A stretch of DNA of 32,000 nucleotides from Vibrio alginolyticus NBRC 15630 = ATCC 17749 (GCF_000354175.2 NC_022349.1:2190001-2222000), one strand, 5' to 3'; positions 1-32,000 are shown, numbered from the stretch's first letter. A program made the numbers and translations. The notes: generated by a model not told the origin, from the letters alone.

Positions 1-1351
1 TGATGGACCAAAAAACGCCTTGGACATCACCGCTTAATGCTAGCTCCCAAGCATCTGACTCTTCCGGCTTCAGATCTTTCTCACCGTATGTTGGGTCATA
101 CTGTTGATATAGGTTTGGAGCCTTAAACGCAGTACCAAAAGAGGCTTTAACCCCAAACTCTGGTACAAACTGGTAACCAGCCGCTAAACTGTAAGTGAAC
201 TCACTACCGTATTCTTCGTTATCATCAAGGCGAGCACTGCCCTCGAGCATTGCTTTATCAATACTAGTGGTTGCCATACCAAACAGAGCGCCATTGGTAC
301 GATCAAACGTTTTATTCGCACTCTTGTCTTTATAAGACTCGTTGCGCCAATCAATACCACCAGCCAACGTCGTATTGTTGTTTAGCAAGTAACTGTTGGT
401 CCACTGGACATTTTGCTGCTCAAGTTCATCTTCAGTACCTGAGTGTTTGCCTTTTGCTTGCTCATAGTTCCAAGACTTCTGTTTCTGTGCTGTTACTTGT
501 AGTTCTGACATCACATTATCAGACTGATACTTACCGCCCAGAGTGACAGAAAGATCGTCTTTTTCTGCTTCGTAGTAACCGCGACTGCCGTAGCTGCTGT
601 CATATTGATAAACATTTTCGTAAGCACGTAGGTTACCAAATGCAGACCACTGGTCATTGAAGTTATGCACGTAACCTAGCAGACCATTCTTTGTATCAAA
701 GCCATGGCGATCGCCGTCATTAACTCCCGGTACAGGACGAACGTTATAACCATCATCACTTTCACTACCAAGCGCGATATTTAGCTGGCCGCTCTCTGTG
801 ACTTTAATACCAGATGCCACACTCAATTCTTGATAATCTAAACTACCTAAACCCGCACTTAACTTCGTTCCTTCTTCGTCAGCACGCGCAATGGTGATGA
901 TATTGATCACGCCACCAATCGCTTCTGAGCCATAAAGTGACGCACGCGCACCACGCACGTACTCAATACGTTGAACGTAAGTAAGTGGGATTTGGTTAAA
1001 GTCCACAGCGCCCTTCGCTGCTCGTGCAAAACGTACGCCATCAACCAGTACTAAAACTTGGTCGGAACTGGTTCCACGAACAAATAAAGACGCTAACTGA
1101 CCACGACCACCATTTTGTGAAACTTGAATCCCCGTAAGGCGACGCAATACATCTGGTAGGGTTTTCGCTTGAATGCGATCGATGTCTTGTCGAGTAACTA
1201 CTTCGACATCTGCCAACGTACGGCTTTCGGCTTGCTCAAAACGGTTTGCAGTAACAACGATGGTTTCGTCAGTGGAGGTTTCTTGGGCCTGTAGATAAGA
1301 GACAGGTGAAAGCAGCGATGCCAAAGTTATCGCCAGTGCGGATTTTCTCAT
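1..1351 (-). CDS. btuB: TonB-dependent vitamin B12 outer-membrane receptor BtuB (5' part only; gene runs off the window start)
   Basis: Open-ended minus-strand frame, absent from the ORF track. My translation from the ATG at 1351..1349 reads MRKSALAITLASLLSPVSYLQAQETSTDETIVVTANRFEQAESRTLADVEVVTRQDIDRIQAKTLPDVLRRLTGIQVSQNGGRGQLASLFVRGTSSDQVLVLVDGVR. This gives a signal peptide, TonB box and plug domain resembling E. coli BtuB as I recall it. A cobalamin riboswitch lies directly upstream, and btuB-trmA synteny holds. Confidence 0.9.
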   Translation of the reverse strand, partial: MRKSALAITLASLLSPVSYLQAQETSTDETIVVTANRFEQAESRTLADVEVVTRQDIDRIQAKTLPDVLRRLTGIQVSQNGGRGQLASLFVRGTSSDQVLVLVDGVRFARAAKGAVDFNQIPLTYVQRIEYVRGARASLYGSEAIGGVINIITIARADEEGTKLSAGLGSLDYQELSVASGIKVTESGQLNIALGSESDDGYNVRPVPGVNDGDRHGFDTKNGLLGYVHNFNDQWSAFGNLRAYENVYQYDSSYGSRGYYEAEKDDLSVTLGGKYQSDNVMSELQVTAQKQKSWNYEQAKGKHSGTEDELEQQNVQWTNSYLLNNNTTLAGGIDWRNESYKDKSANKTFDRTNGALFGMATTSIDKAMLEGSARLDDNEEYGSEFTYSLAAGYQFVPEFGVKASFGTAFKAPNLYQQYDPTYGEKDLKPEESDAWELALSGDVQGVFWSI

Positions 1352-1384
1352 TGTATTGTCCTAAATCGCGTAATTCCTTCCGAG

Positions 1385-1590
1385 CCCTGTCATCATGACA
1401 GTCCAGTGCTGTGGCTCAGTTGTTGGCAGGTATTCGGACTCAAGAGCACGGGTGTACCGCCTACTTGCTCGACTTCCCACATAAACTAATGCAGTGTCTG
1501 ATGAGCGTTCGTTCTCTTTTACCGCTGCGCGTCAGTTCTGGATTCACACCAGATTCCCATTTCAGCCATCTAGATTGCTAGATAGCACCA
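1385..1590 (-). promoter_or_regulatory. Cobalamin (B12) riboswitch in the btuB leader
   Basis: The minus-strand leader reads GGTGCTATC..GCTGAAATGGGAATCTGGTGTGAATCCAGAACTGACGCGCAGCGGTAAAAG, the conserved core. Further 3' is GAGTCCGAATACCTGCCAAC, a B12-box-like element (plus coords 1422..1440). A palindrome CTGTCATGATGACAG follows just before the RBS. The boundaries are approximate. Confidence 0.85.
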
Positions 1591-1791
1591 ACTTGAGGCA
1601 AATATTATTCAGCTATTGATTATTTGTCCAGCCAATATTGCCCTTAGAAGTTGTAACGTTTTGATTGATTTTGCTTTCTACTCTGCCTGTACGCACTATC
1701 TTTAAATCAATTCCAGTACAAAACTGGACATCCTATTGAGATTGAATAAAATCTGCGCTCTTAAATTGAATGCACCATAAAAGGTAAGATC

Positions 1792-2901
1792 ATGGCTACT
1801 CTTGATGTAAACCCACAACGCTACCAAGAACAACTGGCTGAAAAAGTCGAACGTCTCACGGATATGTTCGCGCCATACAACATGCCAGAACTGGAAGTGT
1901 TTGAATCACCAGAGCAGCACTACCGCATGCGTGCTGAGTTCCGTGTTTGGCATGAAGGCGAAGATCTTTACTACATCATGTTCAACCAAGAAACTCGTGA
2001 GAAGTACCGTGTTGACCAATTCCCTGCAGCAAGCCGTCTGATCAACGACCTGATGCCGCTATTGGTTGAAGCGATGAAAGACAACGACTCACTACGTCGT
2101 AAACTGTTCCAAGTGGATTTCCTATCGACGCTAAGTGGTGAGATTCTGGTCTCACTCCTTTACCATCGCCAACTTGATGAAGAGTGGATTGAAAACGCGA
2201 AAGCCCTTAAACAGCGTTTAAATGATGAAGGCTTTAACCTAAACATCATTGGTCGCGCTCGTAAGATGAAGATTGTCCTAGACCGAGACTACGTTATCGA
2301 GAAGCTCGATGTAAATGGTCAAAGCTACATCTACCAACAAGTAGAGAACAGCTTCACTCAGCCGAACGGCAAAGTCGCAGAGAAGATGCTGGAATGGGCG
2401 GTCGACTGTACCCAAGAAAGCACTGGCGACCTACTAGAGCTTTACTGTGGTAACGGTAACTTCTCGCTGGCGTTGGCACAGAATTTCGACCGCGTACTGG
2501 CAACTGAGCTAGCGAAGCCATCTGTGGTATCTGCACAGTACAACATCGCCGCCAATAAGATTGATAACGTACAAATCTTACGTCTATCGGCAGAGGAATT
2601 TACTCAAGCGATCGAAGGTAAGCGTGAATTCCGTCGTCTACAAGATGCAGGTGTGGATCTGAAGAGCTACAACTGCAACACGATTTTTGTCGATCCACCA
2701 CGTGCTGGGATGGATGTCGATACTTGTAAAATGGTGCAAGGTTACGAGCGCATCATGTACATCTCTTGTAACCCTGAGACTCTAAAAGAGAACTTGGACA
2801 TTCTATGCGAAACACACAACGTGACGCGTTTTGCTCTGTTTGACCAATTCCCTTATACCCACCACATGGAAGCAGGTGTAATGCTAGAGCGCATTAAATA
2901 A
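1792..2901 (+). CDS. trmA: tRNA (uracil54-C5)-methyltransferase TrmA; last ~15 codons supplied by the inserted island
   Basis: 369-aa ORF with SAM-MTase motifs ([23 protein letters not shown]) and the TrmA-typical N-terminus. btuB synteny holds. The 3' end from 2874 onward is duplicated in diverged form at 23266..23293. Confidence 0.92.
2857..2873 (+). repeat. attL core (17-bp direct repeat within the trmA 3' end)
   Basis: ACCCACCACATGGAAGC is identical to 23249..23265. Both copies are in the trmA reading frame (T H H M E A). Confidence 0.8.
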
Positions 2902-2937
2902 GGGTTTAAAAGGTTTTTAATTGTAGCAAAAATCGCT

Positions 2938-2960
2938 CTGGGTACGGCTTGGGGTACGGG
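2938..2960 (+). repeat. Island-internal 23-bp repeat, left copy (candidate integrase/RDF arm-type site)
   Basis: CTGGGTACGGCTTGGGGTACGGG matches 23097..23119 (CTGGGTACGGCGTGGGGTACGGG) with 1 mismatch, in the same orientation. Each copy contains GGGTACGG twice, 12 bp apart. Confidence 0.55.
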
Positions 2961-3001
2961 AGCATCTAAAATGCTCGATTGTTATGATTGGATTTGATGT
3001 C

Positions 3002-3036
3002 AACGCCACCAGCTTTGCTAGTGGCGTTTTTGTTTT
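3002..3036 (+). terminator. Rho-independent terminator serving trmA in its island-occupied state
   Basis: Stem AACGCCAC / GTGGCGTT with an 11-nt loop, followed by TTTTTGTTTT. Confidence 0.6.
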
Positions 3037-3111
3037 AGCTATCACTAAATCCGAAGTCAGTGCGCACTCATTTTTCAGAAACAATCAGTTCTGAGTACTA
3101 AAACACCCAGG

Positions 3112-4044
3112 CTATTTTTTAGTTTGCTTGGTGTACTCCTGCTCTATGAGATACTCAATAAGTTTGTTTTTCTTCATATCAAGTGCTTTAGACAGGTGGT
3201 CAATTTTCTTTTGCAGAGACTCCTCCATCTCAAAACTGTAGGCCTTCACCTTTTTAAGCTTGTTCTTCTCTCTATGCTTATATTGATTCCATGAAAGATT
3301 CATCTTGTGAATGTACGCACTCTTGCTCATATTTTTCTCATCATAAAGTAGAGAAGCCTTAAAAAAGCTACTGCTACTCCATAGATAAAGGGATATGGCT
3401 AAGGATAAGTTAGCCGTATTGTTTGAAGCAGGTATCTCAAATGGTAGAAAAGCACCATCGCTTTCTAGCTTATTTTTTGTCCATTCAGCTCTATCTTCAT
3501 TCTCTTCTTTTGTTAGCTTGAAGAAAGGAGAACGCTTAAAGTCCAGATATTTGTTTTTTATCTCGTTCATGGCCTCTTGTTGCTTTAATGCATCTTGGAT
3601 ACCAGTTTCTTTAAATAAGTAATGCAAGAATATAGTTGTATGCATTTTCCACTTTGAAGCATGAGGCGAAAACTTTGGTACATATCCAACAACCGCATCA
3701 TTAGCACTTGTTGAAAAAACCACATCAAAATCTGAGATATTCTTCGCTTTAGTATCTTGCTTATTACACCTAACCACTAGAAGCATGCAATACCATATAA
3801 AGTAGGAAGATACGTAGTCACGAGTATCAATCCAGTCATACTCACTGAGCGCAATATTTCTAATTACAAAGTTATCTTTCAGTCTTTGAAGGCAACCTTC
3901 CGAATCTTTCTTCACAGCATCTTTGGCAATCATGATTCGAGCATCAATATCATCCTGATTGCTATCTATCGTGATCTCAAAACTAACATCAAAAAGAAAC
4001 CTAGGGTCATGTTCTACGTTGAATGTCTGTATTAAATTTGCCAT
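3112..4044 (-). CDS. Hypothetical protein, 310 aa, no recognised family; C-terminal ribbon-helix-helix-like segment
   Basis: Long uninterrupted ORF in a visibly AT-rich block. The C-terminus KKVKAYSFEMEESLQKKIDHLSKALDMKKNKLIEYLIEQEY fits a strand-helix-turn-helix (RHH/CopG-like) pattern. The N-terminal ~260 aa are unrecognised. Confidence 0.6.
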   Translation of the reverse strand: MANLIQTFNVEHDPRFLFDVSFEITIDSNQDDIDARIMIAKDAVKKDSEGCLQRLKDNFVIRNIALSEYDWIDTRDYVSSYFIWYCMLLVVRCNKQDTKAKNISDFDVVFSTSANDAVVGYVPKFSPHASKWKMHTTIFLHYLFKETGIQDALKQQEAMNEIKNKYLDFKRSPFFKLTKEENEDRAEWTKNKLESDGAFLPFEIPASNNTANLSLAISLYLWSSSSFFKASLLYDEKNMSKSAYIHKMNLSWNQYKHREKNKLKKVKAYSFEMEESLQKKIDHLSKALDMKKNKLIEYLIEQEYTKQTKK

Positions 4045-4481
4045 ATTTATTACTTAGTAATTTTTATGTAATTTTAAAGTATTTCTTATATGTTTTTATA
4101 GTATTTTTCAAATAAACAATCTGAAACCTAAACCAAGCTCACATAGGGGAATTGATGTGAGTTTTATGGTTTTCCAGTGGAGGAATATCGAAGGTGTCCT
4201 TGTTATGTGACAACGTAAGCTGAATTCATACCAAAAATACACAGTTTTGGTGGATACTATCCCATCCCAAAGCACGTCATAGCAGTAGTCAAACTTCTAC
4301 AAAGTCGAAGTTTTTATCAGAGTAACTTTTGCAAGTTTTGAAACCACAAGACGCCTTGTGAACAAAGATACGTGACTGGAAGAGGTGAGTAAAAAACTGT
4401 CGGTAATAATAGTATTTATATGAATCTTATCTAATAAATTACAACAACCTATCTACCTATTGAGAACACTAACCAATAGGA

Positions 4482-5132
4482 ATGATAGAAATGAACAACA
4501 ACAGTACAGACAAGCGTTACATCGGCGGTATGCTACTAAGCTGCAACTCGAATAACGGTCCTCTCGACGATAGCTACTTAGCCTCGATAAAACGAACTTT
4601 CGATTATGCACTAAGCCAATACCCTAGAACGTTGTTAATGCGATTTGACTTGCACTACCCCGATGGTTATTCAAATGCCAATGTCACAGGTAAACAGATC
4701 ACTAAGTTCCGAGAGTCCTTTAAAGCGATTATGTGTGCTTACTTAAAACGTAAAAGCCATAACCGCCACTCCGATCCTCGATTTATCTGGTGCAGAGAGA
4801 TCGTCACTTCAGCGTATCCTCACTATCACGTAGCTGTATTGTTGAATGGTGATGTTTTTAAAGGAGTGGGACCTTACGATGACATTAAGGGCGAGTACAT
4901 TTCGGGGATGATTGCTAAGGCCTGGGCAAGTGCAACCGGCCTTTCGGTCGAGCAGGCAAGCCGTGCGATTTATTTCCCCAACAACGGTACGTATGAAATC
5001 AACAGACGAGACAATACAGAGACCTTTTACAATCAATACAACCAAGCCTTTTACCGTGTCAGCTATTTGGCAAAACTAGAAAGCAAGCTTTTTGGAAACA
5101 GAGGAAGAAACTTCGATAGTAGTCGTCATTAG
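4482..5132 (+). CDS. YagK/YfjJ family (inovirus Gp2-like) protein
   Basis: YPRTLLMRFDLHYPD, FIWCREI..YPHYHVAVLLNGDVF and YRVSYLAKLESK..GRNFDSSR match the pattern of E. coli CP4-57 YfjJ / CP4-6 YagK as I recall them. The start may be the second ATG at 4491, which has better spacing to AGGA at 4478..4481. Confidence 0.7.
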   Translation: MIEMNNNSTDKRYIGGMLLSCNSNNGPLDDSYLASIKRTFDYALSQYPRTLLMRFDLHYPDGYSNANVTGKQITKFRESFKAIMCAYLKRKSHNRHSDPRFIWCREIVTSAYPHYHVAVLLNGDVFKGVGPYDDIKGEYISGMIAKAWASATGLSVEQASRAIYFPNNGTYEINRRDNTETFYNQYNQAFYRVSYLAKLESKLFGNRGRNFDSSRH

Positions 5133-5144
5133 CAAGGCAAAAAA

Positions 5145-5165
5145 GAAAGGCCCCTGCGGCCTTTC
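5145..5165. terminator. Bidirectional hairpin terminator between convergent genes
   Basis: GAAAGGCC-CCTGC-GGCCTTTC, flanked by an A-run on the left and T-containing sequence on the right. Confidence 0.55.
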
Positions 5166-5171
5166 TATAAT

Positions 5172-5618
5172 CTAATCTGTCGTATAGCGGAACTCACCTT
5201 CACTGGAAAAGATTTTTATCTCTAAGACTCTACAGCGCGTTGTGGTGACGTATCCGGTTGAATCCCCGTACTTCAGGTCCACTTCAGGATAACGATGCCA
5301 TACGACCCCATTCGCCTTGCTATCGCTAGATGGCTTTTTGTAGTCGGGATTGCTCAGATTATTGAGTAAGTCATCGGATTGGCTATATTTATTCTTGTTT
5401 ACAGTCATCTTGGGCATCTCTGGCCAAGCAACCTCACAATTGCCTCGGTTTACTTCAATGCCGAAGATGGTAGAGAAGTCAAAAAGAGACGTCACAAAGA
5501 TTTTCGTTTTCGTTCCCCATTGAGTATTGATGTCTTTATATTCCACTTTGTAGCCTTAAGCTGACGCATTAAAGGCTAATAACATTGACAGTGCTGCTGT
5601 AAGCACAATTGGTTTCAT
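5172..5618 (-). pseudogene. Small secreted protein gene interrupted by an in-frame TAA right after its signal peptide
   Basis: The ATG at 5618..5616 is preceded by AAAGGA. It encodes MKPIVLTAALSMLLAFNASA, then TAA (5558..5556). The same frame continues GYKVEYKDINTQWGT.. into the 124-aa ORF (5172..5546), which the track starts at a GTG. Confidence 0.6.
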
Positions 5619-5668
5619 GAGAAGTATCCTTTGAACAGTTATTCAATGAGTTGATATTAAAAGGTGGT

Positions 5669-5685
5669 TGCGACAACTTATGTCG
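5669..5685 (-). promoter_or_regulatory. Island 17-nt motif copy 1 (TGCGACAACTTATGTCG), 51 nt upstream of the secreted-protein gene start
   Basis: One of three copies with 14/17 invariant positions. On the minus strand CATAAG is followed 17 bp later by TAATAT (plus 5654..5659). Confidence 0.5.
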
Positions 5686-5727
5686 AAGAGAGGTTGGCTT
5701 TGAGAGACGTAACAGTGGAGACGCTAT

Positions 5728-6717
5728 CTACCAGCCAAAGATATAACGTAGACTACCTAAGCATGCCCCTAGTGCGCCGCCAATGATTTTGCCCAGGTGT
5801 TTGCCTGTAGCGCCAAACACACTTCCTATTTCTTCGCCGTATTGAGCACCTTGAGTCGTCGTGTCGAAGATTGCCTCCCACAAACTAAGACTGTTTTTTT
5901 TGTTGTAATCACTGGCATCGTTGTCTTTCCAATTCTCATGTCGAGGGGAAAGCGTGCGATTCGCCAGTAAGAGCCGTTTATTTTTTGGTAAACGCTCAAC
6001 AATCAAATACAGCAACTTGGAAAGGTTATAGGGCCGTTGCTTGACCAATCCATCACTGTGCCCCGCAACGTAGTAGACGGGCTTTAGATAAACCCCTGTT
6101 GCGCGTAATACGCGTCGATGAACCGAGCGCACCATGGTTTCAAGATAAGTTTTAGACACGGGTGTCGGTGTATTGCTTTCGTAGTCCCAGGATTGATTTC
6201 CTTTTAACGCATTATCGGCTTGATTAATGGCGATGATTAAACGGTGCTGTGCTTCTTCGCCTAATGCTGGAATAAGCACATCATTAATCAAGGTGATAGG
6301 TGTACCTAAATCGCGTGAGCCACCATCAAGAATCACAAGTACCAAGTCAATCACGAAACGGTTCTGCTCATCTCTGGCTCTCAGCGCATGTTTCAATAAG
6401 CGAGCATGGCGTTTGTCTTCTTCTAGGCCATCCCCCAGACCAGGACTATCCCAAAGAATAAGATTGTTCAGACGATATTGCGTAACACCCTGAGTGTGCG
6501 GTTCACACCCAATGCCCACTTCTGCAACGCCCATGTCAAAGAGAGCGTTAATCGTTGAACTTTTTCCTGCTCCGGTGGCTCCTGTAATGAGGATGTTGAG
6601 CTCGGTGGCTCTCATTTGTTTGAGGTTATCGAGTAACTTGGTGCGAGTACGCTCATTGAGGGATGCCTGGCGTATCTCGCTTTCAAGCGTAGTGAAAAGA
6701 TCGTGCTGTTCGGACAT
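5728..6717 (-). CDS. YfjP/YeeP-like small GTPase (MMR_HSR1-type) with C-terminal glycine-zipper tail
   Basis: G1 GATGAGKSS, G3 DSPGLGD and G4 NQAD are present. The C-terminus is GATGKHLGKIIGGALGACLGSLRYIFGW. The context resembles CP4-57-type islands. Confidence 0.8.
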   Translation of the reverse strand: MSEQHDLFTTLESEIRQASLNERTRTKLLDNLKQMRATELNILITGATGAGKSSTINALFDMGVAEVGIGCEPHTQGVTQYRLNNLILWDSPGLGDGLEEDKRHARLLKHALRARDEQNRFVIDLVLVILDGGSRDLGTPITLINDVLIPALGEEAQHRLIIAINQADNALKGNQSWDYESNTPTPVSKTYLETMVRSVHRRVLRATGVYLKPVYYVAGHSDGLVKQRPYNLSKLLYLIVERLPKNKRLLLANRTLSPRHENWKDNDASDYNKKNSLSLWEAIFDTTTQGAQYGEEIGSVFGATGKHLGKIIGGALGACLGSLRYIFGW

Positions 6718-6794
6718 AAGCGCTCCTTAGTTAGCGTCCGGAAAAATTACAACTAGCTACCTCCTTATGACGAACAAATCATGAGGACAGAAAA

Positions 6795-7016
6795 ATGAGA
6801 CTAATTCGACTAAAAGAAGTGCTGGATAATACAGGTTTGAGCCGTGCGTATATGTACAAACTCATGGCAGAGGGTAAGTTCCCTAAATCGGTATCACTGG
6901 GCTTTCGCAGCGTGGCTTGGGTAGAAAGCGAAGTACAAGACTGGATATTAGAAAGAGTGGCAGAACGAGATGAGCGATTGGGTTTGCCAATGCTAGAACA
7001 AGAGGCAGTGGCTTAA
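6795..7016 (+). CDS. alpA: AlpA-family phage regulatory protein / putative excisionase (RDF)
   Basis: MRLIRLKEVLDNTGLSRAYMYKLMAEGKFPKSVSLGFRSVAWVESEVQDWI is the typical AlpA/MerR-like HTH signature. The gene is co-resident with a P4-like integrase. Confidence 0.85.
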   Translation: MRLIRLKEVLDNTGLSRAYMYKLMAEGKFPKSVSLGFRSVAWVESEVQDWILERVAERDERLGLPMLEQEAVA

Positions 7017-8005
7017 GCAATTTTTGTGGTGCATTCCTCTTTTGTAATGCTCCAGACCTCATCACCAAACCCGCGTAACCATCGATCGAGCTGAAGTGAG
7101 TCAATCACCGTTGCCGTCACTTGATATCCACCATCAATTAATTCCACGTGCTGATCGATCGACAGCGGCGTTTCGAGTAAGTGATAACCGCTTTCTCTGC
7201 CAATACAAAACGACAGTCGTATTTCCTCCCCTTCACCAAAGTAAAAACGCCCATCTAAATCATACCGTTCCAAGTCAAAATCACTTGGATAAGCAAAATC
7301 AAACGTAGAGATGCTTGCTTTATGGATACGATGCAATGCCAAAGAACGTTCGTTGGTGTGACCGCGAAAACGGCACACGAGATAAAGACGGCTTCCTTGT
7401 TGCGCTAACCCCAATGGCATCACCTCTTTGCTTTTCTGCTCTAGATTGGCATTGGTATAACAAAGGGACAAATAACGATTGTGGAAGAGAGCGTAACTGA
7501 CCTTCTCAAAAATCTCATTGTCGATGTGGGGAGGAAGCAACGGTACGCCCTCACTAACAAAGCGCACTTTCTTTAGCCATTGACGCTCTTTCACATTGCT
7601 GGTGGTGGGAAATAGGTGTTGCTTGGCGTCATTGAAAACCGTGTCGAGAGTTTTCATCAAGTTCACAGGGAGAAGATAACGCAGATAATTTTCCGCCAAG
7701 CTCAATAAAACCGCCTCTTGTGGACCGTGTGAGAGCAAATGGCGCGAGCGACGACTATAGCCAAAAGGCTTGTCGCGCATATCCACGTCGACATCATCAA
7801 AGAACTGAGCGATATCGGTAAGATTGCGCTGAATGGTTCGCTCTGAACGCACAATGCCCACTTCACTCAGTTGCTGCTGGATCTCTTTGGCTGTGATTTT
7901 GCGACTGTTTGGAATGCGCTTATAAATCTCAAGAACCAGCTGGATGTAATGCTGAGAGCGATTAAGCTTAGTATCGTTCATAGATGGCTTTATTTTTAAG
8001 CGCAC
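7013..8005 (-). CDS. HTH-WYL-WCX domain transcriptional regulator (YfjR / BrxR-CapW-like architecture)
   Basis: N-terminal wHTH (ITAKEIQQQLSEVGIVRSERTIQRNLTDI). Central WYL-like block (SRLYLVCRFRGHTNERSLALHRI). C-terminal extension. The track start is a GTG; the ATG at 7981 (MNDTKLNRS) is an alternative. Confidence 0.75.
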   Translation of the reverse strand: MRLKIKPSMNDTKLNRSQHYIQLVLEIYKRIPNSRKITAKEIQQQLSEVGIVRSERTIQRNLTDIAQFFDDVDVDMRDKPFGYSRRSRHLLSHGPQEAVLLSLAENYLRYLLPVNLMKTLDTVFNDAKQHLFPTTSNVKERQWLKKVRFVSEGVPLLPPHIDNEIFEKVSYALFHNRYLSLCYTNANLEQKSKEVMPLGLAQQGSRLYLVCRFRGHTNERSLALHRIHKASISTFDFAYPSDFDLERYDLDGRFYFGEGEEIRLSFCIGRESGYHLLETPLSIDQHVELIDGGYQVTATVIDSLQLDRWLRGFGDEVWSITKEECTTKIA

Positions 8006-8078
8006 GAGCCCTCACCCATACAAGAGACGAGTAAAGACAATGAGCTAACGAATTGATTAAAGAGAGTTTACGAGGCGC

Positions 8079-8095
8079 TGCGTTGACTTATGTCG
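8079..8095 (-). promoter_or_regulatory. Island 17-nt motif copy 2 (TGCGTTGACTTATGTCG), upstream of the WYL regulator gene
   Basis: It lies 74 nt upstream of the GTG at 8005 and just downstream of the preceding terminator. CATAAG is followed 16 bp later by TAAACT (plus 8065..8070). Confidence 0.5.
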
Positions 8096-8110
8096 CAGCA
8101 GTTTTGCAAG

Positions 8111-8150
8111 GAAATAAAGAAAGCAGCGGACACGGCAAAGCGCCGTGTCC
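8111..8150 (-). terminator. Rho-independent terminator after the 83-aa gene
   Basis: The minus strand reads GGACACGGC-GCTTT-GCCGTGTCC, followed by GCTGCTTTCTTTATTTC. Confidence 0.55.
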
Positions 8151-8161
8151 ACTTACCATCA

Positions 8162-8413
8162 TTAACGGTGACGGTTCACCAAGCTTTGAATGGCATCGTC
8201 ACTATAGCCACGACTTTTAAGCTCCTGGCGAGCAGCCCCAATGGCCCATGTACCGCCTGAACGATTGGCAATAGTGCGCGCTAACTGATCATCACTCTTA
8301 CGAGCAGCATCCGCTTGCGCTTCTTTCATATCACCGTACGTATCAGAAGCCATCTTCGCTCCCGCTTGTGCGCCTGCTTTAGCAAGCTTTCCAACGTTGT
8401 CCCATAATCCCAT
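8162..8413 (-). CDS. Hypothetical small protein (83 aa), Ala/Gly-rich N-terminus
   Basis: The ORF has an AAGGA RBS (taagaaggataaccta-ATG), its own terminator and a conserved upstream motif copy. No family was recognised. Confidence 0.55.
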   Translation of the reverse strand: MGLWDNVGKLAKAGAQAGAKMASDTYGDMKEAQADAARKSDDQLARTIANRSGGTWAIGAARQELKSRGYSDDAIQSLVNRHR

Positions 8414-8464
8414 TAGGTTATCCTTCTTATTAAGTGGTCAATTCCCATGCATAGTACGAACTGG

Positions 8465-8481
8465 TGCGTTAACTTATGTCG
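8465..8481 (-). promoter_or_regulatory. Island 17-nt motif copy 3 (TGCGTTAACTTATGTCG), 52 nt upstream of the 83-aa gene start
   Basis: It lies in the divergent intergenic region between 8413 and 8553. CATAAG is followed 16 bp later by TACTAT (plus 8451..8456). Confidence 0.5.
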
Positions 8482-8552
8482 TACCGGATAAGGTTTGTCT
8501 TAAAAATGAGCGAGCTAGCCAGTATCCTGAAACCTCAACAGAGGGGCCTCTC

Positions 8553-8891
8553 ATGCAAGACACTCAACACCAAGAACATTACAGTGAGCAATCCTTTTGG
8601 GATACGCTCAAACGCTACGCCAAGAAAGCTGGTCGTGAGGTAATTGAAACGGCCTTGATCCTTTACTACTGTGCGAAAGACAGCGATACGCCACGTTGGG
8701 CGAAAACCGCAATACTGAGTGCGCTGGGTTACTTTGTCTTACCTATTGATGCCATACCCGATGTATTGGTAGGGGTTGGCTATAGTGATGACATTGGTGT
8801 GTTGATGGCGGCTTTGACTTCGGTAGGGGCGCATGTAAAACAAGAACATAAGCAAGAAGCAAAGCAACAACTGGAAGTCTGGCTAGATTGA
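8553..8891 (+). CDS. DUF1232 / YkvA-family protein
   Basis: DSDTPRWAKTAILSALGYFVLPIDAIPDVLVGVGYSDDIGVLMAAL matches the DUF1232 signature (P.D.IPD....G..DD). I place the start at the ATG at 8553, after GAGGGG at 8541..8546. The track extension from 8397 overlaps the divergent gene. Confidence 0.7.
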   Translation: MQDTQHQEHYSEQSFWDTLKRYAKKAGREVIETALILYYCAKDSDTPRWAKTAILSALGYFVLPIDAIPDVLVGVGYSDDIGVLMAALTSVGAHVKQEHKQEAKQQLEVWLD

Positions 8892-8898
8892 TAAAAAG

Positions 8899-9330
8899 TT
8901 AATGAGAAATCTGAATGTCGTCGTAACACTCCCATTCGACGTACTGAAGAAAGTTTTGCTCCCACATTTGATACAGCTCATCGATACCTGGAGAGCGAAT
9001 GCTTTGCCATCCCGTGGCGACGGTAAAAGCGACTTGATTGCCAAAGTCAAAATCAATGCATCGCTCTAGCTCCGGATAATAGTTCCCCATATACGCAAAA
9101 TCGGTAATGTAGAGAATATCAATCGTTTTACCATTCACAATGTTGAGGCCAATTTCAACCGGATGGTATCCCCCTTCTTCCGCGCTATAGCTTTTGTCTC
9201 GAAAATGGATAGAAAGGGCATAGCTGGTGGACTGTGTTGATTCCATCGAGGCATGACAATGTTGGTTTAATAACGTCAGAAGCTTATTAGAAACAGGCAG
9301 CACTGACGGCGTAAAATTCAGTATAGACAT
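8899..9330 (-). CDS. Conserved island protein, paralogue B (possibly DUF2787 family)
   Basis: 143 aa. It shares G-[YL]HP[VI]EI, an F-[AS]-Y...PEL block and a C-terminal [YF]DDIQ[IL]S with the upstream ORF 9369..9818. Confidence 0.65.
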   Translation of the reverse strand: MSILNFTPSVLPVSNKLLTLLNQHCHASMESTQSTSYALSIHFRDKSYSAEEGGYHPVEIGLNIVNGKTIDILYITDFAYMGNYYPELERCIDFDFGNQVAFTVATGWQSIRSPGIDELYQMWEQNFLQYVEWECYDDIQISH

Positions 9331-9368
9331 GGCTAGATCTCCTAAAAGTGGCCGAAGTTAAAATGTGA

Positions 9369-9818
9369 TCATGAGTGGTGTTCATCGAAGGTTTGAATCA
9401 TCGATAACTGAATGTCATCAAAGAGGGACTGAGTAAGGTGTCGAGAGAGCGCGTTCAGCCAAGTATCTAACAGCGCTTTCACTTGCGGGTGTGCGAGACT
9501 TGCTGCACCGCTATCTGGTTGATAACACCAAAGATTGAAGAGATGAAAGTAGAGTTCAGGCTCCATCTCACTCGGTTTATTTTCCGAATAAGAAAAACTC
9601 GCTAAACAGACGACCTGCCAATCTTCACTGGCCGATGTTCGACGAAATTGAATTTCAATGGGATGAAGCCCCTGCCCCGTCTGGTAATAGCGTTTTTGTC
9701 GACAGTTCAGGACCATACGTTGAGCTTGTGGAGGAATCGAATAACGTTGGACTACCAAAAGCAATGCTCGATGAAAGCCATCCAACAGTTCCAGTTCACC
9801 CGATGTTTTCTGGATCAT
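9369..9818 (-). CDS. Conserved island protein, paralogue A (possibly DUF2787 family)
   Basis: 149 aa. Its start ATG overlaps the TGA that would end the full-length radC-like frame (ATGA at 9818..9815). It shares motifs with 8899..9330. Confidence 0.65.
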
Positions 9819-10282
9819 AGTAGCCCCCTTTCTGCAAAAGAGATGGCGCTATCACCAACCACGATATGATCAAGAACTCGAATGTCCACCAGCGCCAAAG
9901 CCTCTTTAAGCCTTTGCGTAATTTATTTATCGGCTTGGGAAGGAGTGGCATCGCCAGAAGGGTGATTGTGAGCAAAGATGAGCGCGGCGGCATTGACTTT
10001 TAAAGCCGCTTTGAGGACTTCTCGGGGATAAACACTTGCTGAATCAATTGTGCCAAAGAACAGCTCTTCAAAGGCAATAAGGCGATGCTGATTATCTAAA
10101 AACATCACCGCAAACACCTCTCTTTCATGGTGTTTTAACTTGCAAGATAAATAGGTTTTTGTTGCTTCGGGATTGCAATATTGTTCGCCTCGGAGAGCCC
10201 GTGTGGCAAGGATTTCAGCGGCCGCGTCGAGCACCTTATCTGCTGTAACAGGACCATCAAAATAGTAGTTATTTTCGCGCAT
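9815..10282 (-). pseudogene. radC: RadC-like JAB/MPN domain gene (YeeS/YfjY type) with an in-frame TAA at 9925..9923
   Basis: The ORF ends ..[23 protein letters not shown]. The same frame then continues [38 protein letters not shown], which is the canonical RadC C-terminus. Confidence 0.75.
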
Positions 10283-10430
10283 AAAAAGCTCCTAAAAATG
10301 AAACCGTTGAGGTATGCACGAAGATGATATCTATCTGAAATTGTTTTGATTGCTATGGGTCAAATCATGGTACTTTTATCACTAGTATTCTCAAAGTATT
10401 TATTGATGTCGTTAAATAGGTCTGATCTTT

Positions 10431-12983
10431 ATGGGTAAGTTGAGTATTCCAAGTCGTAATGTAAACCAATTTGTGTATGACTTTTCTCGTTATAATTACA
10501 GTAATGACAAGGAGGAGACGACTACAATTGAACGCGTAAAAAGGATTACTCAAAATGATCGTTCTGATGATGGAATAAAAGAAATTCAGTTAGAGCTTCT
10601 TTGGAATGAACTAACCAAAGAAAAGCGCCAAAAGCCCGCAAGACCTACCCAAAGAACTAACAATAACGACAAGCACAAAAATAAAAGTGAGCAGAAAAAG
10701 GAACACAGAGCTCAAAGGAAGAAAGATGCCGATGCCAGAAAGCTGCAAAAAAAGGCCAACAACCTAGATAGATCCACTTCACGCACACCGAAAACATTCC
10801 AGAGAAAGCCTGAGTCGGCTCAAAAGAGCATGAATAGTTGGTCCAATGCACCATCTTGGAGTGAAGTAAAAAAGCGTTCACCGCAGAATCTAGATCCCAC
10901 GGTTAAAACGAGCCCTATCGACAAGCTTCCTAATGGTCCGGAAAATCGATTAAAACAAAGTATTTCTCTATTAAGCGTTACCGACAAACTACTTTCTGAG
11001 CTTCAGGCAGAACTCGCCATCTATCAGTTGCAATGCGTTTGGAACTGGTCAGATGGAAGTCGGAAATTGGTTTTACGACAAACAGGTACCTCTTTGCCTT
11101 ATGAGACGATTCAAGGTAAGGATGACAAAGAAAAATTAGAGATACTAAAACGGGCATATAGGCTTTTCACTTTCAAGAGCAACTATACTGGTGAGCAAGA
11201 ACAAAGGGTCTCTCTGGAGAAACTCGTTAACTTTATGTGGTCTACTCAAATACTGAGATATTCGAGAGACAAGAAGGTATCTCTTCCAAAGAGCATTAAG
11301 AAAAAATCTTTTGCATTCACCTCAACAACTTCGCTGCTGCATAAACAACTAAGCTGGAAAAACCTTTCAGCCTTAGAAAAAGCAAATCTGATAATTATGA
11401 TTCGTTCAAGGATCGGTTTTGCTAAAACAAAAGAACCTCTAGAGGCTGCGTTAGTGCAACCTGACATCTATGAGCAGTTGTTAAAAGAGCGCCCCGAGCT
11501 CGCTCCATCGCTTTTATCTTCAGACAATCAAAGTCAATCAGATAAAACGGCAAAGCCAACGAAAGAAACCAGCTCAAGTACAGCCAACCAACAAACCTCT
11601 AATGTTGGAGATCCCAATAACGCATTGAGTACCGACGATGAGTTACAATCGAAAGCTCCCTATGGTCCTCATGGACAAGCGAAATCGTTAGAGTTACCCA
11701 GTAATACAGTCCTCAAAACCAGTGATTCATCAATAGATAAAACGTCGGTAAAAGCAAACGCCGAAATCAACGCAACAAAAACAGTTCAGAGCACATTTCG
11801 TTGGCCCTCTACAATTGCAAACGAAGCAGATGGTTCGCTGCCTGAAAGTCAGTGGCCTCAAATGGGGATGCTCAAAGCAGTGGGATACACAGTAGGTGTA
11901 TCTGGTTTGGCAGTCTCTTCTCGACTCAAGTTGCTAAAAAACATTTATTGTGAAGAGTTACCATACGTCGACTCAAAGGCATATGTCGCTGAGTGGGGCT
12001 CCCCAGAAACGGCTACACGATTAAAAAAAATGGCAGAAACACTGGCTGCTCTTGCAAGAAATGCAAAGCGCAAGAGTGCAAACATGGAAGTGGCGATTCG
12101 AGATTGGGAGCATGATCTAACTTGGCTTAAAGATCAATACTACTTGAAGCACAAATATAGCTGGGTCTGGCCAACTTCAACAAATCAAGATGAGAAACCT
12201 CACGTCAAAATTATCAAAAAGGAACCTGTTAAGCTCTATCGTTCTTCCCGAGAGTTTTTAACTGAACAGTACACGAATAAAGCGGGTGAGCTTTGCTGTC
12301 AGGTCTGCCAGTCGGCCCTGCCTTTTAAACTAACTAACGGTGAGTATTTTTGGGAAGAAACATCTATTTCAAAACAACTGGACTCATCACCCTTCTCTGA
12401 TTTAGTGCTCTGCCCGAACCATAGGGCGATGTATGAGCACGCGAATGAGAGCGAAGCACAGTTGATCGAACAAATAACAGCAGGGAAAGTAAAAGAGCTC
12501 TCATTGAAGCTGGCAGGGAAATCAGAAAAGCTTTTCATAACCAGTGATCACTTAAAACAATTACTGCCTGCTGTAATAAAACTCCAATCAGAGGTTTCTC
12601 CATATTCTCAGGTTAGCAAAGGGCTAATGAATGTCAGAAATCTGTACCTATATGAAAGTGATGGGTATTGGCACTTAACGTCTAAGAAACGCGCAATTTT
12701 GATATCGCGACCGTCAAAAAATGAAGTAATTGAATGGCTAGAAGGCTTTGATAAATTACGAAACTTCTCTCAACCCTCAAATGTCAAAGAGCAAGAGCCA
12801 CCTGCAAAAAAGATAAAGGTTAAACCTCTAGCTAAGGGGCCTTCAGCGATACGCTTTGGTACAACAAAAAAGGTTACGCAAACCAGTTCCTATAAAACGG
12901 GCTATAAACTTTGTTCCGTCTGCAATGGAGATGGTGGTGTCAATGGAGGCTGTTGGAAATGCGAAGGATCTGGCTGGATGTAA
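10431..12983 (+). CDS. Large orphan protein (850 aa): disordered basic and S/T/Q-rich linkers, CxxC..CPNH zinc ribbon, C-terminal 2x CxxCxGxG zinc finger
   Basis: A single long ORF with no competing frame. C622/C623-C626...C661-P-N-H664 lies at nt 12294..12425. CSVCNGDGGVNGGCWKCEGSG lies at aa 828..848 (nt 12912..12980). No family was recognised. Confidence 0.7.
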   Translation: MGKLSIPSRNVNQFVYDFSRYNYSNDKEETTTIERVKRITQNDRSDDGIKEIQLELLWNELTKEKRQKPARPTQRTNNNDKHKNKSEQKKEHRAQRKKDADARKLQKKANNLDRSTSRTPKTFQRKPESAQKSMNSWSNAPSWSEVKKRSPQNLDPTVKTSPIDKLPNGPENRLKQSISLLSVTDKLLSELQAELAIYQLQCVWNWSDGSRKLVLRQTGTSLPYETIQGKDDKEKLEILKRAYRLFTFKSNYTGEQEQRVSLEKLVNFMWSTQILRYSRDKKVSLPKSIKKKSFAFTSTTSLLHKQLSWKNLSALEKANLIIMIRSRIGFAKTKEPLEAALVQPDIYEQLLKERPELAPSLLSSDNQSQSDKTAKPTKETSSSTANQQTSNVGDPNNALSTDDELQSKAPYGPHGQAKSLELPSNTVLKTSDSSIDKTSVKANAEINATKTVQSTFRWPSTIANEADGSLPESQWPQMGMLKAVGYTVGVSGLAVSSRLKLLKNIYCEELPYVDSKAYVAEWGSPETATRLKKMAETLAALARNAKRKSANMEVAIRDWEHDLTWLKDQYYLKHKYSWVWPTSTNQDEKPHVKIIKKEPVKLYRSSREFLTEQYTNKAGELCCQVCQSALPFKLTNGEYFWEETSISKQLDSSPFSDLVLCPNHRAMYEHANESEAQLIEQITAGKVKELSLKLAGKSEKLFITSDHLKQLLPAVIKLQSEVSPYSQVSKGLMNVRNLYLYESDGYWHLTSKKRAILISRPSKNEVIEWLEGFDKLRNFSQPSNVKEQEPPAKKIKVKPLAKGPSAIRFGTTKKVTQTSSYKTGYKLCSVCNGDGGVNGGCWKCEGSGWM

Positions 12984-13643
12984 AATAGACATCTACCTGC
13001 ATATGGGCAGAACAAGCAAAATTTCTTCGTTGAACAAAAACGATAGAACTCATATTGTTTTTCAGGGGAGGGGGTAGTGGAAGCATTCAACCTTAATGCA
13101 GCTAAACCACAGGACAAACGAGGAAACTTCAAGTTTGAACGGCTTACTACTGATATCGAAAGCGCCTACTACCTACTAGTAGACCTGTAGTGTTATTGCA
13201 CAACTTCCTTTGATTTCTGAGGATTATCAGTACAGTTTTCCTAGTAAACCGACTCTCAACCCCAATTCACCTTTTTTGTAATTGGCAAAAAACAAGATAG
13301 AAAAACTAGCTTAAGCCGAGGTCCAGCAAGTTCTATGGTCCTTCTAAAATCCACAAGGATAAATAAACTATAGCGGTCCAGATTACTGGCAGAACTCGGT
13401 CGGTAAATCACTTAAGGAAATTGAGGCGGAATCCATTTAATGGTATCAGACGCATAAATCATTAGAAACAAGCAAGGGAAGCCAACGCAATATCCTATAG
13501 AGATCATTGTCCCCTTCCCTATTTTCCCCTATCCTCTGCCCACAAAACTCCCTCGCGTGTGATGCACACACAACAAGCAACACCACCACATCACATGAAC
13601 AAAGGGAAAGCATTTTTAAATGAATTTTTCAGGAAAAACTATA

Positions 13644-15203
13644 ATGACAAGTTTAGAACAGCGTAGAGAACTTCAACGCCAGATATGGGCAATTGCCAAC
13701 GATGTACGCGGCTCTGTCGATGGGTGGGATTTCAAACAATACGTACTCGGCACCTTGTTCTACCGTTTCATTAGCGAAAACTTTGTTGATTATATTACCG
13801 GTGGCGACGATAGCATCGACTACGCAGCAATGAACGATAACGATGAAAACATCCTTGCCGCTCAAGATGATGCGATTCGTACCAAGGGCTACTTTATTTT
13901 TCCAAGCCAATTGTTTAGTAACGTTGCCGCCAATGCGCACAAGAACGAAAATTTAAACACTGACCTAGCTGCCATTTTTGCGGCAATTGAAAACTCAGCG
14001 AATGGCTACGATTCAGAAAAAGACATCAAAGGCTTGTTTGCTGATTTTGACACCACCAGCAACCGCCTTGGTAACACTGTAGAAGCCAAGAACAAACGAC
14101 TATCTGCCGTACTAAAACGAGTTTCAGCGCTCAACTTCGGCAGCTTCGAAGACAATCAAATCGATCTGTTTGGTGATGCTTACGAGTTCTTAATTTCCAA
14201 CTACGCGGCCAATGCAGGTAAATCCGGTGGTGAGTTCTTCACGCCTCAAAACGTTTCAAAACTGATCGCTCAGCTCGCAATGCATGGCCAAAACAGAGTG
14301 AACAAAATATACGACCCCGCTTGTGGCTCTGGTTCACTATTGCTACAGGCCAAAAAGCACTTTGATAACCATATCATCGAAGAAGGCTTCTTTGGTCAAG
14401 AGCTCAATCACACCACCTACAACTTGGCACGTATGAACATGTTTTTGCACAACATCAACTACGACAAGTTTGATATCCAACTGGGTGATACCTTAATCGA
14501 GCCACATTTTCTCGATGATAAACCATTCGATGCTATCGTCTCTAACCCACCTTACTCTGTGAAATGGCGTGGCAGTGACGATCCAACACTCATCAATGAT
14601 GACCGCTTTGCACCTGCTGGTGTACTTGCGCCCAAATCCAAAGCCGACTTTGCCTTTGTGCTGCATGCGCTAAGTTACCTATCAAGCAAAGGCCGTGCGG
14701 CAATTGTTTGCTTCCCTGGTATTTTCTACCGTGGTGGCGCTGAGCAGAAAATTCGCCAATACCTAGTGGATAACAACTACGTAGAAACTGTGATTTCGCT
14801 GGCACCTAACCTGTTCTTTGGCACCACCATTGCGGTAAATATTTTAGTGCTGTCTAAACACAAAACCGACACCACCACTCAGTTTATTGATGCCAGTGGC
14901 TTGTTTAAAAAAGAAACCAATAACAACGTGCTGACCGACCAACACATTGAAGACATCATCAAAGTGTTTGCCAGCAAAGAAAACGTGGACCACCTTGCTA
15001 AATCCGTTGATTTGGATGTTATCGCAGGCAATAGCTACAACCTATCGGTGAGCAGTTATGTAGAAGCTAAAGACAACCGCGAGTTAGTGAATATTGCAGA
15101 GCTTAATACAGAGCTTAAAACTACCGTCGCTAAAATCGAAGCGCTTCGCAGTGATATTGATGCCATTGTGGCAGAGATTGAAGGTGAGGAGGTTGAGGTA
15201 TGA
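13644..15203 (+). CDS. hsdM: Type I (IC family) restriction-modification methyltransferase subunit HsdM
   Basis: [57 protein letters not shown] and the NPPY motif (SNPPYS) are present. It is near-collinear with EcoR124I HsdM as I recall it. I chose the start at 13644 (AGGA at 13631); the track ATG at 13620 is an alternative. Confidence 0.92.
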
Positions 15204-16435
15204 ACAACCTAACCTATTTAGAGAAACTGTTGGATGGTGTTGATGTTGAATGGAAAAAATTAACTGATGTTTTTCAGCTTAAAAATGGGTATACACCATC
15301 AAAATCAAAAAAAGAATTCTGGGAAAATGGAACTGTTCCATGGTTTAGAATGGATGACATCCGAGAAAATGGCCAAGTCCTTGATGGCTCGCTTCAAAAA
15401 GTCTCAGAGAGCGCAATCAAAGGTGGAAAGCTATTTCCTGCAAATTCAATAATAATTGCTACATCAGCAACCATTGGAGAGCACGCTTTGGTTCGTGTTC
15501 CATTTTTAGCAAATCAGAGATTTACCAATTTAAGTTTAAAGCCTGACTATAAAGACACTTTTAATAGCAAGTTTATTTTCTATTACTGCTTTATTTTGGC
15601 AGATTGGTGTAAAAAAAACACAACCATGTCCAGCTTTGCATCTGTTGATATGGATGGATTTAAAAAATTTCTTTTCCCCATCCCATGCCCTGACAACCCA
15701 GAAAAATCGTTAGCAATACAAGCCGAAATTGTGCGTATTCTGGATGCATTCACTGAGCTGACCGCTGAGCTGACCGCTGAGCTTAACCTACGCAAAAAAC
15801 AGTACAACTACTACCGAGATAAGTTGTTGAGTTTTAAATATGATGAGGTTGAGTGGAAGACGTTGGAGGAGGTCGCGCACTTTGCAAATGGAAAAGGGCA
15901 TGAGAAAGATATATCAGAAGATGGCAAATTTATTGTTGTAAATTCGAAGTTCATCTCCACAGATGGTTTAGTTGCTAAGTACTCACATAGCCAAATATGC
16001 CCTCTCTTTAAAGACGATATTCTACTCGTAATGAGTGATCTACCCAATGGCAAAGCTCTCTCAAAAACATTTCTTGTAGATGAAGACGAAAAGTACACGT
16101 TAAATCAGCGTATAGGACGGATCACCGTTAAAGATAAGTCTGAAATGTTGCCTAAATTTTTACACTATTTTTTAGATAGAACACCGCAGTTGTTAAAACA
16201 CAATAATGGCGTTGATCAAACAAATTTACGTAAAGGGCAGATCCTTGAAGTTAAGGTACCAATTATTTCACTCCAAAAACAGACGCATATAGTTAATATC
16301 TTAGATAAATTTGATAAGCTCACAAAATCGCTTTCGGAAGGTCTCCCACGCGAAATCGAGTTACGCCAAAAGCAATACGAGTATTATCGCGACTTGTTGT
16401 TGAGCTTCCCTAAATCGAATGAGGGGGCGGCGTAG
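15200..16435 (+). CDS. hsdS: Type IC specificity subunit HsdS with two TAEL repeats in the central conserved region
   Basis: ATGA overlap with hsdM. The conserved type IC regions are present: [65 protein letters not shown] and [24 protein letters not shown]. Two variable TRDs lie between them. Confidence 0.92.
15752..15784 (+). repeat. 12-bp tandem repeat ACCGCTGAGCTG/T x2 (plus a partial copy ACTGAGCTG) encoding [11 protein letters not shown] in hsdS
   Basis: Read directly: actgagctg accgctgagctg accgctgagctt. Confidence 0.9.
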
Positions 16436-16436
16436 T

Positions 16437-17570
16437 ATGAGTAAGGAACTAAACGAGATAGCCAACGACCTAAAGAAGGCGAATAAAAAAGTACAACTGA
16501 TTTATGCTTTTAACGGCACAGGTAAAACGCGTTTATCGCGCGCATTTAAAGAATTAGTCGCACCCAAAGATGACGCACAAGAAGAAGGAGATGGCGAAGC
16601 AGGCCAACAAGCACCACTGTCACGCCACAAAATTCTCTATTACAACGCATTTACTGAAGACCTCTTCTATTGGGATAACGATCTGGAAGGAGATGCTGAG
16701 CCTAAACTAAGGATTCAACCAAATACCTTTACCGATTGGATTCTCAAAGTTCAGGGACAAGAAGCTAACATTACTAAAATTTTCCAGCGTTATAGTAATG
16801 ACAAGCTCACACCTAATTTCAGCCAAGACTTTAGTCACGTTACATTCTCATTTGAACGAGGCAACGCAGAAAAAGAACCAAATGTAAAAATTTCCAAAGG
16901 TGAGGAAAGCAATTTTGTTTGGAGCATTTTTCACGGTCTTTTGGAGCAGGTGATCCGGGTACTCAATAACCCTGAGGAAGAAGATGGTGACGAGTTCCAA
17001 CAACTAGAGTACGTCTTTATTGATGATCCCGTCAGCTCTTTAGACGAAAATCATTTGATTGAGTTGGCCGTCAATCTAGCAGAGCTGATCAGAACAAGTC
17101 CGGACAAGCTTAAGTTTGTTATATCAACCCATAACCCTCTTTTTTACAATGTCTTGCACAATGAACTAAATAAGAAAACGTGTTATCTATTACAAAAATT
17201 TGAAGACGGCAGTTTTGAACTAAAAGAGAAGCAGGGGGGCGCAAATACCAGCTTTTCGTATCATTTGTATATCAAGCAATTGATTGAAAAGGCAATATCT
17301 GACAACGAAGTACAACGATTCCACTTCAACTTATTACGAAACCTGTATGAAAAGGTCGCGGCATTTTTGGGCTACTCGGATTGGACAGCGCTCCTCCCTG
17401 AGAATCGCGAACTGTATGCTAAACGAGTGATGCATTTTTACAGTCATCGCTCCTTGTCAAATGAAGAAGTTGCAGAACCCACAGAACCAGAAAAGCAGAC
17501 AGTAAAATTTCTGCTTGAACATTTATTAAATAACTACGGTTTTAAACTGCAAGGAGAAGCGAATGCCTAA
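16437..17570 (+). CDS. prrC: PrrC-like anticodon nuclease (ABC/AAA_13-type NTPase N-domain plus C-terminal nuclease domain)
   Basis: Walker A YAFNGTGKTRLS and Walker B YVFIDDPVSSLD are present. The C-terminal LLRNLYEK...FYSHRS gives R301-x3-E305 and H337, the same spacing I recall for the EcoPrrC catalytic R320/E324/H356. The gene sits between hsdS and hsdR of a type IC system, as in the E. coli prr locus. The start ATG at 16437 is 1 nt after the hsdS stop, with a GAGGGGG RBS. Confidence 0.75.
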   Translation: MSKELNEIANDLKKANKKVQLIYAFNGTGKTRLSRAFKELVAPKDDAQEEGDGEAGQQAPLSRHKILYYNAFTEDLFYWDNDLEGDAEPKLRIQPNTFTDWILKVQGQEANITKIFQRYSNDKLTPNFSQDFSHVTFSFERGNAEKEPNVKISKGEESNFVWSIFHGLLEQVIRVLNNPEEEDGDEFQQLEYVFIDDPVSSLDENHLIELAVNLAELIRTSPDKLKFVISTHNPLFYNVLHNELNKKTCYLLQKFEDGSFELKEKQGGANTSFSYHLYIKQLIEKAISDNEVQRFHFNLLRNLYEKVAAFLGYSDWTALLPENRELYAKRVMHFYSHRSLSNEEVAEPTEPEKQTVKFLLEHLLNNYGFKLQGEANA

Positions 17571-18594
17571 CCTCAGCCTACAAGACCAAACCTCAGAGTT
17601 CTTACTCTATACCGCGCCTAATGGCGATGTAAAAGTCGAAGTGTTACTCAGTGGTGAAACCATTTGGCTCACTCAAAAACGCATTGCACAGCTGTTTGGT
17701 GTGGGTGTGCCTGCCATTTCAAAGCACTTAGATAATATTTACGATTCAGGCGAACTGCAACGCGAGGCAACTATTTCCATTTTGGAAACAGTTCAACAAG
17801 AAGGCAAACGCGAAGTTAAACGCAAGCTGGAGTACTACAACCTAGATGCGGTGATTTCAGTAGGCTACCGAGTGAACTCAGCACAAGCGACGCAGTTTCG
17901 TATTTGGGCGACTCAGTTGATTAAGGACTACATCATCAAAGGCTTTGCCATGGATGATGAACGCCTTAAAAATGGCCGCTTCTTTGGCAAAGATTACTTT
18001 AAAGAGCTATTAGAACGCGTTCGCTCTATTCGTGCCAGTGAGCGACGTATTTACCAACAAATCACCGATATTTTTGCTGAATGCAGTATTGATTACGATC
18101 CTAAATCAGAAACCACTCGTCTGTTTTATGCTCATGTACAAGACAAATTTCACTTCGCTATTACAGGGCACACAGCAGCGGAAATCATCGCATTGAAGGC
18201 AGACGCCAACCAACCATTAATGGGCATGACGACATACAAAAACGCCCCTTCAGGTCGTGTGTTAAAATCGGATACCACTGTTGCCAAAAACTACCTTAGT
18301 GAAGACGAGATCAAAAAACTTGAACGTGCCGTTTCGGCTTTTTTTGATTACATTGAAGGCATTATTGAACGTAGAAATACCTTTACCATGGAGGCGTTCG
18401 CCGAAAGCGTCAATAAGTTTTTGACCTTTAATGAGTACCAGGTACTTGAAGGTTACGGCAGCGTTTCACGCAAGGCTGCTGAGCAAAAAGCTCATGCCGA
18501 ATATGAGCAATTTAACAAACAACAAAAGATCGAGTCTGACTTTGATCGTGAAGTAAAGAAGTTGCTCAATGATGGTAGAAAGAAAAAGGACTAG
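17563..18594 (+). CDS. rhuM: RhuM-family protein (virulence RhuM family; N-terminal DNA-binding-like domain)
   Basis: FLLYTAPNGDVKVEVLLSGETIWLTQKRIAQLFGV..NISKHL-type N-terminus, YYNLDAVISVGYRVNSAQATQFRIWAT and RASERRIYQQITDIF are typical of RhuM proteins embedded in type I R-M operons. It overlaps the prrC stop by 8 nt. Confidence 0.8.
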   Translation: MPNLSLQDQTSEFLLYTAPNGDVKVEVLLSGETIWLTQKRIAQLFGVGVPAISKHLDNIYDSGELQREATISILETVQQEGKREVKRKLEYYNLDAVISVGYRVNSAQATQFRIWATQLIKDYIIKGFAMDDERLKNGRFFGKDYFKELLERVRSIRASERRIYQQITDIFAECSIDYDPKSETTRLFYAHVQDKFHFAITGHTAAEIIALKADANQPLMGMTTYKNAPSGRVLKSDTTVAKNYLSEDEIKKLERAVSAFFDYIEGIIERRNTFTMEAFAESVNKFLTFNEYQVLEGYGSVSRKAAEQKAHAEYEQFNKQQKIESDFDREVKKLLNDGRKKKD

Positions 18595-18598
18595 ATAA

Positions 18599-21500
18599 AT
18601 GACCACCTCCTACAAAAGTATTGCGGAATCCAATAATTTTATTGTCCTAGATCGATATACCAAGCAATGGCAAGTCAATGACAGCTATCAGAGCGAAAGT
18701 GATTTAGAGCGTGAGTTAATCCAAGATTTAACTCAACAAGGCTACGAGTATGTGCCTAACCTCACAACACCTGACGCCATGATGGCCAATGTCCGTACGC
18801 AACTACAAACGCTCAATAAAACCACGTTTACTGACGCGGAGTGGTTGCGTTTTCAGGAGCAATATTTAAATACCCCAAGCGACAACATTATCGACAAAAC
18901 CCGTAAGGTTCACAGCGACTACATTTACGATTTTGTCTTTGATGATGGTCATATTGAAAATATCTATCTGTTTGACAAAAAAACGATTTCACGAAACAAA
19001 GTACAGGTGATCAAGCAGTTTGAGCAAACTGGCAGCCATGCGAATCGCTATGATGTGACTATATTGGTCAATGGATTGCCTTTAGTCCAAATCGAGCTTA
19101 AAAAGCGTGGTGTGGCCATTCGCGAAGCATTCAACCAAATACATCGTTACAGCAAAGAGAGCTTTAATGCAGAAAATTCTCTGTATAAGTTCTTGCAGTT
19201 ATTCGTGATCTCCAATGGCACCGATACACGCTATTTTGCAAATACCACCAAACGAGATAAAAACAGTTTTGACTTCACCATGAACTGGGCGGAGTCAAAC
19301 AACAAATTGATCAAAGATCTAAAAGATTTTACTGCCACGTTTTTCCAAAAAGAGACGCTACTGGAAGTGATTTTGCGCTATTCAGTATTTGATATCAGCA
19401 ATACTTTGCTGGTGATGCGCCCTTATCAAATCGCCGCCACAGAACGTATTTTATGGAAAATCAAGAGTGCATTTAACAGTAAGAGCTGGAGCAATACCAA
19501 GAGTGGCGGCTACATTTGGCACACCACTGGATCAGGTAAAACGCTCACCAGTTTCAAAGCGGCTCGCTTGGCTACTGATTTAGACTTTATTGATAAAGTT
19601 TTCTTTGTCGTAGACCGAAAAGACCTCGACTATCAAACGATGAAAGAATATCAGCGTTTTTCGCCTGATAGCGTCAATGGTTCCGACAGCACCGCAGGGC
19701 TTAAACGCAATCTGGATAAAGACGACAATAAAATCATTGTCACCACCATTCAAAAGCTCAACAACCTGATCAAAAGTGAAAAAGACTTACCTATCTACAA
19801 CAAGCAAGTAGTGTTTATTTTTGATGAATGCCATCGCAGCCAATTTGGTGAAGCACAGAAAAACTTAAAGAAGAAGTTTAAAAAGTACTACCAGTTCGGC
19901 TTTACTGGCACTCCTATCTTTGCTGGCTACAATGCCCTCGGCGCAGAAGATACGGCTTCTGTATTTGGCGAACAATTACATACCTATGTCATTACCGATG
20001 CTATTCGTGATGAAAAAGTCCTGAAATTCAAAGTGGACTACAATGATGTGCGTCCTCAATTCAAAAGCATTGAAACAGAGCAAGACGAACAGAAACTGAG
20101 TGCTTCAGAGACCAAGCAAGCTTTCTTGCACCCAATGCGAATACGTGAAATCTCACAGTACATCTTGAATCATTTCAATCAAAAAACGCACAGAGCCTAC
20201 TCTGGCGCTAAAGGTTTTAATGCCATGTTCGCAGTGAGTAGCGTTGACGCTGCCAAAGCCTATTATGAAACCTTCAAGACCCTACAAAGTGAAGCGTGTA
20301 ATGGCGTAGCAACTAAGCCACTTCGTATTGCGACCATCTTCTCGTTCTCTGCTAACGAGGAGCAGGATGCGATTGGTGATATCGCAGATGAAAACTTTGA
20401 AGTTACAGCGATGAATAGCAGCGCCAAAGAGTTTTTGAGTGCCGCGATTGCAGATTACAACGCGTTATTTAAAAGCAATTATGGGGTAGATAGTAACGGC
20501 TTTCAAAACTACTACCGCGACCTTGCTCAACGGGTGAAAAATCAAGAAATAGACCTGCTGATCGTGGTAGGGATGTTTTTAACAGGATTCGACGCCCCAA
20601 CACTTAACACTTTGTTTGTGGATAAGAACTTACGCTATCACGGTTTGATGCAAGCATTCTCGCGTACTAACCGTATTTACGATGCGACAAAGACCTTCGG
20701 CAACATTGTGACGTTTAGAGATTTAGAGCAAGCGACTATTGACGCCATTACCTTATTTGGGGATGACAACACCAGAAATGTATTACTCGAAAAGAGTTAC
20801 AAAGAATACATGGAAGGATTCCAAGATCTCCTTACCGATCAATATCGTCGCGGTTTTGTAGAGATCGTCAATGAACTACAAACGCGCTTTCCTGATCCTC
20901 AATCAATTGAGAAAGAAGAAGATAAAAAAGCCTTTGCTAAGCTGTTTGGCGAGTATCTAAAAGCAGAGAACATCCTACAAAACTACGATGAGTTTGCAGG
21001 CTTAAAAGCACTACAAAGCTTGGACATTAAGGATGAGCAGGCTGTTGAGGAGTTTAAGGCTAAATACTACCTCAACGATGATGACATTGAAAAAATGCAA
21101 GCGATCGCTATGCCAAGTGAGCGTGCAATTCAGGACTATCGTTCAACCTACAACGACACTCGTGACTGGTTACGCCGCCAAAAAGAAGGTAAAGATCAAG
21201 ACAAACCTTCTACCGTAGATTGGAATGATGTGGTTTTTGAAGTTGATTTACTTAAATCTCAAGAAATTAATCTCGACTACATTCTGGGGCTAATTTTTGA
21301 ACACAACAAGAAGAGTAAAACGAAAGAAGGTTTGATCGAGGAAATTCGTCGCCTGATACGGAGTAGCTTAGGAAACAGAGCAAAGGAAAGCTTAATAGTA
21401 GACTTTATTAATAAAACAAATCTTGATGAAATCACTGACAAAGCCAGCATTATCGATTCGTTTTACAAATTCGCGCAAGAAGAATTAAAGCGTGAAGCCA

Positions 21501-21721
21501 ATGATATTATTGTGTCTGAAAAGCTCAAGGAAGATGCAGCTAAGCGCTACATCGCGTCATCACTCAAACGAAGCTATGCCTCTGAAAATGGTACAGCTCT
21601 GACTGATGCACTGCCTAAGTTAAGCCCACTAAACCCACAGTATCGGACACAAAAGCAAACGGTTTTCCAGAAAATCGCGGCTTTTGTTGAAAAATTCAAA
21701 GGGATTGGGGAAACAATCTAA
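18599..21721 (+). CDS. hsdR: Type IC restriction endonuclease/translocase subunit HsdR
   Basis: 1040 aa. [35 protein letters not shown] (nuclease motif), [12 protein letters not shown] (helicase motif I), [10 protein letters not shown] (DEAH-like) and [34 protein letters not shown] are present. It is collinear with EcoR124I HsdR as I recall it. Confidence 0.93.
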
Positions 21722-21758
21722 CATAGTGAGATCAATGTCAGATCGCATTATTATCAAC

Positions 21759-21795
21759 AACGGGAGCTTGATGCTCCCGTTCTTTTTTATTTTTT
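21759..21795 (+). terminator. Rho-independent terminator of the hsd operon
   Basis: AACGGGAGC-TTGAT-GCTCCCGTT, followed by CTTTTTTATTTTTT. Confidence 0.75.
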
Positions 21796-21806
21796 GTGCC
21801 ATATCG

Positions 21807-23075
21807 CTATGCCGATTTCGACGCAGACAGAGGCACTACATTGGCAACCGTCAGAGATTGTAACTTCTCGCCCCAGGCTTGTAATACCACTAACTGTTCT
21901 TCAAGGTAATCGTGATGATTGTATACCCGCAACATACCTGGTAGCTGGTGGCCAACCGTCTTTTCAATCGCCACAATATCTAACCCCATTTCACTGCAAC
22001 GACTGATAAAGGTGCGGCGCAGATCGTGTGGTGAGAAACGCTCAAAATCATCCGGTAAGTTACGTTTAATTAGCGCACGTACTGCTGCGGGTTCCTGAAC
22101 CTTATCGGCCAAAAGCTGAGGCCAAACAAGTTTCCATTTGCTTGGTAGGCTCTCACGCTGCTCTTTAAGAAGCGCCAACAGGTAATCGCTTAATGGTACT
22201 TTCCGACTCTCCTGACTTTTGGTGTGGCGCTCCTCAGAGCTGGCAGGTAACAACCATACCTTTTCTTGCCAATCTATCTCACTCCAGTGCATTTCAAGCA
22301 CGGCACTAATACGTTGCCCACACCCAAGCAAAAACTGCATTAAACGGACGTTAGAAGGCTCTGTACGCCAAGAAGGCAAACTGGTTAGCAAAGTCTTCAA
22401 CTCTGAAAAGCTCAAATTGCGCTTGGTGACTTTAGAACCACCACCGACATCCTTGGATTTCAAATGTGGTGCAGGGTGTGCACCAATCATATTCAAAGCT
22501 AGCGCATGGTTGATCACCTGATTGATAATTCTATGGCATGCACTAATCGCACCCGCTTTTCGCTGTCCATTCTCATCAACCTTTGCATCAAATACTTTAT
22601 TAAGATCATGAATTCTCAACTCTTCTAGTTTGATGTGACCAAGAAATGGTTTGATATCCCGGCTATAGGTTGCCCTCGCTTGTTCTCCTCGTAGCTGCTT
22701 GGACAAACGCTTCTCGTCAAAACTGGCAAAAGCATCATCAAAAGTTTTTGCTTCCTCTTGCTCGCGCTGTTCACGTGCCAGTTCCTGCTTCGGATTTTTA
22801 TTGTTTTCCAGCCAGCTACGGTAACGCCCCGCTTCTGTTCGAGCCTGTTCAAGTGTCATCCCCGTTTCCGGTTTCAACTTAACATACCGCCCCATGGTGA
22901 TTTTTTCGTGTTTGTTACCAGCCTGAAAGCGAAAGATCCAAGTCATCGTGCCCGTTGGTCGAACGCGAATATTCAATCCTTCGATTTTCTTATCTGGAAT
23001 TAAGTATTCCTTGCCTTGTGGCTTCAATGCTTTCAATGTGGCATTCGTACTAATTTTATCGACTGGCTTGATCAT
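21807..23075 (-). CDS. int: P4/CP4-57-type tyrosine integrase (DUF4102 arm-binding N-domain)
   Basis: N-terminus LKPQGKEYLIPDKKIEGLNIRVRPTGTMTWIFRFQ. C-terminal catalytic region SPHDLRRTF..VGHQLPGMLRVYNHHDY. It lies adjacent to attR. Confidence 0.92.
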   Translation of the reverse strand: MIKPVDKISTNATLKALKPQGKEYLIPDKKIEGLNIRVRPTGTMTWIFRFQAGNKHEKITMGRYVKLKPETGMTLEQARTEAGRYRSWLENNKNPKQELAREQREQEEAKTFDDAFASFDEKRLSKQLRGEQARATYSRDIKPFLGHIKLEELRIHDLNKVFDAKVDENGQRKAGAISACHRIINQVINHALALNMIGAHPAPHLKSKDVGGGSKVTKRNLSFSELKTLLTSLPSWRTEPSNVRLMQFLLGCGQRISAVLEMHWSEIDWQEKVWLLPASSEERHTKSQESRKVPLSDYLLALLKEQRESLPSKWKLVWPQLLADKVQEPAAVRALIKRNLPDDFERFSPHDLRRTFISRCSEMGLDIVAIEKTVGHQLPGMLRVYNHHDYLEEQLVVLQAWGEKLQSLTVANVVPLSASKSA

Positions 23076-23096
23076 GACTGAAAAACCTCTGTATTT

Positions 23097-23120
23097 CTGG
23101 GTACGGCGTGGGGTACGGGG
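23097..23120 (+). repeat. Island-internal 23-bp repeat, right copy (candidate arm-type site), just upstream of int
   Basis: CTGGGTACGGCGTGGGGTACGGGG. A further GTACGGC half-site lies at about 23139..23145. Confidence 0.55.
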
Positions 23121-23248
23121 AAAGACGAGTTTTCATTGTACGGCTAAAGACGTCCTTGGACAATTAACAATTAAAATTCAATTAAAAACAACACATTAAA
23201 ATGCAAAGTTGGATTTTATAAGACATTACAAGATTCAGAGTTTGATTT

Positions 23249-23265
23249 ACCCACCACATGGAAGC
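23249..23265 (+). repeat. attR core (17-bp direct repeat)
   Basis: ACCCACCACATGGAAGC, identical to 2857..2873. Confidence 0.8.
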
Positions 23266-23293
23266 TGGCGTGCTATTGGAACGTAAAGCTTAG
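23249..23293 (+). pseudogene. trmA: Displaced original 3' end of trmA (14 codons plus stop)
   Basis: It translates [14 protein letters not shown], against the resident trmA end [14 protein letters not shown]. Downstream of the 17-bp core the DNA shows only synonymous-type similarity. Confidence 0.8.
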
Positions 23294-23310
23294 TCCACCA
23301 GCTTCAGACA

Positions 23311-23343
23311 AAAAAAAGCGAGCTCAATGGCTCGCTTTTTTTA
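23311..23343. terminator. Bidirectional terminator (ancestral trmA terminator; also serves yijD)
   Basis: AAAAAAAGCGAGC-TCAATG-GCTCGCTTTTTTT. Confidence 0.8.
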
Positions 23344-23358
23344 ATTTGATTCGTTTGC

Positions 23359-23724
23359 TTATTCCGCAGAAGTCTTCTTGCTGACAAAACCTAGCTTCTT
23401 ACCAATCCATGCGAGTAAGATCATTGAAACCATGATCGCGAAGAAGTTTGAGCCTGCTTCTGGGTATTGCGCTTTAATAAACGCAGAGTGACCAAACGCA
23501 CCTACGAAGAAACACGCCAAGCCAACTAATGGGATATCTTCTGATACCGGATTATTTAGGTACTCTTGGTAAAGAGCTTGTACAGCCAGTACGAGTGCAA
23601 TCAATGGGAAGATTGAAAAAGACACTTCACTCATGGTCAACCATGACAACAAAGCATCACCACACATACCTGCAACCAGTGCCAAAATCAGCGTTTTCTT
23701 TTCAGATTTATTTCCATTCGACAT
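23359..23724 (-). CDS. yijD: Inner-membrane protein YijD (DUF1422)
   Basis: 121 aa. LILALVAGM..FPLIALVLAV..YQEYLN..YPEAGSNFFA resembles E. coli YijD. It is coupled to fabR, as in enterobacteria. Confidence 0.8.
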   Translation of the reverse strand: MSNGNKSEKKTLILALVAGMCGDALLSWLTMSEVSFSIFPLIALVLAVQALYQEYLNNPVSEDIPLVGLACFFVGAFGHSAFIKAQYPEAGSNFFAIMVSMILLAWIGKKLGFVSKKTSAE

Positions 23725-24365
23725 TATTCTATCCCGCCTTTTAATCGGTTACGTTCACGTTCTTTGCGATACCAATAGGCCCCTTTGGCTATCATTCGCA
23801 ATTGCATGATCAATCGCTCGGCGAGTTCATCGCGCTCACGTCGATCTAAATCTAAAGCTTCAGCCCCCGAACTGAAAACCAAAGTCACAGACGCTTCTGC
23901 TTGAGTATACGCCTCTTCTCTGGTCACGCCGGTGCTCATTAAATACTCGGTTAATTCTGCCGCAAAATGCTGGATTTCTCGAGCAACAGCGGTACGAAAT
24001 TCAGCAGAAGTGCCGGAGCGCTCACGCAACAACAAACGAAAAACGTTCGGACTACTTTCAATGAATTCCATAAAGGTTTCGACCGAGGTACGAATTACGC
24101 TACCTTCTTTCACAATACGTTGACGCGCCTGACGCATCAGTTGGCGTAGTAGCAAACCGCCTTCATCAACCATGGTTAAGCCTAGCTCATCCATATCTTT
24201 GAAGTGACGATAAAAAGAAGTCGGTGCAATCCCTGCCTCTCGGGCGACTTCTCGCAAGCTAAGGCTGGAAAAGCTGCGATCCGCACTTAACTGACTAAAT
24301 GCCGCATCGATCAATGATCGACGTGTCTTCTCTTTTTGCTGTGCGCGGATTCCCATCGATTTCAT
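23724..24365 (-). CDS. fabR: TetR-family repressor of unsaturated fatty-acid synthesis FabR
   Basis: [51 protein letters not shown] is near-identical to E. coli FabR as I recall it. The start may be the ATG at 24356. Confidence 0.9.
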
Positions 24366-24658
24366 TCTTAACTTGCTCTTTTTCTATAGGGTACAAGAGC
24401 CTCAATATAACGCAATTTGCTCCTACGGAGAAAGATATGTTGCTTCGCTCGCTCTGAGCGCCGAGAACGTTACTATTGGCATGCATCTAATTGCAATGTT
24501 CTCGATGCAATTTATAGACATACAACATACCAAATCACCCTTTTGGTCGATTCTGCGTGATCACTTCCACTCTCTAACAGGCATTACGTGTACCAATAGA
24601 GTAAATGAGTTAAAATCGCGCTAAAGCAATGTTAAGCAAATATAACAAGGAAGGCATC

Positions 24659-26059
24659 ATGGCGCATGTTAATCACTATGACGTGATCGTAATCGGTAGT
24701 GGCCCTGGCGGAGAAGGGGCTGCAATGGGATTAACCAAAGCGGGACTGAATGTTGCCATTGTCGAGAAAGAAAGCAGTGTCGGCGGCGGTTGTACTCACT
24801 GGGGTACCATTCCATCAAAAGCACTGCGTCATGCCGTTAGCCGCATCATCGAATTTAATAGCAACCCGCTATTTTGTCGAAACAACACCAGCGTTCATGC
24901 AACATTTTCTGACATTTTAGGTCATGCTAAATCGGTCATTGATAAGCAAACTCGACTTCGTCAGGGCTTTTATGACCGTAACTCATGCACACTTTTGTTC
25001 GGAACCGCGCGATTTATCGATAACTACTCAATTGCAGTGATGCAAAGCGACGGTACAGAAGAAATCTATTCTGCGGATAAGTTTGTCATCGCGACGGGTT
25101 CTCGCCCGTATCAGCCTAACGACGTAGATTTCTTGCATGAGCGCATCTACGACAGTGATTCCATTTTGAGCCTGCAACACGACCCTCGCCATATCATCAT
25201 TTACGGTGCGGGCGTTATCGGTTGTGAATACGCTTCTATCTTCCGCGGCCTTGGAGTGAAAACCGACCTTATCAATACCCGCGACCGCTTGTTGGAGTTT
25301 TTGGATAACGAAGTGTCAGATGCGCTGTCTTACCACTTCTGGAACAGCGGTGTAGTAATTCGTAATGATGAGACCTATGAAAAAATCGAAGGCACAGAAG
25401 ATGGCGTGATTATTCACCTACAATCTGGCAAGAAGATGAAGGCAGACTGCTTGTTGTATGCGAATGGTCGAACAGGTAACACCGATAAGTTGAATTTGGG
25501 TGCAGTGGGTCTGGAAGCGGACTCTCGCGGACAACTAAAAGTAAACCGTAACTACCAAACCGATATCGAACACATTTACGCTGTAGGCGATGTCATCGGT
25601 TACCCTAGCCTTGCAAGCGCCGCTTATGACCAAGGGCGATTTGTCGCACAAGCCATTACGAAAGGTCAGGCAGAAAACTACCTGATTGATGATATTCCAA
25701 CGGGTATCTACACCATCCCAGAGATTAGCTCTGTGGGTAAAACCGAGCAAGAGCTAACAGCTGCGAAAGTACCGTATGAAGTAGGACGCTCTTCGTTCAA
25801 GCATCTAGCTCGTGCACAGATCGCAGGGAAAGACATCGGCAGCTTGAAGATATTGTTCCATCGTGAAACCAAAGAAATTTTAGGGATTCACTGCTTTGGC
25901 GAACGTGCTGCGGAAATTATCCACATCGGTCAAGCCATTATGGAGCAAAAAGGCTCAGCGAATACCATCGAGTATTTCGTCAATACCACCTTCAACTATC
26001 CAACAATGGCCGAAGCGTATCGTGTCGCTGCGTTGAATGGTTTGAACCGCTTGTTCTAA
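24659..26059 (+). CDS. sthA: Soluble pyridine nucleotide transhydrogenase SthA
   Basis: [24 protein letters not shown] starts at the ATG at 24659, after AAGGAAGG. The product is 466 aa, as in E. coli SthA. The track start at 24629 adds 10 aa without support. Confidence 0.92.
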
Positions 26060-26083
26060 TCTATGCTTCTTGATAGCAGACAG

Positions 26084-26113
26084 AAAAACAGCAGGCTTGG
26101 ACCTGCTGTTTTT
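26084..26113. terminator. Bidirectional terminator between convergent sthA and dinF
   Basis: AAAAACAGCAGG-CTTGGA-CCTGCTGTTTTT. Confidence 0.8.
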
Positions 26114-26116
26114 ATA

Positions 26117-27472
26117 TCAACATTGTGTTAGGAAGGTATCCTTGTGCCATTGGTAGAGAAAGATAACCCCTAAACCAATACCCCGCATCAACATAAAGCT
26201 CATCATTGCAAACCACAGCGCGTGATTTTCCCACTCGGCGAATAAGTAAAAGACAACGAAGAAACTGCTGGTCGCGACAAACATACTATTGCGCATGTCT
26301 TTGCCTTTGGTTGCACCGACAAAAATGCCATCCAATAGAAAGCACCACATCGACGCAAGTGGCATCACCACCAGCCAAGGTAGATACACCGCTGCTTGCT
26401 GTTGTACCACCTCAATTGAAGTGATCATGGCGATCAACTGCGATCCCGCCAAACCAAAGAGCGCGGTCAGTCCTAAGCAAATAACCAAACTCCAAAAGAA
26501 AGTGCCGACAAGCGATGCACTCAATTGTTGCCTATCTTTGGCACCAATCGCCTTCCCGACCATGGCCTCGATTGCGTAAGCAAAGCCATCCATGCCATAC
26601 GAGATAATCATCAGGAAGCTCATCAGAACCGCATTTGCAGCGACAACCTCATCACCAAAGCTCGCACCTTGGAACGTCATAAAGCTAAAAGCCGCTTGCA
26701 GACACAAAGAGCGCAAGAAAATATCGCGATTCAATTTCACGAAGCGCCCTAACCCATGCTGAGTGTCAGCAAGTAATTGCTTGGGTGACGGCAACTGACG
26801 TGCTTGCCATGTCTTCCACACGCAGACCAAACCAAACGCCATGCCTGAGTAATCAGCAATCACGGATGCAAGCGCAGCACCTTCAACTTTCCAACCTAAG
26901 CCCATCACAAATAACAAATCGAGAGCGATGTTGGTGACATTGGTGATGATCACCATCCACATTGGTGCTTTGGAATTTTGCGTTCCGAGCAGCCACCCCA
27001 ACAACACAAAATTCATTAGTGCTGCGGGGGCACTCCACACACGGATAGAGAAATATTGCATGCCGTAGTGTTTTACCTCTGCGCTGGCGTCACTCCAGCC
27101 AAAGATCAAATCAGCTATCGGGGTATGGGCAATAAGGAAGACTAACGCAAACAGCAGCGCCATAAGTGAGCCTTGCATAAACACCAAGGCAAGTTGCTTT
27201 CGGTCTTCACCCCCATAGGACTGCGCCGCCAACCCAGTAGTCGACATACGCAAAAAACCAAGCAGCCAAAACGTCACGCTGATCATGGTGCTGCCCAACG
27301 CAACACCACCCAAATACCAAGCGTGGTCTAGATGACCAATCACCGCAGCATCGACCAAACCGAGCAATGGAACAGTAATATTCGACAGCACCATAGGTAT
27401 CGCTAAAGCTAAGACTTGGCGATGAACTTTTGGGTTAGATAAAGGAGAGAAGATTGAATTTGTCACAGGCAC
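26117..27472 (-). CDS. dinF: MATE-family efflux protein DinF (DNA-damage-inducible protein F)
   Basis: 451 aa polytopic protein. LALAIPMVLSNITVPLLGLVDAAVIGHLD and LDGIFVGATKGKDMRNSM resemble E. coli DinF. It lies downstream of lexA. Confidence 0.88.
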   Translation of the reverse strand: MPVTNSIFSPLSNPKVHRQVLALAIPMVLSNITVPLLGLVDAAVIGHLDHAWYLGGVALGSTMISVTFWLLGFLRMSTTGLAAQSYGGEDRKQLALVFMQGSLMALLFALVFLIAHTPIADLIFGWSDASAEVKHYGMQYFSIRVWSAPAALMNFVLLGWLLGTQNSKAPMWMVIITNVTNIALDLLFVMGLGWKVEGAALASVIADYSGMAFGLVCVWKTWQARQLPSPKQLLADTQHGLGRFVKLNRDIFLRSLCLQAAFSFMTFQGASFGDEVVAANAVLMSFLMIISYGMDGFAYAIEAMVGKAIGAKDRQQLSASLVGTFFWSLVICLGLTALFGLAGSQLIAMITSIEVVQQQAAVYLPWLVVMPLASMWCFLLDGIFVGATKGKDMRNSMFVATSSFFVVFYLFAEWENHALWFAMMSFMLMRGIGLGVIFLYQWHKDTFLTQC

Positions 27473-27521
27473 CTCATCAGTAAGATCGACGAGTGTACCT
27501 GAGCGCTTAACGACTAGCCAA

Positions 27522-28322
27522 TTACCACTTGATGTGAACGAGGACTGGCGTGAGGCGATGCTTCAACATTGGAATCTTATTAAGCCAACGCTGCCAAGCT
27601 TTCCAACGAGAACAGAATCTATCGAATGGCGAGAAAGCTTTCACCCATTGTGCCCATGGTAACCATTGCAATATCTGTGCTGCAGGCGCTTCAAAGCCAT
27701 GAGCATAACGATCAGAGCCAAGCTTTTGCCCCCACTTGGTTTCCGTTAAATCTCCTGCCAGCACCATACACAGTTCAGCAGAAACAAAATGTCGACCCAA
27801 GGTTTGAATAAATTTCGCGACTTGGCGCTCTGTGCAATCGAGCAGTGCCATTTCACATAAAATGAGTACTGGTGCTTGCTCTGGAATGGCTAACGTCTCT
27901 AGCCACGACATTTCATCCACACTGCCACAGCGATGTTCATAGCGTTCATTTTTGTGGAACAAGCGCTGACGCCATACCAAATTTTCCGTCACATCCAACT
28001 CTATCCAATGGCAGCGTCCATTATCCAAACGATAAAAGCGGGTATCCAGCCCCGCTCCGACATTGATTATCCAAGCATCGGGATACTGCTGTAAGAAGTG
28101 ACTAACCTGCTGGTCACAAAGCTGAGTCAGCGTCACGTGCAGCAATTGCTTCTGCGCAATATCACCACTCAAACAGTCCGGCGCCATCTTACAGCTCAAA
28201 CACGCTTTAGCAGCTATCGGATCGTACACCAAGCCATTGTCGACCATGCTTTCACGGCTACGCAATAACAGTGGCTTTAATAAATGGTTAGGAACTTGAT
28301 GTTTAGACTGAGACATGGGCAT
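27522..28322 (-). CDS. Class I SAM-dependent methyltransferase (leucine carboxyl methyltransferase-like family)
   Basis: The motif INVGAGLDTRFYRL is present, followed by WIELD.. and an acidic loop. Candidate starts are the ATG at 28322 (MPMSQ) or 28316. The track start at 28376 adds an implausible hydrophobic leader. Confidence 0.7.
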   Translation of the reverse strand: MPMSQSKHQVPNHLLKPLLLRSRESMVDNGLVYDPIAAKACLSCKMAPDCLSGDIAQKQLLHVTLTQLCDQQVSHFLQQYPDAWIINVGAGLDTRFYRLDNGRCHWIELDVTENLVWRQRLFHKNERYEHRCGSVDEMSWLETLAIPEQAPVLILCEMALLDCTERQVAKFIQTLGRHFVSAELCMVLAGDLTETKWGQKLGSDRYAHGFEAPAAQILQWLPWAQWVKAFSPFDRFCSRWKAWQRWLNKIPMLKHRLTPVLVHIKW

Positions 28323-28444
28323 TTCCTGCGCCAGAGAGAAAACATAGACATTAATAAAGATGATAATGAATATCAATTACATTATCAAGCTTATAAATTG
28401 GTCAAAAAAACAAGGTTAAGATGATGAGCAAGCTTTTGGAGGAA

Positions 28445-28488
28445 GTAGAAAAAGAGAAAAGACAAAACAGCCCAGATCAACTGGGCTG
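28445..28488 (-). terminator. Hairpin terminator/attenuator after lexA
   Basis: The minus strand reads CAGCCCAG-TTGAT-CTGGGCTG, followed by TTTTGTCTTTTCTCTTTTT. Confidence 0.65.
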
Positions 28489-28499
28489 CTTAAATACAC

Positions 28500-29120
28500 T
28501 TACATCCAATCGGTATTACGAATAATACCAACGGCTAAACCTTCAATCGTAAGGTGCTGAGACGTTAAGTCCACTTGAATTGGGGCAAACTCTTCATTCT
28601 CAGCATGCAGTAATATGGTTGAACCTTTGCGCTCCAAACGCTTCACAGTCACATCATCATCAACACGCGCAACGACAACTTGACCGTCTCTCACGTCTTG
28701 GGTTTTATGCACCGCGAGCAAATCGCCATCCATAATCCCGATGTCTTTCATACTCTCGCCATTTACACGAAGTAAGAAATCCGCTTGCGGTTTGAACATC
28801 GCAGGATCGACTTGGTAGTGCGCCTCTACGTGCTCTTGAGCCAGAATTGGCTCACCCGCTGCAACTTGACCAATCAATGGCAAACCCTGCTCATCATTGG
28901 CTGCGTCTTCAAGCAGGATACGAATCCCACGAGAAGCGCCTGGAATAATTTCAATTGCTTGCTTACGAGCAAGCGCTTTTAGGTGTTCCTCTGCGGCATT
29001 CGCAGAGCGGAAGCCAAGCTCACGCGCAATCTCTGCACGAGTTGGTGGCATTCCGGTGTCATCGATTTTACTTTTAATCAAATCGAAGACTTGTTGTTGG
29101 CGTGGCGTTAACGGCTTCAT
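28500..29120 (-). CDS. lexA: SOS repressor LexA
   Basis: [53 protein letters not shown].., the cleavage-site region VAAGEP and the S24 peptidase domain (GESM..K) are all present. Confidence 0.95.
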
Positions 29121-29127
29121 GTCTCAC

Positions 29128-29143
29128 CTGTCTTTTTATACAG
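29128..29143 (-). promoter_or_regulatory. SOS box (LexA operator), proximal
   Basis: The plus strand reads CTGTCTTTTTATACAG, which is CTGT-N8-ACAG. It lies 8 bp upstream of the lexA start. Confidence 0.8.
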
Positions 29144-29147
29144 TTAA

Positions 29148-29163
29148 CTGTGAGTATATCCAG
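29148..29163 (-). promoter_or_regulatory. SOS box (LexA operator), distal
   Basis: The plus strand reads CTGTGAGTATATCCAG, which is CTGT-N8-CCAG, one mismatch from consensus. Tandem boxes also occur at E. coli lexA. Confidence 0.7.
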
Positions 29164-29488
29164 TAAATGCTCAAATGAAAACCCAATTGGTTGTTTTTTA
29201 ATTTATTTGTGGAGAGCTTTCAGCTTACCGATTAAGTTCATTCTTTATTCGTTTAAAACACCGACTTTTCAGTTAATCAAGTCAAAGCAATAACTTAGGG
29301 GTTCGACTAATTTACAGCCAATAAAATTAAAAGGTTTGACCAGTTTCTGGTATCCTTGCAGCGCTTAAATTTTATCGCCTAGGCTTATTTCTATTGCCGT
29401 ACTCATCTCTTTTTATAGAGAAGACATGCAAAGCGGAAACTGAAATAAGGTTAGGCCTGTTTGAATACCTATTGAGGCTGTGAACTTT

Positions 29489-31915
29489 ATGTCTTCTGGA
29501 CAATCATTTTCACGTTCATTACTAAAACTACCTTTATCGGTACTGGTAAAGGGCACCACAATCCCGTCGAACCCGATTGAAGATCTGAACATCGACCTAA
29601 CTAAACCGATTGTATATGCCCTGCCGTTCCGCTCGAACGTGGATTTGCTGACACTGCAAAAACAAGCCATGAGCCTTGGTCTACCCGACCCGCTCAGCCC
29701 GCTGGAAATCAATGGCAAAACGCTGAACCGTTTCGTCTTTATCGCTGCGCGTCCAACTGTGATGAACAACGATAATGATGTCCCAACCGATTCTGTTTCT
29801 CTGTTCACTGACTTACTGGAACTGCACAAGCTGGATAGTGAGTTGGATGTTCAAATGATCCCTGCAACCGTGCTTTGGGGTCGTAAGCCAGGTAAAGAAG
29901 AGAACCAAAAGCCTTACCTTCAACCGATGAATGGTCCGCAAAAAGCCAAAGCAGTAATGGCGGCGGGACGCGACTGCTTAGTTCGCTTTAGTCCCGTGGT
30001 ATCTCTGCGTTATATGGCAGACTCTCACGGTACCGACAGCGCAATTGCGCACAAACTGGCTCGCGTGGCGCGTATCCACTTCTCACGCCAGAAACTGGCT
30101 GCTTCAGGCCCAAACCTGCCACAACGCCAAGTGTTGTTTGCTCGTTTACTAAAATCTCCAGCTATTGAACTGGCGATTGCTGACGAAGCCAAGATCAAAA
30201 ACATCTCGATTGATAAGGCACGTAAAGAAGCCCACGACATCATGGATGAAATCGCCGCCGACTTCTCCTACAGTCTAGTGAAAAACGGCGACCGCATCCT
30301 GAGTTGGTTATGGACAAAACTATACCAAGGTTTGCACATCAATAACGCCTCGACTGTGCGTCGTTTAGCGCAAGACGGCCACGAAATTGTGTACGTTCCT
30401 TGTCACCGTAGTCACATGGACTACCTGCTGTTGTCTTATGTTTTATACCATGAAGGCATGGTGCCTCCGCACATTGCGGCAGGCATTAACTTGAACTTCT
30501 TCCCGGCCGGTCCGCTTTTCCGTCGTGGTGGGGCGTTCTTTATTCGTCGTAGTTTTAAAGGCAACAAACTGTACTCAACCATTTTCCGTGAGTATCTAGC
30601 TGAGCTGTTTGCCAAAGGCTATTCAGTCGAGTACTTCAGTGAGGGTGGTCGTTCACGTACAGGTCGCTTACTGCAAGCGAAAACGGGTATGCTGGCTATG
30701 ACCATCCAAGCAATGCTACGTGGTTTAAACCGCCCAGTAACGCTAGTGCCGGTCTACATCGGCTACGAGCACGTAATGGAAGTGGGCACTTACGCGAAAG
30801 AGCTGCGTGGCAAACGCAAAGAGAAAGAAAACGCAGGGCTTGTACTGCGTACTCTGCGTAAACTGCGTAACTTTGGTTTGGGCTATGTGAACTTCGGTGA
30901 GCCAATTCAGCTCAACCAATACTTGAACGAGCATGCTCCTGAGTGGACGAAAGACATCGACAGCATGGGTGGTAACAAACCACAATGGATGAATCCTGTG
31001 GTCAACGACCTTGCTAATAAGATGATGACGCACATCAACGATGCGGCGGCGGCAAACGCGTTGACCTTGTGTGCAACCGCACTGCTTGCTTCTCGTCAAC
31101 GTGCACTTTCTCGTGACTCGCTGATCAATCAGATCGAGTGTTACTTAAAGCTACTCAAAAATAACCCGTACTCAAGCACCTCCACTATCCCTACCGAAAG
31201 TGCTGAGGAGTTGGTCGATCATGCAATTTCGCTTGATAAGTTCGTGATTGAAACCGATAGCATGGGTGACATCATTTCGCTGGACCGTAGCCAATCGATC
31301 CTGATGACTTACTATCGCAACAACATCATTCACTTGTTCGCTCTGCCGTCATTAATTGCCCAAATGCTCATTCGTCAGCGCAACCTTTCGGTAGCCAAGA
31401 TTCAAGCGAATGTCGCGCAAATCTACCCATTCTTGAAGAAAGAGCTGTTCTTAAGTTACCAAGAAGACGAGTTAGATGAATTGGTCGTTAAAACACTGCA
31501 TGAATTTGCCGATCAGAAAATGATTAGTCTTGATGGTGATAAGCTAGAGATCAATCAATCGAACAACCAGCCTTTGGTTCTGTTAGGTCGAACGATAACT
31601 GAAACGCTGCAACGCTACTCTATCGCGATGAACTTGCTTGTTGCTTACCCTGAACTCGGTAAATCGGACCTAGAGCAGAAGAGCCAAGATATTGCTCAGC
31701 GCCTAGGGCGTTTGCACGGTATTAATGCGCCAGAATTCTTCGATAAAGGTGTGTTTACCGCGATGTTCAATACGCTCAAACAGCAAAAATACCTCGATAA
31801 CGATGGTAACTGTGACACGAAGAAAACGCAGCAATTTGCACGACTACTGTTCACTCTGCTTTATCCAGAAGTGAAACTGACGATCGAAGAGAGTATTCAC
31901 CAACTTCGGTCGTAA
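29489..31915 (+). CDS. plsB: Glycerol-3-phosphate acyltransferase PlsB
   Basis: [22 protein letters not shown].., the acyltransferase HX4D motif ([15 protein letters not shown]) and [19 protein letters not shown] are present. I chose the ATG at 29489, after GAGG at 29474; the track start is a GTG at 29480. Confidence 0.93.
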
Positions 31916-31938
31916 CCGTTTTATCTTCTTTCAATAAG

Positions 31939-31967
31939 AAAAAGGCATCCAATCGGATGCCTTTTTC
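31939..31967 (+). terminator. Rho-independent terminator of plsB
   Basis: AAAAAGGCATCC-AATC-GGATGCCTTTTT. Confidence 0.8.
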
Positions 31968-32000
31968 TATTTCTTCGCTTACCAAAATGCGACCAGTAAC

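Follow-up and report, generated by a model that had tools for sequence, protein, structure and literature searches.

An orphan Vibrio gene carried by integrase islands and type I-F3 CRISPR-associated transposons, a candidate for phage and mobile-element conflict

Several described systems come close to the gene reported here, each in a different part. McrA of E. coli is a type IV, 5-methylcytosine-dependent restriction enzyme (PDB 6GHC), with an N-terminal 5mC-reading domain and an HNH finger whose two catalytic histidines lie in the motif EVHHVIP. Tiamat-like proteins (TmtA) are sacsin/GHKL-type ATPases found in defence contexts, and islands of the CP4/P4-integrase type share a backbone of RadC/YeeS, YfjJ/YagK, a YeeP-like GTPase and AlpA. 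The native regulation of CRISPR-associated transposons (CASTs) is complex (PMC12150760), and VpaCAST of V. parahaemolyticus has an Xre-type regulator, VpxR (PMC12150760). The gene examined here lies in a 32,000-nt stretch of the V. alginolyticus NBRC 15630 = ATCC 17749 genome (NC_022349.1:2190001-2222000), referred to below as the window, and resembles each of these systems in part.

The gene occupies positions 10431..12983 (+ strand, stop codon included), starts with ATG and encodes a basic, multi-domain protein of 850 residues (pI 9.5). As the initial annotation had it, this is the largest ORF of its island after hsdR (1040 aa), and it also ranks second in the window as a whole. The gene is real, intact in all close relatives, conserved and under purifying selection: stop codons are absent from all five copies compared (n = 5: window, V. 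furnissii, Proteus plasmid, V. gelatinilyticus and V. thalassae), dN/dS in the same copies is 0.06-0.40 for the whole gene and 0.03-0.09 in the block encoding aa 454-585, and the members of an 87-sequence cluster at >=90% identity are 846-850 aa long. Frequent frameshifts in close relatives, which had been named beforehand as a sign against the proposal, were not seen; degraded copies occur in V. maritimus (L016, frameshifted) and V. europaeus (L019, a remnant). A short conserved leader of ~47 nt 5' of the ATG (10384..10430, + strand) moves with the gene, as seen both in blastn similarity between the window and the V. gelatinilyticus CAST copy, which begins at 10384, and in an upstream alignment of island and CAST copies, where only the last ~50 nt are conserved. 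Promoter and terminator scans gave no enrichment over shuffles, and the sole Rfam match was an unrelated cobalamin riboswitch.

Searches of Pfam, PADLOC and NCBIfam with the whole protein returned 0 matches at E<=10, and PDB sequences returned 0 matches as well. The earlier statement that no family can be assigned has therefore held up, and the protein is an orphan in every one of these curated libraries. The best PHROGs matches (phrog_15103, E=0.0011 over 75 residues, and phrog_127, matched weakly by the C-terminal tail at E=0.05) are not significant, and PADLOC-DB v2 models matched neither the protein nor P0094, P0031, p187 or a 75-aa ORF that accompanies the gene in CASTs. A tblastn search of 50,697 phage records found no match, and a search of IMG/VR viral contigs with a narrower module alignment as query found no relatives. 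Literature searches covering DUF2787 together with RadC, the cargo and hotspots of CASTs, and Tiamat/TmtA yielded no description of the gene. As judged by these searches the protein has no recognisable catalytic or enzyme domain, and its N-terminal half may hold a cryptic enzyme fold. At E<=1e-30 the family proper comprises only about 21 clusters and is confined to Vibrio, so that the context statistics given below draw on a single CAST lineage and a single island lineage.

Alignments of the family set a variable N-terminal half against a constant C-terminal half (all segments described here lie on the + strand). The protein opens with a small conserved segment (aa 1-60, 10431..10610; PSRNxxQFVYDFSRY...DDGIKEIQLELLW; 39% mean identity in the alignment) that is swapped for other sequence in P0008, P0010, P0011 and P0018. 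It is followed by a strongly basic low-complexity linker with 30 K+R (aa 61-168, 10611..10934; net +19, pI 10.8), a basic family-specific middle region for which no relatives were detected outside the family (aa 169-352, 10935..11486; 21% mean identity) and an S/T/Q/N-rich linker (aa 353-453, 11487..11789; 43% STQN). These two long linkers, one K/R-rich and one S/T/Q/N-rich, had been recognised from the start, and they are the least conserved parts of the protein (family-wide identity 19% and 6%, respectively); their composition and non-conservation suggest that both are disordered.

The constant half begins with an unannotated helical domain of ~130 residues (aa 454-585, 11790..12185), supported by profile search, a structure model and its low dN/dS, with the consensus FxWPST..GYxVG..WGxPxS..RLKKMAE..RNAKRK..AIRDWExDLxWLK..YY..WP. 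The block at aa 474-571 quoted in the initial annotation is present as given and belongs to this larger conserved unit. It had been likened to a C-terminal module believed to recur in phage and defence-island proteins. The wide recurrence is confirmed: at E<=1e-3 the domain is found in 2,100 representative clusters (1,062 at E<=1e-10) spanning Proteobacteria, Cyanobacteria and Acidobacteria, with a C-terminal position in 143 of 173 cases. The phage occurrence is not confirmed (0 in 50,697 phage genomes, and none in IMG/VR). The structure model is confident (pLDDT 87). Structural comparison of the separate blocks, as had been proposed, was carried out for this model and for a model of the core (below), and Foldseek placed no significant neighbour beside the aa 454-585 model (lowest E-values 1.9 in PDB and 0.22 in BFVD); the profile of the domain likewise drew only chance-level matches among PDB sequences. 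HEPN, EAD and other known helical-domain identities were considered, and neither motif nor search backs any of them.

Its fusion partners in other proteins include GcrA N-terminal DNA-binding domains, WYL, dsRBD, IF2_N, a Cas4-like nuclease and zinc ribbons. In two GcrA-type proteins it sits where the sigma-70-binding C-terminal domain would be, which offers a hint for the far-reaching reading given below, with an RNA polymerase or replisome-like partner. Genes encoding the module on its own lie beside SbcCD-like and SRA-HNH genes, integrases, SLATT-NTase and a DUF4011 helicase. One such gene belongs to a conjugative megaplasmid of Pseudomonas, where it is surrounded by small genes of unknown function not far from ParB. 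The solo-module proteins were searched for a conserved partner gene, and for a Rosetta-stone link to other parts of the 850-residue protein, and neither was found.

The segment at aa 601-690 (12231..12500) had been described as a zinc ribbon at nt 12294..12425, and is better accounted for as a finger of the HNH (beta-beta-alpha-Me) type: the family profile matches residues 200-278 of McrA (6GHC) at E=2e-7, and hhalign against a canonical HNH protein gives E=1e-4 with a probability of 57%. Pfam HNH models leave the region undetected. Its predicted zinc ligands are C623/C626 and C661/H664, and C622/C623/C626 and C661/H664 (nt 12294-12422) are invariant in 15 family members. The catalytic histidines of McrA have no counterpart, with EVHHVIP aligning to WEETSIS: E642 aligns with the Glu of EVHH, and the positions of the two histidines are variable (T/I and S/P/R), both in the family and in its TmtA-like relatives. 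E642 and E643 are invariant in the Vibrio family (E642 also across the wider clade), and D/N656, H670, N672 and the zinc-binding residues are conserved. By profile comparison, then, the region is a degenerate McrA-type HNH finger without both catalytic histidines; the block is acidic (pI 5.1). The C-terminus of TmtA-like proteins is homologous to this region (tblastn E=2e-10 to 8e-7) and carries the same His-less finger, and since all TmtA-like relatives have lost the same histidines, a long-standing non-catalytic role is suggested. In an Ensifer relative, the match to TmtA (E=6.5e-51) is limited to the N-terminal 550 residues.

Downstream lie a small alpha/beta domain (aa 691-790, 12501..12800; residues ~724-784 modelled at pLDDT 70-87), also found in the 400-aa protein P0094, and a lysine-rich linker (aa 791-826, 12801..12908; net +10). 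Against PDB, Foldseek with the core model (pLDDT 57) gave no E-value under 0.19, leaving the alpha/beta domain without a structural neighbour there. The protein ends in a double CxxCxGxG zinc knuckle terminating in GSGWM (aa 827-850, 12909..12980), which at 80% identity is the most conserved segment and whose C828, C831, C841 and C844 are invariant in 15 family members. The double motif of what had been called a DnaJ-CR-like tail is there, and membership in the DnaJ-CR family is not upheld (no match to Pfam DnaJ_CXXCXGXG at E<=10). Similarly, the cysteines of the three proposed zinc-binding motifs are invariant in the 15 members, and the motifs probably form two zinc sites and not three separate ones: one of HNH-type CCCH and one made from both CxxCxGxG motifs.

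In the window the gene resides in a ~20-kb island with a tyrosine integrase (gene at 21807-23075), inserted between trmA and yijD with no tRNA and delimited by 24-nt direct repeats at 2937..2960 (left) and 23096..23119 (right, adjoining the integrase gene). An identification with VPaI-1 was considered and rejected, VPaI-1 being located at tRNA-Met. The neighbours were confirmed as RadC, two DUF2787 paralogues, hsdM, hsdS, a PrrC-like AAA_13 protein, RhuM, hsdR and the integrase, in agreement with the RadC, paralogue pair and R-M/PrrC cassette first recognised. The island occurs in this window, in V. furnissii, V. parahaemolyticus, V. alginolyticus and V. vulnificus, and on Proteus conjugative plasmids. 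RadC is always adjacent to the gene in the island and divergent to it. The copies in V. furnissii (L013, 97% identity) and on Proteus plasmids of the MOBH type (L021, 96%) combine the gene with the same RadC/DUF2787 backbone and have no hsd, prrC or rhuM; their cargo is either ABC-3C with a TerB/WYL cluster or a methyltransferase-helicase-GIY-YIG-REase set, so that one island backbone is found with three different cargos. Across its loci, the neighbours of the gene include type I R-M, GmrSD, McrBC-like, ABC-3C and DISARM-like genes.

The second setting is a type I-F3 CAST. In at least 11 Vibrio loci a relative of the gene is immediately followed by a 75-aa Cys-rich ORF and by tniQ-cas8-cas7-cas6 (this order is seen in L001-L009 and L014-L018), and its position and strand next to tniQ are fixed in 11/11 gene-bearing CAST loci, with 0-20 nt from the gene to the 75-aa ORF and then about 85 nt to tniQ. 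A conserved palindrome, AAAACTTAGA-N4-TCTAAGTTTT, is found just upstream of tniQ, tnsABC lies upstream in L005, the minimal V. breoganii element, and in L005 and L008 a minimal I-F array comes after cas6. Clusters of hsdM-hsdS precede several CAST copies; CAST L005/L006 has the gene and no R-M. Divergence of the core of the protein tracks that of TniQ, Cas8 and Cas7 (rho ~0.5). In the sister CAST L029, in which TniQ, Cas8, Cas7 and Cas6 are equally similar, both the gene and the 75-aa ORF are missing, and backbone similarity resumes right after the stop of the 75-aa ORF; the two are therefore cargo and not part of the transposon core, whose genes would be found in all members and only in CASTs. 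A search of the window for remnants of tniQ or of the 75-aa ORF found none. No V. cholerae homologue is among 15 matches, and the characterised VchCAST probably lacks one; the VpaCAST paper (PMC12150760) makes no mention of such a gene.

Between the window and the nearest CAST copy, in V. gelatinilyticus, DNA similarity is limited to 10384-12988, ending 5 nt past the stop codon. The gene is thus an autonomous, horizontally mobile single-gene cassette, sitting at the edge of variable defence cargo in two unrelated mobile-element families, the integrase island and the Vibrio type I-F3 CASTs. Both the self-contained, single-gene character and the location in mobile, defence-rich DNA that the initial annotation had proposed are borne out by these comparisons.

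It had also proposed that the gene might be an accessory of the R-M/PrrC cassette. In the window hsdM does follow it on the same strand after 636 nt, and several CAST copies also follow hsdM-hsdS clusters, but the idea that it serves or regulates the type IC R-M/PrrC/RhuM operon beside it is contradicted by the comparative context. The same island keeps the gene at 96-97% identity with other cargo in V. furnissii and Proteus and CAST L005/L006 carries it without R-M, its orientation to neighbouring cargo is inconsistent, and the shared DNA stops just past the gene itself; we consider this explanation very improbable. An accessory role in CASTs would have the gene, together with the 75-aa ORF, modulate tniQ-cas expression, or else how efficiently RNA-guided transposition works or which targets it chooses, with the island copies as secondary captures. 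The tightly spaced, same-strand adjacency to tniQ in every gene-bearing CAST locus, the partial co-divergence with TniQ, Cas8 and Cas7, the palindrome, and the complexity of native CAST regulation (PMC12150760) all speak for such a role. The sister CAST without both genes, the start of backbone similarity past the 75-aa ORF, and near-identical copies that thrive in islands and Proteus plasmids without CAST genes or the 75-aa ORF speak against it, as does the picture in V. cholerae and VpaCAST, and we regard it as improbable.

That the finger is an active, non-canonical nuclease, with Glu642/Glu643 replacing the His general base in a self-contained restriction-like defence enzyme, appears quite improbable to us, even with both glutamates invariant, the zinc-binding residues, D/N656, H670 and N672 conserved, a fold homologous to that of a type IV restriction nuclease and a defence-island context. 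The profile alignment pairs E642 with the Glu in front of McrA's His-His and not with a catalytic His, the His-His positions themselves vary, the loss is shared by all TmtA-like relatives, and no Pfam HNH model detects the region. The gene could also encode a counter-defence or establishment factor, which would shield the incoming element by occupying DNA or a host factor and would group with the RadC/DUF2787/YfjJ-type backbone and not with the cargo. Its constant, divergent adjacency to RadC in the island, its backbone-like retention while defence cargo is swapped and the absence of an effector domain all fit this idea; a nuclease fold that has lost catalysis could plausibly compete for DNA, and the Pseudomonas megaplasmid locus near ParB resembles a plasmid leading region. 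Yet CASTs, which are cut-and-paste elements with no leading region, still keep the gene, the module was not found in phage genomes or viral contigs, which are rich in anti-defence genes, and the dead HNH part is common to Tiamat-like defence ATPases. Known DNA-mimic anti-restriction proteins are not large and basic, whereas this protein is both. We judge a counter-defence function unlikely.

We tentatively favour a different explanation, to which we give somewhat less than even weight: that this is an autonomous mobile cargo gene acting in conflict with phages or other mobile elements through DNA binding and not through cleavage. Three steps of it (DNA binding, the lack of catalysis and the role in conflict) are ones that we infer: DNA binding is suggested by homology to the HNH scaffold and by charge, though the HNH-like block itself is acidic, and a defence or counter-defence role by genomic context. 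The protein would then be a DNA-anchored sensor or scaffold and not a nuclease. Its C-terminal half (the His-less HNH finger, the alpha/beta domain and the CxxCxGxG knuckle) and its K/R-rich linkers would hold it on uncut DNA, the helical domain at aa 454-585 would be the conserved working end that engages a conserved nucleic-acid or host-machinery partner, and the fast-evolving, swappable N-terminal half would give specificity. In a more far-reaching form, which we think rather unlikely to hold, the gene would work alone in islands and with its 75-aa partner in CASTs and would found an undescribed, effector-less conflict system, in which the DNA-anchored protein uses its helical domain to capture or block an RNA polymerase or replisome-like machine, of host or invader; in CASTs it may also tune RNA-guided transposition. 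Several observations sit less easily with a conflict gene: no effector domain is recognised, where a single-gene defence system would usually have one; nothing significant matches in PADLOC or PHROGs; the family is small; and the V. maritimus and V. europaeus copies are degraded. Residence in defence islands also fits counter-defence, regulation or plain hitch-hiking.

The gene is nonetheless a good candidate for a new phage or mobile-element conflict gene. If it works as one, it adds a defence or counter-defence mechanism without a canonical effector and offers the first functional handle on a helical domain that occurs in thousands of uncharacterised bacterial proteins and is described by no curated database; if inert, it simply joins the conserved hypotheticals of defence islands. 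With its 75-aa partner it is an obvious candidate for effects on native CAST regulation and efficiency, which is relevant to genome-engineering uses. It also marks the exchange of cargo among integrase islands, conjugative plasmids (from Vibrio to Proteus) and transposons.

Set against the systems described at the outset, the protein shares with McrA the CxxC, the beta-hairpin with its conserved Glu, and the (D/N)-x-LCPN-(C/H) motif followed by a helix with His/Asn. Unlike McrA, it has variable residues at both catalytic His positions, would use His664 (CPNH) and not a Cys (CPNC) as fourth zinc ligand, and has no 5mC-reading domain. The extreme C-terminal ~120 residues of Tiamat-like proteins from Rhizobium, Ensifer and a Blastocatellia MAG correspond to aa 604-732, and those proteins, too, are found in defence contexts; the ATPase is missing from the protein studied here, which PADLOC TmtA models do not match (0 families at E<=10), and the 454-585 module, the alpha/beta domain and the zinc-knuckle tail are in turn missing from them. 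Two CxxCxGxG motifs 13 residues apart recall the DnaJ CR repeats, but the DnaJ model has four repeats (two pairs where this tail has one), and with neither a J domain nor a chaperone architecture the likeness is one of motif only. Like VpxR and similar accessory or regulatory CAST genes, the gene is transposon-borne and non-core, with a fixed place beside tniQ-cas in one lineage; unlike them, it encodes a protein 8-10 times larger that has neither an HTH nor a known regulator fold, and it is missing from a sister CAST and present outside CASTs. Finally, it is co-resident with a backbone of the CP4/P4 type and is retained in three island variants, but it is homologous to none of the backbone genes and is also found in CASTs, which have no such backbone.

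The 850-codon ORF at 10431–12983 (+ strand, ATG start) is a real gene. Its ≥90% identity cluster holds 87 members of 846–850 amino acids, from V. parahaemolyticus, V. alginolyticus and V. vulnificus. In a dN/dS comparison of five copies the reading frame was intact in all five, with ratios of 0.28–0.40 against copies at 96–97% identity, 0.06 against the copy at 70% identity, and 0.03–0.09 within the block spanning residues 454–585. Decay is rare (one frameshifted copy in V. maritimus and one remnant in V. europaeus). The initial annotation had described the gene as an orphan and the largest ORF of its island after hsdR, and both descriptions held: it is the second-largest ORF in the window (hsdR encodes 1040 residues), and the whole protein had no match at E≤10 in Pfam, PADLOC or NCBIfam, none in a PDB sequence search, and only two marginal local matches in PHROGs. 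A literature search found no paper on this gene, on the helical module that it contains, or on a conserved gene upstream of tniQ.

A word-indexed search returned only 15 relatives, all from Vibrio except for two metagenomic proteins with one block in common. Their alignment revealed a conserved C-terminal half (residues ∼454–850) and a fast-evolving N-terminal half that is swapped for other sequence in several family members. Two low-complexity linkers noticed previously were borne out by composition (residues 61–168, net charge +19 and pI 10.8; residues 353–453, 43% S/T/Q/N), and the block at residues 474–571 and the cysteine motifs quoted with them are present and invariant across the family.

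The island carrying the gene spans about 2937–23119 (∼20 kb), with trmA on one side and yijD/fabR/sthA on the other. A 24-nt direct repeat flanks it (2937–2960 and 23096–23119; 23/24 identical), with one copy immediately after trmA and the other beside the integrase gene, and probably corresponds to attL/attR. In a second 24-nt pair (2856–2879 and 23248–23271), a portion of the trmA 3′ end is duplicated on the island's right side. The island lacks a tRNA, which rules out VPaI-1, since that element lies at tRNA-Met. The neighbors previously named were recovered: RadC and two DUF2787 paralogs on one side of the gene, and hsdM, hsdS, an AAA_13 (PrrC-like) protein, RhuM, hsdR and a P4-type integrase on the other. 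The gene earlier called PrrC (16419–17570, + strand) matches only the C-terminal third of Pfam AAA_13 (model positions 479–685 of 713, E=4e-16), and its identity as the anticodon nuclease is putative. The 636-nt gap between our gene's stop codon and hsdM (12984–13619) contains no ORF family, no RNA family and no similarity to the transposon loci described below, and presumably holds the hsd promoter region. Two further ORFs without a Pfam match (3112–4044, − strand, 310 residues; 5172–5546, − strand, 124 residues) are kept in a V. furnissii island at 93% and 67% identity. Outside the island, a cobalamin riboswitch (RF00174, 1408–1605, − strand, 99.7 bits in Rfam) lies a short way upstream of trmA, on the strand opposite to it, and presumably precedes a B12-regulated gene further left.

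That V. furnissii island has the same backbone and the gene at 97% identity, with a TerB/WYL cluster and an ABC-3C system (MC3 with a DUF3732 ATPase) replacing hsd-prrC-rhuM (L013 12859–21398). Three ∼165-kb conjugative Proteus mirabilis plasmids also share the backbone and the gene (96% identity), which is followed there by a methyltransferase, helicase, GIY-YIG and REase set (in pSNYG35, with a DEAD helicase, L021 16724–23747). Together with the hsdMS-AAA_13-rhuM-hsdR set of the window, these represent three cargos on one trmA-type backbone, a clear case of defence-cargo swapping, and likewise a clear case of island movement from Vibrio to a Proteus conjugative plasmid.

The closest relatives outside such islands belong to CRISPR-associated transposons (CASTs) of V. 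gelatinilyticus (70% identity overall, 80% in the core) and V. thalassae (67% and 77%). DNA similarity to these copies is confined to window positions 10384–12988, and the gene is therefore a single-gene cassette. In every CAST-type context retrieved (those two species, V. hyugaensis, V. crassostreae, two V. breoganii lineages, V. maritimus, Vibrionales SWAT-3, V. ouci and one read-archive (SRA run) assembly), a homolog, a conserved 75-aa Cys-rich ORF directly 3′ of it, and tniQ-cas8/5-cas7-cas6 follow in that order on the same strand. With tnsA-tnsB-tnsC upstream of the homolog in a V. breoganii locus (L005) and two-repeat type I-F arrays downstream of cas6 in L005 and L008, these elements are type I-F3 CASTs. 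Cargo 5′ of the homolog is variable: type I R-M with McrBC-like or GmrSD pairs, a PLD protein, or only Xre, VspR and a 179–187-aa ORF. In islands and CASTs alike, the gene stays and the adjacent defence cargo turns over. The protein's core and the CAST proteins TniQ, Cas8 and Cas7 have diverged partly in step (rho ∼0.5), with the core changing faster (mean identity 61% versus 77–84%). The Xre-type HTH (− strand) and VspR-family genes (L005 8046–8991; L008 315–1265) directly follow tnsC and border the variable cargo opposite our gene. The 179–187-aa ORF, which has no Pfam or PADLOC match, lies directly 5′ of the homolog in four CAST-type loci (L003 9351–9890; L005 9326–9889; L017 9351–9887; L019 9168–9710), and in the last, from V. 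europaeus, persists beside the remnant.

The Cys-rich ORF (75–77 residues, motif …ECLxxGCG…RKCPxCQGGxPG…, no family match) begins 0–20 nt past the homolog's stop codon and always precedes tniQ (L001 12518–12745; L005 12782–13009; L008 12431–12661; L004 5774–6007; also L003, L007 and L015–L018); it is degenerate in V. gelatinilyticus and absent beside the island copies. A metagenomic sister CAST (L029), with TniQ, Cas8, Cas7 and Cas6 at 76–86% identity, lacks both genes, and its backbone similarity restarts ∼90 nt upstream of tniQ, directly past the end point of the Cys-rich ORF. Both genes are therefore cargo of long residence, located where cargo and backbone meet, and are not part of the CAST core. 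The resumed stretch includes a perfect palindrome, AAAACTTAGA-N4-TCTAAGTTTT, positioned ∼15 nt ahead of the tniQ start and kept in all CAST loci examined, the sister element included (L005 ∼13060–13085; L001 ∼12800–12825; L029 ∼6965–6990; alignment A9); it could be an operator through which tniQ-cas is regulated.

An exhaustive search with the protein matched 2,100 representative clusters at E≤1e-3 (1,062 at E≤1e-10), nearly all over residues ∼450–585 only. In 143 of the 173 proteins retrieved (median length 266 residues), this ∼130-residue module lies at the C-terminus, so the initial annotation's suggestion of a recurring C-terminal module was right; its placement in phage was not, since the module is absent from 50,697 phage genomes and from IMG/VR. 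It has no counterpart in Pfam, NCBIfam, PADLOC or PDB, and constitutes an undescribed domain family. A model from an 83-sequence alignment is a compact helical domain (pLDDT 87, pTM 0.73) with no significant Foldseek neighbor in PDB or BFVD. The sequences fused to its N-terminal side vary widely and for the most part lack annotation; the recognizable ones are WYL, dsRBD, IF2_N, a DUF2779/Cas4-like nuclease, CpXC, zinc ribbons, an M16 peptidase, TPR/HEAT repeats and two GcrA N-terminal DNA-binding domains. Outside our family the module is tethered to small nucleic-acid-binding domains. A conserved partner gene was looked for beside solo-module genes and not found; they sit in conflict or mobile contexts, next to SbcCD-like and SRA-HNH genes, integrases and an excisionase, a SLATT-nucleotidyltransferase pair, or a DUF4011 helicase. 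In the two GcrA fusions, P0077 and P0151, the GcrA region (Pfam positions 1–101 and 2–67 of 155) is followed by a basic linker and then the module. GcrA normally ends in a sigma-70-binding domain; the module occupies that place, a hint that it may be a protein-interaction domain.

The segment previously called a zinc ribbon is instead a degenerate, His-less HNH finger. Using residues 604–732, tblastn gave distant matches at the extreme C-terminus of ∼1,040-residue TmtA-like proteins (Tiamat; PADLOC E=6.5e-51; Pfam SACS) on Rhizobium and Ensifer plasmids, whose genes share an operon with a DrmD-like SNF2 helicase and a RecB/MkoA-like helicase-nuclease, an arrangement also present in a Blastocatellia MAG. 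The conserved plasmid operons (L024 532–10788; L022 536–9515) run from a small ORF through the SNF2 helicase to the TmtA-like protein ending in the finger, followed by the helicase-nuclease or an EF-G-like protein, and look like composite DISARM/Tiamat-like defence loci. A profile built from our family, the TmtA-like proteins and a 400-residue relative (P0094) matched the E. coli McrA HNH domain (6GHC, residues 200–278, E=2e-7), and hhalign against a canonical HNH protein gave E=1e-4. The finger retains the CxxC pair, the LCPN(C/H) element and a conserved Glu; at the positions aligned with the catalytic His-His pair of McrA, every member has variable residues. The simplest interpretation is a structural finger that would contact DNA without cutting it. 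P0094 carries the dead HNH, an alpha/beta domain and the CxxCxGxG tail and no helical module, and these three elements therefore form a separable unit.

The gene is thus an autonomous, selected and horizontally mobile cassette in defence-cargo regions, whose product combines a His-less HNH finger common to a defence ATPase clade with a zinc-knuckle tail, highly basic linkers and the widespread helical domain. We tentatively suggest that it may serve in phage/MGE conflict as a sensor or scaffold anchored on DNA: the protein would bind DNA without cutting, the helical module would act as the conserved part that makes contacts or does the work, and specificity would come from the variable N-terminal half.

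Among the alternatives, a counter-defence or establishment factor seems unlikely. More doubtful is a CAST accessory acting with the 75-aa ORF. A non-canonical nuclease, with catalysis through the invariant E642/E643 in place of the missing histidines, is slightly less probable still. The initial annotation had offered an accessory of the R-M/PrrC operon as one of two possibilities; the V. furnissii and Proteus islands keep the gene at 96–97% identity without that operon, which refutes a dedicated functional tie and makes this role highly improbable. The gene is a candidate that lends itself to clean tests, and its linkage to CASTs was unexpected, but defence islands hold many similar orphans.

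The McrA-type HNH domain and the TmtA-like C-terminal domain are the protein's only solid homologies, both local. The tail resembles the DnaJ-CR motif, as first noted, without support from the DnaJ-CR model. The defining features of the two families, a catalytic His for McrA-type HNH and an ATPase for TmtA, were looked for and are absent here. The protein belongs with the cargo of defence islands or MGEs, and its scaffold derives from HNH.
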